Shown: positions 1 through 39,738 of the stretch, in pieces | Numbering within the stretch: the stretch's first letter is position 1 | How the letters are laid out: every line of letters begins with the position of its first letter | IMG/VR virus record: IMGVR_UViG_2529293069_000032 | Origin: a virus | Taxonomy: Duplodnaviria > Heunggongvirae > Uroviricota > Caudoviricetes | Strand: one strand, 5' to 3' | DNA: 39,738 nt | Notes under the pieces: model-generated | The model's input: the letters and a program-made list of their open reading frames with translations, nothing else | The model's database searches: none | Told to the model about the DNA's origin: nothing | Translations under genes and position numbers: made by a program

Positions 1-1002
1 TTACCCTCTATTGTCAAAAGGGTTCAATTCAACAGCAGCCTCTAAATGACCTGGAGCAAAATGCGCATAACGCATAGTCATTTTTATATCGCTATGCCCC
101 AGTATTTTTTGCAACACAAGAATATTTCCACCCCGCATCATAAAATGACTGGCAAACGTGTGACGTAGCACATGAGTTAATTGCCCATCAGGAAGCTCGA
201 TCTTCGCTCTCTTAATTGCAGCGTCAAAAGCCTCATAACATGGTGAAAATAGCGCTCCTCGTTTTTTAGGAAGCATAGCTTGCAATTGAGGTGAAATCGG
301 TACAGTGCGGTTCTTCTTTCCTTTAGTTTTAACAAATGTGATTCGACCGGGCAGTACTTGAGATTGCTTTAATCCTTCTGCTTCACTCCACCGAGCACCA
401 GTCGCAAGCCCAATACGGACAACAACCCCCAAATCTTTATTCCGTGACTCATCACACGCAATCAGAAGGCGTTCAATCTCATCTACATACAGAAACGCCA
501 GTTCCTTTTCTTCCTCACGAAACTTGCGAATACCAGTCAGGGGGTTTTCACCAGACCACTCCCCAAGGCGCTTCAGTTCGGCAAAAACAGCATGTAGATA
601 TGACTGCTCGCGATTAACGGTTGCTTCACTAAGTTTTTTCTTCCCCTTGGGATTCCATTCTCCTGATAGCCTTCTTTCCCGATAAGTAGCAAACATATTT
701 TTGTCAAACTGAGAAGCAAATGGATCTCCCAGCCTGGAACAAATCGCCTCAAGTTTGACTTTGCGCTCTGCACCAGAGGACAAGGTTTTACCGTACATCT
801 CAAACCAACGAGCAATCAACTCAGAAAGACGAGGACCAGAACCATCTTGAAACTCGTCTCCAACTCTACTATTCATTAAACGGCGCTCATAAGAGAGCGC
901 CTCACTTTTTGTCGCAAACTGTTTACGAATGCGTTTTCCCGATGCCCCGTAGGGATAACATTCACAAAGCCATTTACCTGATGGAATCTTACGAACCGAC
1001 AT
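1..1002 (-). CDS. int: Tyrosine site-specific integrase (P2 Int-like)
   Basis: 333 aa ORF; C-terminal catalytic region with HVLRHTFASH ... GHSDIKMTMRYAHF (R-H-R-Y recombinase signature); sits at the prophage left end beside the repressor side, as in P2. Confidence 0.9.
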   Translation of the reverse strand: MSVRKIPSGKWLCECYPYGASGKRIRKQFATKSEALSYERRLMNSRVGDEFQDGSGPRLSELIARWFEMYGKTLSSGAERKVKLEAICSRLGDPFASQFDKNMFATYRERRLSGEWNPKGKKKLSEATVNREQSYLHAVFAELKRLGEWSGENPLTGIRKFREEEKELAFLYVDEIERLLIACDESRNKDLGVVVRIGLATGARWSEAEGLKQSQVLPGRITFVKTKGKKNRTVPISPQLQAMLPKKRGALFSPCYEAFDAAIKRAKIELPDGQLTHVLRHTFASHFMMRGGNILVLQKILGHSDIKMTMRYAHFAPGHLEAAVELNPFDNRG

Positions 1003-1007
1003 TTTAG

Positions 1008-1355
1008 TTACTTATCACATAAATCAAATGCAGCCTTAGTGACATCCCCCAGACTCTTTTTTAACCCTGGGGCGGCATCATTATCTAGCCAAAATGGATT
1101 ATTGTTATCTAACGGTAACGCACCAAATGTTTTACCTTTTATTCGAGCCAAACCTGTAAGTGCATATAACTTATTATCGTCAAAATTCATCACATAAGGA
1201 TTACCATCAAGACACTGTAATTGAACCTCATCAGTATTAAATGGCCATACCCCATTGAAACTCTCACGTTCAATAGTTTTAAAAGGCATTGCGACGGCGG
1301 AAAAAGAAAACATAGATAAAAAAGTAACTAATAGTTGAACCTTTTTTACTTTCAT
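1008..1355 (-). CDS. Secreted periplasmic protein, YebY/DUF2511-like (cargo gene)
   Basis: 115 aa; N-terminal signal peptide (MKVKKVQLLVTFLSMFSFSAVA); W-x-FN-x-DEV-x-L-x-C-x-x-GN-x-YV pattern recalled from YebY family; AT-rich compared with phage core. Confidence 0.5.
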   Translation of the reverse strand: MKVKKVQLLVTFLSMFSFSAVAMPFKTIERESFNGVWPFNTDEVQLQCLDGNPYVMNFDDNKLYALTGLARIKGKTFGALPLDNNNPFWLDNDAAPGLKKSLGDVTKAAFDLCDK

Positions 1356-1384
1356 ATCATTACCTCAATTTAGCTCAAGTAAGA

Positions 1385-2035
1385 TTACAAATTAAAAAAC
1401 GCCCTAGAAATGACACCGCCTACCAAAACCCCTACGCAGATAAAGAATATTATTTCTTTTGGATAAAGTCGGATTAATTCTGAAGCACGAAGTCGGACTT
1501 CTGGTAAGGTCGAACTCTCTATGTGGCTTGATGCCGATTGTTGCTCTAACCACGACAATGCAGACTGTAACTGAGAACGAGTAAGATCGTTTAAACGTCC
1601 TGTACCGAAATTGATATGGCAATACCGCAGAAGTTTTTGTCGAAGTCCACAGTCTTCACTGTTACGTAGTAATAAACTTACAAGAGCCTTACAGGCATCA
1701 TGATCTTTACATCGCTCAAGCATTGCATGCAGAAAACTCTCCGCTGTTTTATATTGATTTACTGTCATATCATCAATACCAGCTACACCAATCTCCGCAT
1801 GTACTTTTTGCCAAATAATAAACGCTTCAGTATTGCTAGCTTCTGCAATAGCAGCAACCAAGCTATTTAGCTCCTTACGCTGAGCCTTAAGCAAAGGGCG
1901 ATCGTCATCATCATTATTCGAAGGGATTGCGATATTGACGGTATGAGAACCATCATATCGCTCTATCTGAATATTCTTTTCGTGAAAATCACGCCCAGCA
2001 ACGCGATTGTTTGAACCGTTTGAGTTGACGGCCAT
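1385..2035 (-). CDS. Hypothetical tail-anchored membrane protein (cargo, co-oriented with repressor)
   Basis: 216 aa; single C-terminal hydrophobic helix (IIFFICVGVLVGGVISRAFF); N-terminus NNRVAGRDF echoes the repressor C-terminus; 16 bp downstream of the repressor stop. Confidence 0.6.
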   Translation of the reverse strand: MAVNSNGSNNRVAGRDFHEKNIQIERYDGSHTVNIAIPSNNDDDDRPLLKAQRKELNSLVAAIAEASNTEAFIIWQKVHAEIGVAGIDDMTVNQYKTAESFLHAMLERCKDHDACKALVSLLLRNSEDCGLRQKLLRYCHINFGTGRLNDLTRSQLQSALSWLEQQSASSHIESSTLPEVRLRASELIRLYPKEIIFFICVGVLVGGVISRAFFNL

Positions 2036-2050
2036 GTCACCTCCCTACTA

Positions 2051-2455
2051 TCACCTACCCTTAGTTTCGTTATAGTCACGACCAGCGATACGGTTATTAC
2101 CACCAGAAATATTTAACTCACGTCCTGATGGCTGAGTTTCCTTTTCACTGATCGCACCTTTTAAAGCCCCAATCACCGCGTTTTTCACATCTAACGAAGC
2201 TGCTCGAAAGCGAGTAATCAATTCCTGCTCATCATCGTTATAAGTTTCAGGTGAGTGAATTCCCAACACAACATACTGAACATCAAGGCCAAAACGAGAC
2301 AGCGCTGCCAAATACGCAGCATCAGGAAAGCTATCTCCTTTCTCATATCTAAGCTGAGTTAGCTTTTTGACTCCACCAATGTCGCTCATGGCAACTTGAC
2401 TAAGTCCCAATCTTTCCCTTTCCTCACGCAACCGCCGACCAATATCATTTTTCAT
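2051..2455 (-). CDS. HTH (XRE-family) immunity repressor, P2 C functional analogue
   Basis: 134 aa; N-terminal helix-turn-helix (RLREERERLGLSQVAMSDIGGVKKLTQLRYEKG); divergent from the early operon across a 75-bp switch region. Confidence 0.75.
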   Translation of the reverse strand: MKNDIGRRLREERERLGLSQVAMSDIGGVKKLTQLRYEKGDSFPDAAYLAALSRFGLDVQYVVLGIHSPETYNDDEQELITRFRAASLDVKNAVIGALKGAISEKETQPSGRELNISGGNNRIAGRDYNETKGR

Positions 2456-2530
2456 ACAAAAACCTTGGCAGGTATCTTTTTTGATACCAAAATGATTTCA
2501 CGAGCTATTAGATGATCACAATATACCACT
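2456..2530. promoter_or_regulatory. Divergent lysis/lysogeny switch region (Pc/Pe promoters and operators)
   Basis: 75-bp AT-rich gap between the divergent repressor and early operon; exact operators not resolved by eye. Confidence 0.4.
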
Positions 2531-2737
2531 ATGAAACAAGTTCTTCACGATACCAGATCACGCATTCCGCGTAACACCGCCACAGGTCCAAGACTGGCAC
2601 TTCGGCTGTCCCTCGAGGAGCGAGCCGTCATTGATGAAATGGCAGCTAAAGAACAACGCTCATCCTCTAACATGGCGCGCATGATCTTCCTTCGCGGCCT
2701 AGAGCTAACCCAGAAAGAACAAAACAAATCTTCCTGA
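2531..2737 (+). CDS. Ribbon-helix-helix DNA-binding protein, first gene of early operon (Cox/Cro-like)
   Basis: 68 aa; RLALRLSLEERAVIDEMAAKE fits a beta-strand then helix RHH (Arc/CopG-like) pattern; position equals P2 cox / 186 apl. Confidence 0.55.
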   Translation: MKQVLHDTRSRIPRNTATGPRLALRLSLEERAVIDEMAAKEQRSSSNMARMIFLRGLELTQKEQNKSS

Positions 2738-2753
2738 TCAGGAGGCTAGTGGG

Positions 2754-2957
2754 ATGTCAGGTATAACCATCAATATCAATGTGAATGCCCCCTATGTATC
2801 CCTGCAGAAATATGCAGAGATAACAGGTATCCCTCTTAATACATGCAAAAAGATGTTGGCTGACGGTCGAATTATTATCCGCCCCAAACGCGCCAAAATG
2901 GAAAAGCCTGAAGTAAACCTTGTGGCGATGTTAAAAGACGCTTTGGCTAACAGCTAA
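2754..2957 (+). CDS. Small putative DNA-binding early protein
   Basis: 67 aa ORF; basic HTH-like segment (LQKYAEITGIPLNTCKKMLADGRI). Confidence 0.45.
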   Translation: MSGITININVNAPYVSLQKYAEITGIPLNTCKKMLADGRIIIRPKRAKMEKPEVNLVAMLKDALANS

Positions 2958-2978
2958 AACAATGAACAGAGCACCATC

Positions 2979-3329
2979 ATGAAAAAAAACGCTAATAATC
3001 CATACTCCAAATTTCGTAATGGCGTAGAACGCCATGTACACCACGTCGCTACCAGTGCATCACGTAGTAACAGTCGCTATAACCTGAACGAGACGCATGC
3101 AACACCGGATGGCCACGCTGTAAAACAAATCGGCGAACATGCCTGGCTGATTGAGAAAGCTGGAATCGTGGTCCACAAATGCCCACGCAATCCGTTTACC
3201 GGGAACCGCATTTTTGCATTGAACTGCGGCGACAATCACTTCGGGCAGGATTTCACATTATACGAAGCACTTCGCACGGTTGATCGTCTGCTTCGCGGGC
3301 AAAGTTTTATTAAACAGGCTGATTTATAA
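2979..3329 (+). CDS. Hypothetical early protein
   Basis: 116 aa ORF in early operon; no recognisable motif. Confidence 0.5.
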   Translation: MKKNANNPYSKFRNGVERHVHHVATSASRSNSRYNLNETHATPDGHAVKQIGEHAWLIEKAGIVVHKCPRNPFTGNRIFALNCGDNHFGQDFTLYEALRTVDRLLRGQSFIKQADL

Positions 3330-3339
3330 CAGGTGCTTT

Positions 3340-3618
3340 ATGACCAAAGAGCATGCACAAGGTGTATTTATCCGTTTTATTGATTTTCGCGGTGAACTGT
3401 TATTACGCGCATCAGCCATTGACGGAATTGTTCCATCCGAAAAAAACGCAGCTACTTACGTTTATCTGAACGGTACGCGCCTGACTGTGGAGCTTCCGTA
3501 CCAGACCGTACGAGAAATCATTAGCGAAGCTGAAAAGGCACGTCAGGTTAATGGCGATGAACCCTATATCGAAATTATTTGTATGGATTCAGAAGCTGAA
3601 ATTCAGAAAGCAGATTAA
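3340..3618 (+). CDS. Hypothetical early protein
   Basis: Track ORF 3280-3618; internal ATG at 3340 (MTKEHAQ...) avoids overlap with the upstream gene. Confidence 0.5.
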   Translation: MTKEHAQGVFIRFIDFRGELLLRASAIDGIVPSEKNAATYVYLNGTRLTVELPYQTVREIISEAEKARQVNGDEPYIEIICMDSEAEIQKAD

Positions 3619-3629
3619 AGGGCGTTGCG

Positions 3630-3872
3630 ATGGGCAAAGAATATAAAACTCTCATTAACAAAGCACCTGAACGATTTTATTTTCGCTTAAGTGCATCAGG
3701 CGCTCATGCTGAACGTGCAGCCCGTGACTCATTGACCAGGGCAATCCGGAGTTTGTATGACGTTGCTTTTTACGCTGATGATCTGGATGCACTTAACGAA
3801 CTTTCCGAGCTGATCTGTGCCGCAGAATGCGGGGAACACATTGAACCATATAAGCTGGGGAATATCGCATGA
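3630..3872 (+). CDS. Hypothetical early protein
   Basis: 80 aa ORF with upstream purine-rich SD. Confidence 0.5.
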   Translation: MGKEYKTLINKAPERFYFRLSASGAHAERAARDSLTRAIRSLYDVAFYADDLDALNELSELICAAECGEHIEPYKLGNIA

Positions 3873-3982
3873 GTATATTTATCTCATGGCTTGTTCTGAT
3901 TATTTCGGTGGCCTGCGCCATTGGGATTATGCGAATTATTCATTCAGTAAAAAAGATTGAACGCTTTTTCACTGACAAATAA
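3869..3982 (+). CDS. Small single-pass membrane peptide (37 aa), tentative
   Basis: ATGA start/stop overlap with upstream gene; MSIFISWLVLIISVACAIGIMRIIHSVKKIERFFTDK; below the track length cutoff. Confidence 0.3.
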   Translation: MSIFISWLVLIISVACAIGIMRIIHSVKKIERFFTDK

Positions 3983-4074
3983 CAGCTTAAACAGAACACC
4001 AGATTAAACCCGAAAACCTGAAAACTATCCGCATTCGCGGAGGTATTCGCACACGTAAATAACGGAGATATAAA

Positions 4075-4491
4075 ATGAACGCAAAAGAAAAAAATATTAT
4101 CAATACATTAAAAATAGTGTCAGCAGAGCAAGACAAGCTGTCCAGGGCAGCCCAGAAAGATAATCAACATATGGCAGCGCTTTACGCACTGACCATCGCA
4201 ATAGCCACCCCTGAAGCAGCCAAAGTTATTGAGGAACAGAGCAAAGAAATCGACACTCTTAAAACACAGTCAACAGTTGCAGCCATGAATCCGTCCAGCA
4301 TTGGACGCTGCATTTATATTCTTGGTTCAGCAATGATGCTGCAATACACCATTATTGCCGAACTGCACGGCAAATACCTGATAACGCCTTACCACACAAA
4401 AGAGTCAGAGCTTCTGACAAATCTCCGCCTGATAGAACGCTCTCAAGCTGTATTCATTGATGACGCGCAACGTGCCGTATTTAACGCATAG
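4075..4491 (+). CDS. Hypothetical early protein
   Basis: 138 aa; GGAGA SD 8 nt upstream of ATG. Confidence 0.55.
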   Translation: MNAKEKNIINTLKIVSAEQDKLSRAAQKDNQHMAALYALTIAIATPEAAKVIEEQSKEIDTLKTQSTVAAMNPSSIGRCIYILGSAMMLQYTIIAELHGKYLITPYHTKESELLTNLRLIERSQAVFIDDAQRAVFNA

Positions 4492-4514
4492 GGTTACTGG
4501 ACAAAGGGGGCGCA

Positions 4515-4718
4515 ATGGCAATTAAGCATTTTCCCGTCGTTCGCTTTACCTCCAGAGGGCGCGAATACGAGGTCGACGAACGCCTGATTACCACTATCGA
4601 CAAACATCGTTCGGAAAAGGATGCACACCACATCTACCTCACTGACGGCACTTACTTCTGCGCCACCAACGTGGCGCGAGTAAATCTTATCCGACAGGTA
4701 CAGGAGCCACGCAGATGA
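4515..4718 (+). CDS. Hypothetical early protein
   Basis: 67 aa; SD AAAGGGGG upstream; stop overlaps next start. Confidence 0.5.
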   Translation: MAIKHFPVVRFTSRGREYEVDERLITTIDKHRSEKDAHHIYLTDGTYFCATNVARVNLIRQVQEPRR

Positions 4719-4981
4719 CCATTCTGGACTACATCGCTACTCATCCGGGGTGTAGCGGCGGAGAGATCGCCGCAGCACTGAATACCCCAACCACAGCCAT
4801 TAATGCTGAGTTACGCCGACTTTGGCGCGGCGGCTTAGTCATCAGAACAAACCGCAGCACAGGTGGTCGCGCTCGCAAAACAGGAGGCCAGGCTTCTTAC
4901 CACGTAAACCCGATGCCGTTCGGGTGTAGCAATCCACTTACTCACATGTTTAACCAGCTACTGAAGGAAGCCAGAGCATGA
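4715..4981 (+). CDS. Hypothetical early protein (possible winged-helix DNA-binding)
   Basis: 88 aa; translationally coupled (ATGA overlaps) to both neighbours. Confidence 0.5.
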   Translation: MTILDYIATHPGCSGGEIAAALNTPTTAINAELRRLWRGGLVIRTNRSTGGRARKTGGQASYHVNPMPFGCSNPLTHMFNQLLKEARA

Positions 4982-5277
4982 GCACCATCAACCACCAGAA
5001 GCTACGCGAACTGGCATTTGCCCTGCAACGAATGGCAACGCCTCAAAAATTACTGGCATTTCGCGCAATGCTCTCGCCGTCTGCTGTGCTGGCACTGCTG
5101 GATCAGCTGGAGCACGCCAGAACCACGGCTCCTGCCATTCGCCTCACGCTCCATCATGAAATCGCTGATTTCTGCGCAACGCTGGGGGCACCTGGCGAAC
5201 CGGAAACGCCGGAAGCAATGCAGCAAGAGCTGCTGCAACGCATCGATAACGTTTTTGATTTTTTTCTGAACCAGTAA
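4978..5277 (+). CDS. Hypothetical early protein
   Basis: 99 aa; coupled to upstream ORF. Confidence 0.5.
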   Translation: MSTINHQKLRELAFALQRMATPQKLLAFRAMLSPSAVLALLDQLEHARTTAPAIRLTLHHEIADFCATLGAPGEPETPEAMQQELLQRIDNVFDFFLNQ

Positions 5278-5366
5278 GAAACCAGAACATGCACACACAA
5301 AAAAACCGCTTGCCATGCCGCAATCGGTCAGGTTACATTTCCGCTGCACCTCATAAAACGGGTGCC

Positions 5367-5560
5367 GGGATTCTCAACCCGATACAGAGCAAAGCGCATA
5401 ACCGCGCTAGCGGTTTTTTTGTGCGTACTGTATTGCCACGTCTTTTTCGCGTCAGAATTATGGCGGGGCGTACGGGGCCGACTTCGGTCGGGCCGGATTC
5501 TTTGCTCTCCGGTGTTGAGAACCCTGTACGTCTCGCCACCCCGAGATTCTCAACTCTGGA
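5367..5560 (+). ncRNA. Structured non-coding element: long-range stem, UUCG-tetraloop hairpin, internal intrinsic terminator, three ATTCTCAAC copies (candidate attenuator or sRNA)
   Basis: 5367-5394 pairs with 5500-5524 (about 22 bp); hairpin ACCGCGCTAGCGGT+T7 at about 5402-5420; CCGAC-UUCG-GUCGG at about 5477-5495; third motif copy at about 5546-5556. Strand and boundaries uncertain. Confidence 0.3.
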
Positions 5561-5599
5561 TGGTGAGTTATTTCTATCACCGAGCAAAGAGGCCACACC

Positions 5600-5830
5600 A
5601 TGGCAGACCGCAAACAGCACCGCGCTATCGCGGAGCGTCGTCACATCCAGACTGAAATCAACCGCAGACTTTCCCGCGCATCACGCGTCGCGCAAATCAT
5701 GCACATCAATATGCTGCATGAGCGCAGCCACGCACTATCAAACATTTATTCCGCCTCTGTTTTCAGCTATCTGGCGGATGATCTGCACGAGTTTCAACAG
5801 CTCATCCAGCAGCAAAACAAACTCCATTAA
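5600..5830 (+). CDS. Hypothetical protein
   Basis: 76 aa; AAAGAGG SD 7 nt upstream of ATG. Confidence 0.5.
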   Translation: MADRKQHRAIAERRHIQTEINRRLSRASRVAQIMHINMLHERSHALSNIYSASVFSYLADDLHEFQQLIQQQNKLH

Positions 5831-5902
5831 TTCCTGTTCCGGGCCTTTCCTGCACCTTGCGGCGGGAGGCCTTCGCACATCTGTAACAAGAGGATTGCCG
5901 CA

Positions 5903-6268
5903 ATGATTCTCGCCAACGACTTTCTTGAATACCTGCTCAACACAGAACGTGATCTTGCCGCTCGCGTGCGTGATCGTTATGACATGTACCTGAAATCCCT
6001 GCCTGTACCGCAGCTCGCTGACGGAAAGATTGTTATTGATGGTCGCTACATGATTGACAGCCACGAGGGAAATTACAGGCTTTACCGCATTGAAGGTGGC
6101 ACCCCGTCCGTTATTGGCATTTACCAGCGCCCATCCTCTGCAATCGTCGATGAGATTGCCGACAGCATCCGCATCACACATCGCCATGCCGACACAGAAG
6201 ACACCGTGCTGGAAATTCAGCGGCTGGCTACAGCCTGCCGCGACACCCTGAATGGCATGACGAAGTAA
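5903..6268 (+). CDS. Hypothetical protein immediately upstream of gene A
   Basis: 121 aa ORF, high-GC phage-core composition. Confidence 0.55.
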   Translation: MILANDFLEYLLNTERDLAARVRDRYDMYLKSLPVPQLADGKIVIDGRYMIDSHEGNYRLYRIEGGTPSVIGIYQRPSSAIVDEIADSIRITHRHADTEDTVLEIQRLATACRDTLNGMTK

Positions 6269-6274
6269 ATCACT

Positions 6275-9097
6275 ATGACGGCAGAGTACATCAGGGACTG
6301 GCAACAACCGCGCCACGCAGTGGGGCGTGAAGGAACGGGGATCCCCGCTCCTGAATCCGCGCTTTCCTCCTGGCTGGATGCCTACCGGGTAGAGAACGAG
6401 CGCCGCCAGGAAATGGCTGATGCGGCGTTCTCCGCAACGCCGCTGGGCAACCTGATTAATAAAAGCCTGGACGCACAGGAAAAACAGGACAAAACCATCA
6501 CACTGGCAGGAGACGCCAGAAAACAGGCACGCGGTGCGGTGGATGAAGCCATGGCCTCGCTGCGCCTGCTGCCGTCCTATCTGCGCGATCCGCTTATTCG
6601 CCACCTCTCCTTCCTGCGCAAAAAACAGGAAGCCGATCGTCAGAAAGGCAAAAAGAGCTGGCAGGCTGAACGCTACGCGCGCGGAAACCTGCGCAAAATA
6701 TTCGAACGTCTGGAGCGCACCGATCACCGCTGGCTGACACAGGGTTATCGCTCCCTTGCCGGACGCGAACGCCTGGACGATTTGCTTTACCTGCCGCAGC
6801 TCAACAAACACCAGATACAGACGCTGGCCACCATGACGGCGGCGATGTTCAGCAGCACCTTCGAAAAACTCTGCGATGGCTTTGGCGCGACCGATGGCGA
6901 ACTGACCATGGATGTAACGCTGAAGGCGTATCAGATGCTGGCCCGCATGGCGTTACACCTGCACGCCATGCCTCCACATTATGACGCACTGACAACAGAC
7001 AAAGACCGGAGGAACGAACCGGACACGGAGCTGCTGCCGGGCGCAATCCTTCGCCTGACCTGTGCGGAATGGTGGAAACGCAAACTGTGGCTGTTACGTT
7101 GCGAGTGGAGAGAAGAACAACTCCGCGCCGCCTGTCTGGTTTCCAGAAAAACATCGCCCTATCTGAGCCAGGACGCGTTAAGCGAGTTTCGCGCACAGCG
7201 CGAGAAAACACGCGATTTCCTGAAAAGTTTCATGCTGGAAAACGAAGACGGGTTCACGATTGATCTCGAGACAGTGTATTACGCGGGAGTAAGTAACCCG
7301 GTTCACCGTAAGGCAGAAATGATGGCCACCATGAAGGGGCTGGAACTTCTGGCCGAAGCCCGTGGCGACAAAGCGGTGTTTCTGACTGTCACCTGCCCGT
7401 CAAAATACCACGCTACAACAGAGAACGGTCATCCGAATCCCAAATGGAACGGGGCCACCATGCGCGACTCCAGCGATTACCTGGTTAACACGTTTTTTGC
7501 GGCGGTCCGCAAGAAACTGAACCGCGACGGCCTGCGCTGGTATGGCATCCGCACGGTGGAGCCTCACCATGACGGCACCGTGCACTGGCATATGATGGTC
7601 TTTGCTCATCCGGAAGAAATCGACACCATTGTGTCCCACACCCGCGATATTGCCATTCAGGAAGATCGTCACGAGCTGGGCGATGATATTACTCCGCGCT
7701 TTAAGGCGGAGTATGTCGACGGCTCAAAAGGCACGCCAACCAGCTACATCGCCACCTACATCGGAAAAAACCTGGACAGCCGCGCCGTGGATGGCATCGA
7801 CCCGAAAACAGGCAAACCACGCGTTGACCACGAAACCGGAAAATCAATGACCGAGAGCGTGGAACGCGCCATTGGCTGGGCGCGCCTTCACCGGGTCCGC
7901 CAGTTCCAGTTCTTTGGCATCCCCTCCCGTCAGGTGTGGCGTGAACTGCGTCGCCTTGCCAGCCAGATGGCACGCAACCCGGAAGGCCCGCAACGGCTGA
8001 AGGATGACGCAATGGATGCGGTTCTTGCTGCCGCTGATGCCGGATGTTTTGCCACCTACATTGAGAAACAGGGAGGCGTACTTGTTCCACGCAAGGACTA
8101 CCTGATTCGCACCGCCTACGACCTCGCAGATGAGCTGAACGATTACGGCGAACAGAGCGTACAGATTTACGGGATCTGGTCACCACTCATCGGGGAATCC
8201 TCCCGTGTGTGCACGCACCCGGATAACTGGAAGCTGGTAAGACGTAAACCGGGAGTAGAAGACAGCGCCCGCGAAAATGGTTTTGACCTTCAGGGCGGCC
8301 CTGCCGCCCCTTGGACTCGTGGCAATAACTGTCCCCGTGTACAGGAAACGGACAACAACGGGACAGAACAGCCGGAAGAACGGCCAGCACCGTGGCCGCA
8401 GCTTCCTGACGGCGTTGACGTGAACGAATGGATGCGCTCACTGAAACGGCACGAACGCCGGGCGCTGATGCGTTCGCTTCGTGACAAACAGGCAAAAAAC
8501 AGCAGTGATGAAATGCAGAGCTGGACACAGAGCCGCAAACAGCAGCGGCCTTTGCCTGATAACCACGAATTACTCGCTAAAGAATGGCGGGAGTCTGCTG
8601 AATCTCTCGGCCTGCATATCGGTGAACAACAGATGCAGCACCTGTTACGGGGCGGCAGTCTGTACGTTGACGGCAGCATCATTGCACCGCAGGGATTTGA
8701 AATTGTACGCAAACCGGATACCCGCCCGGACAGCCGAATCACGCAGCTCTGGCAGCGCCTGAGCCGTAATCATGGCGTAAGCAGCACGGAGATCCGCCAT
8801 AACCCGGTCGCCAGCTATCTGGCACAGCTGGGGGCATCAGACCCTGAAGCCGCCGCACGCCTGGCATCCACACTTCAGCAGGACCAGAACACCATGAAAA
8901 CACCCGTTACCGTGCTTTCTGACATGCTGCGCGCCATCCGCGACGCAGAGCACGCACAGAGAATCAGTGAAACCACTGAACGCGCCAGCCGCAAAGCAGA
9001 CCTGCTGCGGGGTGGCCTGACCAGTGGAAACAAAAAACAGACAGAAACGGGACTCACAAATCCCGTAAATGAGCAAAAAACGCGCCGCGATATATGA
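6275..9097 (+). CDS. A: Rolling-circle replication initiation endonuclease (P2 gpA family), with long C-terminal extension
   Basis: 940 aa; HUH-type motif TVHWHMMVF and surrounding GPA-family pattern; canonical P2 A is about 760 aa, so about 180 aa of Q/R-rich C-terminal extension. Confidence 0.85.
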   Translation: MTAEYIRDWQQPRHAVGREGTGIPAPESALSSWLDAYRVENERRQEMADAAFSATPLGNLINKSLDAQEKQDKTITLAGDARKQARGAVDEAMASLRLLPSYLRDPLIRHLSFLRKKQEADRQKGKKSWQAERYARGNLRKIFERLERTDHRWLTQGYRSLAGRERLDDLLYLPQLNKHQIQTLATMTAAMFSSTFEKLCDGFGATDGELTMDVTLKAYQMLARMALHLHAMPPHYDALTTDKDRRNEPDTELLPGAILRLTCAEWWKRKLWLLRCEWREEQLRAACLVSRKTSPYLSQDALSEFRAQREKTRDFLKSFMLENEDGFTIDLETVYYAGVSNPVHRKAEMMATMKGLELLAEARGDKAVFLTVTCPSKYHATTENGHPNPKWNGATMRDSSDYLVNTFFAAVRKKLNRDGLRWYGIRTVEPHHDGTVHWHMMVFAHPEEIDTIVSHTRDIAIQEDRHELGDDITPRFKAEYVDGSKGTPTSYIATYIGKNLDSRAVDGIDPKTGKPRVDHETGKSMTESVERAIGWARLHRVRQFQFFGIPSRQVWRELRRLASQMARNPEGPQRLKDDAMDAVLAAADAGCFATYIEKQGGVLVPRKDYLIRTAYDLADELNDYGEQSVQIYGIWSPLIGESSRVCTHPDNWKLVRRKPGVEDSARENGFDLQGGPAAPWTRGNNCPRVQETDNNGTEQPEERPAPWPQLPDGVDVNEWMRSLKRHERRALMRSLRDKQAKNSSDEMQSWTQSRKQQRPLPDNHELLAKEWRESAESLGLHIGEQQMQHLLRGGSLYVDGSIIAPQGFEIVRKPDTRPDSRITQLWQRLSRNHGVSSTEIRHNPVASYLAQLGASDPEAAARLASTLQQDQNTMKTPVTVLSDMLRAIRDAEHAQRISETTERASRKADLLRGGLTSGNKKQTETGLTNPVNEQKTRRDI

Positions 9098-9140
9098 AGC
9101 GCGCACAAAACAGGCAAAAGCGGGATTTAAAAATCCTGTA
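9030..9140. promoter_or_regulatory. Candidate parC-like centromere/operator upstream of parM
   Basis: Two direct repeats about 75 bp apart (ACAAAAAACAGACAGAAACGGGACT at about 9030-9054; ACAAAACAGGCAAAAGCGGGATT at about 9105-9127), each ending in a short palindrome; overlaps the 3' end of A. Confidence 0.35.
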
Positions 9141-9173
9141 ACCGATTAATTAATCAACATAAGGAAAAGCGAC

Positions 9174-10133
9174 ATGAAAATTTGTATCGACGACGGCTCC
9201 ACCAACATCAAGCTGGCATGGACTGAGAACGGCGAACGCCGCAACGCCATCAGCCCGAACAGCTTCAAGTCGGAATGGTCTGCGCCATTCGGTGGCACGC
9301 AGCCCGCGAACTACATGCTTGATGGCGTGCGCTATGGTTTTGATCCGGTCAGCGATCGCTTTGTCCAGACGACCGACACGCAATACCAGTACAGCGATGT
9401 GAATGTAATTGCCATTCATCACGCGCTGGTCAAATCAGGCATCACACCACAGGAAGTGGATGTGGTTGTCACCCTGCCACTGAGCGAGTATTTCGATACA
9501 AACGCACAGCCGGACATGGCCAACATCAACCGCAAAAAAGCGAACGTCATGCGCCCGGTGGAGTACCAGAACGGCGAAGCATTCACTATCCGTAACGTAC
9601 GGGTTATGCCTGAATCCATTCCTGCTGGCTTTAAGGCACTGGCTGACATGAGTCCGTTTGAATCCCTGCTGATTGTGGATTTGGGCGGAACCACGCTGGA
9701 TGTGGCAAAGGTTCAGGGGCAACTGGCAGGTATCAGCCAGGTGTTTTGCGATCCACACGTAGGCGTTTCTCTGATGGCCGATGCCGTACTGTCGGTGATG
9801 GCCACTAACGGTATGCGCACCAGTCACCACATCGCCAATACCATTATCGAACATCGCCATGATGAAGCCTGGCTGCGCCAGCACATCCACAATGACGCGC
9901 ATTACGCCAGCCTGATGGCGGTTATTCGTGAAAAGGAAGAAACACTGAAACAACGCGTGATCCGCGCGCTGGCGGTTTTTTCGGGTTACGGGCGGGTGAT
10001 GGTTGTCGGTGGCGGGGCGGAGATTGTGGCACCCGCTATCCGCGAAGCCTGCGGAGTTAATGCGACTTTCATCGCGGACGGGGTGCCACAGTTTGCTCTG
10101 GTTAATGGGTTGTACGCAATGAACAAGGAGTAA
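9174..10133 (+). CDS. parM: ParM/StbA-family actin-like segregation ATPase
   Basis: 319 aa; N-terminal MKICIDDGSTNIKLAW phosphate-1 motif; ISPNSFK, YSDVNV-A-HHAL, NI-RKKAN, VMPESIPAG, LLIVDLGGTTLD, VMVVGGGAE blocks match recalled R1 ParM. Confidence 0.8.
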   Translation: MKICIDDGSTNIKLAWTENGERRNAISPNSFKSEWSAPFGGTQPANYMLDGVRYGFDPVSDRFVQTTDTQYQYSDVNVIAIHHALVKSGITPQEVDVVVTLPLSEYFDTNAQPDMANINRKKANVMRPVEYQNGEAFTIRNVRVMPESIPAGFKALADMSPFESLLIVDLGGTTLDVAKVQGQLAGISQVFCDPHVGVSLMADAVLSVMATNGMRTSHHIANTIIEHRHDEAWLRQHIHNDAHYASLMAVIREKEETLKQRVIRALAVFSGYGRVMVVGGGAEIVAPAIREACGVNATFIADGVPQFALVNGLYAMNKE

Positions 10134-10137
10134 ACCA

Positions 10138-10452
10138 ATGACGACACCAACCAGACGGATAAGTTTCTATCTGAAGCCCGCCGCCGTCAAGAGTGAACAG
10201 GAGGCGTGCAATTACCTCGATAGCCTGCCAGCCTCCGAACGCAGCCGCGCGCAACGCGCGGCCTTTCTGGCTGGGCTAGCACTCATAAAGCGCAACCCAG
10301 CATTTGCCTACTGGATGGCCGAATGGCCAGAGGACAACCTCCCCTTCAATACCGTTAGCATCAAGGAAACATACCAGGCTAATCAGCCTAGCGGAGTTGA
10401 ATGCAATTTTTATAAAATAAAAAAGAATATTCAGACCTTATTCCCAGAATAA
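10138..10452 (+). CDS. parR: ParR-like centromere-binding adaptor
   Basis: 104 aa directly after parM; N-terminal pattern R-I-F-L-P ... LDSLPASERSRAQRAAFLAGLAL resembles recalled R1 ParR. Confidence 0.55.
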   Translation: MTTPTRRISFYLKPAAVKSEQEACNYLDSLPASERSRAQRAAFLAGLALIKRNPAFAYWMAEWPEDNLPFNTVSIKETYQANQPSGVECNFYKIKKNIQTLFPE

Positions 10453-10500
10453 TCTGATAATTGTATGTGAACTAATAAAATACATACCAACACATCATTC

Positions 10501-10523
10501 TGGCACCCTTGCAACAGGGTGCC
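10501..10523. terminator. Bidirectional hairpin between convergent parR and cargo gene
   Basis: GGCACCC-loop-GGGTGCC inverted repeat in the 82-bp convergent gap. Confidence 0.45.
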
Positions 10524-10534
10524 AATGTTTCAAA

Positions 10535-11377
10535 TCATGATGAAATTGCCGAAGTTTTTTTATCGTGCTGAAGTACCGCAAATGCCATTAAAACCTCAAG
10601 AGAATAGCGGCGATAATACTTAACAAAACCATAATAAAATACTCGGGATGCAGCAAGACAAAACAAGAGAAGAAAACAAAAAGGTAACAGCCTGATATTT
10701 ATATCTATTAAAAAGGATAGAGGGAACAGACATATAAGCAACCAGACTGAAGCGAGAAAAACAAATGTAATGTTTCTACAAAAACCATACAAAGCAACAT
10801 AGTTTTGCATTTTCACCTGATGATTTTTAGAATGCTCATACACATAATGATAAGCAAGGCGAAAAAGATCGCCCCTCAAGCCCTTACGTCGATATAGCGT
10901 AGATACAGAAAAAACATTTATATAACCATCTCGTATTTGCGGCCAAAAGACTTTAATAAGTATAGAATGCAGTGTGGTTTTATGATGTTCTGCTTTATCA
11001 AAAACTGATACAGGAAGTAGAAAAACTCCACGAATAAAATGAACTATACTGAACTTAGTATTATGTCGTTTTATTTTCAGGGGACTTCTTTTAGAAAACA
11101 GATAAATTGAAGGATACCCAAGTTTACTGTTCATATATTTTTCAATTAAACAGGATGATAGAATAGATATGAAGTGACCTGAAATATATGACAGAACAAT
11201 TAATACCACATATATAAACACACTTATTATTTCTTTATATTTCAGGATGTGGTTAAAAACACCTTCTATATAAACAGGGTTAATTTCAATAGAAAACAAA
11301 AAAAGGATAAACAGGAATAACCCACCTGGAATTAGATAGCCCAAAAAGTCATAAAATGAAAACGGATTCTGTGTCAC
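10535..11377 (-). CDS. Polytopic membrane protein (cargo gene 2, unknown function)
   Basis: 280 aa; several hydrophobic helices (FLGYLIPGGLFLFILFLFSI, IISVFIYVVLIVLSYISGHFISIL, NITFVFLASVWLLICLFPLSFLI, LLPFCFLLLFCLAA); AT-rich; GTG start after AGGGGGAAG SD. Confidence 0.7.
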   Translation of the reverse strand: MTQNPFSFYDFLGYLIPGGLFLFILFLFSIEINPVYIEGVFNHILKYKEIISVFIYVVLIVLSYISGHFISILSSCLIEKYMNSKLGYPSIYLFSKRSPLKIKRHNTKFSIVHFIRGVFLLPVSVFDKAEHHKTTLHSILIKVFWPQIRDGYINVFSVSTLYRRKGLRGDLFRLAYHYVYEHSKNHQVKMQNYVALYGFCRNITFVFLASVWLLICLFPLSFLIDINIRLLPFCFLLLFCLAASRVFYYGFVKYYRRYSLEVLMAFAVLQHDKKTSAISS

Positions 11378-11416
11378 ACTTCCCCCTGTGTTACTTGTAA
11401 ATTAAAGGGTAAAACA

Positions 11417-11914
11417 TTATTTGTTTTTCCGTAAAGGATTAGCTTTCCATCTTCTTACTAACCATTCGAATTCTTGATATGTAGTATCCGAATTAATGCT
11501 TTCTCTGATTGCTTTAATTAATGGCTCGGCAATATCATATGTCTCTACAACTGTTGTGTAAGATGTTCTTTTTATCATTTTTTCATCATAAATACCTTCA
11601 CGAATACTTACAGCAACTCGCTCGTAAAAATTTAAAATATATTGAAATTTTCGACGCTCGGCCATTTCCTCATCTGTTATTGTACAACCATCACAAGGAA
11701 AAACATAAGAACGAAATGATTTGCCTGAACGATGCACTTGTTTCAGGGTATGCAATGACTCTATATATTGCATATCTTGCCGACTCTCAAAAAGAAAGTT
11801 AGCCGTTTGAGTTTTCTTTGCGGTACGCACATTGTAGATAATGGTTCCAATGGCAACCAAAACGCCAAGCAGAACAATAGCATTGCTGATGATTTGTAGT
11901 GTTATTGGGTTCAT
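11417..11914 (-). CDS. Single-pass membrane protein with soluble C-terminal domain (cargo gene 1, unknown function)
   Basis: 165 aa; N-terminal helix (LQIISNAIVLLGVLVAIGTIIY) then charged soluble domain; AT-rich; 39 bp upstream of gene 2. Confidence 0.7.
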   Translation of the reverse strand: MNPITLQIISNAIVLLGVLVAIGTIIYNVRTAKKTQTANFLFESRQDMQYIESLHTLKQVHRSGKSFRSYVFPCDGCTITDEEMAERRKFQYILNFYERVAVSIREGIYDEKMIKRTSYTTVVETYDIAEPLIKAIRESINSDTTYQEFEWLVRRWKANPLRKNK

Positions 11915-11933
11915 CCTATTTCATCCATAAAAA

Positions 11934-11955
11934 AGGCGGGGAGCAAATCCCCGCC
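11934..11955. other. GC-rich palindrome GGCGGGGA-GCAAA-TCCCCGCC: minus-strand intrinsic terminator/attenuator or cos-related element
   Basis: 8-bp stem followed by T6 on the minus strand immediately 5' of cargo gene 1; AGGCGGGGA resembles part of the recalled P2/186 cohesive-end sequence. Confidence 0.35.
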
Positions 11956-12111
11956 TCATTAGAGGTCAACGTAGCTTAGAAACCATCAAATTCATCATAC
12001 ATTTTTTTCATATCAACCCCCTCATAGAAATCATAACCACGTTTTGTGGTTTTTGTGACGCATAAACTACATCAAAGGCAAGCTACGGTCAAATATATGG
12101 GCATGCTTACC

Positions 12112-12138
12112 TGCACAAAAGTGCACAAATTTGCACAA
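12112..12138. repeat. Three helically phased TGCACAA direct repeats (10-bp period)
   Basis: TGCACAAAAG TGCACAAATT TGCACAATTT read directly; nearby GGATCCGT x2 at about 12182-12200 and palindrome AAAAAAACGCGTTTTTT at about 12208-12226. Confidence 0.6.
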
Positions 12139-12511
12139 TTTTTTTGAACGACTTTTTGCCCTTCCGGCCCGCGTGGCGGCTGGATCCGTCAGGGATCCGT
12201 GCGTGCACAAAAAAACGCGTTTTTTCTGCGCGCAGGTGACGGGGGAACAGCCCGCGTTTCAGGGGGTAAATAGCATTCCATGAACGATGTCGCAGCGACA
12301 CAACAGAATGGCTGTATTTCTCACACTGAGCGTGAAAAAGACGTGAGGGCTTTTGATTTGATGGGGTGACAGATAAGGCAGTCAAAATCGCACTGAGGCG
12401 GCAAGAACATGCAGTCAACGCGGTGGGATTGCGTAAGAGCCTGATCGTCGATGATGGCGATAAGCTGGAAGACGTCGTGAAATTATCTGATTGATACAGG
12501 AGCTGGAGAGT

Positions 12512-12536
12512 CGGGGCATAAATTTTTTATGCCCCG
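12512..12536. terminator. Hairpin just downstream of portal gene stop (possible terminator)
   Basis: GGGGCATAAA-TTT-TTTATGCCCC perfect 10-bp stem; no clear U-tract. Confidence 0.35.
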
Positions 12537-12562
12537 GCGAAGCAGCAGACAAGCGAAGCGCG

Positions 12563-13609
12563 TCAGGATGTGGGCTGGGTGTCTAACAGTGCGTAAGGGT
12601 TAAAGCGGATCACCTCTTCGCCAAGCCAGTCATTGATGTGCTTCATGGCCTCCATGACGGGCATCAGCTCGTTAATTGCGTAAACCCGCGCGGCCTTCTC
12701 CACATCACCAAACGCACTTTTTTCGCCCGGCATCGCCCCCATCAGTTGCGGCGGAACGCGGTGCGCAGCCAGCACATCATCACGGGATGCCGCCTTAACA
12801 TTCATGAACTCATCCTTTGCGGTGATCTGCTGGAACGGCAAAATTTGCACACCTTCTTTGCCCCCGTTGGGCGCATGGATGAGCACGTTTTTAAACGCAC
12901 CACCACCACGCGCGCCCTGTAACGTTTCTTTCAGGGAGTCCATGCTTTCGCGGTTTACCTGCGCTGCACCAATGTAGATGATGCACCCGGCGTGGGATCC
13001 GTTGTCGTAGTACAGTTTTCTGAACATGTCCGCCGAATGAGAAAGGCTGGCCGAGAGTAATGCGCCAAGATATTCCGGCATGCCGTAGATTTCCTGGTTA
13101 ATATCCGGATTCATCAGATGGCACACTTTACTAGGGCGAAACTGAAACGCGTCCTTGCCATCCTGCACATACCACCATGATTCAAGATCGCTTCCGCGTC
13201 GCATGTATTTCGCCAGGGCGTGCCGTAATTTAAGCGGTTCGCCGAGCATATTGCTTCGAAGCTCAAGGAATGCGTTACCGAACACAAACCAGTCCAGCGC
13301 CAGCGCCGAGAAATCCTGCCGGGAAAGCAGCGGGTGCGGGATGTAGCAACCGAGTAATACATTGCGCTTAAAGTAAAGCGCAGACTGATGCCAGGACGTT
13401 TGCCGGGCAGCTCTTGCCAGACCGTACCAGTCCACCGGGGTTTCATACCACCGCCCGTTATCAGCACAGTACATGTTGTCCAGCAGGTCATGCCCGGTCA
13501 GGCGATAAGGACCATCAAATGTGAATGCACTGAGCGATGATTCTTTCCTGAGCGCATCAGCGAGATCAATGCGTGAACTCATGCGTACTTTTTTATTTTT
13601 TCTGCTCAT
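12563..13609 (-). CDS. Q: Portal protein (P2 gpQ-like)
   Basis: 348 aa (P2 Q about 344 aa); adjacent to and overlapping the start of terminase gene P; canonical Q-P pair. Confidence 0.85.
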   Translation of the reverse strand: MSRKNKKVRMSSRIDLADALRKESSLSAFTFDGPYRLTGHDLLDNMYCADNGRWYETPVDWYGLARAARQTSWHQSALYFKRNVLLGCYIPHPLLSRQDFSALALDWFVFGNAFLELRSNMLGEPLKLRHALAKYMRRGSDLESWWYVQDGKDAFQFRPSKVCHLMNPDINQEIYGMPEYLGALLSASLSHSADMFRKLYYDNGSHAGCIIYIGAAQVNRESMDSLKETLQGARGGGAFKNVLIHAPNGGKEGVQILPFQQITAKDEFMNVKAASRDDVLAAHRVPPQLMGAMPGEKSAFGDVEKAARVYAINELMPVMEAMKHINDWLGEEVIRFNPYALLDTQPTS

Positions 13610-15360
13610 CAGAACTCCATAACCGTGAAACGCTCGTTTTCTCCTTCGCCGCCAATCGGTTCGTTAATGACAGCAAGCATGGTTGCCCACGCAAGGTCGC
13701 CGTGGCTGATCCCCCTCGCGCGGTCCGTTTCGTAAGTGATAAAGCCGCCCGGTGTTTTCACCTTACGCACGGCGTTAAAGGCCGCGACCAGCTCGCGTTC
13801 GGCGCGATCGTATTCCCACCGCCCGGCACGCATTATTTGCAGCATTTTCAGTACCAGCGACCGTTTTGATGACAGCGTGAAGGTGTACGGGATGGCAGCA
13901 GGGAAAAACCGTTTCACTATCTGATAAACAGCCTCCCCGTTCCCGCCCGTCACATCAATGCCGATGTGTTCCACGTTGTAGCGATACGTGAACTCTTCAA
14001 TGACTCTGGCCTGTTCTTCAAACTCCAGCCCCTGAACGCGTCGCGTCTCCACCGTTCGAAAACGGCCACCAGGAACAGCCGGAGGAACCACCACGGACAC
14101 AGCGCCGCTGTCACCGTTGCCACTGCTGCCGTTTGCGTCATACCCAATCCATACCGGACGATTCCCCATCGGGCGGGGAGCAAAAGGTTTCCAGTCTTTC
14201 CAGTCGTCGTATCCGTCAACACCACAGCCAATCAGGATATTCAGGTTAAATGCCGATTCCCCTTCGCGGACAAACTCACACATATAGAGATTGAGGAACT
14301 CGTCTTCGGTGTTTTCATCACGAATTTCGTCGATATCGGTGTGTTTCCAGCCGTGATTAACCACATCTTCCAGCGTGACAATTTGCCGCCACGTCCGGTC
14401 AGGGCAGATAAGCCCGTTATGCAGCGTTTTCCAGTCCACAGAAAAACGCTGGCGTTTATGCGAGGCCTTTTTCTCGTTCCAGCGGTCGCCGTTCCAGTAG
14501 GCGTATGCCTCGTGCGTTTCGGTGGATGGCGTGGAGAAGTAGGTGCGCCGCAGTCCGCTGAGGGTTGCCATAGCGCCAGCCACCTTGCGCAGTTCAGCAA
14601 AGCGACTGACCCAGAAAAATTCATCAAAATAAAAATTGCCCGTATAGGACTGTGCCGACGCAGCAGAAGTGCCGAGAAAATGCAGCTCTGCGCCGTTGGA
14701 GAGGATGATTTTATCGCCCCCTTTCAGCTCCACATCAACTTCAGCCGCGGCCTTCTGAATAATGCTTTTAAACTGGAACGCCTGACGACGCGACGCAGAC
14801 AAAAAAATCTGGTTACGCTGGTAAGGTTGCGCCACATCGTCACGCAGCGCCATCAGCAGAGCTTCCTGTGCAAAATACCAGGTCGCCCCAATCTGTCGGG
14901 ATTTCAGGATCATCCTGTTACGTATCCCGGCTTCCCTGCAAAGAGTCAGGGAGTCAAACCAGCCCCGCTGATGCCACTCCAGCCTGCTGATGATTTTTTC
15001 CCGCAGTGCGGCAATCTGTTCCGGCGTGAAATGATTTTTAAGTTTTTTCGCCCGGCCTTTCTTTCCTGTGGCCGTCGCATCCGGCTGGCCATCATGCAGT
15101 TTTTTAAGCTGCCGGGTCAGCAGGTCTATTTCCTTGAAGTCACCACCTGTTTTATTCTGTTTTTCAGTAAGCTGGATGAGGCGCGCATCGATGGACTGCG
15201 TGACACGCTGCACGGGTGGCGTTTCATCCCACTGGTCGCGTTTTTTCCACGCATAAATCGTGTTCGGGTTTATTCCCATCAGACGTGAGATTTCTGCGGG
15301 CGGATAACCCTGCCAGTAAAGTTGCCGCGCACGCTGGCGCACAAAAGCGTCCTGAATCAT
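13609..15360 (-). CDS. P: Terminase large (ATPase) subunit (P2 gpP-like)
   Basis: 583 aa; N-terminal MIQDAFVRQRARQLYWQGYPPAEISRLMGINPNTIYAWKK typical of gpP; divergent from O. Confidence 0.9.
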   Translation of the reverse strand: MIQDAFVRQRARQLYWQGYPPAEISRLMGINPNTIYAWKKRDQWDETPPVQRVTQSIDARLIQLTEKQNKTGGDFKEIDLLTRQLKKLHDGQPDATATGKKGRAKKLKNHFTPEQIAALREKIISRLEWHQRGWFDSLTLCREAGIRNRMILKSRQIGATWYFAQEALLMALRDDVAQPYQRNQIFLSASRRQAFQFKSIIQKAAAEVDVELKGGDKIILSNGAELHFLGTSAASAQSYTGNFYFDEFFWVSRFAELRKVAGAMATLSGLRRTYFSTPSTETHEAYAYWNGDRWNEKKASHKRQRFSVDWKTLHNGLICPDRTWRQIVTLEDVVNHGWKHTDIDEIRDENTEDEFLNLYMCEFVREGESAFNLNILIGCGVDGYDDWKDWKPFAPRPMGNRPVWIGYDANGSSGNGDSGAVSVVVPPAVPGGRFRTVETRRVQGLEFEEQARVIEEFTYRYNVEHIGIDVTGGNGEAVYQIVKRFFPAAIPYTFTLSSKRSLVLKMLQIMRAGRWEYDRAERELVAAFNAVRKVKTPGGFITYETDRARGISHGDLAWATMLAVINEPIGGEGENERFTVMEF

Positions 15361-15514
15361 TGCTCCCCCTGAGTAATTACAGGAAGATTACCCGCGCGCG
15401 AAACCGTTCTCCTTAACCCCCTGTTCTGGCCGTTTTCTTACAACAAAAGCCCTTTGTATCAGCCTGTTACGCTTTGCCATCATGACTGAAGAACCAGTCA
15501 GAGGGGCAAAAACT
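15361..15514. promoter_or_regulatory. Divergent late promoter region (P-side and O-side operons)
   Basis: 154-bp gap between divergent P and O, as in P2; Ogr-type TGT-N12-ACA dyad not cleanly identified. Confidence 0.4.
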
Positions 15515-16351
15515 ATGGCTAATGAAAAAAAGACATCCCGCAAAAAGTTTCGCGTGGCTGTCTCCGGATCAACCGTTGATGGCCGTGAAATCAGTCCGGT
15601 GCATCTGCGTGAAGCCGCCGAGAACTTCAACCCGGATGTTTACGCTGCCCGCGTGAACGTTGAGCACTATCTCTCGCCATGCCCGTCAAGCGAATTTTCC
15701 GCAATGGGCGATGTCACCGCGCTGAGTACGGAAGACATTACGGAAGGTCCGCTGGCCGGACGTACTGCGCTGTATGCAGAAATCGAACCGACCGAGCGCA
15801 TGAAGCAGCTTGTCGCTGACGGCAAGAAAATCTATTCCAGTATCGAACTGCACCCGCAGTTCTCCGTTAACGGGCGCGCCTATCTGGTCGGGCTGGCGAT
15901 GACCGACACCCCGGCAAGCCTGGGCACTGAGCGCCTGAAATTCACGGCACAGCAACGTCAGGCGGTAATGACGTTCAACAGTGTCCAGGGTGAAGCGCCG
16001 CTTATCTCCGAAGCCATCGAGTCTGAAATCATCGAAATGGCAGAACAACGCCAGGAAGAAGGCACCCAGTGGTTTAACCGCGTAATGGGGATTATTGGCC
16101 GTGGCCGCAAAGCGGATGACGCCAGTTTTTCCCGTATTCAGGAAGCGGTGGAAGGCGTCGCAACGTCACAGGCCGACATTATCGACCGTTTTAATGTGCT
16201 GGAAACCCGCCATCAGCAGGACCGCCAGAAAATTACGTCACTGATCACAGAGCTGACAGCACTGAAGGAAAAACTGCGCACGCAGGACGGCGATCCGCAG
16301 AACCGGTTCACCGCAACGGGCGCAGCCTCCGACCAGCTGGCTGACTTCTGA
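15515..16351 (+). CDS. O: Capsid scaffolding protein (gpO-like)
   Basis: Track ORF 15482-16351; ATG at 15515 (MANEKK...); NPDVYAARVNVEHY motif typical of gpO. Confidence 0.85.
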   Translation: MANEKKTSRKKFRVAVSGSTVDGREISPVHLREAAENFNPDVYAARVNVEHYLSPCPSSEFSAMGDVTALSTEDITEGPLAGRTALYAEIEPTERMKQLVADGKKIYSSIELHPQFSVNGRAYLVGLAMTDTPASLGTERLKFTAQQRQAVMTFNSVQGEAPLISEAIESEIIEMAEQRQEEGTQWFNRVMGIIGRGRKADDASFSRIQEAVEGVATSQADIIDRFNVLETRHQQDRQKITSLITELTALKEKLRTQDGDPQNRFTATGAASDQLADF

Positions 16352-16374
16352 TAAGACAAAGGAGCAAATTTTTT

Positions 16375-17427
16375 ATGAATCTGGTGATGTCAGATATTAC
16401 CCGCAACAAGCTGGGTTGCTATATGGCGCAGCAGGCGTCGCTTAATAATATCCCGGTTTCTGCGCTGGTATCGCGATTTACCGTAGAACCCTCGGTGCAG
16501 CAGCGTTTTGAAAACGCCTCAAAGGAAAGCACCGAATTTACAAAAAGAATTAACGTGATCGGCGTGACCGACCAGAAAGGCGAAAAAATCCTCCTGGATA
16601 CCACAGGACCGATTGCGCGCACGAATACCAGTTATGACGGCACAAAACGCCGTAACCCGAATAACGTGGTTGATCTGAAAAACCGCAAATACCAGTGCGA
16701 ACAGGTGAACTACGACACGTTTATTTCATATCCGCAGCTTGATGCCTGGGCGGCACATCCTGATTTTCAGTCCCGCATCAGCGCACAGATTGCCCGACAG
16801 GTGGCGCTTGACCGCATCATGATCGGTTTCAACGGCACGTCTCACGCGGATGAGTCCAACTTCAGCACCAACAAGCTGCTTCAGGACGTTAACGTGGGCT
16901 GGCTGGAGCACATCAGAACCGACGCCAGCGAGCGCGTTATGAATGACGTGACGCTGACCTCCCGCAACATGGACAACACCGTGGCGCACGCGGGTAAGTA
17001 TGCGAACGCTGATGCACTGGTACAGGACGCACGCTCATCCCTGCTGGATGAATGGCACAAGGAAGCTGACGACCTCGTGGTGATTATGGGGCGCAACCTG
17101 TTTAACTCGCTGCGTCTGCCCGTGCTGAACAGCATCAGCGGCCAGAATCCCAATGCGGAATTACTTGCCGGGCAGCTCATCCTGTCATCGCGCACCATTG
17201 GCGGGCTGGGCGTGTTCCTTGCGCCGTTCTTCCCGGATGCAACGATGCTGATCACCTCGTTCAACAACCTGTCGATTTACTGGCAGAAAGGTTCAATGCG
17301 TCGTCTGATGAAAGACGAACCGGAATACAACCGCATCGCCACCTACCAGTCCATCAATGACGCTTATGTCGTTGAAGACTATGGCAAGTGCGCGATGGTC
17401 ACTGGCCTGAAGTTCGCCGACAGCTAA
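16375..17427 (+). CDS. N: Major capsid protein (gpN-like)
   Basis: 350 aa; FTVEPSVQQ ... GEKI ... YQCEQVNYDTF ... IMIGFNG blocks consistent with P2 N. Confidence 0.9.
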   Translation: MNLVMSDITRNKLGCYMAQQASLNNIPVSALVSRFTVEPSVQQRFENASKESTEFTKRINVIGVTDQKGEKILLDTTGPIARTNTSYDGTKRRNPNNVVDLKNRKYQCEQVNYDTFISYPQLDAWAAHPDFQSRISAQIARQVALDRIMIGFNGTSHADESNFSTNKLLQDVNVGWLEHIRTDASERVMNDVTLTSRNMDNTVAHAGKYANADALVQDARSSLLDEWHKEADDLVVIMGRNLFNSLRLPVLNSISGQNPNAELLAGQLILSSRTIGGLGVFLAPFFPDATMLITSFNNLSIYWQKGSMRRLMKDEPEYNRIATYQSINDAYVVEDYGKCAMVTGLKFADS

Positions 17428-17472
17428 TCAACTCACGGCGGGCATCATGCCCGCCTGTAACGGAGAGAAAAA

Positions 17473-18273
17473 ATGATTACTCCTGCACAGCAACACTGGC
17501 AGAACGTGATGGCACAGCGCGCAGGCCGGGCGAATGAAGGCGTGGACCACGCCGCGCGTACCGCGCATGAAGAGGTGCTGTATCGTCTGCGTCTGGCACA
17601 GGCCCGGCTTAAGGGCGTACAGGCCAGAAGCGCCAAAGCCGCCATCAAAAAAGAGTTGTTGCCGGACTTTTCCGGCTGGATTGAGGGAACGCTGGAGGCT
17701 GACGGCGGGCAGCAGGATGAAGTGATTGCCACGCTGATGGTGTGGGCGATTGACTGCGGCGATCTTCCGCTGGCGCTGCGTATTGGTGCGTATGTGGTCC
17801 GTCACAACCTCATCATGCCGGATAACTTTGGCCGTACTGCTGCCACGGTACTGACCGAAGAAATCTGTAATCCGGTACTGACGCAGGCCGGGACGGATGC
17901 CGACGCGGATTTGTCCGCCTTTATCGAACCACTGGATACCCTCCGGGAGATTGTCACCGACCAGGACATGCCGGACGAAGTGCGCGCCAAATTATGCAAG
18001 GCGTGCGCCTTTGCCCGCCGTGGCCTGACCGATGCGGACAGCATGGCCCTGTCACTGAAGCTGCTGCGCGAAGCGATGCACCTGAACCCGAACGCAGGTG
18101 TGAAACGCGAGATTGCAACCCTTTCCCGCGCCCTGAAAAAAGCCGATTCCGCAGCCGCACCAGAAGATGCCAGCACACCGCAGGCGCAGGACGAAAGCAG
18201 CAAAAGTAAAAAGACAACGCGGAAGCCTGCAACACGAAAAACCACCGCGACGCAGAAGGCGAAGCGCGGTTAA
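17473..18273 (+). CDS. M: Terminase small/endonuclease subunit (gpM-like)
   Basis: 266 aa in conserved O-N-M-L order; basic K/R-rich C-terminus. Confidence 0.8.
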   Translation: MITPAQQHWQNVMAQRAGRANEGVDHAARTAHEEVLYRLRLAQARLKGVQARSAKAAIKKELLPDFSGWIEGTLEADGGQQDEVIATLMVWAIDCGDLPLALRIGAYVVRHNLIMPDNFGRTAATVLTEEICNPVLTQAGTDADADLSAFIEPLDTLREIVTDQDMPDEVRAKLCKACAFARRGLTDADSMALSLKLLREAMHLNPNAGVKREIATLSRALKKADSAAAPEDASTPQAQDESSKSKKTTRKPATRKTTATQKAKRG

Positions 18274-18365
18274 CGACTGACCCCGTCAGCGGGCGGCGTG
18301 CGCGGTGTTCCGGTTTGACTCCGTGACCGTTTACACCGCGCACCCACCGCCCGATTTTTTCAGGA

Positions 18366-18869
18366 GTGAACCCCATGAGTATGGTTGCCAGAACCAACCC
18401 CGGACCCGCAGAGGACGACATCACCGATACCGATGATGGTGATACCCGTATTTCAGCGGGTGCATTCTGGCCGGATATTGTGCTGCGTGAGCTGCGTCTG
18501 GCGGTACGACTGCCGGGCCGTGTGACCACCTCCCGCCTGCTGCATACCGCCACCGGGGCCGTGGCACACGTTACCCGCGAGCTGGAAGCGTGGCAGCAGG
18601 AACAGCAGGCGGCTGGCCATCAGACGCTGGCCGATGTTCCGGCACCCGTAATTAACGGAGAAAGCGTCAATCTCTGGCACTGGCGCAATGCGGTTTACAC
18701 CGCCACACGCGCCCTGATTCTGGAGCGTTACCGCGATGCGGACACAACGGACAAGGGCGACCGCCGGGCGGACGCACTGGATATACAGACATCGGATTTG
18801 TGGCGCGATGTGAGCTGGGCCATCTCTGACATTCTGTGCCGCCCGCGAATCTTTGCGGAGTTGTGCTGA
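18366..18869 (+). CDS. L: Head completion/stabilisation protein (gpL-like)
   Basis: 167 aa, size and position match P2 L; GTG at 18366 (ATG also at 18375). Confidence 0.8.
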   Translation: MNPMSMVARTNPGPAEDDITDTDDGDTRISAGAFWPDIVLRELRLAVRLPGRVTTSRLLHTATGAVAHVTRELEAWQQEQQAAGHQTLADVPAPVINGESVNLWHWRNAVYTATRALILERYRDADTTDKGDRRADALDIQTSDLWRDVSWAISDILCRPRIFAELC

Positions 18870-19069
18870 TGAAAGTGAAGGCACTGGAAGGCGACACCGT
18901 GGATTCGCTCTGTTTCCGGTACTACGGCACGACGCAGGGCGTCACCGAAAAGGTGCTGGATGCCAACCCCGGACTCTGTCAGCAGGTATTTCTGGACGCC
19001 GGGCAGGACGTGGAGATGCCGGAGCCGGAGAAGAAGAAACGAGAAATGATTCAGTTGTGGGGGGAGTAG
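18869..19069 (+). CDS. X: Tail protein X (gpX-like)
   Basis: ATG overlapping L stop (TGATG); 66 aa MKVKALEGDTVDSLCFRYYG...; P2 X is 67 aa. Confidence 0.75.
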   Translation: MKVKALEGDTVDSLCFRYYGTTQGVTEKVLDANPGLCQQVFLDAGQDVEMPEPEKKKREMIQLWGE

Positions 19070-19071
19070 CA

Positions 19072-19395
19072 GTGAGCACCATTCAAACAGGGATCACAGA
19101 GCAGGTTATTGCGTGGCTCTTTGACCACCTGCCAACGGTGTATGCAGTAGGCGCGGCGGTCAGCATTTCCGCGCTGATGAGTCTTTATGACGGACGAACA
19201 CTGGTTCAGACCGTAACGGGATCGCTGGCGTGCGGCGTTCTTGCCATGGCCGTGGCCGGGTCGTTGCGCTTCTTCGGGTTTCCTGAAGATGCCGTGACGT
19301 TTATCGGCGCATCAATCGGTTTTATGGGTGCAGAGAAAGCACGCGACAAGGTTATTGCGGCCTTTAATCGCAGGGTGAAGGAGAAGGACGAATGA
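19072..19395 (+). CDS. Y: Holin (gpY-like)
   Basis: GTG start; about 107 aa with hydrophobic helices and charged C-terminus; directly upstream of endolysin. Confidence 0.6.
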   Translation: MSTIQTGITEQVIAWLFDHLPTVYAVGAAVSISALMSLYDGRTLVQTVTGSLACGVLAMAVAGSLRFFGFPEDAVTFIGASIGFMGAEKARDKVIAAFNRRVKEKDE

Positions 19396-19784
19396 GCAAC
19401 ACATTTAAATTCAGCAGCCGGAGCGAAAAGAATTTGCAGGGCGTAAATCCTGATCTGGTGAAAGTGACCCGACGGGCACTGGAAATCTCGGAAGTGGATT
19501 TTGGTATCACCGAAGGGTTGCGCAGCCGTTACCGCCAGAAGCAACTTGTGGCCACGGGTAAGAGCCAGACCATGAACAGCCGCCACCTTACGGGGCATGC
19601 CGTGGATATTGTGGCTTATATCGGCAGCCAGGTGTCATGGGAATGGCCGCTGTACGAAAAAATCGCAGCAGCATTCAGACAGGCCAGCCGGGAACTGAAT
19701 ATTCCGGTGGAATGGGGCGGCGACTGGAAGACCCTGAAAGACGGACCGCATTTTCAGTTACCGCACGGAGTTTATCCGGCATGA
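19392..19784 (+). CDS. Endolysin, peptidase M15 family (L-Ala-D-Glu peptidase type)
   Basis: 130 aa; SRHLTGHAVD ... W-x-WGGDW pattern typical of M15/VanY-like endolysins; replaces the P2 K lysozyme. Confidence 0.7.
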   Translation: MSNTFKFSSRSEKNLQGVNPDLVKVTRRALEISEVDFGITEGLRSRYRQKQLVATGKSQTMNSRHLTGHAVDIVAYIGSQVSWEWPLYEKIAAAFRQASRELNIPVEWGGDWKTLKDGPHFQLPHGVYPA

Positions 19785-20188
19785 AGCTCTGGCCCACGCT
19801 GGGCGTCGCTTTTCTTCTGATTGCCGCCTGGGGAGCATCCATGCGTCTGTCGTGGTCACTGGGCCGGGAGAACGCCAGAAACGAAGCGCAGGCCAGCACC
19901 CTGAAAAGTACCGTCGACACCCTGAATATCATCAGCGCCGGGGTACAGGATATGCAGCAGGTGCTGGCACAACTCCGCGCGGAAAATCAGCAACGCAATC
20001 AGGACGGAGAGGTAAGACGTGAACAGCTACGCAACGATATTGCAAAAGATGAATGCGCCCACGCTTTGCCTGACGCTCGTTTTACTGACAGGTTGCGCAG
20101 GCACGCAGAACGCGCCACGGCCAGCGCCGTCAGTCCGGCTTATACCGCAGACGCTGACCATACCGGTAATGCCTCCCCCCTTCCCTGA
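19781..20188 (+). CDS. lysB: i-spanin (Rz/LysB-like)
   Basis: ATG at 19781 overlapping endolysin stop; N-terminal TM helix then coiled-coil-like periplasmic domain. Confidence 0.6.
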   Translation: MKLWPTLGVAFLLIAAWGASMRLSWSLGRENARNEAQASTLKSTVDTLNIISAGVQDMQQVLAQLRAENQQRNQDGEVRREQLRNDIAKDECAHALPDARFTDRLRRHAERATASAVSPAYTADADHTGNASPLP

Positions 20189-20339
20189 TACTCCCACATG
20201 GGGAAATCTCGGTATATGGGGCGACCGCCTTCTGGATGCACTGGAAACCTGTAACGCGGATAAACGGGCCATTGAATTACTGGAACAGCGCAGGCTGCAA
20301 CGACTGAACAACGAGGACAACAACCATGCTGAAAACTGA
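20049..20339 (+). CDS. lysC: o-spanin lipoprotein (Rz1/LysC-like), overlapping lysB out of frame
   Basis: Lipobox LLTGC in MNAPTLCLTLVLLTGCAG; proline-rich; starts inside lysB and runs past it. Confidence 0.55.
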   Translation: MNAPTLCLTLVLLTGCAGTQNAPRPAPSVRLIPQTLTIPVMPPPFPDTPTWGNLGIWGDRLLDALETCNADKRAIELLEQRRLQRLNNEDNNHAEN

Positions 20340-20793
20340 TTCCCTGCGTGAAGCCATGACCCGTTCATGCCGATGGTGTCAGGCCAACCCGGAAAAATTC
20401 ACCATTTTCGTGGAGAGCGGCAACATTGAAACGACCGGAGAAACGCCCTCGTTTGTTTACCGCTATCAGATGGTGATGTTTGTCATGGATTACGCCGGGG
20501 AGCTGGACGACCTCACGCTGCCGCTACTGGCGTGGTTATCCGAAAATCAGCCGCAATTGTTGCTCAATCCGGAGCGTAATCAGGACATCAAATTCTCCGC
20601 CGTTATCAATGACGATGACAGCGCAGATCTCCTGTTTACGCTCCCTCTGCGGGAACGCGTTCGCATCACGCGCAGCAGTCAGGGGACACCGCAGGCAGAA
20701 CACCTGCCGGAGCCAAAACCCCGTCTGCCATCTTCCGAAGGCGACTGGTCGCATGTATTCCAGGATGTGACGTGGGGTGAAAGCGATGGATAA
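20326..20793 (+). CDS. R: Tail completion protein R
   Basis: 155 aa; position and size as P2 R. Confidence 0.75.
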   Translation: MLKTDSLREAMTRSCRWCQANPEKFTIFVESGNIETTGETPSFVYRYQMVMFVMDYAGELDDLTLPLLAWLSENQPQLLLNPERNQDIKFSAVINDDDSADLLFTLPLRERVRITRSSQGTPQAEHLPEPKPRLPSSEGDWSHVFQDVTWGESDG

Positions 20794-21421
20794 GGCATTC
20801 ACCCGCGTGGATGAAACCTTTGAGGCTATCCGCGACAGCCTGAATCAGCAGGCCATCAATAACATCGCCAGAAAGCTGGCACAGGATTTACGCCGCGCCC
20901 AGCAGGCGCGTATCCGGTCACAGAAAGCGCCGGACGGGACCGCGTGGACACCACGCAGACGCCGCGTAACCCGGATACAGGAACGCATTCGCTTTATCTG
21001 GAATAACGAAGCACGCACGCTGAAAAACTGGCATCACGACACGGGGAAATACGGGCGAACCATTACCGGGTGGGATGAGGATAAAAACAATATCCGCACG
21101 TTTTATCGGGATGACATCGACCGTTTTCTGGAAATACGCACCCGGCGCATCAACCAGGACAGCACCAGGCGCGTCCCCATGTTCGTAAAACTGCGCACCG
21201 CCCGCTACCTGAAAGCCCGTGCAGATGCTTCCAGTGTGACGGTGGGTTACAGCGGCGTGGCCGCACGTATTGCCCGCGTTCATCAGTTCGGTGAGCGCGA
21301 TCAGGTTGCGCCGGGCATTTTCACCGATTACCCGGTACGTGAGCTGCTGGGTATCAGCCAGGCAGATGAGCGCCTGATTTATAACACGGTGCTGGGCCGG
21401 ATTGCGGAGGCTGTACGGTGA
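20777..21421 (+). CDS. S: Tail completion protein S
   Basis: 214 aa; overlaps R stop; conserved R-S order. Confidence 0.75.
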   Translation: MKAMDKAFTRVDETFEAIRDSLNQQAINNIARKLAQDLRRAQQARIRSQKAPDGTAWTPRRRRVTRIQERIRFIWNNEARTLKNWHHDTGKYGRTITGWDEDKNNIRTFYRDDIDRFLEIRTRRINQDSTRRVPMFVKLRTARYLKARADASSVTVGYSGVAARIARVHQFGERDQVAPGIFTDYPVRELLGISQADERLIYNTVLGRIAEAVR

Positions 21422-21999
21422 GCGCAGAACTCATGCGACTGCTGAGCAATATCATCCGCACCGGGATCATCTCTGAAGTTGATGAGAAGTCCTGGCGCGT
21501 GCGCGTTCGCAGCGGCGAACTGGAAACAGACTGGTTGCGCTGGAACACCACGCGCGCGGGAGCCTTCAATGTGTGGCTGCCGCCATCACCAGGCGAACAG
21601 GTGGTAATTGCCTGCATTGGCGGCAACCCGGAAACCGCCATGATAATTGGCAGCCTGTGGAGTGATGCCAGTCCGGCACCCGGCAAAAGCCTGAAAGAAA
21701 TCGTGATCAGCGCGCCGGACGGCGCGGTGTTCCGCTACGACGCGGACGCAGGCGCACTGAGCGCCAGCGGCATGAAAACGGCCACTTTACAGGCATCCGT
21801 CAGCGTGAAACTGGATACGCCCGTCGTGGAATGCACAAACCTTCTGAGAACGGCGACGCTTGACGTCACAAAAGGAGGAAAGATGAGCGGCAATATCACG
21901 CACAGCGGCGGCAACTTCACCTCAAACGGCATTACCGTGCATACGCATAAACACGGTGGCGTGAAAGGCGGCAGCGATTCGACAGGAGGCCCGCAGTGA
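21418..21999 (+). CDS. V: Baseplate spike/assembly protein V
   Basis: 193 aa; Gly-rich C-terminus; conserved V-W-J-I order. Confidence 0.8.
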   Translation: MSAELMRLLSNIIRTGIISEVDEKSWRVRVRSGELETDWLRWNTTRAGAFNVWLPPSPGEQVVIACIGGNPETAMIIGSLWSDASPAPGKSLKEIVISAPDGAVFRYDADAGALSASGMKTATLQASVSVKLDTPVVECTNLLRTATLDVTKGGKMSGNITHSGGNFTSNGITVHTHKHGGVKGGSDSTGGPQ

Positions 22000-22346
22000 C
22001 AACCCGCTACACAGGAATGAATCCGGACGGGACGGGAAACCTGAACGATATGGAGCACCTGAAACAGTCAGTCAGGGACATCCTGACCACCCCGCTGGCA
22101 AGCCGGGTTATGCGACGGGAATATGGCAGCCTTGTGCCTGATTTGATTGACGAACCCATGAATAACACCACGCGTCTGCAATGCATGAGTGCTGCCGTGA
22201 TTGCACTGACACGATGGGAACCCCGCATTGCCCTGGATGCCATCGATGTTGTCTGGAAAGCAGGAGGCCGCGCCGGGGTGACGCTGTCGGGCACTGTCAT
22301 GCAGACCATGCAGAATGTTGAATTAACCATCACGCTGAGAGAGTAA
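21996..22346 (+). CDS. W: Baseplate wedge protein W (gp25-like)
   Basis: 116 aa (P2 W 115 aa); coupled to V and J. Confidence 0.85.
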   Translation: MTTRYTGMNPDGTGNLNDMEHLKQSVRDILTTPLASRVMRREYGSLVPDLIDEPMNNTTRLQCMSAAVIALTRWEPRIALDAIDVVWKAGGRAGVTLSGTVMQTMQNVELTITLRE

Positions 22347-22349
22347 ATC

Positions 22350-23246
22350 ATGCCTGCCGTTGACCTTTCCCAGTTACCGGAACCCGCCATCATAGCGGAG
22401 CCTGACTTTGAGGCAATTCTGGCTGACACAAAGGCCATGATGATTGCGGCTTATCCCGCCGAACAGCGTGAAGCCGTTTCCGCCGCGCTGGAGCTGGAAT
22501 CGGAACCCCTTAACGTTATCGCTCAAACCATGTCGTTTCGTGAAATGCTGTTACGCCAGCGGGTTAACGAGGGCGCACGCGCCTGCATGTTAAGCCACGG
22601 TTCAGGGACAAACCTGGACAACCTCGCGGGCAATATGAACACAAAGCGCCTGGTTATCACTCCGGCAACGGATACCACCGACGCGGTGATGGAGAGCGAC
22701 ACCTCGCTGAGACTGCGGGCGCAGCGGGCGTATGACGGCCTGAGTGTTGCAGGCCCGTCAGGCGCATACGAGTATTTTGCACGCAGCGCCAGCGGTCTGG
22801 TGCGTGATGCGCGGGCCATCAGCCCGTCTCCGGCCTGTGTGACGGTTTCCATTCTGTCCACTGAAGGCGACGGCACAGCAACGGAGGCGTTGCTTAATAC
22901 CGTTCGCGCCGTTCTGAATGCAGAGGATACCCGCCCGGTGGCCGACCGCCTGACGGTACAGAGCGCCAGAATCGTGACATGGCGGCTGAATGCAAAACTG
23001 TACTTTTACCCCGGCCCGGAATCCGAACCTATTCTGGCCGCGGCAGAATCGTCATTCAGGAAGTGGCTGGCTGAACAGGGGCTTATCGGTCAGGACGTGG
23101 CGTTGTCCGCCATTGCTGCCGCACTGCATGTGCACGGTGTGCAACGCGTGGAGATAATAGAACCCACACAGAATATGGCCATCAGCGACATACAGGCGGC
23201 GCGCTGTGAGTCATTTACCATCAGCGAAGGTGGGCGCAATGAGTAA
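22350..23246 (+). CDS. J: Baseplate protein J
   Basis: 298 aa (P2 J about 302 aa). Confidence 0.85.
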   Translation: MPAVDLSQLPEPAIIAEPDFEAILADTKAMMIAAYPAEQREAVSAALELESEPLNVIAQTMSFREMLLRQRVNEGARACMLSHGSGTNLDNLAGNMNTKRLVITPATDTTDAVMESDTSLRLRAQRAYDGLSVAGPSGAYEYFARSASGLVRDARAISPSPACVTVSILSTEGDGTATEALLNTVRAVLNAEDTRPVADRLTVQSARIVTWRLNAKLYFYPGPESEPILAAAESSFRKWLAEQGLIGQDVALSAIAAALHVHGVQRVEIIEPTQNMAISDIQAARCESFTISEGGRNE

Positions 23247-23769
23247 TTCGTTGTTACCACCATCAGCCAGCAATTTCATGCGTTGTGCCGAAGCTGTCGG
23301 AGCGCGCATTACAAATATCCCGGTAGACCTCAACACGCTGTGGTCGCCGGACACATGCCCGGTGCATCTGCTGCCTTATCTCGCCTGGGCATTTTCCGTT
23401 GACCGCTGGGATCGCAACTGGCCGGAAGAGACAAAGCGACAGGTGATTCGTGATGCATGGCTGATACACCGACACAAAGGGACCATCAGCGCACTGCGCC
23501 GGGCCATTGAGCCGCTGGGATACCTCATTCGTGTGTCTGAGTGGTGGGAGTTCGGCGGAGAACCGGGAACATTTACCGTTGAAGTCGGCACGCTGGACAG
23601 TGGCGTGACGGAGGAAATGTATCTGGAAATGGAGCGGTTGATTGCTGATGCCCGCCCGGTCAGCCGCCACATGACAGGGCTGAATATCATTCAGGAGATC
23701 CCGGGGGATATTTTCGCGGCGGCAGCAACTTACGACGGTGAAGTCATTACCATTTATCCGGACGATTAA
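23239..23769 (+). CDS. I: Baseplate protein I
   Basis: Track ORF 23206-23769; ATG at 23239 gives 176 aa (P2 I 176 aa), overlapping J stop. Confidence 0.8.
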
Positions 23770-23771
23770 GC

Positions 23772-25931
23772 ATGAGTACCACAACACGAAAATTTAAAAC
23801 CATTATCACTGATACTGGTGCCAAAAAATTAGCTCAGGCAGCCGCGCCAGATGGTAATCCTGTCCGCCTGACTCACATGGCCGTGGGCGACGGTGGCGGC
23901 ACGTTGCCCACACCAGACAGTAAGCAGACCCGTCTGGTGCATGAGGTGTGGCGACATACTGTTAATCGCGTCATCCTGGACGCAACACATCAGAACCGCA
24001 TTATTGCGGAGCTGGTTATTCCTCCTGAAACGGGCGGATTCTGGATCCGGGAAATTGGTGTATTTGATGAGCACGGCGATTTGATCGCGGTGGGCAATAC
24101 TGCCGAAAGTTACAAACCAACCGTTGCCGAAGGATCCGGACGTGCACAAACATTTCGCACCATTCTGACCGTATCCAGCACTGCCACCGTGGCGCTTACC
24201 GTGGATAACACCATGGTTATGGCCACAGTGGATTACGTGAATGACAAACTGAAAGAACATGAACAGTCACGACGTCACCCGGACGCCTCGCTGACCGCAA
24301 AAGGCTTTGTTCAACTCAGTAGCGCCACCAACAGCACGTCTGAAGCACTGGCCGCAACGCCGAAAGCGGTCAAGGCAGCCTATGACCTTGCTATCGGGAA
24401 ATATACCGCACAGGACGCCACTACAGCGCGGAAAGGACTTGTCCAGCTCAGTAGCGCCACCAACAGCGATTCAGAAACGCTGGCGGCAACACCAAAGGCG
24501 GTAAAGGCAACATATGACCTTGCTAACGGGAAATATACTGCGCAGGATGCCACCACAGCGCGGAAAGGCCTTGTCCAGCTCAGTAGCGCCACCAACAGCA
24601 CGTCTGAAGCACTGGCCGCAACACCGAAAGCGGTAAAGACAGCATATGACCTTGCTAACGGGAAATATACCGCTCAGGACGCTACGACAGCACAAAAAGG
24701 GATTGTCCAGCTAAGCAGCGCGACTAACAGCGCATCTGAAACGCTTGCTGCGACATCGAAAGCAGTGAAAGCAGCTAATGACAATGCGAATGGTCGGGTA
24801 CCTTCTGCCCGTAAGGTGAATGGTAAGGCGCTTTCAGCGGATATAACACTGACACCGAAAGATATTGGTACGCTTAACTCAACAACTATGTCATTCAGCG
24901 GTGGTGCTGGTTGGTTCAAATTAGCAACGGTAACCATGCCGCAGGCGAGTTCTGTTGTTTCAATTACGTTGATTGGTGGGGCTGGATATAACGTCGGTTC
25001 ACCTCAACAGGCAGGTATATCTGAACTTGTTTTGCGTGCAGGTAATGGTAATCCGAAGGGGATTACTGGTGCTTTATGGCAGCGCACATCGGCAGGGTTT
25101 ACAAATTTTGCCTGGGTCAATACATCTGGTGATACTTACGATATTTACGTTGCAATCGGAAATTATGCGACTGGTGTAAATATTCAATGGGATTATACCA
25201 GTAACGCCAGCGTAACGATTCATACTTCACCAGCATATTCTGCTAATAAGCCGGAAGGATTAACGGACGGTTCTGTTTATTCGCTGTATATTTCGCCTCA
25301 TGAACTTTATCCGGTTGGCGCACCGATCCCTTGGCCATCAGATACCGTTCCGTCTGGTTATGCCCTGATGCAGGGGCAGACTTTTGACAAATCTGCATAC
25401 CCGAAACTTGCAGCCGCTTATCCGTCAGGCGTGATCCCTGATATGCGTGGCTGGACGATTAAGGGCAAGCCCGCCAGTGGTCGTGCCGTATTGTCTCAGG
25501 AACAGGACGGCATTAAATCGCACACCCACAGCGCCAGCGTATCCAGTACGGATTTGGGTACGAAAACCACATCGTCGTTTGATTACGGGACGAAAACAAC
25601 CTCACTATTTGACTATGGGACCAAAACTACCAGTAACGCCGGGAGTCACACGCATTCAATACCAACATCAGATGGTGCAAACCAGGGGGGGAAAATTCCA
25701 CTGACATCTGGGCGTCTGGCAACTCAATATACATCAGCAACAACAGGTTCCTCTGGCTCACATTCTCATACTGTAGGTATTGGTTCTCATCAGCACACTG
25801 TCGGTATTGGTGCACACACGCACTCGGTTGCGATTGGCTCACATGGACACACCATCACCGTTAACGCTGCTGGTAACGCGGAAAACACCGTCAAAAACAT
25901 CGCATTTAACTATATTGTGAGGCTTGCATGA
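23772..25931 (+). CDS. H: Tail fibre protein H
   Basis: 719 aa; conserved N-terminal baseplate-attachment region, internal tandem repeats, C-terminal His-box tip ([32 protein letters not shown]). Confidence 0.85.
24300..24790 (+). repeat. About 3.7 tandem copies of a 132-bp (44-aa) repeat inside gene H
   Basis: Units start at 24300, 24432, 24564, 24696 (K-G-[FLI]-VQLSSATNS...TAQDATTA[RQ]); nearly identical at DNA level. Confidence 0.85.
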
Positions 25932-26830
25932 TTACGCTCATTCTTTCTGCACCAGTAACAGAAATGGCTGAAGCATTTAAGCGGGTATTTGCAAACGCAG
26001 ATAATGTGAATATTGTCGGAAAGCCATTTGAAACAATCAGAGAATTTGACTGTATGGTAAGTGCGGCAAATAGTTTCGGCCTGATGGATGGCGGTGTTGA
26101 TGCCGCCATTACCGCATTCTTCGGTACTCAGTTACAGTCCCGCGTTCAGAATCATATTCTTCGTGAATATCTAGGCGAGCAGCCTGTAGGATCTGCGTTT
26201 GTTATTGAAACGGGGCATAATCATCACCCCTGGCTGGTACATGCGCCAACAATGCGTGTTCCGCTGACAATTGACGGAACAGACGCTGTATATAACGCAA
26301 CCTGGGCCGCTCTGCTTGCCATCTTTCAGCACAATAAAAACGCAACGACAGACAGGAAAATAAAGACGGTGGTATTCCCTGCGATGGGGGCTGGATGTGG
26401 TCAGGTACCGTTTGAAAGTGTTGCCCGCCAGATGAAGCAGGCCTGGGATAACTTTAATAAAAAAACAGAATCAATTAACTGGGAATACGCACAATCCCGC
26501 CAGTCGGCAGTATTTGGCACATATGCATACTGTCCGGGTAATTCTGTTTGCCGTTATGCGGATGCTAAATATATTGGATGCGGCGATTATCGGACGTATT
26601 GCTCACGTTCCGGGCAGGTCTGTATTAACCCTGAACATCAGGCTGATGATGTACTGATACAACATCAGGCTAATAACCGGTTTCGCCCTGATTCGCATAT
26701 ACACCGGATTAATCCAGAAAATCCCGTAGGTAATGTCACCTCTGGCGCACATAGCCACAGAAGTAGCATCGTTATTGGTGCTCACACCCATACGCTCAAT
26801 AAACAATATTCTGTCTCTGATATTAAGTAG
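25928..26830 (+). CDS. Macro-domain protein with Cys-rich, tail-fibre-like His-box C-terminus, coupled to H
   Basis: 300 aa; ATGA overlap with H stop; macro signature [18 protein letters not shown] plus [12 protein letters not shown]-terminus [18 protein letters not shown] resembles H tip His-boxes. Confidence 0.7.
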
Positions 26831-26832
26831 AG

Positions 26833-27417
26833 GTGAACATGGATTTCAGAATGAGTGAACAACCACGGACCATAAAAATTTATAATCTGCTGGCCGGAAC
26901 TAATGAATTTATTGGTGAAGGTGACGCATACATTCCGCCTCATACAGGTCTGCCAGCAAACAGTACCGATATTGCACCGCCAGATATTCCGGCTGGCTTC
27001 GTGGCTGTTTTCAACAGTAATGAGGCATCGTGGCATCTCGTTGAAGATCATCGGGGTAAAACGGTTTATGACGTGGCTTCCGGCGACGCGTTATTTATTT
27101 CTGAACTCGGTCCGTTACCGGAAAATGTTACCTGGTTGTCGCCGGATGGAGAGTGTCAGAAGTGGAACGGCACATCCTGGGCGAAAGATGCAGAAGCAGA
27201 AAAACTGTTTCGGGTACGGGAGGCAGAAGAAACAAAAAACAGCCTGATGCAGGTAGCCAGTGAGCATATTGCGCCACTTCAGGATGCCGTAGATTTGGAT
27301 ATTGCGACGGAGGAAGAGGCATCGTTACTGGCTGCATGGAAGACATATCGGGTATTGTTGAATCGTGTTGATACAACAGTAGCAGCGGATGTTGAGTGGC
27401 CAGTCGCCCCACAATAA
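26833..27417 (+). CDS. G: Tail fibre assembly chaperone (gpG/Tfa-like)
   Basis: 194 aa; conserved Tfa N-terminus ([37 protein letters not shown]). Confidence 0.8.
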
Positions 27418-27425
27418 AAAGAAAA

Positions 27426-27451
27426 AGCCATCGACAGAAATATCGATGGCT
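27426..27451. terminator. Bidirectional terminator between convergent G and acetyltransferase
   Basis: AGCCATCGA-loop-TCGATGGCT hairpin flanked by A-run (5') and T-run (3'). Confidence 0.55.
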
Positions 27452-27460
27452 TTATGTACT

Positions 27461-28033
27461 CTATTTATACAATACAACACCACTCTTTTTAGTTATATAT
27501 GTGCAGTTTGATGGTATATCTTTATTTATAAAAGACATTGCACCTATTTTTACATTATCCCCAATTTTACGTGATAATCCAATGATGCAACAATTAGCTC
27601 CGATATCAACGTTACTACCAATTTTTACTCTTGAACTAGGCATATCACCATCTATCTGTCCAATGGTAGTATTCTGTCGTAATACCAGATTTTCACCCGC
27701 ATCAACAGCAAAATGAACAACAATTCCAGCATGATGGGGAATTGTCAACCCTTTTCCAATATTTGCGCCCAATCCTATTTCACAACCAAACTTGTTAATT
27801 ATTTTACTGTTTAACTTTTTGGCTGCTTTCTTATGTAATTTATTACCATTAATATACATTTCGTTAGCCAACCGCCACCAGAAAAGGAAATTCCGGTTAC
27901 GCTGCTTTTTCTCTCTTAAAAGCCTCCAGATATCCATACGTTTCCGCCGAATTACTTCATGTTTCCAGAAGTTTTTTAAATTAGTAGAGTTTCCAAATAA
28001 AACAAAGTGAATTGCCATTAAGTAAGATAGCAC
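27461..28033 (-). CDS. Hexapeptide-repeat (LbH) acetyltransferase, CysE/WcaB-like; cargo in the P2 Z/fun position
   Basis: Track ORF to 28066; probable GTG start at 28031-28033 after TAAGGAG SD; TATAAT at about 28085; repeats IGLGANIGKG ... VKIGSNVDIGANCCIIG ... IGDNVKIGAMS; AT-rich. Confidence 0.75.
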   Translation of the reverse strand: MLSYLMAIHFVLFGNSTNLKNFWKHEVIRRKRMDIWRLLREKKQRNRNFLFWWRLANEMYINGNKLHKKAAKKLNSKIINKFGCEIGLGANIGKGLTIPHHAGIVVHFAVDAGENLVLRQNTTIGQIDGDMPSSRVKIGSNVDIGANCCIIGLSRKIGDNVKIGAMSFINKDIPSNCTYITKKSGVVLYK

Positions 28034-28189
28034 GATAATCTCCTTAATTATTATTTCAGACCACACATGTTATAAGGTTAAGAGATTATAAAATCCTGTT
28101 ATTTGTTATTCAAAAACAATTTTCTGAGAAGGACATACAACAGCAAGTCGCCAGTCACCTTCATCAGGAAATTGGCGACATACGTTAAA

Positions 28190-28684
28190 TCAGAGCAGCC
28201 CCTTAACTGAGCTGGCCGCGCTATTAAGGGATGATGTCACCTTATCTTTGAAGCCGGACAGCATATCGCTGAACGATGAGGATTGCAGGCGCTCCCGCAA
28301 ATCCTCATCACAGCGTTCAAGAGTCAGTGAAAATTCTATCTTTTTCGCCTTACCGTAGCGATCAAACTCGGAGCGGGTCGTATTCGTTCCGGTCAGGACA
28401 TACATGCCGTAAATCTGCCCGACGCCATCAATCAAAGGCCAAGGACGTCCTGTATATGCCTGCGTGGTCAACAACGACAGCGACACTTCGCCACCAGTAA
28501 TCTCAGGATAAAGAACACCAGAAAGAACGATGCGATCATCACCTGCACCGATATACTGCCAGCTTGCTGAACGGTTAACGCGTTCATTTTTCACATGTCG
28601 CCAGCTTTTGTTTTGCTGTAACTGCTGATGCGGCAACGTGCGCAGCTCAAAAACAAACATGCCGTAGATCATCATCATGGCCAT
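28190..28684 (-). CDS. U: Tail protein U
   Basis: 164 aa (P2 U about 159 aa); directly downstream of tape measure on the same strand. Confidence 0.8.
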   Translation of the reverse strand: MAMMMIYGMFVFELRTLPHQQLQQNKSWRHVKNERVNRSASWQYIGAGDDRIVLSGVLYPEITGGEVSLSLLTTQAYTGRPWPLIDGVGQIYGMYVLTGTNTTRSEFDRYGKAKKIEFSLTLERCDEDLRERLQSSSFSDMLSGFKDKVTSSLNSAASSVKGLL

Positions 28685-28690
28685 GACTCC

Positions 28691-38676: not shown

Positions 38677-38864
38677 GGAAACCGCGACGGGGGAGCAATC
38701 CCCCGTCAATCGGTTGCTAAGGTTGGCTGAAGTGGCACCCTATCTCACAGACATGAACAACAAACCCGCAGCGTAAGAACTGCGGGTTTTCTTTTTGGAA
38801 CTATCACTAGCTAGTGTACCGTTAACGGCACATAATGCTCGCACAACAAACCTGTTAAAAGAGA

Positions 38865-39260
38865 TTACTCAGCATTCTCCTGCTTCCATTGCCGGATCAT
38901 TTCATCGGTAACATCACCCTCATAACATACCACGTCATACCCTCCATTACGGCTATATGCACTGCGTCCACCACATCTACTACCATTCCTTGCATGATTA
39001 TAAGGACACGCACAATTGCCTGGATAAGATTCAATGGATTCTTTAATTATTTCTTTTTTGATCTGAGCATCAGACTTTCCTGTTGCTGCATATCCACTAA
39101 AAGATACTAAACAAAGGCAGATTGCCATTAATAAACCACATCGCATACCGATACACTCAATTACTAACCAATCATAGCCCACATCATAAAATCGAGATGA
39201 GGAGCACAATACCTTTAACAAGAAGGTGTCATAACGATAATATGTCGTGCAATTCATCAA
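38865..39260 (-). CDS. Small Cys-rich secreted protein (hypothetical)
   Basis: Likely internal start giving MRCGLLMAICLCLVSFSGYA signal peptide; AT-rich; outside phage core. Confidence 0.45.
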   Translation of the reverse strand: MMNCTTYYRYDTFLLKVLCSSSRFYDVGYDWLVIECIGMRCGLLMAICLCLVSFSGYAATGKSDAQIKKEIIKESIESYPGNCACPYNHARNGSRCGGRSAYSRNGGYDVVCYEGDVTDEMIRQWKQENAE

Positions 39261-39456
39261 AAAAAAGATCTATATCAAAGAGATAGAACTCTTATCAGTG
39301 CTTCAGACATCGGCATTCGAGGCAGCAGAAAAACAGTAAATCTGACGAATTTGCCTTTTCCCAAGATGTTGTCAGATTAAAAAGATAGATTAGCGCAGGT
39401 ACCTGTTGGTGGATTGCAGGAGGAAAAATAAAGTCGAGTGGAAAAATCCCAGAAAA

Positions 39457-39570
39457 ATTTTTGTTTAACAGAGGTCCTGGTTCACTATGCGAAATACGGA
39501 GGAGCTGCAGAAGAATTCTGCTTCATCCTTAGAGTTTAAACAGCACGTGCACTACCATTGTTTCTGCATA
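39457..39570 (+). pseudogene. Degenerate second hok-like remnant
   Basis: TTTGTTTAACAGAGGTCC and ATGCGAAATACGGAGGAGCTGC parallel the leader and CEIR-coding segment of the intact locus (38460-38630); TM-coding part missing. Confidence 0.35.
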
Positions 39571-39622
39571 TCGCCACACCATCGCCACTCCACCGCCATT
39601 GCACAAAATACAAATACGAAAA

Positions 39623-39645
39623 AACCACCCGAAGGTGGTTTCACG
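39623..39645 (-). terminator. Rho-independent terminator downstream of tRNA-Leu (minus strand)
   Basis: Minus strand reads AAACCACCTTCGGGTGGTTTTTT: GC stem, TTCG loop, U-tract. Confidence 0.55.
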
Positions 39646-39684
39646 ACACTGCTTATTGCTTTGATTTTATTCTTAGCTTTCCCA

Positions 39685-39738
39685 TGGTACCCGGAGCGGG
39701 ACTTGAACCCGCACAGCGCGAACGCCGAGGGATTTTAA
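39685..39738 (-). tRNA. leuZ: tRNA-Leu (anticodon UAA, leuZ-like), 3' 54 nt; 5' part beyond window
   Basis: Reverse complement TTAAAATCCCTCGGCGTTCGCGCTGTGCGGGTTCAAGTCCCGCTCCGGGTACCA: anticodon-loop end, long variable arm, T-arm GGTTCAAGTCC, acceptor plus CCA; matches recalled E. coli leuZ. Confidence 0.85.

What the first reader, a model, noticed from the sequence alone, without database searches (positions are those of the whole stretch)
1008..2455. Two cargo genes in the repressor-integrase operon, one sharing a short motif with the repressor C-terminus
P2 has C and int adjacent. Here two extra genes sit between them on the same strand, so they are probably co-transcribed with the repressor in lysogens: a 216-aa tail-anchored protein and a 115-aa signal-peptide protein resembling the YebY/DUF2511 family. 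The repressor ends ...SGGNNRIAGRDYNETKGR and the next protein begins MAVNSNGSNNRVAGRDFHEK..., a shared GxNNR[IV]AGRD[YF] motif at protein but not DNA level. That suggests a common partner, a processing or degron signal, or an old gene fission.
Basis: partly seen in the sequence, partly recalled or inferred. Interest (0 to 1): 0.5.

Follow-up and report, generated by a model that had tools for sequence, protein, structure and literature searches.

The report
Repressor and membrane partner share tails
In this E. coli O157 P2-like prophage the immunity repressor ends with the same short glycine-rich peptide that begins the membrane-anchored protein encoded next to it. This matched pair recurs, changing together, in several hundred P2-like and Mu-like phage contigs, which suggests an undescribed way of coupling a phage repressor to the cell membrane.

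Summary
On the minus strand lie a repressor (2455-2051), a 216-aa tail-anchored protein (2035-1385), a DUF2511/YebY-like secreted protein (1355-1008) and an integrase (1002-1).

The repressor C-terminus (LNISGGNNRIAGRDYNE) and the ORF216 N-terminus (VNSNGSNNRVAGRDFHE) align with score 62, against 29±5 for shuffles.

ORF216 is not cargo. It has an Flk_N helical domain, and 205 of 213 homologues in the fetched loci sit within 60 nt downstream of a homologous repressor. This holds in P2-like and Mu-like phages, including the cultured phages B3, BcepMu and KS10.

The two termini diversify into distinct motif classes yet stay matched within each pair: 108 of 109 pairs score above the 99th percentile of controls. 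The partner's central domain can be swapped (Flk_N, zinc ribbon, other). AlphaFold gives low confidence and no secondary structure for both motifs.

The anatomy and composition (rich in G, V, N, Q; poor in K, P, L) parallel the amyloid-signalling pairs HET-s/NWD2, BASS and Bab/Agp. My best reading is direct motif-to-motif pairing that couples the repressor to a membrane partner. Neither binding nor function has been tested.

Only DUF2511 behaves as variable cargo. No HTH-Flk_N fusions were found, so the gene-fission idea is unsupported.

The parts
2051..2455 (-). Immunity-type repressor, 134 aa: XRE helix-turn-helix (aa 1-64), two further helices (74-103) and a low-confidence tail (105-134)
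   Evidence: phrog_8/4/3 transcriptional regulator or repressor, E down to 2.6e-14. Pfam HTH_31/HTH_3 hits fall below the gathering score. AlphaFold pLDDT is about 90 for the HTH and below 50 for aa 105-134. The gene is divergent from the Arc-like/Cox-like early operon, with an operator-like palindrome in that promoter's spacer.
2066..2116 (-). Repressor C-terminal motif LNISGGNNRIAGRDYNE (aa 114-130), followed by only TKGR
   Evidence: Alignment to the ORF216 N-terminus scores 62 against shuffles of 29.2 +/- 4.8. The tail ..[IV]N[IV]SG.GNR[IV]AGRD[YF]NE.KK is conserved in enterobacterial homologues even when the rest of the protein is only 35-55% identical.
1385..2035 (-). ORF216: conserved partner of the repressor, made of an N-terminal motif, an Flk_N helical domain and a C-terminal membrane anchor
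   Evidence: phrog_5825, E=8.5e-103. NCBIfam Flk PRK10715, partial match, E=8e-16. Homologues carry the precomputed PF27202, named Flk_N. 205 of 213 homologues in the fetched loci lie within 60 nt downstream of a repressor homologue.
1979..2029 (-). ORF216 N-terminal motif VNSNGSNNRVAGRDFHE (aa 3-19)
   Evidence: S5, G7, N10, R11, G14, R15, D16 and E19 are invariant in 19 homologues of 58-84% identity. AlphaFold pLDDT is 52-60 with no secondary structure for aa 1-44.
1517..1903 (-). Flk_N all-helical domain of ORF216 (aa 45-173)
   Evidence: AlphaFold pLDDT 96-98, five helices. Matches Flk residues 20-149. No significant structural neighbour in PDB or BFVD.
1391..1462 (-). C-terminal transmembrane tail anchor of ORF216 (aa 192-215)
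   Evidence: Best 19-aa hydropathy window starts at aa 195. AlphaFold helix 192-215, pLDDT 94-97. G202 is invariant and G206 nearly invariant, a G-x3-G spacing.
1008..1355 (-). DUF2511/YebY-like secreted protein, 115 aa, with a signal-like segment at aa 1-22: the variable cargo (moron) slot
   Evidence: Pfam PF10709, 28.4 bits against a cutoff of 21. phrog_2950, E=8.7e-40. PDB 7n0j YebY, E=0.0027. W37, C48 and C113 are conserved as in YebY. Apart from the near-identical O157-type group, a DUF2511 gene follows the partner only in L003, L058 and L082; other loci carry different genes there.
1..1002 (-). Tyrosine integrase, last gene of the leftward operon
   Evidence: Pfam Int_N E=5e-32 and Phage_integrase E=2.5e-22. 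The prophage is integrated beside yecA in E. coli O157:H7.
2471..2488 (.). Operator-like perfect palindrome GGTATC-TTTTTT-GATACC, filling the spacer of the rightward early promoter
   Evidence: Read from the sequence. It lies between the -35 TTGGCA (2465-2470) and the -10 CAAAAT (2488-2493) found by the scan. The same layout, GGTA-N8-10-TACC followed by GTCAAG, appears upstream of repressor homologues in P2-like and Mu-like loci.
2531..2957 (+). Divergent early genes: Arc-like (2531-2737) and Cox-like excisionase/repressor (2754-2957), given as context
   Evidence: phrog_3431, E=1e-28, and phrog_575, E=1e-27. Annotation of phage 520873.

Best explanation
The repressor and ORF216 form a conserved two-gene module. 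ORF216 is not cargo sitting beside the repressor.

The repressor is an XRE-type HTH protein. Its likely operator is the palindrome inside the early-promoter spacer.

Its tail, low-confidence in the AlphaFold model and rich in G, N, V and Q, has the same sequence as the low-confidence N-terminus of the next protein. That protein is held at the inner face of the membrane by a C-terminal anchor.

Inferred, not shown: the two peptides bind each other directly, like with like, probably as stacked beta-strands. This may be templated and amyloid-like, as in HET-s/NWD2, BASS and Bab/Agp pairs. Such binding would tie repressor activity to the state of the membrane partner.

Known motif pairs place the N-terminal motif on the sensor and the C-terminal motif on the effector. 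By that polarity, clustering of the membrane partner would capture or convert repressor tails, remove repressor from the operator and favour derepression. The direction of signalling is a guess.

DUF2511 is a separate periplasmic moron in the variable slot behind the module.
For: Shown by tools:
1. Linkage. 205 of 213 complete Flk_N-type ORFs in the fetched loci follow a repressor homologue within 60 nt. The exceptions I inspected were a contig edge or a single inserted gene. Every distinct repressor-side locus that had downstream sequence also had a motif-bearing partner.
2. The module is portable. It occurs in P2-like prophages (rep-partner-cargo-int) and in Mu-like phages with a transposase and a MuB-like ATPase. 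It is also in the cultured phages B3, BcepMu and KS10.
3. The termini change together. Motif classes differ widely but match within each pair:
   - NRIAGRDYNE / NRVAGRDFHE
   - QIFNGDISGQFAGNQIIN / QEFNGTAQGQFSSRDIIN
   - KQTFHGSVGQSVAGNVTNKSGVTFNVG / SQDFHGDVGQAAAGDINNYGVSISL
   - QQFNGPVGSVTSGDVVN / QQFHGAVEQVAAGDIKN
   Cognate pairs average a score of 47.1 against 28.6 for non-cognate pairs, and 0 of 10000 permutations reach the observed mean. 108 of 109 pairs exceed the 99th percentile of tails scored against unrelated ORF N-termini, and 98 of 109 exceed the control maximum.
4. The partner's middle domain is replaceable while the motif stays. Versions include Flk_N, zinc ribbon plus TM, two-TM proteins and a soluble form. 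This argues against the folded domain being the motif's receptor.
5. Different motif classes coexist in one host genus, Pectobacterium (P0158/P0174 against P0173). This argues against a single host receptor.
6. AlphaFold gives both motifs low confidence and no secondary structure, and the N-terminal motif does not pack on its own domain.
7. The motifs are terminal: a median of 4 residues follow in the repressor and 2 precede in the partner. Median length is 18 aa (range 4-30). Composition is G 16, V 11, N 10 and Q 7% against L 1, P 0.8 and K 2%. This is the bias reported for BASS motifs.
8. A tail-less repressor homologue (P0219) has no motif-bearing neighbour.
Against: - No physical interaction has been tested, and I could not run a multimer prediction.
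- The pairs are co-inherited, so the permutation test does not fully control for relatedness. Within the large NR.AGRD class the cognate partner is often not the best-scoring one (ranks up to 13 of 28). Specificity is therefore by class, not by pair.
- The main motif is shorter than the typical 25-aa BASS motif and carries a charged R-D pair.
- The partner has no NTPase or other recognisable sensor domain.
- KS10 gp12 lacks a membrane anchor, so membrane tethering is not universal.
- Constant co-expression of a repressor with something that inactivates it needs an unknown trigger.
- The O157 relative Sp13 is mitomycin-inducible, and its authors suggested the P4 epsilon-like gene as the cause. 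This module may not be the induction route.
Confidence: 0.55

Rival explanations
1. Both motifs dock onto a common third factor, such as a phage antirepressor (the P4 epsilon-like 'derepression protein' of this prophage), or a protease or adaptor that reads the motif as a degron. The membrane protein would then act as a decoy or competitor that sets the induction threshold.
For: A 'derepression protein' gene is annotated in the same prophage. The authors of the Sakai Sp13 study proposed it as the reason Sp13 responds to mitomycin although its repressor lacks a peptidase motif. Both motifs are exposed, low-confidence termini, as degrons and docking peptides usually are.
Against: No third gene is shared by the P2-like and Mu-like contexts of the module; only the repressor and its partner are constant. 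A host factor would have to recognise very different motif classes within one genus. It would also not explain why the two termini stay matched inside each pair.
Confidence: 0.17
2. The signal runs the other way, as in a toxin-antitoxin or abortive-infection device. The membrane protein is the effector and self-assembles through its N-terminal motif and its G-x3-G helix to damage the membrane. The repressor tail caps that motif and keeps it quiet until the repressor is lost or titrated.
For: An XRE HTH protein tightly coupled to a downstream small membrane protein is a common antitoxin-toxin layout. Gaps run from -4 to +18 nt in most pairs. G-x3-[GAS] occurs in the partner's C-terminal segment in 21 of 28 non-redundant partners. 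In one locus a gene with a RexA family (PF15969) hit lies two genes downstream of the partner. In Bab/Agp the motif-bearing membrane protein is the killer.
Against: No PADLOC defence model matches ORF216. KS10 gp12 has the motif but no membrane segment. The HTH protein sits where the phage's own immunity repressor sits, with an operator-like site in the early promoter. The Flk_N domain is highly conserved (pLDDT 96-98, many invariant residues), which is unexpected for a mere spacer.
Confidence: 0.15
3. The folded domain of the partner binds the repressor tail. The partner's own N-terminal copy is an autoinhibitory pseudosubstrate that competes for the same site.
For: This would also keep the two peptides alike. 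A 60-70-aa helical unit of the domain weakly resembles protein-binding modules of phage regulators (ORF6C and Bro-N C-terminal parts, Sak and Red-beta C-terminal domains). phrog_245 Ant gives E=0.0045.
Against: The AlphaFold model does not dock aa 1-44 on the domain (pLDDT 52-60). Partners with unrelated middle domains (zinc ribbon, two-TM proteins) keep the matched motif. The structural similarities are not significant (best Foldseek E=1.0 against PDB and 0.014 against BFVD).
Confidence: 0.08
4. The similarity is a functionless remnant of an old gene fission or local duplication at the gene junction.
For: The two copies flank the gene boundary. In this window ORF216 is in the same reading frame as the repressor, after three stop codons.
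Against: There are no HTH-Flk_N fusions among the 137 representatives. Motif residues are invariant in both families. The motifs match across divergent classes, which a neutral relic would lose. Codon usage differs at 6 of 10 identical residues. The gap is out of frame in other loci (8, 11 or -4 nt).
Confidence: 0.03

Closest known systems
Amyloid signalling motif pairs: fungal HET-s/NWD2, bacterial BASS1-10 Bell/NLR pairs, and E. coli Bab/Agp (BASS11)
   Same: - A short motif sits at the C-terminus of one protein and the N-terminus of the protein encoded by the adjacent gene.
- The motif is rich in G, N, Q and V and poor in K, P and L.
- There are many motif classes, each matched within its gene pair.
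- The motif combines with several unrelated partner domains.
- Bab/Agp also lies in an E. coli prophage region.
   Different: - The C-terminal motif here is on a DNA-binding repressor, not on a pore-forming or enzymatic death domain.
- The N-terminal motif is on a small membrane-anchored Flk_N, zinc-ribbon or other protein, not on an NLR, STAND or TPR sensor.
- The motif is shorter (median 18 against about 25 aa).
- Fibril formation and templating are untested.
- The setting is the immunity region of temperate phages, not a defence island.
[quoted passage not shown]
   Same: It shares the Flk_N helical domain (NCBIfam PRK10715, E=8e-16 over Flk 20-149; PF27202 on homologues). It shares the topology: a cytoplasmic protein with a single C-terminal membrane anchor.
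   Different: Flk is about 330 aa. It starts MQP.SG.. and lacks the G-rich motif, and the profile matches many long Flk-type proteins in two stretches. It acts on the flagellar export gate. ORF216 is 216 aa, phage-borne, always next to a repressor, and scores far below the Flk equivalog cutoff (58 against 353 bits).
[quoted passage not shown]
   Same: The 115-aa ORF passes the Pfam threshold. It keeps Trp37 and the Cys48-Cys113 disulfide pair, and it has a signal-like N-terminal segment suggesting export.
   Different: It is not in a yobA-yebZ-yebY copper operon but in a prophage moron slot. Its function in the phage context is unknown.
P2 C / 186 CI immunity switches of P2-like phages
   Same: The position and logic match: a leftward repressor-int operon faces a rightward Cox-type early operon, with the operator at the early promoter.
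   Different: The repressor is a different XRE family with an extra tail. An obligate partner gene lies between the repressor and int. An Arc-like gene precedes Cox. The same repressor-partner pair also serves Mu-like phages.

Membership tests
Amyloid signalling motif pair (BASS/FASS type) | The same short motif lies at the C-terminus of one protein and the N-terminus of the product of the adjacent gene | tested here: met
   Window. 108 of 109 distinct pairs exceed the 99th percentile of controls. The motif is terminal: a median of 4 residues follow it in the repressor and 2 precede it in the partner.
Amyloid signalling motif pair (BASS/FASS type) | Motif of about 25 aa, rich in G/N/Q/V/I and poor in K/P/L | tested here: inconclusive
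   The composition fits (G 15.9, V 11.3, N 9.6, Q 7.1; L 1.0, P 0.8, K 2.2%). The median aligned length is only 18 aa (range 4-30).
Amyloid signalling motif pair (BASS/FASS type) | The bearer of the N-terminal motif is an NLR/STAND or comparable oligomerising sensor | tested here: not met
   The partners are small Flk_N, zinc-ribbon or TM proteins with no NTPase domain.
Amyloid signalling motif pair (BASS/FASS type) | The bearer of the C-terminal motif is a cell-death or enzymatic effector (Bell, HeLo, TIR and so on) | tested here: not met
   It is an XRE HTH repressor.
Amyloid signalling motif pair (BASS/FASS type) | The peptides form cross-beta fibrils, and one templates the other | not testable with these tools
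   This needs peptide fibrillation assays or foci assays like those used for Bab/Agp.
Amyloid signalling motif pair (BASS/FASS type) | Match to a published BASS1-11 motif model | not tested
   The motif models and logos are not available in the tools. The text of the papers gives no consensus strings.
Flk (flagella biosynthesis regulator, NCBIfam PRK10715 equivalog) | Full-length match above the curated cutoff | tested here: not met
   58.2 bits against a cutoff of 353. Only Flk positions 20-149 of 339 are matched.
Flk_N domain family (PF27202) | Presence of the Flk_N domain | tested here: met
   PF27202 is precomputed on nearly all listed homologues at up to 98-100% identity and is named Flk_N. 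The local Pfam copy lacks this model. The domain is modelled at pLDDT 96-98.
Flk_N domain family (PF27202) | C-terminal tail anchor with a cytoplasmic bulk | tested here: met
   A single hydrophobic segment at aa 195-213 of 216, and a modelled helix at 192-215. Topology is inferred by analogy with Flk.
DUF2511 / YebY (PF10709) | Pfam gathering score, conserved Trp37, the Cys48-Cys113 pair, and export to the periplasm | tested here: met
   28.4 bits against 21. W37, C48 and C113 are present. PDB 7n0j, E=0.0027. The N-terminal signal-like segment ends AVA. Export itself was not tested.
DUF2511 / YebY (PF10709) | Member of the copper-linked yobA-yebZ-yebY operon | tested here: not met
   It is flanked by ORF216 and the integrase. 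The YebY paper notes that homologues also occur in contexts unrelated to copper.
Phage immunity repressor (XRE HTH) | HTH domain, divergent from the early operon, with an operator overlapping the early promoter | tested here: inconclusive
   The PHROG repressor families match, but the Pfam HTH scores fall below the gathering score. The palindrome at 2471-2488 lies in the promoter spacer and its layout is conserved across loci. DNA binding and immunity were not tested.

The most novel reading that the evidence does not exclude
Temperate P2-like and Mu-like phages of Proteobacteria control their immunity repressor through an amyloid-like, self-templating peptide. When the co-transcribed membrane-anchored partner clusters, its N-terminal motif seeds conversion of the identical C-terminal tail of the repressor. 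This pulls repressor off the operator and commits the prophage to induction. It would be a prion-like switch in the lysis-lysogeny decision. Motif classes would act as private channels that keep co-resident prophages from cross-talking.
Probability: 0.2. Interest if true: 0.92.

Novelty: new variant of a known kind. Interest (0 to 1): 0.78.

Why it matters
Repressors without a LexA-type cleavage domain, as in P2-like and Mu-like phages, leave open how the prophage senses when to leave the host.

A conserved, co-diversifying peptide link between the repressor and a membrane-tethered protein would be a new input to the lysogeny switch. It would also extend matched-terminal-motif (amyloid-type) signalling from cell-death effectors to a transcription factor.

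The question is directly testable. Three cultured phages (B3, BcepMu, KS10) carry matched pairs, and the E. coli O157 prophage family does too. In my literature searches (six queries of about 8 million open-access papers and preprints) I found no paper that describes the pair.

For annotation, ORF216 and its relatives should not be labelled flagellar regulators or treated as morons.

Tried and rejected
- Defence-system models (PADLOC) give nothing for ORF216 or DUF2511.
- Sequence search of the PDB with the family profile finds nothing.
- Foldseek of the ORF216 model against PDB and BFVD gives no significant neighbour. There are only local 60-70-aa helical resemblances.
- RNA structure at the gene junction is no better than in shuffles (z = -0.23). 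An RNA-level reason for the repeat is rejected.
- A recent DNA duplication is rejected on codon differences.
- Gene fission is rejected for lack of fusions.
- Weak Pfam hits of ORF216 (zf-P11, ELYS) and of relatives (GemA, below threshold) are treated as noise.
- Two alignments were too divergent to seed locus scans.
- Literature searches for Flk-like phage proteins, amyloid plus repressor, P2-like switch variants and BcepMu gp17/gp18 found no description of the module.
- The third homologue search, the metagenome scan and the third fold search were not used.
Full report
**What is in the window**

All four genes lie on the minus strand: a 134-aa XRE-type HTH protein (2455-2051), a 216-aa ORF (2035-1385), a 115-aa ORF (1355-1008) and a 333-aa tyrosine integrase (1002-1). 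They are separated by 15, 29 and 5 nt. Arc-like and Cox-like genes run the other way from 2531.

The region is 100% identical to a prophage beside yecA in E. coli O157:H7. It is found in 599 of 5426 complete E. coli genomes. It is 98% identical to Escherichia phage 520873 (Peduoviridae, Xuanwuvirus).

No terminator-like site lies on the minus strand between the repressor and int. Co-transcription is therefore plausible but not shown.

**Checking the observation**

The two termini align as LNISGGNNRIAGRDYNE (repressor aa 114-130 of 134) and VNSNGSNNRVAGRDFHE (ORF216 aa 3-19). The score is 62, against 29.2 ± 4.8 for 5000 shuffles. One shuffle reached the observed score, and the Gumbel p is about 7e-5.

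The coding DNA is only 29/48 identical, and 6 of the 10 identical residues use different codons. The pattern occurs nowhere else in the six-frame translation of the window. The junction RNA folds no better than shuffles (z = -0.23).

ORF216 has a single hydrophobic segment, at its very end.

The 115-aa ORF is a DUF2511/YebY relative. It passes the Pfam threshold, matches PDB 7n0j, and keeps W37 and the C48-C113 pair that forms the YebY disulfide. It also has a signal-like N-terminal segment.

**ORF216 is not cargo**

Its homologues (about 209-216 aa, Pfam PF27202 'Flk_N') are widespread in Enterobacterales. They keep the N-terminal motif invariant at S5, G7, N10, R11, G14, R15, D16 and E19.

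Every locus in the first two scans (9 from genomes, 80 from IMG/VR) also contained a repressor homologue upstream, and in nearly all of them it ended a few bases before the ORF216 homologue. The repressor tail reads ..[IV]N[IV]SG.GNR[IV]AGRD[YF]NE.KK even where the rest of the repressor is only 35-55% identical.

The gene after ORF216 varies. DUF2511 appears only in the O157 group and three other loci. Elsewhere that slot holds lipoproteins or other small secreted or membrane proteins. DUF2511 is the moron. ORF216 belongs to the switch.

**The module is portable, and its two ends change together**

More distant repressor homologues from Gilliamella and Pectobacterium lie in Mu-like prophages, with a transposase and a MuB-like ATPase. 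They too are followed at once by a 194-aa Flk_N tail-anchored protein.

Their motifs differ from the E. coli one but match each other:

| Source | Repressor tail | Partner N-terminus |
|---|---|---|
| Gilliamella | IRGEGQIAGGNIYT | NTAEQIAGRDIYN |
| Pectobacterium | QIFNGDISGQFAGNQIINN | QEFNGTAQGQFSSRDIINI |

A profile search of 1.84 billion representative proteins found 137 relatives. Most short, phage-type members start with a G-rich motif of one class or another. Chromosomal Flk proteins (about 320-430 aa, starting MQP.SG) do not. None of the 137 is fused to this HTH.

Further locus scans gave more classes, each matched within its pair:

| Repressor tail | Partner N-terminus |
|---|---|
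| QQFNGPVGSVTSGDVVN | QQFHGAVEQVAAGDIKN |
| KQTFHGSVGQSVAGNVTNKSGVTFNVG | SQDFHGDVGQAAAGDINNYGVSISL |
| MQVFHQAPIGDIFGRDL | KQEFSGPVGDVAGRDII |

**Numbers**

- 205 of 213 complete Flk_N ORFs have a repressor ORF ending within 60 nt upstream. The exceptions I inspected were a contig edge or one inserted gene, with the tail-bearing repressor still present.
- These gave 109 distinct pairs and 28 non-redundant ones.
- Cognate tail-to-N-terminus scores average 47.1 against 28.6 for non-cognate pairs. None of 10000 permutations reached the observed mean.
- The controls were 723 unrelated ORF N-termini (8400 scores; mean 16.8, 99th percentile 28, maximum 39). 108 of 109 pairs exceed the 99th percentile and 98 of 109 exceed the maximum.
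- Caveat 1: the pairs are co-inherited, so the permutation test does not remove relatedness.
- Caveat 2: within the large NR.AGRD class the cognate partner is often not the top scorer. Specificity is by class, not by pair.

**Seen from the repressor side**

In the 39 distinct loci examined, every tail-bearing repressor with downstream sequence has a neighbour whose N-terminus matches its tail.

The neighbour's middle domain can differ:
- Flk_N plus TM (most loci)
- zinc ribbon plus TM (L224, L265, L269)
- other membrane proteins (L222, L260, L266, L274, L301)

A homologous repressor without a tail (P0219, another E. coli P2-like prophage) has no motif-bearing neighbour.

Three cultured transposable phages carry matched pairs:
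- Pseudomonas B3: ORF18 and ORF20 (ISVTGDGNRTAGRDFHE / IEVTGSNNIVAGRDFIE)
- Burkholderia BcepMu: gp17 and gp18
- Burkholderia KS10: gp13 and gp12

KS10 gp12 has no membrane segment, so the anchor is usual but not universal.

**Structure**

AlphaFold2 with a 54-sequence alignment models ORF216 aa 45-173 as a confident five-helix domain (pLDDT 96-98). Residues 192-215 form a helix, and aa 1-44 have no secondary structure (pLDDT 52-60).

The repressor model has a confident HTH (aa 1-64), two more helices (74-103) and a low-confidence tail (105-134, pLDDT below 50).

Neither motif docks on a folded domain. Foldseek finds no significant neighbour for the Flk_N domain.

**The HTH protein as the switch repressor**

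A perfect palindrome, GGTATC-TTTTTT-GATACC (2471-2488), fills the 17-nt spacer between the -35 TTGGCA and the -10 CAAAAT of the rightward promoter.

The same layout, GGTA-N8-10-TACC followed by GTCAAG (the complement of a -35), lies upstream of repressor homologues in P2-like and Mu-like loci, including BcepMu. B3 has a GGTGC...GCACC variant in the same position. This fits the nearly invariant recognition-helix region in the family alignment.

DNA binding itself was not tested.

**How it most likely works**

Shown:
- a two-gene module, with spacing that suggests translational coupling
- two terminal peptides modelled without structure, kept alike while they diversify by class
- a replaceable middle domain
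- a usual membrane anchor
- different classes coexisting within one host genus

Inferred: the simplest cause of 'alike within a pair, different between pairs, whatever the partner's fold' is that the two peptides bind each other.

This is the same argument that identified amyloid signalling pairs (HET-s/NWD2, BASS, Bab/Agp). Those pairs share this terminal placement, adjacency and composition bias.

By the polarity of those systems, the membrane partner would be the sensor and the repressor the effector. Clustering of the partner would capture or convert repressor tails and favour derepression.

The opposite polarity remains possible: the repressor tail would cap a membrane effector. So do a common third partner and a pseudosubstrate mechanism. 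I give direct pairing about 0.55 and the specifically amyloid-like version about 0.2.

The Sakai prophage Sp13 is a P2-like O157 prophage with a P4 epsilon-like gene; I did not test its identity to this window. It is mitomycin-inducible although its repressor lacks a peptidase motif. Its authors pointed to the epsilon-like gene. The module need not be the SOS route.

**Comparison with known systems, and novelty**

ORF216 carries an Flk_N domain and Flk's tail-anchored topology. It is not Flk: it scores 58 bits against a cutoff of 353, has no MQP start, and sits in a phage next to a repressor.

The pair meets the positional and compositional criteria of amyloid signalling motifs. It fails the domain criteria, having no NLR-type sensor and no death effector. 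Fibril formation could not be tested. I therefore say that it may work like such a pair, and I do not file it as a BASS member.

My literature searches found no description of the pair. I rate it a new variant of a known kind, with high interest because it is widespread and directly testable in cultured phages.

Noticed in passing
window 2465-2493; also L023, L092, L094, L110, L133, L172, L182, L214, L218, L302, L303 upstream of the repressor gene: An operator-like palindrome (GGTA-N8-10-TACC, here GGTATCTTTTTTGATACC at 2471-2488) fills the spacer of the divergent early promoter and is followed by GTCAAG. The layout is conserved between P2-like and Mu-like phages of different genera, and only the inner bases vary. 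This raises the question of how such phages stay heteroimmune.
   Followed up: partly
window about 5600-5830 (+), from L001 8600-8830: RefSeq annotates a 'derepression protein' (P4 epsilon-like) gene inside this P2-like prophage. The Sakai prophage Sp13 is described as P2-like, carrying an epsilon-like gene and mitomycin-inducible although its repressor lacks a peptidase motif (PMC2669165). I did not test whether Sp13 is the same element as this window.
   Followed up: partly
window 2036-2053 (-): The repressor gene ends with three consecutive in-frame stop codons (TGA TAG TAG). ORF216 starts 15 nt later in the same frame, after a GGAGG Shine-Dalgarno. In other loci the gap is mostly 9 nt but can be 8, 11 or -4, so the shared frame is not general.
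   Followed up: partly
ORF216 aa 20-38 (window 1922-1978, -); P0243, P0244, P0248: Many partners carry a second, weaker copy of the motif about 10 residues after the first (NRVAGRDF.E ... [IV]GRD[IFL]VNI..P). It is degenerate in ORF216 (DGSHTVNIAIP). Two pseudo-repeats in one partner and one in the other recall HET-s-type motifs.
   Followed up: no
ORF216 aa 202-206 (window 1418-1432, -): G202 is invariant and G206 nearly invariant in the tail anchor, a G-x3-G spacing. G-x3-[GAS] occurs in the last 32 residues of 21 of 28 non-redundant partners, which hints at helix-helix association in the membrane.
   Followed up: partly
L222 2614-3567: In one metagenomic locus the repressor and its motif-bearing two-TM partner are followed, two genes on, by a gene with a RexA family (PF15969) hit. 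This is a possible link to abortive infection.
   Followed up: no
L304 (Burkholderia phage KS10) 2026-2559: KS10 gp12 has an N-terminus matching the gp13 repressor tail and an Flk_N-like body but no membrane segment. It is a soluble variant of the partner.
   Followed up: partly
L002 (Escherichia phage 520873, NC_049344) 1039-3065: In this deposited phage record the integrase is annotated as two fragments, and ORF216 and DUF2511 are broken and unannotated. The same genes are intact in the near-identical E. coli genome matches. Sequencing or assembly errors in that record are likely.
   Followed up: no
L220 3357-4132 (E. coli P2-like prophage with a tail-less repressor homologue): The slot between the repressor and int here holds a 117-aa Cys-rich (zinc-ribbon-like) protein and a 140-aa coiled-coil tail-anchored protein without the motif. 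A small tail-anchored protein after the repressor may be a wider habit of these phages.
   Followed up: no

Follow-up and report, generated by a model that had tools for sequence, protein, structure and literature searches.

The region between the early genes and the replication genes of a P88-like prophage is identified here, from Rfam matches, folds and covariation, as two RNA genes of known kinds with a predicted promoter of their own: an IsrK/seqA-type leader and a C4/CI-type antisense RNA. Very probably, they form an RNA-based cassette for secondary immunity or anti-repressor control, of the type represented by P1 immI, P4 CI and N15, within the early operon of the phage. By all features examined here, the locus belongs to the isrK and C4 families, and the module is real and probably functional. 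Modules of this kind are already known (P1 immI, P4 CI/seqA, Gifsy-1 IsrK), although this one is unannotated in the records inspected; what is apparently undescribed is the context alone, in which C4 is followed, in phages of the P2 family, by an epsilon-type gene and then by replication genes of the P2 type. A search of the literature on P88/Xuanwuvirus and on P2-like epsilon-type derepression proteins returned nothing on an RNA module there. A sequence-only reading had previously proposed an attenuator or riboregulator, or a phage sRNA. The RNA regulator or sRNA locus is borne out, but as two separate RNA genes rather than as a single attenuator, and a fourth box (b2) and a promoter-like site at 5310-5339 were added to the elements recognised at that time.

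The window (the whole stretch of DNA that was analysed, 39,738 nt) contains a complete P2-family prophage of the P88-like type (Xuanwuvirus, Peduoviridae). In the region of the RNA cassette, it is 100% identical to the prophage adjoining yecA in E. coli O157:H7 strains, and related copies of the module were found in 1178 of 5426 complete E. coli genomes, O157:H7 included. The genes and open frames considered are the following.

1-1002, minus strand: integrase
2051-2455, minus strand: HTH repressor candidate (weak HTH matches only)
2531, plus strand: start of the early operon
5289-5906, plus strand: open frame of 205 codons, tentative, in the frame of the ATG at 5460 inside C4
5600-5830, plus strand: epsilon-like ORF of 76 aa (Pfam PF25738), putative first gated gene
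5903-6268, plus strand: orf121, no Pfam match
6275-9097, plus strand: gene A, P2-type replication endonuclease of 940 aa (Phage_GPA, 438 bits; PHROG 'nicking at origin of replication')

The RNA features are all found on the plus strand, in the interval from 5277, where an early Ead/Ea22-like ORF stops, to the ATG at 5600. After the start of the early operon, the order is RNA cassette, 76-aa ORF, orf121, gene A and parM, and the succession of module, orf121 and gene A is also found in P88 and other relatives. In a related phage, 520873, a MarR-like gene leads straight to the orf121 homologue and no C4 match was obtained. Because this phage is without the cassette, the latter behaves, on sequence comparison, as a modular unit some 0.55 kb long (roughly 5296-5830).

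Searched over its entire length against Rfam at the curated thresholds, the window yielded three matches in total. The isrK family (RF01394) matched 5346-5420 on the plus strand with 63 bits (cut-off 50, E = 2.5e-11), covering model positions 1-77 of 77, and the C4 antisense RNA family (RF01695) matched 5456-5543 on the plus strand with 78.5 bits (cut-off 45, E = 6.9e-14), again over its full length (model positions 1-87 of 87). The Rfam search recommended earlier thus places both RNAs above the curated cut-offs. A permissive rescan of 5200-5950 on both strands gave nothing beyond isrK and C4. The third match in the window, IS009 at 27182-27380, is unrelated. The two models also match, with isrK preceding C4, in P88, mEp460, ST64B, N15, two Stx2 phages, GER2 and P4. 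In P1, the C4 model matches the annotated c4 gene, and the leader is recognised by c4-a1b1 (RF03163, a member of the clan), with an isrK score of 35 bits, below the cut-off. The parts of the module are listed below, all on the plus strand.

5310-5339, plus strand: promoter-like site, sigma-70-like TTGCCA-18-TACATT (consensus scan)
5346-5420, plus strand: IsrK/seqA-type leader sRNA (Rfam RF01394, fold, terminator scan, covariation)
5346-5365, plus strand: hairpin 1 of IsrK
5366-5381, plus strand: hairpin 2 of IsrK, with box a1 in its loop
5371-5378, plus strand: box a1 (TTCTCAAC), in the loop of hairpin 2 of IsrK
5386-5394, plus strand: box b1 (AGAGCAAAG), single-stranded in IsrK
5400-5415, plus strand: intrinsic terminator stem-loop (AACCGCGCTAGCGGTT), with T7 (U7) at 5414-5420 (terminator scan)
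5456-5543, plus strand: C4/CI-type antisense RNA (Rfam RF01695, fold, covariation)
5461-5477 with 5522-5538, plus strand: closing stem of C4, 17 bp
5478-5491, plus strand: UUCG hairpin of C4, CCGAC-UUCG-GUCGG
5492-5513, plus strand: hairpin 3 of C4, with box b' in and beside the loop
5500-5508, plus strand: box b' (CTTTGCTCT), in hairpin 3 of C4
5514-5521, plus strand: box a' (GTTGAGAA), single-stranded in C4
5536-5540, plus strand: CCACC at the 3' end of C4, present in all aligned homologues
5547-5554, plus strand: target box a2 (TTCTCAAC), complementary to a' and equivalent to the annotated P1 a2 site
5582-5590, plus strand: target box b2 (GAGCAAAGA), complementary to b' (5499-5507)

The two 5' hairpins and the Rho-independent terminator that characterise the IsrK family are present and supported by covariation. 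The minimum free energy (MFE) fold of the leader has a z-score of -2.7, with one of 200 shuffled sequences folding as well. Across 10 homologues, 91% of the cells were paired and compensatory changes occurred in 7 of 17 pairs, a covariation score reached by 0 of 500 shuffles. Among P88-type loci, the terminator is invariant. The promoter-like site consists of a -35 hexamer TTGCCA (5310-5315), an 18-nt spacer and a -10 hexamer TACATT (5334-5339), with a predicted start at about 5346. It ends 7 nt ahead of the start of the IsrK RNA and has a position-conserved counterpart in all lineages: a hexamer pair is likewise placed relative to the IsrK 5' end in P88, mEp460, ST64B, N15, the Stx phages, GER2, P4 and P1, and the equivalent position in P1 is the annotated promoter P1c4/P51b. 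We infer that 5310-5339 works as the promoter of the RNA module. A further candidate, TTGCCA-17-AATTAT at 5433-5461, was considered as a promoter of C4 and set aside because an RNA begun at that point would lack part of the closing stem; its -10 element is the conserved 5' edge of C4. On reading of the sequence by eye, no LexA box (CTGT-N8-ACAG) was found near either promoter-like site. Upstream of the promoter, at the left edge of the cassette, lies a conserved A7-CCGC element (5299-5309) that shows complementarity to the terminator's 3' half and U tract and may, on the strength of this, be regarded as another candidate for read-through control.

The C4 match begins after a spacer of 35 nt behind the IsrK leader. 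Its MFE fold (-47.6 kcal/mol, z = -4.9), whose stability was equalled by 0 of 200 shuffles, reproduces the structure of the family, with a long closing stem around two hairpins. In an alignment of 9 homologues, 98% of the cells were paired and 13 of 28 pairs showed changes on both sides; this degree of pairing was matched by 0 of 500 shuffles, and controls with slid partners reached 36-47%. The test by folding and covariation that had been suggested with the sequence-only reading is therefore positive for both RNAs, in that each fold beats its shuffles and is accompanied by compensatory changes. Mature C4 is predicted to extend from about 5461 to 5541, with processing sites taken by analogy from P1 and P4. 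An ATG at 5460, inside the C4 match, is conserved.

The two RNAs are linked by complementary boxes. Positions 5368-5378 (GGATTCTCAAC) pair with 5514-5524 (GTTGAGAACCC) at 10 of 11 positions, and 5386-5394 (AGAGCAAAG) pair with 5500-5508 (CTTTGCTCT) at 9 of 9, the two pairings being set apart by 7 unpaired nucleotides on one side and 5 on the other. A further copy of the first motif, reading (A)TTCTCAAC at 5546/5547-5554, follows C4 as box a2. Box b2 overlaps the Shine-Dalgarno sequence AGAGG (5588-5592) of the ATG at 5600, and its counterpart in the P1 record is a b2 site labelled 'repression of icd ant translation'. The complementarity previously drawn as one long-range stem of about 22 bp is thus real but divided between two boxes, and the third motif copy, rightly seen to be complementary to the same arm, is one of two downstream targets; both elements are target boxes of an IsrK-C4 system. 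The terminator hairpin with its T7 tract and the CCGAC-UUCG-GUCGG hairpin had been recognised correctly, and the combination of an internal terminator with mutually exclusive pairings agrees with pairings documented for homologues (Gifsy-1 'structure A'). In the MFE fold of the read-through RNA, a' and b' pair in cis with a2 and b2, not with a1 and b1. When full-length C4 and its targets were cofolded as two strands, hardly any net energy was gained, because loop-loop contacts lie outside what the method can model; the informative measure was the duplex energy of the box region.

The specificity of the boxes was followed across phages and prophages. Briefly, a covariance model was built from nine C4 sequences and used to search fetched loci, which had been obtained by scanning viral contigs for a C4 DNA pattern and by collecting loci that encode epsilon-like proteins; a contig scan with a single epsilon-like protein provided 3 close relatives only, so that the diversity stems from the other two sources. 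The set comprised 76 unique loci with 55 distinct a'/b' combinations. A box was scored as matched when an exact complement of at least 7 nt was found at the expected place (for a2, within 20 nt downstream of C4), and the flanks of the same locus were compared with those of loci carrying other boxes. The frequencies over the 55 specificities were as follows.

Box a1: matched in 93% at the own locus, 3.5% with mismatched flanks
Box b1: matched in 64% at the own locus, 3.5% with mismatched flanks
Box a2: matched in 91% at the own locus, 1.4% with mismatched flanks
Box b2: matched in 84% at the own locus, 2.3% with mismatched flanks

In the loci that were read, b2 ends in a GAGG-type Shine-Dalgarno sequence of the first downstream ORF. 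The clearest illustration is the comparison with P88, whose scaffold is about 92% identical to that of the window, while all four boxes are replaced and each change is matched in the partner. For a1/a'/a2, the window has TTCTCAAC/GTTGAGAA and P88 has TTTCCAC/GTGGAAA; for b1/b'/b2, the window has AGAGCAAAG/CTTTGCTCT and P88 has CAACTACAG/CTGTAGTTG. The predicted loop-target duplexes of the window C4 amount to -32.6 and -33.2 kcal/mol on its own targets, as against -19.4 and -18.6 kcal/mol on those of P88. At the level of sequence, this pattern of boxes is what characterises RNA-RNA recognition whose specificity diversifies. As expected from such a pattern, the box sequences would set the specificity of immunity, and the prophage in the window and P88 would carry different ones.

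The ATG behind b2 opens the 76-aa ORF, which matches PF25738, the family of the P4 epsilon 'derepression' protein, with 31.9 bits (cut-off 27; residues 12-67 on profile positions 16-71 of 95), a profile on which P4 epsilon itself scores 170 bits. In a BLASTP comparison, it shares 32% identity with P4 epsilon over 50 aa (pairwise E = 6e-9). No solved structures related to the epsilon-like protein were found. Its ATG follows the end of C4 after about 56-57 nt. Seven further loci reached through epsilon-like proteins, one of them from another P2-like lineage, whose gene A product has 837 aa, show a distance of 56 nt, as in the window, and other P88-type loci have the same arrangement of C4 and epsilon-like gene; in every such locus examined, the epsilon-like gene comes immediately after a C4 gene. 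The repressor of the C type found in P2 is a known binding partner of P4 epsilon, and the repressor candidate of the prophage (2051-2455) differs from this type. On its family membership, the product of 5600-5830 is a candidate anti-repressor that might act in induction or in cross-talk between prophages. No Ant, Bro or KilAC domains were detected among the Pfam and PHROG matches of the genes behind the C4 of the window. The control of read-through into the replication genes that had been suggested earlier is right in so far as the module stands upstream of them; the gene directly gated would be the epsilon-like ORF, with orf121 and gene A likely subject to polarity from the module and putatively under the control of C4.

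Following the homologues, the cassette promoter would be active in the lysogen, and most transcripts would end at the terminator (5420) to give the short IsrK RNA, whereas transcripts that read through would be processed into a stable C4 of about 78 nt. The processing enzyme would be RNase P, as in P1 and P4, with the closing stem and the 3' CCACC mimicking the acceptor end of a tRNA. By pairing with a2 and b2, C4 would block ribosome entry at the epsilon-like ORF, and the untranslated message would be terminated, so that the anti-repressor-like gene stays silent, as would probably orf121 and gene A, though only as far as they depend on the cassette transcript. The a1/b1 copy in IsrK would compete for the same segments of C4: in cis, it would lead to an inactive long-range structure, and in trans, the short IsrK could titrate C4 or open the message and thereby switch expression on, as in Gifsy-1. 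The role of the upstream copy differs between homologues, being a termination target in P4 and a trans-activator in Gifsy-1.

It is improbable that the region is instead a transcription attenuator acting in cis only, in which alternative pairings of the leader decide on the terminator at 5400-5420 and no stable trans-acting RNA is made. Such a device would account for the terminator and the mutually exclusive pairings, the Gifsy-1 homologue does make use of cis structures A and B (PMC4825925), and the A7-CCGC element could compete with formation of the terminator on transcripts of the early operon. Yet the pairing boxes lie outside the terminator stem, C4 folds autonomously into the scaffold of RNAs that are excised and act in trans in P1 and P4, and the position of b2 over the ribosome-binding site points to a control of translation.

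Still less probable is the view that the conservation reflects an Ash/Eta-type protein gene, the ORF at 5289-5906, rather than RNA genes. This frame stays open over the whole region, crossing IsrK, C4, a2/b2 and, in another frame, the epsilon-like gene, before it stops in an ATGA at the start of orf121; 13 of 5000 shuffles were free of stops. It is the only long open frame in P88-, Rha- and P4-type loci and corresponds both to the eta/kil frame of P4 and to the frame of Gifsy-1 orf45, whose translation starts at an ATG within the C4 homologue (PMC4825925). The match to Pfam Phage_ASH, which could speak for a protein, scores 18.6 bits where the cut-off is 26, and Arg and Ser abound in the predicted product. 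Among 13 P88-type loci, the frame is open in 12; it is closed in locus L010 and extended in locus L063. A coding constraint would moreover leave unexplained why substitutions preserve base pairs and box complementarity, and the frame overlaps the Pfam-supported epsilon-like ORF. Translation through the module is compatible with RNA function, as both occur in P4 (PMC10111431).

The third alternative, also raised in the sequence-only reading, takes the ATTCTCAAC and GAGCAAAG repeats as DNA iterons or operators for a replication initiator or repressor and can be rejected with near certainty, for although three copies of each of the two motifs are packed into 230 bp shortly before the replication genes, one copy per set is inverted and always falls in an unpaired segment of C4, the motifs vary freely between phages while changing together as complements in 55 combinations, and the layout is shared by phages whose replication proteins are unrelated (P1, N15, lambdoid phages, P4).

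Within the preferred interpretation as an RNA-based immunity cassette, the spanning frame invites a further, rather doubtful extension. Gene A can be reached by transcripts of the early operon only if these pass the IsrK terminator. In P4, RNA-mediated termination is reported to be countered when eta is translated from transcripts arriving from upstream (PMC10111431); by analogy, ribosomes on early-operon transcripts might conceivably do the same through the 5289-5906 frame. The cassette could then be an early-operon gate that separates two classes of transcript. Those from its own promoter would be untranslated and held off by C4, and ribosomes translating 5289-5906 would carry those of the early operon past the IsrK terminator and the C4 targets, the frame acting as an Eta-like bypass whose ATGA end couples early transcription to the replication genes. 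Also part of this tentative proposal is that a P4-epsilon homologue which helper-type phages keep under CI-type control would point to an origin of the helper-derepression module of P4 in the P2 family, or to a history of exchange. If so, cross-talk through RNA and anti-repressor would be possible between co-resident P2-like prophages and P4-like satellites.

The comparison with P4 is the most extensive. IsrK and C4 are structural homologues of P4 seqA and CI, and systems of a similar kind are employed by P1, P7, N15, some lambdoid prophages and PICIs (PMC3632133; PMC10111431). In P4, contact between seqA and CI promotes early termination (PMC10111431). The Rfam models recover both of these experimentally defined RNAs, seqA with 60.8 bits (isrK) and CI with 74.9 bits (C4). 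The window and P4 share the order of promoter, leader with a1/b1, antisense RNA and a2/b2 over the ribosome-binding site, the presence of an epsilon-family gene and then a replication gene downstream in the same operon (the left operon of P4), and a long frame that spans the RNA genes. They differ in that the epsilon-like gene of the window follows directly after C4, with no Kil/Eta ORF in frame, in the spacer from leader to C4 (35 nt, against 107 nt in P4), and in the replication gene, a P2-type gene A nickase in the window and the alpha primase(-helicase) in P4. Moreover, P4 is a satellite for which the RNA constitutes the main immunity, whereas the window holds a full P2-family phage that has a protein repressor as well.

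In this last respect, the locus resembles P1, where C4 is likewise a second layer of immunity beside a protein repressor. C4 is flanked by a1/b1 and a2/b2 in both, and the P1 record lists P51b, a1, b1, c4, a2, b2 and icd in the order of the window and with almost identical spacing (a2 follows C4 at about 4 nt, b2 at 33-39 nt). According to that record, b2 serves to repress the translation of a first small ORF, on which expression of the gene behind depends. Unlike immI of P1 and P7, the window has an epsilon-like gene instead of icd/ant behind C4, and the box sequences differ. By analogy, the locus would work like P1 immI and P4 immunity, yet it is a member of neither operon type.

N15 has isrK and C4 matches upstream of gp32, gp31 and gp30 (Bro-N). 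Its anti-immunity RNA is processed and controls an anti-repressor. The a' box of the window, GTTGAGAA, is present in N15, while the b boxes differ, and the genes behind the module, Ash-like and Bro-type, are unlike those of the window.

In Gifsy-1, IsrK has its own promoter and a leaky terminator, with an anti-repressor downstream; its middle part pairs in cis with downstream RNA to form the inactive 'structure A', as proven by compensatory mutations, and the short IsrK switches the message on in trans, leading to prophage induction (PMC4825925). Its authors regard the C4 region chiefly as coding for orf45 (STnc1160), coupled to the Rha/Ant-like AnrP. The output differs as well, since Gifsy-1 produces the antiterminator AntQ of a lambdoid phage, and the window an epsilon-like protein and P2-type replication genes.

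The locus leaves the current understanding of the family unchanged, and its practical value lies mainly in annotation: the module stands for a second layer of lysogeny control, one based on RNA, in a common P2-like prophage of O157:H7, and its box sequences predict mutual immunity among related prophages. C4 and isrK matches in an O157:H7 genome were already listed by Rfam-based surveys (PMC5331693). In the one RefSeq O157:H7 region that was inspected, no RNA feature is recorded at the module, and 'derepression protein' is the sole annotation there among the top matches. The P88 reference record places a hypothetical CDS on the minus strand over both RNA genes, which is probably spurious.

The RNA cassette of the window, comprising the IsrK leader RNA, the C4 antisense RNA and the epsilon-like gene, and the phage immunity region are, as judged by comparison of related sequences, independently assorting units, because phage 520873 shares the repressor region without the cassette, whereas P88 shows the reverse. 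Phage 520873 is a close relative that has both its integrase and its repressor region in common with the window, but it lacks the entire IsrK-C4-epsilon cassette (4259-5011 in 520873 vs 4715-6268 in the window). In P88, by contrast, the cassette is present, but the repressor (of the P2 C type) and Cox differ from those of the window.

Within the cassette, the epsilon-like gene (window 5600-5830), a homologue of the gene for the P4 epsilon derepression protein, was found by alignment of 17 P88-type loci to exist in at least three allelic forms that differ sharply in their central part. Among the same loci, these forms recombine freely with the types of the a and b boxes, which are complementary to the unpaired C4 segments a' and b'; in one locus (L039), the match between the a1 box and the a' of that locus has been lost. 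In several phage loci, two C4 genes with the same orientation are present, as follows.

C4 gene pairs in phage loci (coordinates within each locus)
L036: 4675-4762 and 5334-5421, same strand
L037: 3663-3750 and 4319-4406, same strand
L119: 7841-7928 and 8494-8581, same strand
L139: 3857-3944 and 4686-4773, same strand
L078: 7247-7334 and 9877-9963, same strand

The two copies are separated by ~650-830 nt in four of these loci and by ~2.6 kb in L078. For the three pairs compared (L036, L037 and L078), the a'/b' boxes differ between both copies.

At its left edge, 5' of its promoter, the cassette contains a conserved element, CACAAAAAAACCGCTTGC, whose complement lies in the IsrK terminator (3' half plus U tract) and which is kept in the 17 P88-type loci, among which four different upstream genes are found. 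A 21-nt inverted repeat with 90% complementarity links window positions 5293-5313 and 5406-5426. The CACAAAAAAACCGCTTGC element could influence the termination of early-operon transcripts. Just 3' of the a2 box, GGATGGTGAG (window 5561-5567) is similar in sequence to the 5' side of the C4 closing stem and can therefore pair with the C4 3' strand (5531-5539); equivalent stretches are present in mEp460, P4 and P1. This pairing may represent an alternative structure of the unprocessed precursor.

IsrK, C4 and the epsilon-like gene are spanned by an open frame of 205 codons (window 5289-5906, plus strand), which differs from the frame in which the epsilon-like gene is read and stops in the ATGA at the start of orf121. 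It corresponds in frame to P4 eta/kil and Gifsy-1 orf45. Its match to Phage_ASH is weak (18.6 bits, under the cut-off), and its counterpart in one compared locus (L010) is interrupted. On the other strand, the P88 record (NC_026014) lists a 'hypothetical protein', SF19_gp13, exactly opposite the isrK and C4 genes.

Features of this region in P88
5033-5221, minus strand: SF19_gp13, probably a spurious CDS
5028-5102, strand opposite SF19_gp13: isrK
5138-5225, strand opposite SF19_gp13: C4

The isrK-C4 region is without annotation in the one RefSeq O157:H7 region that was inspected. Away from the cassette, the window also contains a full-length Rfam match to IS009 (RF02111) at 27182-27380 on the plus strand (191 bits, cut-off 117).

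Follow-up and report, generated by a model that had tools for sequence, protein, structure and literature searches.

In R1 and R100, the ParMRC system (the parA/stb locus) is plasmid-borne and runs from a cis site through parM to parR, the R1 parC comprising ten 11-bp A/C-rich direct iterons that flank a strong promoter. The pB171 adaptor ParR (StbB) binds arrays of short direct repeats. A prophage-encoded counterpart is the AlpC/AlpA pair of the Corynebacterium glutamicum prophage CGP3, of which AlpC belongs to the actin-like proteins only distantly and is not known to be closely related to ParM. The two proteins link circular CGP3 DNA to filaments and are induced early, and the phage replicates efficiently only when they are present (PMC4446434). 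The P1-like prophage D6 (MF356679), a 91-kb plasmid prophage without a chromosomal state, encodes an R1-type ParM followed by StbB, and its depositors note a similarity to the P88 StbA.

In the window (the whole stretch of 39,738 nt that was analysed; Table 1), a P2-family prophage of E. coli carries a well-conserved actin-type segregation cassette of the plasmid kind, which is very probably a complete, genuine and functional type II ParMRC system. The element is a P88-like (Xuanwuvirus) prophage integrated in the chromosome next to yecA, and its locus matches that of E. coli O157 strain 493/89 at 100%, in keeping with an earlier sequence-only reading that took it for an integrated P2-like prophage. 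That reading also held that P2 lacks an actin-type segregation system, and at the corresponding position P2 indeed has orf91/tin/old and no ParM. The gene following gene A, which it had likened to R1 parM, encodes a protein that matches Pfam StbA_N (1.8e-82) and the ParM C-domain (6.3e-69), both far above cut-off, as well as PHROG 691 'partition protein' (1.8e-90) and the R1 ParM structure (PDB 1MWK; E 7.3e-93), with which it aligns end to end over residues 2-316; its identity to R1-type StbA is 46%. In a three-way alignment of the window, R1-type and phage D6 ParM proteins, the ATPase motifs DDGSTNIK, E147, DLGGTTLD and GGGA are invariant (D6, D7, G8, S9, T10, E147, D169-T174 and G279-A282), with E147 aligned to R1 E148 and D169, in DLGGTTLD, to R1 D170. 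These correspond to the phosphate-1 (DDGST), catalytic Glu, phosphate-2 (DLGGTT) and adenosine (GGGA) residues, which we take to be important for catalysis in R1 ParM. The gene is under strong purifying selection (pN/pS 0.065), the protein is at least 99% identical in amino acids across 80 IMG/VR loci, and parM is cleanly intact in 86 of 87 copies, the remaining one (L068) having its stop at the normal position and failing the ambiguous-base filter.

Table 1. Features of the par module and its surroundings, in window coordinates
Feature	Position	Strand	Description	Basis
Gene A	6275..9097	+	P2-type replication endonuclease, 940 aa; directly upstream of parMR, same orientation	Pfam Phage_GPA 2.1e-131
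Homologue of P2 ori nick site	8295..8332	+	inside gene A	DNA alignment with P2 record
Candidate parC region	8986..9173	+	left part of par module; putative ParR-binding region	module boundary, low synonymous diversity
Direct repeat copy 1	9031..9068	+	A-rich arm and palindrome; 38 nt, reference copy; inside 3' end of gene A	
Direct repeat copy 2	9104..9141	+	in A-parM spacer; 79% identity to copy 1; start-to-start 73 bp	
Palindrome 1	9047..9066	.	ACGGGAcT-CACA-AATCCCGT; 20 bp, within repeat copy 1	
Palindrome 2	9120..9139	.	gCGGGATT-TAAA-AATCCtGT; 20 bp, 34-53 bp upstream of parM ATG	
Perfect palindrome	9144..9155	.	GATTAATTAATC; 12 bp, just 5' of ribosome-binding site	read from sequence
parM	9174..10133	+	actin-like ATPase, 319 aa	Pfam domains, R1 ParM structure match, PHROG 691
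parR	10138..10452	+	ParR/StbB ribbon-helix-helix adaptor, 104 aa	PF10784 7.7e-29
parR codons 1-18	10138..10191	+	predicted DNA-reading beta-strand RRISFYLKP	ParR alignments
Hypervariable ParR linker	10336..10413	+	about aa 67-92	alignments; pLDDT <50 in AlphaFold2 model
ParR C-terminal motif	10417..10449	+	KIKKNIQTLFPE; candidate ParM-binding helix	alignment
GC-rich hairpin	10502..10523	.	GGCACCCT-TGCAAC-AGGGTGCC; -17 kcal/mol, z -2.6; between convergent parR and cargo genes	

The ParR-like adaptor that the sequence-only reading placed behind parM is likewise present, its open reading frame beginning 4 nt past the parM stop, and the profile comparison which that reading proposed thus recovers both the ParM/StbA and the ParR family (Pfam). 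The sole ParR relative among solved structures is pB171 ParR, 2JD3, found at E 0.012 with the single sequence and, again as the only match, at E 0.0086 with a profile of 46 ParR homologues; the AlphaFold2 monomer model has a mean pLDDT of 60, so that the fold prediction is of low confidence. From the known ribbon-helix-helix fold of pB171 ParR we infer that RRISFYLKP is the DNA-reading beta-strand. Its core (residues 6-13) is invariant in 46 of 46 aligned sequences of the E. coli clade, and the strand reads TRR(I/V)SFYL(K/N)P in Hafnia and Plesiomonas and NRKISFYLKP in Serratia. After the hypervariable linker stands a C-terminal motif, (K/G)NI(Q/R)x(L/F)FPE, in which all 46 sequences share F102 and P103, and at least 90% of them keep N97 and I98. 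Residues 87-101 are predicted to be helical in the AlphaFold2 model, and the window C-terminus KKNIQTLFPE aligns with KKNAMKLIN of R1-type ParR, the Asn being invariant; by this alignment the motif would bind ParM.

The rest of parR is far more diverse. Clustering at 90% identity yields more than 60 groups for ParR and 2-4 for ParM, and the 3' part of the gene recombines jointly with the adjoining cargo; parR is a mosaic gene. Together with the location of the cassette, which borders the P2 defence hotspot already described (PMC9122126), this diversity and exchange would suit a cassette that is itself accessory cargo of the variable gpA-gpQ region with a role in exclusion or competition, for instance against related phages or plasmids that superinfect, through partition incompatibility, or against phages in general, through ParM filaments. 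We consider such a role very unlikely: no PADLOC defence model was matched, the beta-strand of ParR and the parC are unlike those of R1, which makes cross-talk with IncF plasmids unlikely, and parM, the parR N-terminus and parC stay unchanged next to cargo that is exchanged among 21 different sets. Moreover, the gpA-parM-parR-...-portal order is kept in all four non-Escherichia relatives examined, prophages of Hafnia, Plesiomonas, Serratia and Enterobacter, at 54-62% ParM identity (62, 62, 58 and 54%), and two relatives at 49-50% lie in plasmid or conjugative-element contexts. About 6% of the prophages with the same type of A are without parMR, which indicates that the cassette is dispensable for persistence as a prophage. 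To judge from the shared gene order and the selection on parM, the cassette is not a recent plasmid import but anciently associated with gpA, and in P88-like and related P2-family phages it seems to have long belonged, under selection, to the cluster of replication genes.

The candidate parC takes in the final 112 nt of gene A together with the 76-bp spacer between A and parM. L100, a sister prophage that has no parMR, shows ~97% identity as far as about 8985 and no relatedness beyond, and this module boundary places the repeats within the par module. Over the last 150 nt of gene A, pS falls to 0.057 vs 0.150 upstream, and protein constraint is relaxed (pN/pS 0.76). The upstream direct repeats with small palindromes described in the sequence-only reading are real, at 38 nt rather than the about 23 bp claimed. 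Their palindromes share the consensus ACGGGATT-N4-AATCCCGT, which the window matches with at most 3 mismatches three times vs 0.12 expected, the best two matches being palindromes 1 and 2, both adjoining parM. Comparison of 62 distinct upstream sequences, taken from 85 related loci, shows that the arms of palindrome 1 are kept while the N4 spacer and position 9053 vary; those of palindrome 2 are nearly invariant across related loci, with TAAA or TCAG as spacer, and in most loci palindrome 2 has the perfect form of the consensus. The 12-bp palindrome occurs in related loci also as GGTTAATTAACC, with both sides changed and the symmetry kept, and as the half-changed GGTTAATTAATC. Upstream of parM in Hafnia and Plesiomonas a ATTAATCAA core recurs, and in Plesiomonas two analogous CGGGAC...CCCG elements stand at a distance of 72 bp.

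An array of ten 11-bp iterons of the R1 type is absent upstream of the window parM, and the two palindromes are probably the centromere of the cassette; the conservation of the ParR beta-strand core, in the E. coli clade as in the other phage ParRs, matches that of the palindrome arms. It is doubtful that they are instead RNA hairpins (terminators or processing sites) or operators of another regulator, with ParR binding elsewhere, e.g., to A/C-rich stretches resembling R1 iterons. On the minus strand copy 1 does resemble a hairpin followed by a T-rich tail, but the hairpins are weak (-9 to -10 kcal/mol), copy 2 does not fold on that strand (z +0.96), no Rfam family is matched and no gene is transcribed towards the repeats. 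Fixed arms around a free spacer are the pattern of a dimeric DNA-binding protein, though a hairpin stem would look similar, and in the window the sites are found only beside parM. The relatives lend this alternative some weight, since upstream of parM Hafnia shows a single, degenerate palindrome and an exact copy of an R1 iteron (AAACCCAAAAAC), and the inverted-repeat layout in Serratia and Enterobacter differs. With two palindromic sites against ten iterons in R1 parC, however, the number of sites is much smaller, so that the true centromere may extend to other sequences or lie in them altogether.

About 0.75 kb separates the candidate parC from the homologue of the P2 ori nick site, which is annotated at 29892 in the P2 record and conserved in the DNA alignment as GCGGC..GCCGC.CCT.GGA.TC.TG.CAATAACTGT. 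No plus-strand terminator-like site was found between 5500 and 10452, and no consensus sigma-70 promoter upstream of parM, and the hairpin behind parR is likely a bidirectional terminator. Since parMR lie behind gene A in the same orientation, with no terminator intervening and a strong hairpin at the end, we expect from this arrangement that they are made together with the gene A protein. By reading of the sequence, a possible weak promoter, TTTAAA-17-ATTAAT, overlaps palindrome 2; if it is active in lysogens, the argument from timing fails. We found no report in the literature of expression, binding or a phenotype for the parMR cassette.

By homology to R1, ParR dimers would bind the two 20-bp palindromes through the N-terminal ribbon-helix-helix, the conserved C-terminal helix would capture the growing end of ATP-ParM filaments, and filament growth between two ParR-parC complexes would push two DNA copies apart. 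P2-type replication yields monomeric circles. The substrate would be the phage genome as a free circle, a state that falls between infection and integration and again upon induction, when replication driven by gpA would supply such monomeric circles. The best overall explanation, to which we give about an even chance, is a selected ParMRC cassette acting on transient free circular phage genomes; that its role belongs to this transient extrachromosomal phase, after infection or induction, is, by analogy with AlpAC of CGP3, a reading on which we stand evenly balanced.

A stably maintained plasmid prophage is not the state proposed here. Plasmid-like maintenance has been suggested before (Pfeifer et al. 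2021, PMC7969092; Rousset et al. 2022, PMC9122126), and the sequence-only reading preferred it, as a phage-plasmid lifestyle: the cassette would keep a low-copy episome when the phage is not integrated, with both integrated and episomal lysogeny. The complete and selected partition cassette fits this proposal, as does the use of a StbA/StbB pair by D6, but the populations make it unlikely. Among 5,426 complete E. coli genomes, chromosomes carry the module 1,631 times and plasmid records twice, and a separate count gives 1,442 and 2. The two counts find 1,633 places in 1,444 genomes and 1,444 places in 1,304 genomes, which implies more than 100 genomes with 2-4 copies; in the sampled loci little or nothing varies in the ParR N-terminus, with its predicted DNA-reading strand, or in the palindrome arms, and plasmids sharing them would be incompatible. 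An integrase is present in all three complete or near-complete elements examined, gpA, in the lytic gene cluster, is the only replication gene annotated in the prophage by RefSeq, and no plasmid-type replication initiator is annotated there. The one phage-sized circle among 72,556 plasmid records, pZ1323PEC0009-2 (NZ_CP148288.1; 34.5 kb), speaks for the episomal proposal in being an entire P88-like genome closed at attP; however, it keeps an integrase, of a type that adjoins pdxB in about 300 genomes, and may be phage DNA that had been excised or was replicating in the culture that was sequenced. Inspection of the other close plasmid-record matches, which also include four large records (272 kb-1.4 Mb), covered two: an IncC plasmid that has captured an IS26-flanked prophage fragment, and a linear fragment from Shigella. 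The genome counts, the single circle and the integration of the window copy at yecA all point away from extrachromosomal maintenance in lysogens. From the sequence-only reading we thus retain the parM-parR module with centromere-like repeats and, in view of the population counts, drop its preference for plasmid maintenance; we favour its second suggestion, that ParM filaments serve a purpose other than maintaining an extrachromosomal replicon. The cassette is already annotated in RefSeq, and plasmid-like maintenance had been proposed; new here are the way in which parC is built, the synteny across genera and the mosaic structure of parR.

Among the known systems, R1/R100 ParMRC shares with the window the order of cis site, parM and parR, all ATPase motifs of ParM, a ParR of PF10784 with an alignable C-terminal motif, and a similar ribosome-binding context (CATAAGGA). 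It differs in being plasmid-borne rather than in an integrated phage, in its strong promoter where no consensus promoter is seen at the window parM, and in its iterons, in place of which the candidate centromere of the window has two palindromes spaced by 73 bp, one half of it falling within the end of the gene A coding sequence. The ParR strand RRISFYLKP contrasts with RRTIAFKLNP of R1, and the window ParR is shorter, without the internal IVNILRSLFP segment. pB171 ParR is similar over the ribbon-helix-helix region (residues 9-73), if weakly (E about 0.01). D6, also a tailed temperate E. coli phage, has a ParM 48% identical to that of the window, whereas its StbB is 22-25% identical to the window ParR and its upstream region has TTCTCAAA-type direct repeats and no CGGGATT palindromes. 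CGP3 AlpC/AlpA/alpS (Donovan et al. 2015, PMC4446434; PMC5539076) differs in gene order, alpA preceding alpC, and in that the window has a close R1-type ParM/ParR pair, known from its genes. By architecture, which is the sole basis of this functional comparison and not homology, the window cassette falls with AlpAC-type prophage systems: both combine a prophage-encoded actin-like filament former with a DNA-binding adaptor whose site, a candidate one in the window, lies upstream of the operon, and for both a role is proposed on excised circular phage DNA during replication.

The window is a P2-family prophage, found with 100% identity in the chromosome of E. coli O157 strain 493/89; there its first gene is a phage integrase, and it lies with yecA on one side and the remaining chromosome on the other. 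Among named phages it is closest to P88 and other phages of the genus Xuanwuvirus (family Peduoviridae). After the replication endonuclease gene A, at the position where P2 carries orf91, tin and old, it encodes an actin-like ATPase, ParM, and a small adaptor, ParR. ParM matches two Pfam ParM domains (1.8e-82 and 6.3e-69) and aligns over its whole length with the R1 ParM structures (1MWK, E 7.3e-93). It shares 46% identity with an R1-type StbA and 47% with the StbA that plasmid prophage D6 encodes, and in the alignment with these two proteins no differences occur in the phosphate-1, catalytic Glu, phosphate-2 and adenosine motifs. ParR matches the StbB/ParR family (PF10784, 7.7e-29), and its sole match among solved structures, with either a single sequence or a 46-sequence profile, is pB171 ParR (2JD3). 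These matches bear out the sequence-only reading, which had likened the two proteins to R1 ParM and a ParR-like adaptor and had stated that P2 lacks an actin-type segregation system; together with the upstream repeats and the match to strain 493/89, they confirm its observation of a parMR module with upstream repeats in an integrated P2-like prophage. Searches of NCBIfam returned only sub-threshold, uninformative matches to models of other ParM types (PRK13917, 19 bits vs a cut-off of 417), and among cultured phages no phage group besides D6 has relatives of this ParM.

Features of the replication, partition and cargo region, in window coordinates
Feature	Position	Strand	Remarks
isrK match (Rfam)	5346-5420	+	63 bits, gathering threshold 50
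Terminator-like hairpin	5400-5415	+	accompanies the isrK/C4 matches
C4 antisense RNA match (Rfam)	5456-5543	+	78.5 bits, gathering threshold 45
"Derepression protein" gene	5600-5830		just downstream of the isrK/C4 matches and of the GATTCTCAA repeats at 5369 and 5545
Gene A	6275-9097	+	Pfam Phage_GPA, 2.1e-131
Direct repeats, 38 nt	9031-9068 and 9104-9141	+	79% identical, 73 bp apart
Third palindrome, 12 bp, GATTAATTAATC	9144-9155		precedes ribosome-binding site
parM	9174-10133	+	319 codons; 76 bp after gene A
parR	10138-10452	+	104 codons; start 4 nt past the parM stop
280-aa multi-pass membrane protein	10535-11377	-	PHROG 12528; weak PADLOC Csx27 match (4e-5); hotspot cargo
DUF4760 protein	11417-11914	-	1.1e-34; hotspot cargo

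ParM is at least 99% identical across 80 IMG/VR loci, its gene shows strong purifying selection (pN/pS = 0.065), and 86 of the 87 parM copies are cleanly intact; the exception, L068, has its stop at the normal position but failed an ambiguous-base filter. Clustering at 90% identity yields 2–4 clusters of ParM and more than 60 of ParR. A set of 46 ParR representatives at 90% identity shows an invariant beta-strand core, RRISFYLK (residues 6–13), a helical region with two allele families, a hypervariable stretch (residues about 67–92) and conserved last ten residues, (K/G)NI(Q/R)x(L/F)FPE. These last residues align with KKNAMKLIN at the C-terminus of R1-type ParR, which we take, from the R1 ParM-ParR peptide structure 4A62, to be the ParM-binding segment. 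Judged from its sequence, the layout is that of the expected ParR design: a predicted DNA-binding domain, a flexible linker and a putative motor-binding peptide. An AlphaFold2 model of the monomer (46 sequences) had a mean pLDDT of 60, with the N-terminal strand coming out as a helix, and a Foldseek search of the PDB with it gave only E values above 6, a meaningless result expected for an obligate dimer.

parR is also mosaic. The window is about 98% identical to P88 DNA until position 10192 and then only about 55% over the rest of parR (10192-10452), and across about 80 loci with 21 cargo sets linkage between the 3' parR allele and the cargo downstream (10453-12562 in the window) is complete; hence, the recombination boundary of the gpA–gpQ variable hotspot lies inside parR. 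The position of the membrane protein and the DUF4760 protein in this hotspot suggests a candidate defence pair. A defence function for ParM or ParR themselves was dropped, as neither had a PADLOC match. Two unusual passengers are found in the tail-fibre region, namely a macro-domain protein (RefSeq annotation; about 25928-26830, equivalent to 36929-37831 in the related locus L001), encoded between the tail-fibre and tail-fibre assembly genes, and just after it a serine O-acetyltransferase.

The candidate parC (8986-9173) is built around the two direct repeats, each of which, as seen from a comparison of 85 related loci, has a 20-bp palindrome as its core. In most phages this palindrome is perfect, ACGGGATT-N4-AATCCCGT, and the window copies (9047-9066 and 9120-9139) have one and two mismatches; across the related loci the arms are nearly invariant, and the 4-bp spacer and flanks vary. 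The palindrome has 3 matches across the 39.7-kb window vs 0.12 expected, with only one 3-mismatch match away from the repeats. The first repeat sits within the last 50 nt of gene A. Over its last 150 nt, gene A is about one third as diverse at synonymous sites as over the 1.35 kb before (pS 0.057 vs 0.150), with relaxed amino-acid constraint (pN/pS 0.76 vs 0.27), the pattern expected from an overlapping DNA-level constraint. Moreover, a rare sister prophage without parC-parM-parR (L100, E. coli JNE181771, NZ_AP027156.1) is colinear with the window to about 8985 and unrelated beyond, which places the start of the par module about 60 bp before palindrome 1, with the end of gene A included; since the homology stops 112 nt before the A stop codon, the C-termini of A differ between the two lineages. 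If true, a two-palindrome centromere inside a replication gene would represent a new minimal parC design. The third palindrome keeps its symmetry in several loci where both sides have changed (GGTTAATTAACC).

L100, with the same A-gene type, has an AAA ATPase and an S8 peptidase in place of the module, and about 6% of the prophages with this A type apparently have no parM. One IMG/VR locus among L010-L089 has a 73-bp deletion (equivalent to 9048-9120) that fuses the two direct repeats; gene A thereby loses its usual end together with the stop codon, and only one palindrome remains in front of parM, which is intact. The ParR helix alleles do not covary with the palindrome variants, as both ParR families are found with both spacer variants. 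An intrinsic bend from A-tract phasing in 8986-9173 was dropped for lack of evidence (six tracts, Rayleigh statistic 0.58, p about 0.35). The repeats are also poor candidates for intrinsic terminators or structured RNA: their hairpins reach only -9 to -10 kcal/mol, and on the minus strand copy 2 folds worse than shuffled sequences. No Rfam matches were recovered in 8800-10700.

parMR lies on the same strand as gene A with no terminator-like site between them, and a hairpin of -17 kcal/mol marks its 3' end as well as that of the cargo genes, which converge on it. Upstream of parM there is no consensus sigma-70 promoter, only a poor TTTAAA-17-ATTAAT found by eye. The isrK/C4 region at the head of the A-parM-parR cluster looks like the antisense-RNA/antirepressor module of P1 immI, and is followed by the derepression-protein gene, an ORF (5903-6268) and A. 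We infer that parMR is probably expressed together with the replication functions. The GATTCTCAA repeats resemble those upstream in D6, but lie inside the isrK/C4-matching RNA region; we take them for target-like sequences of C4 RNA that have nothing to do with parC. A homologue of the P2 ori nick site is found inside A (about 8295-8332), 0.75 kb from the palindromes. A search for a LexA box near the derepression gene or parM gave a sole CTGT-N8-ACAG at 8329-8344, which is at chance level (0.51 expected in the window); this perfect dyad, CTGTCCCCGTGTACAG, overlaps the end of the nick-site homologue with its first four bases.

The sequence-only reading had further suggested that the element can be maintained as an extrachromosomal replicon or else uses ParM filaments for another purpose. 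This interpretation is supported in part, and the population data weigh against stable maintenance as a plasmid. Among 5,426 complete E. coli genomes, a parC-parM-parR query was found in 1,304 (roughly 24%), at 1,442 chromosomal places vs 2 on plasmid records; an A-parM query gave 1,631 vs 2. With 1,444 places in 1,304 genomes and 1,633 in 1,444 for the two queries, more than 100 genomes have two to four copies. The close matches in PLSDB include a single circle of phage size, NZ_CP148288.1 (pZ1323PEC0009-2, 34,461 bp). This record, submitted as a plasmid, is an entire P88-like genome whose circle closes between int and the gene for a DNA methyltransferase, and it also has a gene of the Hok/Gef family. 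The circle may represent either a lysogen kept as an episome or no more than phage DNA after excision; it keeps its integrase, a type found integrated beside pdxB in about 300 genomes. Two other close matches were examined, with four large records (272 kb-1.4 Mb) left out: one is a linear fragment from Shigella, the other a piece of prophage flanked by IS26 on an IncC plasmid. The RefSeq annotation of the prophage has no plasmid-type initiator. From the chromosomal and plasmid counts, the lone circle and this lack of an annotated initiator, stable episomal lysogeny is therefore rare at best. The IncC fragment, on the conjugative KPC plasmid pC-Ec2-KPC (NZ_MK439959.1, 14083-37958), consists of about 23 kb of P88-like prophage captured between two IS26 copies, with A, parM, parR and the same DUF4760 cargo as the window.

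A one-genome-per-species scan with a single ParM recovered only 3 close loci, and the more distant relatives came from a protein search. The four closest ParM relatives outside Escherichia are from Hafnia (62% identity), Plesiomonas (62%), Serratia (58%) and Enterobacter (54%), and all four lie in P2-like prophages with the gpA-parM-parR-...-portal arrangement; relatives at 49–50% identity occur in plasmid or conjugative-element contexts. The ParR beta-strand reads TRR(I/V)SFYL(K/N)P in Hafnia and Plesiomonas and NRKISFYLKP in Serratia, and all three have the LFP end. The upstream elements differ: Plesiomonas has two CGGGAC-N8-CCCG elements with a spacing of 72 bp, and here too the first one falls where gene A ends; Serratia and Enterobacter have the AAAA(C/T)GGGAAC start in common but use a larger inverted repeat. 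Together, the ParM conservation, the pN/pS and the cross-genus synteny indicate that in one branch of the P2 family the cassette has long been present and under selection, that its putative centromere evolves fast, and that it was not recently acquired from a plasmid.

P2-type replication yields monomeric circles, which, being plasmid-like, would be a natural substrate for a ParMRC machine. ParM filaments may move apart the circular monomers that gpA-driven replication produces, or they may act during the lysis–lysogeny decision, giving each daughter cell a share of the genomes that have not integrated. That a plasmid spindle has been domesticated for the viral life cycle in a quarter of the E. 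coli P2-family prophages, and in relatives from at least four other enterobacterial genera, is a proposal we make tentatively, seeing it as quite possible if somewhat short of probable. If true, an actin-like cytoskeleton would belong to the ordinary equipment of a small temperate coliphage instead of serving plasmid maintenance; should the cassette act on transient circles of phage DNA, it would be the first case of an actin-type segregation machine serving a classical small coliphage in its life cycle. If it instead allows episomal lysogeny, the line between integrative prophage and phage-plasmid would blur for one of the commonest prophage families, with consequences for prophage counting and for the movement of cargo by prophages.

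The cassette is already known both as an annotation, being correctly annotated by RefSeq in over a thousand genomes, and as a hypothesis, plasmid-like maintenance having been suggested twice in the literature (Pfeifer et al. 2021, PMC7969092; Rousset et al. 2022, PMC9122126). As a sequence finding it is ordinary; the present analysis adds the candidate two-palindrome parC set into gene A, the synteny across genera, the mosaic structure of parR and the population evidence against stable plasmid lysogeny. We found no functional study of it in the literature, despite its prevalence and strong purifying selection. A spindle role in an integrating phage is a real, if not new, question and an easily testable one, as P88 is inducible and plaque-forming and assays for R1 ParMRC exist.

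By homology, the cassette should work like R1 ParMRC mechanistically. It has the proteins of that system; its candidate centromere would correspond in part, with two palindromes as candidate sites and no iteron arrays, and in the complete genomes the element that carries it is nearly always chromosomal, not a plasmid. The nearest functional precedent is AlpAC of prophage CGP3, in which an actin-like protein and an adaptor tether the excised circular phage DNA and are needed for its efficient replication (PMC4446434).

Follow-up and report, generated by a model that had tools for sequence, protein, structure and literature searches.

The window analysed here is a 39,738-nt stretch of DNA from a P2-like E. 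coli prophage. Two genes lie on its minus strand: g1 (11417-11914), which starts with ATG and encodes 165 aa, and g2 (10535-11377), which starts with GTG behind the SD sequence GGGGGA and encodes 280 aa. They are 39 bp apart, and these coordinates confirm those given earlier by a model that saw the letters only (hereafter the sequence-only reading). Both are AT-rich: g1 has a GC content of 0.351, g2 of 0.323 and the cassette of 0.346, whereas the window as a whole has 0.508. The gene order is gpA (6275-9097), ParM, a ParR-like gene, g2, g1, a cos-like site, portal Q and terminase P, and homology to the backbones of other E. coli P2-like prophages stops at 10485 and restarts at about 12111-12112, leaving a variable cargo region (10486-12111, GC 0.346) that holds both modules. 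Gene order and homology limits support the assignment of the cassette to the P2 tin/old position, the variable hotspot between gpA/parMR and cos/Q. The cassette had also been described as opposite in strand to the flanking phage genes, which is true of A/parMR but not of Q and P, with which it shares its strand. The two hairpins said to bracket the genes are both present: a GC-rich hairpin at 10502-10523 (GGCACCCT-GTTGCA-AGGGTGCC) falls within the variable region, where it separates g2 from the parR-like gene that converges on it and has a T-run on neither strand, and the other, at 11929-11957, carries T6 and is treated with the leader of g1 below.

Of 5,426 complete E. coli genomes, 289 carry the cassette, among them those of ST131 and of some O157 strains. 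An IS3-family transposase occupies its position in typical O157:H7 strains; as an IS has displaced the cassette from their prophages, the phage can do without it. The pair had been put forward as undescribed, which has to be withdrawn: Table S5B of Rousset et al. 2022 lists it as the P2-hotspot "System #3 (DUF4760)", with one 1-TM and one 4-TM protein to which g1 and g2 are about 96-99% identical. System #3 stands there at 1,102 of 18,150 loci, the third commonest at the E. coli P2 hotspot, so that the cassette, present in ~5% of complete E. coli genomes, is abundant hotspot cargo. In the accessible text and tables of that study the pair is catalogued and is not among the cloned systems; the N-terminal sequences of g1 and g2 are absent from its Table S2 of tested systems, and the leader, gene independence, Csx27 link and fold reported below are not mentioned. 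The O157:H7 FRIK944 construct of Rousset et al. 2022 was considered as a copy of this cassette and rejected, as it carries a P4 cytidine deaminase. According to the same accessible material, activity was seen for 3 of the 8 additional P2-hotspot systems that were tested. A literature search on DUF4760, both proteins and the leader peptide found nothing relevant, the one paper on DUF4760 being an unrelated study of Serratia.

Both g1 and g2 are real genes and not chance ORFs. The g1 protein is a member of Pfam DUF4760 (PF15956; 120.1 bits against a gathering cut-off of 25, E 1e-34), covers profile positions 2-141 of 141 and matches phrog_2284 (E 4e-74), and g2 matches phrog_12528 (E 5e-70). The topology proposed earlier, a single N-terminal TM helix in the first protein and a polytopic second one, was borne out by hydropathy, which predicted one helix in g1 (residues 8-26) and four in g2 (about 12-30, 50-68, 206-224 and 230-248); the Phobius counts given in Table S5B of Rousset et al. 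2022 agree for both. No known family had been recognised in either protein, which is wrong inasmuch as g1 belongs to DUF4760 and the g2 family matches Csx27 models, and right inasmuch as no validated defence system was matched. PADLOC-DB v2.0 gave no match to g1 at E up to 1 and only a weak one, to Csx27, for g2. A known defence system was rejected, since PADLOC, Pfam, NCBIfam and PHROGs together gave only DUF4760, Csx27 and phrogs of unknown function.

Across diverged homologues, g1 and g2 do not co-occur as the genes of a multi-gene system would. The g2 gene accompanied g1 in 0 of 44 diverged g1 loci, and g1 accompanied g2 in 0 of 53 viral and 0 of 88 further diverged g2 loci (~140). In Xenorhabdus, in Pectobacterium and in relatives with 88% identity, a lone g1 occupies the same P2 slot, and other solitary copies lie between lambda-like tail genes or on a chromosome; lone g2 relatives were found in lambdoid prophages and at 88 loci from diverse bacteria and viruses, where no neighbour is conserved. 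Moreover, in the variant cassette L234 the g1 module is 100% identical and g2 has 73-97% nucleotide identity, the divergence beginning exactly at the g1|g2 intergenic junction, a recombination breakpoint. Taken together, g1 and g2 are two independently exchangeable single-gene modules and not a co-evolved pair, and the proposed two-gene module dissolves outside one E. coli P2/parMR lineage, beyond which the genes travel separately everywhere. Within E. coli, they were always together, in all 289 genomes; these belong to one lineage at >= 95% identity and therefore count as a single event, although the constant company means that a functional g1-g2 interaction is possible in this lineage. An obligate two-component defence system, with g1 as sensor and g2 as membrane effector or the reverse, is accordingly a reading that we regard as quite improbable: the discordant divergence of the two genes, the lone g1 in the identical slot and the empty co-occurrence counts stand against the 39 bp spacing, the shared strand, the g2 SD, the lack of a terminator in the g1-g2 interval and the E. 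coli co-occurrence. The curation of the pair as one "system", and the commonness of sensor and TM-effector pairs at these hotspots, both taken from the accessible part of Rousset et al. 2022, also speak for it. That the modules are separable changes how each gene, and g1 with its native leader, should be approached.

The g2 family, which comprises 1,061 clusters at 50% identity, is linked to Csx27, the accessory 4-TM membrane protein of type VI-B1 CRISPR-Cas13b. The PADLOC Csx27 profile matched g2 at E 4e-5 (22 bits, residues 6-241) and 63 of 77 family members (best 2e-10), and NCBIfam CAS_Csx27 matched 15 of the 77 (best 2e-6) and not g2 itself. Two independent HMMs thus cover most or many members nearly end to end, and the four TM helices are common to both families; the Csx27 match applies to the family as a whole and is weak for g2 itself. 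Members of the g2 family also match tm_4 models and, weakly, PDC-M48A, and share the invariant residues F6, D10, Y14, Y64, G67, S74, E79, H177, H186, G198, R201 and K253. Unlike Csx27 sensu stricto, which lies next to cas13b and a CRISPR array, g2 is flanked by the parR-like and DUF4760 genes of a P2-like prophage, with neither of these two elements nearby; it has about 280 aa against 206 profile positions, with a central loop of roughly 130 residues, and g2-family loci showed none of the competence, ubiquitin and WYL neighbours reported for the Csx27-like family. No conserved partner or recurrent large neighbour emerged from 88 such loci, the best recurring neighbour being PIN_8 at merely 6-8 Bacteroidota loci. 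Some neighbours are PIN_8, restriction-modification parts or integrases, and the immediate ones are mostly non-defence genes, glycosyltransferases and housekeeping genes among them. Profile search found no solved structure among g2 relatives, and the AF2 model (17-sequence alignment) reached a pLDDT of 56, too poor for a fold search. The Csx27 link makes this E. coli prophage a convenient model in which to study a widespread 4-TM family.

The g1 protein consists of the N-terminal TM anchor and an all-helical domain that is predicted to be cytoplasmic. Its AF2 model is of high confidence, and the only strong structural matches were plant EDS1, PAD4 and SAG101, the matching part of which is presumably the EP domain. 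The modelled g1 domain and the EP domain of the EDS1 family have the same fold, with a sequence identity of 7-10%. The Pfam scan of g1 gave DUF4760 alone and no match to EDS1_EP, a PDB-sequence profile search did not find EDS1, PAD4 or SAG101, and a BFVD fold search returned one viral match. In contrast to the EDS1 family, g1 is TM-anchored and lacks a lipase-like domain, and none of 55 g1-family loci contained a TIR or cyclase partner or any other conserved partner. Should common descent or a common mechanism underlie the EP-like fold, the EP domain of plant EDS1 would gain a relative outside seed plants.

The g1 module begins with a leader. A candidate sigma-70 promoter (TTGACC, 17-nt spacer, TAGTTT; 12064-12092, minus strand) can be read from the sequence, with similarly placed counterparts in Xenorhabdus (TTGACT-17-TAGATT) and Pectobacterium (TTGACT-17-TAACTT); a consensus promoter scan chose another candidate instead, GTCACA-18-TATGAT at 12059-12030. 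Next comes a micro-ORF (11976-12011, minus strand) that encodes MKKMYDEFDGF and has a strong SD, GAGGGGG. Of 27 distinct DUF4760 genes, with proteins down to 33% identity, 26 are preceded by an SD and a uORF of 8-12 codons, and the SD was strong in all 26. The encoded peptides end, directly before the stop, in (D/E)(E)F(D/E)GF or ..DG(F/L). Among the last six sense codons of 23 leaders, none of the six first positions and none of the six second positions varied, and all six third positions did, and the uORF is under peptide-level selection. Read-through of its stop codon into g1 was rejected, since the frame beyond the stop shows no conservation among leaders. A small hairpin surrounds the stop codon (UGGUU-UCUA-AGCUA; 11972-11985, minus strand); RNAalifold on 14 leaders gave it 5 pairs, two of them with compensatory CG-to-UA double changes in 3 sequences each.

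Between the uORF and g1, a terminator scan identified an intrinsic terminator (11929-11957, minus strand) with a 10-bp stem, 7 GC pairs, a 5-nt loop and a T-run; it reads, from 11957 to 11929, GAGGCGGGGA-TTTGC-TCCCCGCCTT plus T6, and lies 15 nt 5' of the g1 ATG. All but one of 27 distinct leaders keep it, mostly 16-24 nt beyond the uORF stop, and its stem, which comes in at least 8 different sequences, remains complementary. The suggestion that a hairpin with T6 attenuates g1 thus gains support, and the hairpin turns out to be the terminator of a family-wide leader. The arrangement of SD, short uORF, intrinsic terminator and gene is that of leader-peptide attenuators (trpL/pheL, antibiotic-responsive leaders, tnaC/speFL), and a conserved peptide C-terminus is likewise found in attenuator and arrest leaders. 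Unlike these, the g1 leader has no runs of regulatory codons, its terminator starts 16-24 nt past the stop, and its peptide motif also occurs away from terminators. MFE folds of the leaders contained the terminator, an SD:ACCUCU helix (Enterobacterales) and the stop-codon hairpin; neither they nor RNAalifold gave a convincing antiterminator helix, and at 16-24 nt the terminator lies beyond the footprint of a ribosome at the stop codon. For these two reasons we only infer regulated attenuation; the terminator may do no more than hold g1 at a constant low level. An Rfam search with the leader gave nothing at gathering score. The micro-ORF, stop-codon hairpin and terminator together are apparently an undescribed regulatory element, compact and strongly conserved.

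We propose that two independent single-gene morons, each of which encodes an inner-membrane protein and is likely to protect the lysogen or phage on its own, occupy the slot, and we give this reading about an even chance. Module 1 would comprise promoter, leader and g1, and module 2 g2. A transcript from the module-1 promoter would meet in turn the well-translated micro-ORF, the stop-codon hairpin and the terminator, and given the position of the latter before the ATG, g1 would be made by terminator read-through alone. Basal g1 would then be low in the lysogen and rise with read-through, which may increase depending on ribosome status at the micro-ORF or through heavy late transcription from P/Q. 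In this lineage g2 would have been inserted directly behind g1, with which it is probably co-transcribed, because it has its own SD and no terminator lies in between. Each protein most likely acts alone at the inner membrane against other phages, either by keeping their DNA out of the cell or by membrane-based abortive infection.

The two-moron reading draws on the hotspot position, the AT-rich cargo, its abundance, the gene independence, the conserved leader and the Csx27 link of the g2 family. That either protein works in defence or exclusion is plausible; counting against it, the window proteins match no validated defence model and the hotspot has other cargo too. According to Rousset et al. 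2022, P2 tin and old are likewise AT-rich and prophage-expressed, single-gene exclusion functions stacked side by side in the same A-to-cos hotspot. However, their products are unrelated to the g1 and g2 proteins, Old being an ATPase-nuclease and Tin a soluble protein; tin/old has no leader micro-ORF with terminator, and its activity has been shown, whereas the roles of g1 and g2 are predicted. HK97 gp15, SieB, RexB and Rst_2TM_1TM_TIR of the P2-like phage AC1 are also small TM proteins encoded by prophage morons, and DUF4760 genes also occur in company with lambda-like tail genes. No homology of g1 to prophage exclusion or abortive membrane proteins was found, PADLOC included, and a relationship to the 1TM protein of AC1 (2TM+1TM+TIR) or to that of the RT-nitrilase system was rejected (hhalign probability <1%).

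The same cargo might instead serve the phage cycle, as a membrane function in lysis timing or DNA transit, or change host physiology through lysogenic conversion, stress or envelope functions. The g1 gene follows immediately after the late P-Q operon and shares its strand, and in siphophages its relatives sit inside tail operons; from this position behind or inside late operons, antiterminated or heavy late transcription could therefore express it. Glycosyltransferases and housekeeping genes near g2 relatives fit such a role. So does the background, as far as the sources go: non-defence cargo such as parMR and cdt is recorded at the P2 hotspot in the accessible part of Rousset et al. 2022, and Csx27-family proteins are predicted to be DNA channels linked to competence and not to defence (Makarova et al. 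2019, as summarised in PMC7642515). Both genes are nevertheless accessory, patchy, AT-rich and exchanged between unrelated phages, which is typical of morons that benefit the host or lysogen, and the IS replacement in typical O157:H7 prophages marks the cassette as phage-dispensable; we hold a non-defence role to be unlikely.

Two further readings concern the g1 module itself. One is that DUF4760 and the micro-peptide form a new self-contained phage-borne immune or signalling module, a membrane-anchored prokaryotic or viral counterpart of the plant EDS1-family EP domain gated by the ...FDEFDGF micro-ORF; to this reading we assign a slim chance. DUF4760 would here sense a small molecule or a C-terminal acidic-aromatic peptide, and the micro-ORF would be a ribosome-arrest leader in cis or supply a ligand or antitoxin in trans. 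The other, somewhat better placed and still improbable in our judgement, makes the micro-peptide plus DUF4760 the unit that matters. An acidic-aromatic peptide of 8-12 aa (...FDEFDGF-COOH) would work in trans, either on the DUF4760 domain, as its ligand, its inhibitor or its antitoxin, or on some other target, and the terminator would be there to keep peptide output far above that of the protein. The peptide-level selection and strong SD are consistent with this, as are the conserved basic residues of DUF4760 (K34 nearly invariant; R45, R68, K115 and R137 invariant). The constrained spacing from stop to terminator and the covarying stop-codon hairpin fit a role in cis at least equally well. 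The DUF4760 leader could be a new ribosome-dependent switch or part of a new peptide-protein pair.

The peptide variants track the DUF4760 clades, with VIDGL and VIGGF found beside proteins of 33-38% identity, a pattern that would suit a micro-peptide unit. The motif also occurs apart from DUF4760, in a manner that looks like a short linear binding motif and again favours action in trans; peptides of the FDEFDGF type may resemble SSB or clamp-binding C-terminal tails. Such occurrences include free micro-ORFs and a tandem duplicate, MLDEFEGFDEFDGF followed by a stop. In T4-like phages a small ORF that precedes gp47 and is annotated as "hypothetical protein" has the same motif at its C-terminus.

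The P2-like (Peduoviridae) prophage in the window, whose region around the cassette is 100% identical to a prophage that adjoins yecA/tyrP in strain 493/89 of E. coli O157:H7, carries two membrane-protein genes in the tin/old hotspot, g1 (165 aa, 11417-11914, - strand) and g2 (280 aa, GTG start, 10535-11377, -). The best-supported reading is that they are two stacked, independently mobile membrane-protein morons. They are flanked by gpA (Phage_GPA, 6275-9097, +), ParM (9174-10133, +) and a ParR/StbB-like gene (10138-10452, +) on one side, and by a cos-like sequence (GGTGACGGGGGAACAGCCC, 12235-12253) and portal Q (12563-13609, -), with terminase P also on the - strand, on the other. Judged against other P2-like prophages of E. 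coli, the variable region has its borders at 10485/10486 and about 12111. The sequence-only reading had put the cassette opposite to its phage neighbours, which holds for A/parMR but not for Q/P, whose strand it shares. Its structural description was borne out: the genes are 39 bp apart and AT-rich (about 32-35% GC vs 51% for the window), there is a single TM helix in g1 and there are four in g2, and both hairpins that it named are present. It had also called the pair a candidate undescribed module, but Rousset et al. 2022 (PMC9122126) already entered two proteins almost identical to g1 and g2 in Supplementary Table S5B, and the RefSeq accessions of the pair in Table S5A. The N-termini of both are missing from that paper's table of cloned systems, and full-text literature searches found no functional study on the g1 family (DUF4760), the g1/g2 accessions or the leader peptide. 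The finding is real and merits testing, yet the cassette had already been catalogued and is not a two-gene system.

HMM scans over all fetched loci found g1 and g2 together only in the E. coli cassette, present in 289 of 5,426 complete E. coli genomes and three phage records; g2 was absent near diverged g1 (0/44 loci), as was g1 near g2 relatives (0/53 viral and 0/88 further loci). Diverged relatives travel singly: g1 stands without g2 in the corresponding slot, immediately after Q, in Xenorhabdus and Pectobacterium and in relatives of 88% identity, and the common 44%-identical g2 relative is solitary in lambdoid prophages, beside yfdP/Q/R-like genes. A chromosomal g1 relative (58% identity) has an ABC transporter on one side and a GGDEF operon on the other, and more distant g1 relatives are located within lambda-like tail genes (L, K, I, J) or close to Bro-N, Arc or integrase genes. 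One relative of the cassette (L234) is 100% nucleotide-identical to the window across the g1 module, from 12145 to about 11426, and its g2 stretch shows 73-97% nucleotide identity, recovering past about 10650; the g2 proteins are 86% identical, and of the codon differences 39 are synonymous and 38 non-synonymous. This fall in identity marks the g1|g2 junction as a recombination breakpoint. Another g2 allele (67%-identical) adjoins parR. Given the unlinked diverged loci and the junction breakpoint, the constant linkage in E. coli reflects one lineage and is no evidence of co-function, and an obligate g1-g2 pair, which that linkage might otherwise have favoured, is very unlikely.

The leader of g1 lies on the - strand and comprises a candidate promoter, read from the sequence (12092-12064), a strong SD, an 11-codon uORF encoding MKKMYDEFDGF (12011-11976), a 5-bp hairpin around its stop codon (11985-11972), ACCTCT (11966-11961) and an intrinsic terminator (11957-11929), with the g1 ATG following after 15 nt. 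Of 27 distinct DUF4760 genes, 26 have this layout upstream, including some with protein identity as low as 33%. The peptides, each ending at a stop codon, include M[KR]K[ML]FDEFDGF, MKKFDEFEGF, MNLYEEFDGF, MTFKRDDYEGF, MRDVIDGL and MKDVIGGF; the terminators differ in sequence and keep complementarity, mostly with 16-24 nt from stop to stem. Among 23 leaders, the final six sense codons vary at 0/6 first, 0/6 second and 6/6 third positions, and 15/15 positions past the stop codon vary, indicating selection on the leader peptide. Compensatory changes occur at two pairs of the stop-codon hairpin, and MFE folds of the Enterobacterales leaders pair the uORF SD with ACCUCU. No Rfam family matches the leader. 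Because no antiterminator was found in it, and a ribosome at the uORF stop codon would not reach the terminator, regulated attenuation of g1 is something we only infer.

An IMG/VR scan for the motif codons returned 36 sites, and at 27 a DUF4760 gene follows directly. The remaining nine include free micro-ORFs (MFDEFDGF, MKAFDEFDGF and a tandem MLDEFEGFDEFDGF, each followed by a stop codon) and the C-terminus of a T4-like small ORF. Motif micro-ORFs, each with an SD, were located in phage contigs L208 (857-880, -), L228 (4922-5032), L213 (6140-6238) and L233 (3065-3310), with no DUF4760 gene downstream; two of the DUF4760-free micro-ORFs are followed, a few hundred bases on, by holin/endolysin-like genes. 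In T4-like Enterobacter/Cronobacter phages (Karamvirus, e.g. CC31, PG7 and Pet-CM3-4; contigs L205, 11632-11739, and L212, 10663-10743, also L199 and L203), a small ORF annotated only as hypothetical ends in …FDEEDFDFFDEFDGF or …LRKFDEEDFDFFDEFDGF before its stop codon, is followed by a GC hairpin and stands immediately upstream of gp47/gp46 (Mre11/Rad50-like). Its tail presumably resembles the acidic-aromatic C-terminal tails that bind SSB partners or sliding clamps. Since the motif also occurs at sites without DUF4760, it may act in trans as a short linear motif. A two-part module of the leader peptide and DUF4760, which would be compatible with defence, is improbable.

The sequence-only reading had recognised no known defence family or enzymatic motif in either protein. 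g2 falls into no Pfam family; g1 belongs to Pfam DUF4760 (E 1e-34; also phrog_2284), with no match in PADLOC or NCBIfam. Its AF2 model (20-sequence alignment) is all helical, with pLDDT 92.3 and pTM 0.79, and in Foldseek EDS1 chains were the sole targets with TMq above 0.5 (0.52-0.59), at E-values that were not significant. Because the query is all helical, the match probably involves the EP domain, which is helical, rather than the lipase-like one. No sequence-level link to EDS1 and no TIR or cyclase neighbours of g1 relatives were found, and we treat the modelled likeness as an unexplained fold resemblance, not family membership. In comparisons with the 1-TM proteins of the validated hotspot systems AC1 2TM+1TM+TIR and RT-nitrilase, g1 showed no relation to either.

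The g2 family comprises 1,061 clusters (50% identity, E ≤ 1e-3) from Gammaproteobacteria, Bacteroidota, Firmicutes, Verrucomicrobiota, Acidobacteriota and others, with strongly conserved motifs, invariant polar residues (D10, E79, H177, H186, R201 and K253) and a nearly invariant H68. Reportedly, Makarova and colleagues described a broad Csx27-like 4-TM family in 2019. We place g2 in such a family because 63 of 77 diverse members match the PADLOC Csx27 model (best 2e-10), 20 of 77 tm_4 and 15 of 77 NCBIfam CAS_Csx27; g2 itself matches PADLOC Csx27 over residues 6-241 (22 bits, E 4e-5). It is not Csx27 in the strict sense, which adjoins cas13b, since no cas13b is nearby. Csx27-like proteins have been predicted to be membrane channels for ssDNA (Makarova et al. 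2019, as summarised in PMC7642515). No neighbour recurs across 88 g2 loci, the best being PIN_8 (6-8 loci); a few of the adjacent genes encode restriction-modification functions or integrases. The PIN_8 gene (about 326 aa) lies directly 5' of the Csx27-like gene on the same strand in 6-8 Bacteroides/Prevotella loci (L173, L181, L182, L198 and other Bacteroidales), sometimes with an extra 93-aa gene, and the two may constitute a genuine two-gene system there.

Under the reading of two independent morons, the leader terminator would hold g1 low, g1 would be made by read-through, g2 would be co-transcribed behind it in this lineage, and each protein could plausibly act at the inner membrane against incoming phages. 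For each gene separately, a defence or exclusion role is about as likely as not. A non-defence phage or host function is doubtful. What the analysis mainly adds is the DUF4760 leader, the EP-like fold and the Csx27 link.

The ParM/StbA actin-like ATPase and Plasmid_stab_B (ParR-like) genes (9174-10452) share the hotspot with the cassette; such parMR-type pairs are its commonest cargo, with 4,592 occurrences (Rousset et al. 2022, PMC9122126), and this abundance suggests that plasmid-like maintenance is possible for these prophages. gpA (6275-9097) has 940 aa vs about 711-845 aa in Xenorhabdus/Pectobacterium relatives, and its Phage_GPA domain covers residues 179-503 only, leaving a long C-terminal half without annotation. 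Directly past the Q stop codon, a hairpin (GGGGCATAAAAAATTTATGCCCC, 12510-12535, -) might terminate the late P-Q transcript ahead of cos, which is relevant to whether late transcription gets to g1. Three TGTGCA(C/A) repeats (aaaaaattgtgcaaatttgtgcacttttgtgcag, 12111-12150, -) between the cos-like site and the cargo border, kept at the same position in Xenorhabdus and Pectobacterium P2-like prophages, may be a backbone protein-binding site (cosB or terminase) marking the hotspot edge. In typical O157:H7 (H63-H73, e.g. NZ_CP016625.1 FRIK944), prophage homology ends at 10485/10486, 33 bp past the stop codon of the parR-like gene, where an IS3-family transposase lies, and g1 and g2 are absent; the cassette was therefore seemingly lost or replaced through an IS event in that lineage. 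Strains 493/89, LSU61, PV15-279 and F3113 retain it. In some E. coli genomes (H17-H19, e.g. NZ_CP013031.1), an IS4-like IS421 transposase splits the match to the region around the cassette (10300-12200) in two.

Follow-up and report, generated by a model that had tools for sequence, protein, structure and literature searches.

What would a macro-domain protein do between the tail fibre gene H and the fibre chaperone gene G of a P2-like E. coli prophage? Macro domains of phages are increasingly recognised as counters to ADP-ribose-based immunity (such as DarTG and Thoeris), none of them is known to have been tied to a tail-fibre module, and the family in question is common in prophages of clinically important E. 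coli and Salmonella (e.g., Gifsy-1). The locus was analysed in a window of 39,738 nt (the whole stretch of DNA considered here), in which the following features were distinguished:

23772–25931, + strand: tail fibre gene H (719 aa; Pfam Phage_tail_fib, four Phage_fiber_2 and Collar)
25928–25931, + strand: ATGA overlap of the H stop (TGA) and the macro start (ATG), read from the sequence
25928–26830, + strand: macro-domain protein gene (300 aa; ATG start, TAG stop at 26828–26830)
25928–26524, + strand: macro domain proper (aa 1–199), Ymx7-like subfamily
26069–26101, + strand: loop 1, N48-x6-G55-G56-V57-D58, putative ADP-ribose binding/catalytic loop by conservation among homologues
26387–26401, + strand: loop 2, G154-A-G-C-G158, putative diphosphate-binding GxGxG loop, aligned to 'GTGVG' of TTHA0132
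26525–26641, + strand: Cys-rich beta-hairpin segment (aa 200–238; C202, C208, C225, C232, and H237 invariant)
26642–26827, + strand: fibre-like tail (aa 239–300), [SA]HxH at aa 256–259, 274–277, and 285–288
26830–26835, + strand: Shine-Dalgarno-like GAGGTG, 3 nt upstream of the ATG of G, read from the sequence
26839–27417, + strand: tail fibre assembly protein G (Tfa, Caudo_TAP; Pfam E = 7e-40), RefSeq start
27461–28066, opposite orientation: hexapeptide O-acetyltransferase (moron in the P2 Z/fun position), 40 bp downstream of G

The 300-aa ORF does overlap H by four nucleotides, as had been claimed from the sequence alone, and the same TGA/ATG overlap was found in 80 of 80 related viral loci; judged by this overlap, the two genes are translationally coupled. 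Its product is identical to RefSeq WP_000631344.1. The true start of G is likely the ATG at 26839 behind GAGGTG and not the GTG at 26833 given in the ORF list. The macro gene is thereby embedded in the late V-W-J-I-H-G transcription unit, in a chain running from H through macro to G, and neither a promoter nor a terminator of its own was detected above chance; given this position and chain, its timing and amounts should be similar to those of the fibre and the chaperone. The O-acetyltransferase gene has a low GC content, a promoter-like site and a terminator of its own. A functional pair of this enzyme with the macro protein (as an acetyl-ADPR deacetylase) was ruled out, since the acetyltransferase is also present in a macro-less sister prophage; in addition, it is absent beside the macro gene in Gifsy-1, SEN5, and pCAVP367-48. 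Gene D of the macro-carrying prophage is split by an IS30 element, so this macro copy may have lost its part in a productive cycle.

In the sister prophage H abuts G, and the sole difference at the junction is one gene, with flanks that are 98% (H end) and 95.7% (G, nucleotides) identical to those of the macro-carrying copy. The proposed insertion between H and G is thus literally true; as these flanks indicate, the macro gene is a precise one-gene cassette that is not needed for fibre assembly.

The macro domain and its fibre-like tail

The macro-domain signature reported earlier (peptides at aa 44–61 and 148–158) corresponds to a match of Pfam Macro (PF01661) over aa 44–169 and the complete profile (1–118 of 118), with 68.1 bits against a cut-off of 22 (E = 8.2e-19), and a three-layer alpha/beta/alpha macro fold was predicted by AF2 with pLDDT > 94. 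The MacroD-type motif N-x(6)-G-G-[VLI]-D (reportedly as defined by Rack et al. 2016) is present as N48-SFGLMD-G55-G56-V57-D58. An alignment of the macro family, which had been suggested as a check, showed N48, G56, D58, and G158 to be conserved in at least 90% of 146 homologues, and N48, G56, and D58 to be invariant within the close family. Loop 2, for which the family consensus is PGxGTGxG, contains no aromatic residue such as the MacroD motif G[VIA][YF]G calls for, so the protein could bind a ligand without hydrolysing it. On this conservation, the protein carries a genuine macro domain with intact ADP-ribose-binding loops.

The closest structural neighbour is Ymx7, which matches along the whole domain and its N-terminal extension, and aa 1–271 matched PHROG 2613 (unknown function) over positions 1–272 of 274 (E = 7e-149). 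Other assignments fell short: Pfam Macro_2 (PF14519) matched only aa 42–112 with 23.5 bits, below its cut-off of 27, and the O-acetyl-ADP-ribose deacetylase equivalogs of NCBIfam reached 33.9 bits against a cut-off of 200 (NF001664) and 21 against 271 (NF001660). A specific affinity to Tk.4/DarG was not close (BFVD E = 6e-5, TM 0.35–0.42), the PADLOC search for DarG gave E = 0.004 and no passing stretch, and profile searches matched neither Caudo_TAP (PF02413) nor other chaperone families.

The Cys-rich segment noted from the sequence consists of cysteines 202, 208, 218, 225, and 232, all but 218 being family-invariant; it was modelled as beta strands (monomer AF2, pLDDT 73–80), and the hairpin is presumed to be a metal site or a disulfide knot. 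The product of H has a P2-type N-terminus, four fibre repeats, a Collar domain and then an HxH needle with six [SA]HxH motifs (aa 583–690), and the sequence-only reading had likened the macro C-terminus (aa 273–290) to it. This likeness stands for the motifs and the needle: three [SA]HxH motifs occurred at a frequency of 1e-4 in whole-protein shuffles and 2e-5 in shuffles of the C-terminal 105 aa, the tail aligned to the gpH needle with Smith-Waterman scores of 64–67 (shuffles 29–30 ± 5–6, reached by 0/500 and 0/2000), and hhalign of the tail against gpH aa ~666–698 gave a probability of 90%. It does not extend to the extreme C-terminus, where the similarity to the gpH end was not significant (281/2000 and 429/2000 shuffles). 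The tail (aa 239–300) was disordered in monomer AF2 models (pLDDT < 50), and a separate AF2 run of the Cys-rich/HxH part gave pLDDT 47. This part had no match in a PDB profile search, tblastn against phages (E ≤ 10) returned family members and a SEN34 remnant and nothing else, and a contig scan for the tail outside enterobacteria gave E. coli, Erwinia, and one MAG only.

The HxH tail is a feature of the family as a whole and not special to the present copy; some members have the 9-residue motif spacing of the fibre (e.g., IGAHTHTIDIGAHNH), and a divergent lineage is still Cys/His-rich in its tail. That the tail is a remainder of the adjoining H gene was ruled out: the match to the macro-less locus breaks off exactly at the stop codon of H and sets in again where G starts, and at the DNA level tail and H share no more than matches of 14–15 nt. 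Homologous ORFs were intact in 79 of 80 cases, and the macro gene has a dN/dS of 0.08–0.15 (tail 0.2–0.5, evolving faster than the core). By these ratios, core and tail are both under purifying selection.

Distribution at the fibre-Tfa junction

The arrangement, of which the sequence-only reading knew no example, is not rare, the gene being widespread among enterobacterial prophages: the fibre-macro-Tfa trio was also found in Gifsy-1, SEN4/SEN5, phage Chuche, an N15-like linear plasmid prophage, and a phage with a Mu-like baseplate, as well as in 128 of 5426 complete E. coli genomes (2.4%; carriers include the O157:H7 and O55:H7 lineages) and in many Salmonella. Databases annotate the product merely as "macro domain-containing protein", the Gifsy-1 copy being annotated as containing pfam01661. 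The literature search yielded no paper describing the fibre-located macro family, and no description of the domain combination, an enzyme with fibre-needle repeats, was found in the literature.

In the proposed survey of H-G junctions, macro is the sole gene seen between fibre and Tfa among the ~235 junctions listed. For this sample, the junction was ruled out as a general cargo hotspot, the fibre end being followed by macro or Tfa only. A methyltransferase gene that was also noted lies beyond Tfa on the other strand. The macro gene has moved between four phage backbones and 19 fibre-tip clusters, and near-identical copies adjoin at least eight fibre-tip types and differing Tfa variants; thousands of E. 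coli stf/tfa loci (~93% identity) are without it. The macro core family is ubiquitous, and macro-only homologues (40–64% identity to the core) with the same ligand loops occur in non-fibre phage contexts, three of the four context look-ups having fallen on contigs too short to inform. The Cys/HxH tail was seen only in copies sited between fibre and Tfa and, since macro-only homologues lie away from fibre genes, goes with the fibre location.

Candidate functions

We tentatively favour, somewhat short of an even chance, an accessory hydrolase of ADP-ribose derivatives, co-produced with fibre and chaperone, that probably forms a trimer by way of a metal site of the fibre type and serves in counter-defence. 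The Ymx7-like domain (aa 1–199) would bind an ADP-ribose derivative and most likely hydrolyse a substituent of the distal ribose (1''-phosphate, acetyl, or a conjugate). The C-terminal 100 residues combine the Cys-rich hairpin unit with HxH motifs of the fibre type, one to three in number. If they work like those in the needle of T4 gp37/lambda Stf, these motifs would complete a metal site only in a trimer, so the macro protein is probably a metal-bound homotrimer. Folding of the tail may be aided by the neighbouring fibre chaperone, which would make it Tfa-dependent. The role would most likely be late-infection counter-defence against NAD+/ADP-ribose-based host immunity, with ADPR-derived alarm signals, toxic ADPR-1''-phosphate, and ADP-ribosyl marks as candidate targets; sensitivity to type II Thoeris reportedly depends on a folded side tail fibre plus its chaperone. 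Late expression is, however, unusual for a counter-defence enzyme unless the trigger is also late, and it is not obvious why a scavenger of a diffusible signal should need a fibre-like tail or a fixed site between fibre and Tfa. Furthermore, the missing aromatic of loop 2 leaves room for binding without hydrolysis, and the strict location may partly reflect homologous recombination via conserved fibre-end and Tfa-start sequences.

The main rival, which we regard as doubtful, is a fibre- or virion-associated module: a Tfa-folded, metal-bound trimeric needle would dock a macro trimer on the fibre tip, fibre-bound Tfa or the baseplate, and the macro domain would either act or bind outside the cell (a ribose/phosphate surface glycan or an O-acetyl group) or merely be carried on the particle. 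The statistical likeness of the tail to a fibre needle, its confinement to copies between fibre and Tfa, the absence of any other gene at the junctions listed, the roughly fibre-like amounts implied by the translational chain, and a tail that evolves faster than the core, as surface-exposed parts do, all agree with it. In their 2022 survey, Iyer et al. noted phage Macro genes in the midst of morphogenesis genes and argued for the packaging of many of their products, with the head as the proposed place, which also speaks for a virion module; they described no fibre-Tfa location (PMC9503650). Virion proteomics for macro-carrying phages was not found in the literature, and the SEN4/5 paper contains none. 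Several points argue against virion association. The core and its ligand loops are shared with the non-fibre macro-only proteins, which argues for an ADPR-type ligand. Tail fibres remain outside the cell, and we know of no extracellular ADP-ribose substrate in enterobacteria. Near-identical macro genes beside so many tips and Tfa variants speak against adaptation to any one tip, the sister without the macro gene has an unchanged H and G, and the protein has no N-terminal fibre-attachment region, Collar domain or NYIVRLA end.

It is possible, if unlikely, that the fibre-type tail is a functional address, which would make the protein the first ADP-ribose-processing enzyme physically coupled to tail-fibre biogenesis. 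In one version, an iron/HxH needle could fix the enzyme to the fibre/Tfa complex or the virion; in the other, the enzyme could be specialised in blocking an immunity that the folded complex of fibre and chaperone sets off, for instance by hydrolysing His-ADPR or gcADPR from TIR sensors that recognise side tail fibres. Either version would account for macro being the sole gene at the fibre/chaperone junction on four unrelated backbones. Should the tail connect the enzyme with the fibre or chaperone, this would be a new way for a phage to place an enzyme at the site or the moment of fibre production, and would offer a direct handle on whether immunity by NAD+-derived signalling senses fibre assembly in enterobacteria; a protein that is no more than a cytoplasmic ADPR-metabolite hydrolase would be an ordinary addition to a known class.

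We consider it quite improbable that the gene is lysogen-benefit or hitchhiking cargo, i.e., an ADPR-metabolite phosphatase or deacetylase fused to a fibre 3' fragment by an old illegitimate insertion and spread passively by homologous recombination in the fibre end and Tfa start, with the tail as a tolerated metal-binding appendage. The precise one-gene indel with conserved flanks, the shuffling over four backbones and 19 fibre-tip clusters, the dispensability of the gene, and the ubiquity of the core family would fit. A relic should decay, however, and this tail keeps four invariant cysteines, His237, and HxH motifs at a dN/dS of 0.2–0.5, its Cys/His-rich character persists in the divergent lineage, and the ORF is intact in 79 of 80 loci; moreover, a promoter of its own is missing, in which the gene differs from the acetyltransferase, a true moron, and no other cargo occupies the junctions listed.

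A required fibre-assembly factor (a second chaperone or a gpH maturation enzyme) is suggested by the position between fibre gene and chaperone and the coupling to both, but is strongly disfavoured and very unlikely, given the macro-less sister with its 98%-identical H end and 96%-identical G, the thousands of macro-less stf/tfa loci, and the lack of a match to Caudo_TAP or any other chaperone family. A reading of the ORF as what is left of a second fibre gene after frameshift or decay, with a macro signature by chance, would explain the HxH tail only; it is refuted by the confidently predicted macro fold, the 79/80 intact ORFs and the dN/dS of 0.08–0.15, and has next to no probability left.

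Relation to known systems

The closest structural neighbour, the yeast ADP-ribose-1''-monophosphatase Ymx7/YMR087W (PDB 1njr), shares only 21% sequence identity with the phage protein and has neither the Cys/HxH tail nor a phage context; a corresponding substrate of the phage protein is putative, by analogy. The protein resembles the macro proteins known from phage counter-defence, T4 AdfM/Tk.4 against DarTG2 and the DarG-like antitoxins of chimalliviruses (PMC9503650; 10.1101/2025.11.20.689424), in being a stand-alone, phage-encoded macro domain, and, as in those cases, would be expected to reverse or degrade an ADP-ribose-based host attack. It differs from AdfM/DarG in that its gene lies in a late fibre operon rather than early and carries a fibre-type tail. 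With the iron-binding HxH needle of T4 gp37, lambda Stf, and P2 gpH, this tail shares the repeated [SA]HxH in a Phi-G-x-H-x-H-x-Phi setting, but it has one to three motifs only, sits on an enzyme and not on a fibre shaft, and comes without a Collar domain (no Pfam match), a receptor-binding tip or the conserved C-terminal end. Finally, like the morons and lysogenic-conversion cargo of the P2 Z/fun position, the macro gene is an accessory gene that a temperate phage carries among its fibre genes and that one sister prophage has and another lacks; in contrast to the Z/fun acetyltransferase, it has no low GC content, promoter or terminator of its own or opposite orientation, and sits within a translational chain.

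Macro gene and its setting in the prophage

The window holds a P2-like E. coli prophage, for which the following features were considered:

9174-11914, variable region bounded by gene A (replication) and the portal gene
23772-25931, tail-fibre gene H, whose TGA shares an ATGA with the macro ATG
25928-26830, plus strand, macro ORF of 300 codons (stop at 26828-26830)
26839, likely ATG of fibre-assembly gene G, downstream of a GAGGTG Shine-Dalgarno sequence
27424-27453, hairpin terminator of the acetyltransferase gene
27461-28066, minus strand, hexapeptide-repeat O-acetyltransferase (EpsC/CysE/WcaB-like; GC ~35%)
28113-28085, promoter-like site of the acetyltransferase gene
28190-33765, minus strand, tail module U-T-E'/E-FII-FI
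33924-36255, region of gene D (baseplate hub), ATG at 33924 (MTDTTMQLL...LTDNRGFEADQL...)
34179-34215 and 35385-35421, imperfect 37-nt inverted repeats of an IS30-family element
34197-35348, minus strand, IS30-family transposase
35512-36255, ORF for the C-terminal part of gene D (Pfam Phage_GPD positions 84-304)
36655-37794, plus strand, between gene D and ogr, YecA-like protein carrying a SEC-C metal-binding motif at its N-terminus

The macro gene is 100% identical to genes of O157:H7, O55:H7 and other strains, labelled "macro domain-containing protein" in RefSeq. Its ATGA overlap with H, described in the sequence-only reading, is present, and every peptide quoted there was found in the ORF. 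Within H, four tandem Phage_fiber_2 repeats of ~44 aa each (aa ~173-350, window 24300-24940) are visible as strong internal DNA repeats.

Gene D is broken near 34188 by the IS30-family element, so the prophage is probably defective. The minus-strand tail module, convergent with V-W-J-I-H-macro-G, differs from the canonical P2 gene order; SEN5 (Senquatrovirus) has the same layout, which thus appears to be a lineage trait. The acetyltransferase gene, a candidate for lysogenic conversion through modification of surface polysaccharide, occupies the P2 Z/fun moron position and is also present in a macro-less sister prophage. The gene A-portal interval, which usually carries accessory or defence cargo in P2-like phages, contains genes of ParM-like and plasmid-partition type, together with those for a DUF4760 protein and a 280-aa protein.

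A one-gene cassette between fibre and chaperone

That the macro gene is inserted between H and G, as first read from the sequence, was corroborated by the sister prophage in E. coli 2011C-4251, which has the same downstream acetyltransferase, U and T genes and joins H directly to G (...GCATAATGG...). The sister matches the window at 98.4% as far as the stop of H and at 95.7% once G begins; at H-G the two differ solely by the macro gene (roughly 906 bp). H-end/G-like DNA without the macro gene (~93% identity) was found in 4711 genomes, e.g., as stfQ/tfaQ and stfR/tfaR of K-12, while the gene itself is present in 128/5426 complete E. coli genomes. The sister and the 4711 macro-less genomes argue that the macro gene is dispensable for fibre assembly and that neither H nor G would have to be adapted to it; a required assembly factor is effectively excluded.

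The sequence-only reading knew of no such arrangement, but the fibre-macro-Tfa order recurs in lambdoid Gifsy-1 (pfam01661 already annotated), in the P2-like, plaque-forming SEN4/SEN5 and Chuche, and in others. The linear plasmid prophage pCAVP367-48 has gpJ-lom-stfR-macro-tfa adjoining sopA/parB, and L111, a phage whose baseplate is of the Mu type (Baseplate_J, Mu Gp48), encodes a 300-aa macro protein (2068-2970) flanked by a short fibre with a Collar domain and by Tfa. The C-terminal extension of the latter is unrelated in sequence to that of the window, yet Cys/His-rich with GAHTH, GAHHH and CxC.

Across 80 IMG/VR loci, fibre and macro gene overlapped as TGA/ATG in 80/80, a fibre with an NYIVRLA end terminated precisely where the macro ATG lies in 75/75, Tfa followed immediately in 69/70 and the macro ORF was intact in 79/80. 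Nineteen fibre-tip clusters adjoined the macro gene, and copies at least 94% identical to that of the window neighboured at least 8 tip types. Among the matches listed in a census of fibre ends, TGA stops in ATGA context were followed by macro (81), Tfa (35) or remnants (2), and TAA/TAG stops by Tfa in 115/115 resolvable junctions. No other gene type occurred at the junction among these matches, so a general cargo hotspot was rejected.

Promoter-like or terminator-like sites above chance were absent between H and G, and the macro gene matches its neighbours in GC content, which places it in the late fibre operon and the H-macro-G translational chain, unlike the acetyltransferase with its low GC, own promoter-like site and terminator.

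Enzyme core, C-terminal tail and family

The proposed macro-domain signature was borne out by a Pfam Macro match (E=8e-19) and by an AlphaFold2 model (146-sequence alignment), in which pLDDT was 94-99 for residues 1-199 (core) and 73-80 for the Cys-rich hairpins (200-238); residues 239-300 were disordered, as expected if they fold only as an oligomer. Loop 1 reads N-x6-GGVD, loop 2 is a GxGxG loop (GAGCG) that lacks the aromatic residue seen in MacroD enzymes, and conservation across 146 homologues is at least 90% for N48, G56, D58 and G158. Among viral structures in BFVD, jumbo-phage and giant-virus macro proteins came closest and the T4-type Tk.4 (AdfM) homologue was distant; no curated NCBIfam equivalog model was reached and the PADLOC DarG model gave no match. 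This is thus a genuine macro domain on the Ymx7-like branch, and it is probably catalytic.

At E<=1e-3, the large protein collection yielded 1712 homologues. Members of the close family (269-300 aa; Escherichia, Salmonella, Citrobacter, Erwinia) are frequently mislabelled "phage tail protein". An exhaustive representative search gave 2360 relatives, almost all macro-only (~200 aa). The closest of these (P0121; 207 aa, 64% identity, tailless) lies with ParB_N and methyltransferase genes upstream of another phage's terminase, and small accessory genes surround the macro-only gene of large metagenomic phages. The core is thus an accessory gene of phages in general, and the Cys/HxH tail is confined to the enterobacterial version. 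In Salmonella phage SEN34 (L004), an isolated remnant (5001-5183) after an acyltransferase_3 gene, downstream of fibre and chaperone genes, matches only the Cys-rich part (aa 184-244, 57-59% identity) and is apparently a decayed macro copy.

Three [SA]HxH motifs fall within the last 45 residues, far above composition-based expectation (p ~1e-4). Their resemblance to the gpH tip, also noticed earlier, was upheld by alignment to its HxH needle (hhalign 90%; local score 64-67 against ~30 +/- 6 for shuffles). In gp37-type fibres, HxH motifs bind iron through six histidines contributed by three chains (PMC11705849); by analogy, the tail would most plausibly trimerise the enzyme around metal ions, perhaps aided by Tfa.

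Possible roles and known systems

The evidence supports an accessory, predicted ADP-ribose-derivative hydrolase co-produced with fibre and chaperone. Predictions for phage Macro proteins have them acting against soluble ADPR signals and toxins, and packaging was proposed for those encoded among morphogenesis genes (PMC9503650); DarTG2 is neutralised by AdfM, a macrodomain of T4 (10.1101/2025.11.20.689424). Type II Thoeris signals through His-ADPR, and in N4-like phages of Pseudomonas a chaperone-folded side tail fibre sets the sensitivity to it (10.64898/2026.06.04.730250). A hydrolase of ADPR conjugates from the same translational unit as fibre and chaperone would suit a trigger of this type, and we tentatively consider a counter-defence role quite possible, if short of probable.

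The main rival, physical mounting on the fibre, Tfa or virion, would account for a tail that pairs exclusively with the fibre-Tfa location; however, no extracellular substrate is known, macro-only relatives located away from fibre genes share the ligand loops of the core, and the macro gene does not co-vary with fibre tips, which makes this rival unlikely. Passive hitchhiking, with the tail as a relic, is more doubtful still, as the tail is conserved (dN/dS 0.2-0.5; core 0.08-0.15). A fibre remnant is effectively excluded.

No description of the family, its tail or its fixed position was found in the literature. Already in databases (PHROG 2613, "unknown function"), the family is best filed as a variant form of the phage macro-domain enzymes, a known kind.

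What the first reader, a model, noticed from the sequence alone, without database searches (positions are those of the whole stretch)
27461..28033. Hexapeptide acetyltransferase with its own strong expression signals in the Z/fun slot
The G-to-FI junction (P2 Z/fun, a known cargo site) holds an AT-rich CysE/WcaB-like acetyltransferase with a near-consensus TATAAT and TAAGGAG SD and a bidirectional terminator downstream. Prophage acetyltransferases often modify surface polysaccharide (lysogenic conversion, receptor masking); it might instead acetylate a small molecule.
Basis: partly seen in the sequence, partly recalled or inferred. Interest (0 to 1): 0.4.

Follow-up and report, generated by a model that had tools for sequence, protein, structure and literature searches.

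The report
Prophage cargo acetyltransferase beside tail fibre genes
This is a small stand-alone acetyltransferase gene carried by a defective P2-type prophage of E. coli O157:H7; databases call it a serine acetyltransferase, but it lacks the serine-binding features, and its relatives sit next to phage tail fibre genes and lipopolysaccharide-core genes, so it most likely acetylates the cell-surface receptor sugar.

Summary
The gene is real. It is a 190-aa ORF on the minus strand (28033->27461) with a GTG start, a TAAGGAG ribosome-binding site, a TTGAAT-17-TATAAT promoter, a strong hairpin terminator, and about 35% GC against 50-57% in the flanks.

The slot is misnamed. This is a P88-like (Xuanwuvirus) prophage, and the gene lies between the tail fibre assembly gene (tfa) and gpU, not between G and FI. 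In P88 that junction holds the invertible fibre segment and its invertase.

The protein is a short serine-acetyltransferase-fold enzyme: five N-terminal helices plus a left-handed beta-helix. It keeps the catalytic His/acid pair but lacks the CysE N-terminal domain and the serine-binding residues. It fails the NCBIfam cut-offs for CysE, WcaB and EpsC. It belongs to an uncharacterised family (phrog_2154).

In 12 of 23 diverged phage clusters a family member lies convergent to tfa within 80 bp. Relatives are also co-located with WaaZ, a waa core cluster, and GT25, GT9 and HtrL genes.

Best reading (about 0.55): a lysogenic-conversion O-acetyltransferase acting on an envelope glycan, probably the LPS core. 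The substrate is inferred, not shown. It is a new member of a known kind and of moderate interest.

The parts
27461..28033 (-). Acetyltransferase CDS (190 aa, GTG start, TAG stop). Five N-terminal helices (residues 2-82) are followed by a left-handed beta-helix. It is a member of phrog_2154.
   Evidence: ORF list and sequence; PGAP CDS in identical O157:H7 DNA; phrog_2154 at 2.9e-87; AF2 model with pLDDT 91; family alignments A1 and A3.
28040..28046 (-). Shine-Dalgarno sequence TAAGGAG, 6 nt upstream of the GTG start.
   Evidence: Read directly from the sequence. It is identical in the L003/L006 prophages, whose acetyltransferase protein is only 71% identical.
28085..28113 (-). Sigma-70-type promoter candidate: -35 TTGAAT (28113-28108), 17-bp spacer, -10 TATAAT (28090-28085).
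   Evidence: Consensus scan, 10 of 12 positions. It lies in a 92-nt block (28034-28125) that is 96% conserved against an allele whose coding sequence is 70% identical. Activity was not tested.
27424..27453 (.). Intrinsic terminator hairpin (13-bp stem, 4-nt loop) between the convergent acetyltransferase and tfa genes. The strong T-run is on the acetyltransferase strand.
   Evidence: Terminator scan; RNA fold dG -21.8 kcal/mol, z = -4.06; 100% conserved in L006.
26833..27417 (+). Tail fibre assembly gene (tfa; P2 G / lambda Tfa type). It is the conserved convergent neighbour of the acetyltransferase.
   Evidence: Pfam Caudo_TAP at 6.9e-40. The tfa + acetyltransferase block is 91.6% identical at the nucleotide level to P1-like phages JL22 and Ro157c2YLVW. 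A convergent tfa lies within 80 bp in 12 of 23 acetyltransferase clusters.
24863..25931 (+). C-terminal (distal, receptor-side) part of tail fibre H. It moves with tfa and the acetyltransferase as one module.
   Evidence: 80-86% nucleotide identity to the fibre 3' end of JL22 and Ro157c2YLVW, directly followed there by tfa and the acetyltransferase. The N-terminal part instead matches P88.

Best explanation
The gene is a prophage cargo gene (a 'moron') with its own promoter and terminator.

It encodes a soluble, cytoplasmic, acetyl-CoA-dependent O-acetyltransferase with the serine-acetyltransferase/WcaB-type left-handed beta-helix fold. It is not a serine acetyltransferase.

Its most likely acceptor is an envelope glycan assembled at the cytoplasmic face of the inner membrane. 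The lipopolysaccharide core oligosaccharide is the leading candidate. O-acetylation would change the surface sugar that LPS-binding tail fibres recognise. That would be a lysogenic conversion giving exclusion of, or reduced adsorption by, phages with related fibres.

Shown here: the gene anatomy, the fold, retention of the catalytic His/acid pair, loss of the SAT-specific features, linkage to the tail fibre module, and recurrent linkage of family members to LPS-core genes.

Inferred only: the acceptor, expression in the lysogen, and the phage-exclusion phenotype.
For: (1) Anatomy of a self-contained cargo gene:
- The gene runs opposite to the late fibre operon.
- It has about 35% GC against 50-57% in the flanks.
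- It has a promoter and SD, and a hairpin terminator.
- These signals are 96-100% conserved while the ORF interior has diverged to 49-72% nucleotide identity in another allele.

(2) Enzyme:
- The AF2 model has pLDDT 91 and shows a helical cap plus LbH.
- Its best solved neighbours are SATs, with Foldseek probability 1.0 and TMq 0.55-0.70.
- The catalytic His (H100, aligned with CysE H158) is at least 90% conserved, and the acid partner (E85, aligned with D143) is kept.
- The family profile is closer to WcaB, which acts in colanic-acid biosynthesis (annotation), than to CysE. Against WcaB it gives 36% identity and E 9e-24; against CysE it gives 27% and E 6e-18.
- The family HMM scores members at 183-295 bits, against 98 for WcaB and 74 for CysE.

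(3) Link to the receptor-binding module:
- The block fibre tip + tfa + acetyltransferase is shared at 80-92% nucleotide identity between this P2-type prophage and P1-like plasmid prophages.
- In 12 of 23 acetyltransferase clusters (36-96% identity to this protein) a convergent tfa lies within 80 bp.
- Other clusters sit next to a P22-type tailspike or a fibre chaperone.

(4) Link to LPS core:
- In Leminorella the family member is the last gene of the waa cluster: GT4 - WaaP - GT4 - GT8 - WaaY - WaaZ - acetyltransferase, facing the O-antigen ligase gene.
- In Halomonas WaaZ is again immediately upstream.
- In a Pseudomonas it follows a GT2 gene, near a WaaP-family kinase and Wbp-type genes.
- In Xenorhabdus, Morganella and two viral contigs the phage cargo is acetyltransferase + GT25, acetyltransferase + GT9 (heptosyltransferase family), or acetyltransferase + HtrL/YibB.

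(5) Receptor and precedent:
- Phage phiNP carries a 44%-identical member next to tfa. Phage phiSM is P88-like. Both use the LPS core as receptor (PMC6456863).
- Prophage-borne NeuO acetylates the K1 capsule and protects against K1 phages (PMC9659370).

(6) Distribution: the same allele (at least 90% nucleotide identity) is in 530 of 5426 complete E. coli genomes. They include O157, O55, O84, O26, O111 and O45, which argues against a target specific to one O-antigen.
Against: - There is no biochemical or genetic evidence for this family in the searchable literature. The one paper that discusses the gene says its role is unknown (PMC9603915).
- The evidence for the acceptor is guilt by association.
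- Many family members are isolated genes among unrelated housekeeping genes or on plasmids (EAF plasmid, a Pseudomonas plasmid), with no glycan genes nearby.
- The space next to tfa is a general cargo hotspot. A methyltransferase and a macro-domain gene also sit there, so linkage alone could reflect where insertions are tolerated.
- I know of no LbH-type LPS-core O-acetyltransferase (own knowledge).
- Promoter-like matches are not enriched over chance in this region, and AT-rich foreign genes are often silenced.
- PADLOC has no match.
Confidence: 0.55

Rival explanations
1. Same enzyme class and same lysogenic-conversion logic, but the acceptor is another envelope glycan made on undecaprenyl phosphate or as a nucleotide sugar. 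Candidates are O-antigen units, colanic acid, enterobacterial common antigen or a capsule, rather than the LPS core.
For: - The closest characterised E. coli relative by profile is WcaB, of colanic-acid biosynthesis.
- The best NCBIfam hit is the exopolysaccharide-system protein EpsC.
- The Pseudomonas locus borders Wbp-type O-antigen genes.
- The NeuO precedent is a capsule enzyme.
Against: - The allele occurs across at least six O serogroups.
- It fails the WcaB and EpsC cut-offs by a wide margin.
- No family member was seen inside a colanic-acid, ECA or capsule cluster.
- The recurrent partners are core-specific: WaaZ, WaaY, GT9, GT25, HtrL.
Confidence: 0.2
2. The enzyme acetylates a small molecule or a protein unrelated to the envelope, for example a xenobiotic, a sugar, a metabolite or a phage/defence factor. 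Its position next to tfa only reflects a permissive insertion site.
For: - LbH enzymes include sugar and xenobiotic acetyltransferases, and weak hits to LacA and Maa were seen.
- Many members stand alone, with no glycan genes nearby, including on plasmids.
- Other unrelated cargo occupies the same hotspot.
Against: - LacA, Maa and XAT-type models score far lower than the SAT/WcaB side.
- PADLOC gives no defence match.
- Independent co-location with five different LPS-core gene families in five lineages is hard to get by chance.
Confidence: 0.15
3. It is what the databases call it: a serine O-acetyltransferase that boosts cysteine synthesis for the phage or host.
For: - PGAP and GenBank name it so.
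- The nearest solved structures are SATs.
- The catalytic His/acid pair is conserved.
Against: - It scores 62 bits against the 210.65-bit cut-off of TIGR01172, and 36.6 against 397 for NF008349.
- It aligns only to CysE residues 113-236. The N-terminal region of about 110 residues is replaced by a shorter helical cap, and there is no SATase_N Pfam hit.
- The positions matching D157, R192 and H193 are P99, S134 and R135, and they vary within the family.
- The protein ends in ...VVLYK and has no CysK-binding C-terminal tail.
- It has never been found with cys genes.
Confidence: 0.03
4. It is a decaying passenger with no current function in a defective prophage.
For: The prophage is defective. 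IS30 splits gpD in the window, and a sister strain has a holin pseudogene and an IS-truncated tape measure gene.
Against: - The ORF is intact and 100% identical in many O157:H7 genomes.
- It is at least 90% identical in 530 genomes, on chromosomes and plasmids.
- The catalytic motifs are conserved across 106 homologues.
- The expression signals are conserved.
Confidence: 0.05

Closest known systems
WcaB (E. coli colanic acid biosynthesis O-acetyltransferase)
   Same: - Both are small LbH enzymes with a short helical N-terminus instead of the full SAT N-domain.
- Both have an HH motif at the catalytic site.
- WcaB is the closest characterised E. coli protein by profile: 36% identity over 104 columns, E 9e-24.
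- WcaB acts in the cytoplasm during colanic-acid repeat-unit assembly (annotation).
   Different: - This protein scores only 54-56 bits against WcaB cut-offs of 194-196.
- The family HMM gives WcaB 98 bits, against 183-295 for members.
- It is not in a colanic-acid cluster.
- It has a longer N-terminal cap of five helices (82 residues).
- It is carried by phages and plasmids.
CysE serine O-acetyltransferase
   Same: - Both have the LbH fold and are presumably trimers.
- The catalytic His158/Asp143 equivalents are present.
- SATs are the nearest solved structures.
   Different: - It lacks the full N-terminal domain.
- It lacks the serine-binding residues and the C-terminal CysK-binding tail.
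- It scores far below the equivalog cut-off.
NeuO of prophage CUS-3 (K1 polysialic acid O-acetyltransferase)
   Same: - NeuO is also a prophage-borne hexapeptide-family enzyme.
- It acetylates a surface glycan from the cytoplasmic side.
- It changes phage susceptibility (PMC9659370).
- By my own knowledge, its gene also lies next to the receptor-binding (tailspike) gene.
   Different: - NeuO is phase-variable through heptanucleotide repeats. No tandem repeats are present here.
- It belongs to a different LbH subfamily.
- Its substrate is specific to K1, whereas this gene occurs in many serogroups without K1.
- No direct sequence comparison with NeuO was made.
Serotype-converting O-acetyltransferases of temperate phages (Oac of Sf6 and relatives)
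   Same: The biological logic is the same: a lysogenic-conversion cargo gene that acetylates LPS and alters the receptor for the phage's own kind.
   Different: Those enzymes are integral-membrane acyltransferase-3 proteins that act on O-antigen (own knowledge). This one is a soluble LbH enzyme, with no predicted membrane segment in a confident model.
P2 Z/fun cargo locus
   Same: It is a cargo site at the end of the tail fibre operon of a P2-type myovirus.
   Different: In P2 the site lies between G and FI. Here the junction is tfa to gpU, because the FI-U module is inverted. In the type phage P88 this junction carries the invertible fibre segment and a DNA invertase. No gix/cix-like site remains in the window.

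Membership tests
CysE serine O-acetyltransferase (TIGR01172 / NF008349) | Score at or above the curated equivalog cut-off | tested here: not met
   62.4 bits against a cut-off of 210.65; 36.6 against 397.
CysE serine O-acetyltransferase | Full N-terminal alpha-helical SAT domain (about 110-140 residues, Pfam SATase_N) | tested here: not met
   There is no SATase_N hit. The query aligns only to CysE residues 113-236. The model has a shorter cap of five helices over 82 residues.
CysE serine O-acetyltransferase | Catalytic His158 with Asp143 | tested here: met
   H100 is at least 90% conserved in 106 sequences. E85 aligns with D143, and the family consensus there is D/E.
CysE serine O-acetyltransferase | Serine/cysteine-binding residues Asp92, Asp157, Arg192, His193 (residue roles from my own knowledge of the SAT structures) | tested here: not met
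   D157 aligns with P99, R192 with S134 and H193 with R135. These columns vary within the family, and the D92 region cannot be aligned.
CysE serine O-acetyltransferase | C-terminal tail ending in Ile that binds CysK (own knowledge) | tested here: not met
   The protein ends ...KKSGVVLYK directly after the LbH. CysE extends a further 37 residues or so.
WcaB colanic acid acetyltransferase (NF007564 / TIGR04016) | Equivalog score, and a location in the wca cluster | tested here: not met
   55.8 bits against 196 and 54.4 against 194.65. The gene is in a prophage, not in the wca cluster.
EpsC (NF041874) | Equivalog score | tested here: not met
   76.2 bits against a cut-off of 150.
Hexapeptide-repeat (LbH) acyltransferase superfamily | Left-handed beta-helix built of hexapeptide repeats | tested here: met
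   Pfam Hexapep is just below its cut-off (24.4 against 27). However, hhalign gives probability 99% or more to CysE and WcaB. The AF2 model (pLDDT 91) matches SAT structures with Foldseek probability 1.0.
phrog_2154 (phage protein family of unknown function) | Full-length profile match | tested here: met
   E 2.9e-87, residues 13-190 against profile positions 3-181 of 185.
Prophage moron / lysogenic-conversion gene | Autonomous promoter and terminator, deviant base composition, and dispensability for the phage (absent from close relatives) | tested here: met
   Expression signals; GC 0.35; absent from P88, which has other genes in the slot.
Prophage moron / lysogenic-conversion gene | Expressed from the repressed prophage and changes a host phenotype | not testable with these tools
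   No transcript or phenotype data were found in the literature searches.
P2 Z/fun locus | Located between G and FI | tested here: not met
   The neighbours are tfa and gpU. The sheath gene lies at 32581-33765.
NeuO-type phase-variable capsule O-acetyltransferase | Heptanucleotide repeat tract in the 5' coding region | tested here: not met
   TRF finds no tandem repeat in 27300-28300.
Known anti-phage defence systems (PADLOC) | Match to a defence-protein model | tested here: not met
   0 families matched.

The most novel reading that the evidence does not exclude
The acetyltransferase is the founding example of a soluble, LbH-type LPS-core O-acetyltransferase. With the fibre tip and its chaperone it forms a portable cassette: 'receptor-binding tip + chaperone + receptor-masking enzyme'. 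Recombination exchanges this cassette among unrelated myoviruses, namely P2/P88-like, P1-like and phiNP-like phages. The diverged ORF interiors between conserved expression signals would then be specificity alleles matched to different core structures.
Probability: 0.3. Interest if true: 0.6.

Novelty: new member of a known kind. Interest (0 to 1): 0.38.

Why it matters
- The gene is in about 10% of complete E. coli genomes, including O157:H7, O26 and O111 STEC. It is uniformly annotated as a cysteine-biosynthesis enzyme, which is almost certainly wrong.
- If it acetylates the LPS core, it would be a widespread lysogenic-conversion factor of a biochemical type not yet described for the core: soluble and acetyl-CoA dependent.
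- Possible consequences are changed phage host range (relevant to phage therapy and typing of STEC), altered binding of anti-core antibodies, and different outer-membrane properties.
- It would also give a clean example of a receptor-binding module and a receptor-modifying enzyme moving together between phage families.

Tried and rejected
- Literature: nine full-text searches found no functional study. Terms included the protein accession, CP-933T, tail fibre assembly + acetyltransferase, P2 hotspots, LPS core + prophage, P1-like + invertible, and WaaZ + O-acetyl. The JL22 paper explicitly calls the gene's role unknown.
- PADLOC defence models: no hit.
- Search for a residual Gin/Cin/Hin crossover core (AAACCNNGGTTT, 1 mismatch): none in the window. 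There is therefore no evidence that the region still inverts.
- Tandem-repeat and phase-variation tract: none.
- Rfam scan of the region: nothing related to the acetyltransferase leader.
Only L027-L040 were close enough to use.
- tblastn of the window's tail proteins against those loci found no phage context there.
- Testing co-occurrence of the gene with the LPS core type (R3) across E. coli genomes was considered. It was not feasible, because the search tool returns counts and top rows but not intersections.
- The idea that the neighbouring macro-domain gene is a functional partner of the acetyltransferase was dropped. The macro gene is absent from the otherwise colinear JL22 module and from the other contexts.

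Full report
**Observation**

The finding's coordinates hold a real gene, but it is on the minus strand. The ORF runs from GTG at 28033-28031 to TAG at 27463-27461 and encodes 190 aa. NCBI's pipeline calls the same frame in identical O157:H7 DNA, and homologues start at the equivalent residue.

- TAAGGAG lies 6 nt upstream of the start, at 28046-28040.
- A TTGAAT-17 bp-TATAAT promoter match lies at 28113-28085.
- A 13-bp hairpin at 27424-27453 starts 7 nt after the stop codon. It is followed on the gene's strand by TTTTTCTTTTT. Its dG is -21.8 kcal/mol, z = -4.06, and 0 of 200 shuffles fold as well.
- GC content drops to 0.34-0.36, against 0.50-0.57 on both sides.

Promoter-like matches are not enriched in this AT-rich stretch (4 found, 3.5 expected). 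What speaks for the signals is conservation. In prophages carrying a 71%-identical allele, identity to the window varies sharply along the region:

| Segment | Nucleotide identity |
|---|---|
| 92-nt promoter/5'UTR block | 96% |
| Terminator | 100% |
| ORF interior | 49-72% |

**Where the gene sits**

The window is a P2-type prophage that is 100% identical over this region to many E. coli O157:H7 genomes. Its backbone is that of phage P88 (genus Xuanwuvirus).

In this group the FI-FII-E-T-U tail module is inverted and converges on the V-W-J-I-H-tfa module. The acetyltransferase therefore lies between tfa (26833-27417, Caudo_TAP at 6.9e-40) and gpU (28190-28684, Phage_P2_GpU at 1.5e-38). It does not lie between G and FI, so 'Z/fun slot' is not accurate.

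In P88 itself this junction holds tfa', an alternative fibre end and a DNA invertase, that is, an invertible fibre segment. The window has none of these and no gix/cix-like core site.

The prophage is defective. A complete IS30 (34197-35348) splits gpD.

**What the protein is**

- Pfam gives only sub-threshold hexapeptide hits.
- NCBIfam ranks EpsC (76 bits, cut-off 150), CysE (62, cut-off 211) and WcaB (55, cut-off 195). None reaches its cut-off.
- PHROGs places it full-length in phrog_2154, of unknown function (2.9e-87).
- PADLOC has nothing.
- PDB sequence search finds serine acetyltransferases, but only over their C-terminal beta-helix (query 54-180 against SAT residues about 130-260).
- An AlphaFold2 model built on 106 homologues is confident (pLDDT 91, pTM 0.87). 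It shows five N-terminal helices (residues 2-82) capping a left-handed beta-helix. Foldseek's best solved matches are all SATs, with TMq 0.55-0.70.
- Profile-profile comparison puts the family nearer to E. coli WcaB (36% identity, E 9e-24) than to CysE (27%, E 6e-18).
- A family HMM scores members at 183-295 bits, against 98 for WcaB, 74 for CysE and 27 for WcaF.

Mapped on CysE, the catalytic His158 is kept (H100, at least 90% conserved), and so is its acidic partner (E85 for D143). Asp157 is Pro. Arg192 and His193 fall in variable columns. The Asp92 region and the CysK-binding C-terminal tail are missing.

The database name 'serine O-acetyltransferase' is therefore a fold-level label, not a function.

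**Evidence from relatives: phage context**

The gene is common. At 90% nucleotide identity or more it is in 530 of 5426 complete E. coli genomes, covering O157:H7, O55:H7, O84:H7, O26, O111 and O45:H2. Sixty-six of the copies are on plasmids of about 95-100 kb.

Those plasmids are P1-like prophages. In JL22 and vB_EcoM-Ro157c2YLVW the gene sits in the centre of the invertible C-segment, between tfa and U'.

The window and these phages share one contiguous module: fibre C-terminal tip (80-86%) + tfa + acetyltransferase (91.6%). The similarity ends exactly at the acetyltransferase start codon. The macro-domain gene at 25928-26830 is an insertion relative to JL22.

The arrangement is much older than this module. 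A family member lies convergent to, and within a few tens of bases of, tfa in each of these phages:

- Citrobacter phage phiNP (44% identity)
- Hafnia phage yong2 (35%)
- E. coli phage 613R2 (36%)
- IMG/VR contigs at 45-67% identity

After clustering the phage and mobile-element copies at 90% identity, 12 of 23 clusters have a convergent tfa within 80 bp. Further clusters lie beside a P22-type tailspike or a fibre + DUF4376 chaperone. Others lie at prophage ends next to integrase or hok.

**Evidence from relatives: LPS core**

Where a family member has functional neighbours, they are lipopolysaccharide-core genes.

- In Leminorella grimontii it is the last gene of the waa cluster. The order is GT4, WaaP-family kinase, GT4, GT8, WaaY, WaaZ (TIGR04437 at 402 bits against a cut-off of 200), then the acetyltransferase, facing the O-antigen ligase gene.
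- In a Halomonas genome WaaZ (223 bits) is again immediately upstream.
- In a Pseudomonas it follows a GT2 gene, close to a WaaP-family kinase and Wbp-type genes.
- In Xenorhabdus bovienii prophages it forms a two-gene unit with a GT25 LPS glycosyltransferase, between the integrase and the tail fibre.
- In a Morganella prophage the unit is hicAB - acetyltransferase - GT9 (heptosyltransferase family).
- In two viral contigs an HtrL/YibB gene lies between the acetyltransferase and the fibre genes. By my own knowledge, HtrL/YibB is a family encoded beside the E. coli waa locus.

Independently, phiNP and the P88-like phiSM were shown to use the LPS core as receptor (PMC6456863).

Against this, a good number of members are isolated genes among unrelated neighbours or on plasmids, including the EPEC EAF plasmid downstream of bfp.

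**Mechanism proposed**

A soluble trimeric LbH enzyme uses acetyl-CoA in the cytoplasm. The only envelope glycans available there are lipid A-core during assembly, undecaprenyl-linked repeat units, and nucleotide sugars.

Three observations point to the LPS core:

- the recurrent partnership with WaaZ, WaaY, GT9, GT25 and HtrL;
- the presence of the allele across many O serogroups;
- the tight linkage to fibre/chaperone genes of phages that bind the core.

I therefore favour O-acetylation of an LPS core sugar as a lysogenic conversion that alters the receptor (about 0.55 for envelope-glycan acetylation as stated, with the core as the leading target). NeuO of prophage CUS-3 is the closest functional precedent. 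It is a hexapeptide-family capsule O-acetyltransferase that protects against K1 phages (PMC9659370).

Shown here: gene anatomy, fold, catalytic residues, non-membership in CysE/WcaB/EpsC, and the two kinds of genomic linkage. Inferred only: the acceptor, expression from the prophage, and the phage-exclusion phenotype.

**Rivals**

| Reading | Confidence | Main point |
|---|---|---|
| Another glycan acceptor | 0.2 | Same logic, different target |
| A non-envelope substrate, with hotspot-driven placement | 0.15 | Many members stand alone |
| True serine acetyltransferase | 0.03 | Fails every SAT-specific test |
| Functionless passenger | 0.05 | ORF, motifs and signals are conserved |

**Novelty and verdict**

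The gene is known and annotated but mislabelled. No functional study turned up, and the one paper that discusses it says its role is unknown (PMC9603915).

It is best filed as a new (uncharacterised) member of a known kind: prophage-borne surface-glycan O-acetyltransferase cargo. If the LPS-core target and the mobile 'fibre tip + chaperone + masking enzyme' cassette are confirmed, it would become a new variant of some interest. Interest overall is moderate, at 0.38.

Noticed in passing
window 25928-26830 (+): A 300-aa macro-domain protein (Pfam Macro 68 bits; phrog_2613) is wedged between tail fibre H and tfa. Its start overlaps the H stop, and it ends 2 nt before tfa. Its C-terminus carries an HxH motif like the fibre tip. 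It is absent from the otherwise colinear JL22 module. A macro (ADP-ribose-binding or deacetylase-type) domain inside a late fibre operon is unusual.
   Followed up: partly
window 33791-36255 (IS30 at 34197-35348, -): A complete IS30 (383-aa transposase) splits the tail gene gpD into fragments at 33791-34246 and 35512-36255, so the prophage is defective. A sister O157:H7 strain additionally has an IS1203 insertion that truncates the tape measure gene, and a holin pseudogene.
   Followed up: partly
window 27461-28125 compared with L006: The conservation is mosaic. The terminator is 100% identical, the last 70 nt or so of the ORF 96%, and the promoter/5'UTR 96%. The ORF interior is only 49-72% identical. 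This suggests exchangeable or diversifying acetyltransferase alleles between conserved expression signals.
   Followed up: partly
window 27182-27380 (+): Rfam family IS009 (RF02111) matches at 191 bits (gathering score 117) inside the 3' part of the tfa coding sequence. The model was probably built on conserved prophage tfa DNA rather than on an independent sRNA.
   Followed up: no
L020 (phage P88) 2267-4971 compared with window 27418-28189: In the type phage P88 the same tfa-gpU junction carries tfa', an alternative fibre end and a DNA invertase. The window has replaced all of this, and also the distal fibre part, with P1-like-related sequence. No crossover site remains.
   Followed up: yes
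L003, L004, L005, L007 at 6617-7605: Related prophages carry a truncated second tfa and a class-I SAM methyltransferase between tfa and the acetyltransferase allele. This is another cargo gene in the same hotspot.
   Followed up: no
L014-L019 (EPEC EAF-type plasmids) 6001-6594: A 50%-identical family member lies a few kb downstream of the bundle-forming pilus (bfp) genes on EAF plasmids, among IS remnants.
   Followed up: no
window 24300-24790 (+): Tail fibre H contains internal repeats of about 130 nt (peptide ...[35 protein letters not shown]...). They appear as self-matches and as shifted matches to P88.
   Followed up: no
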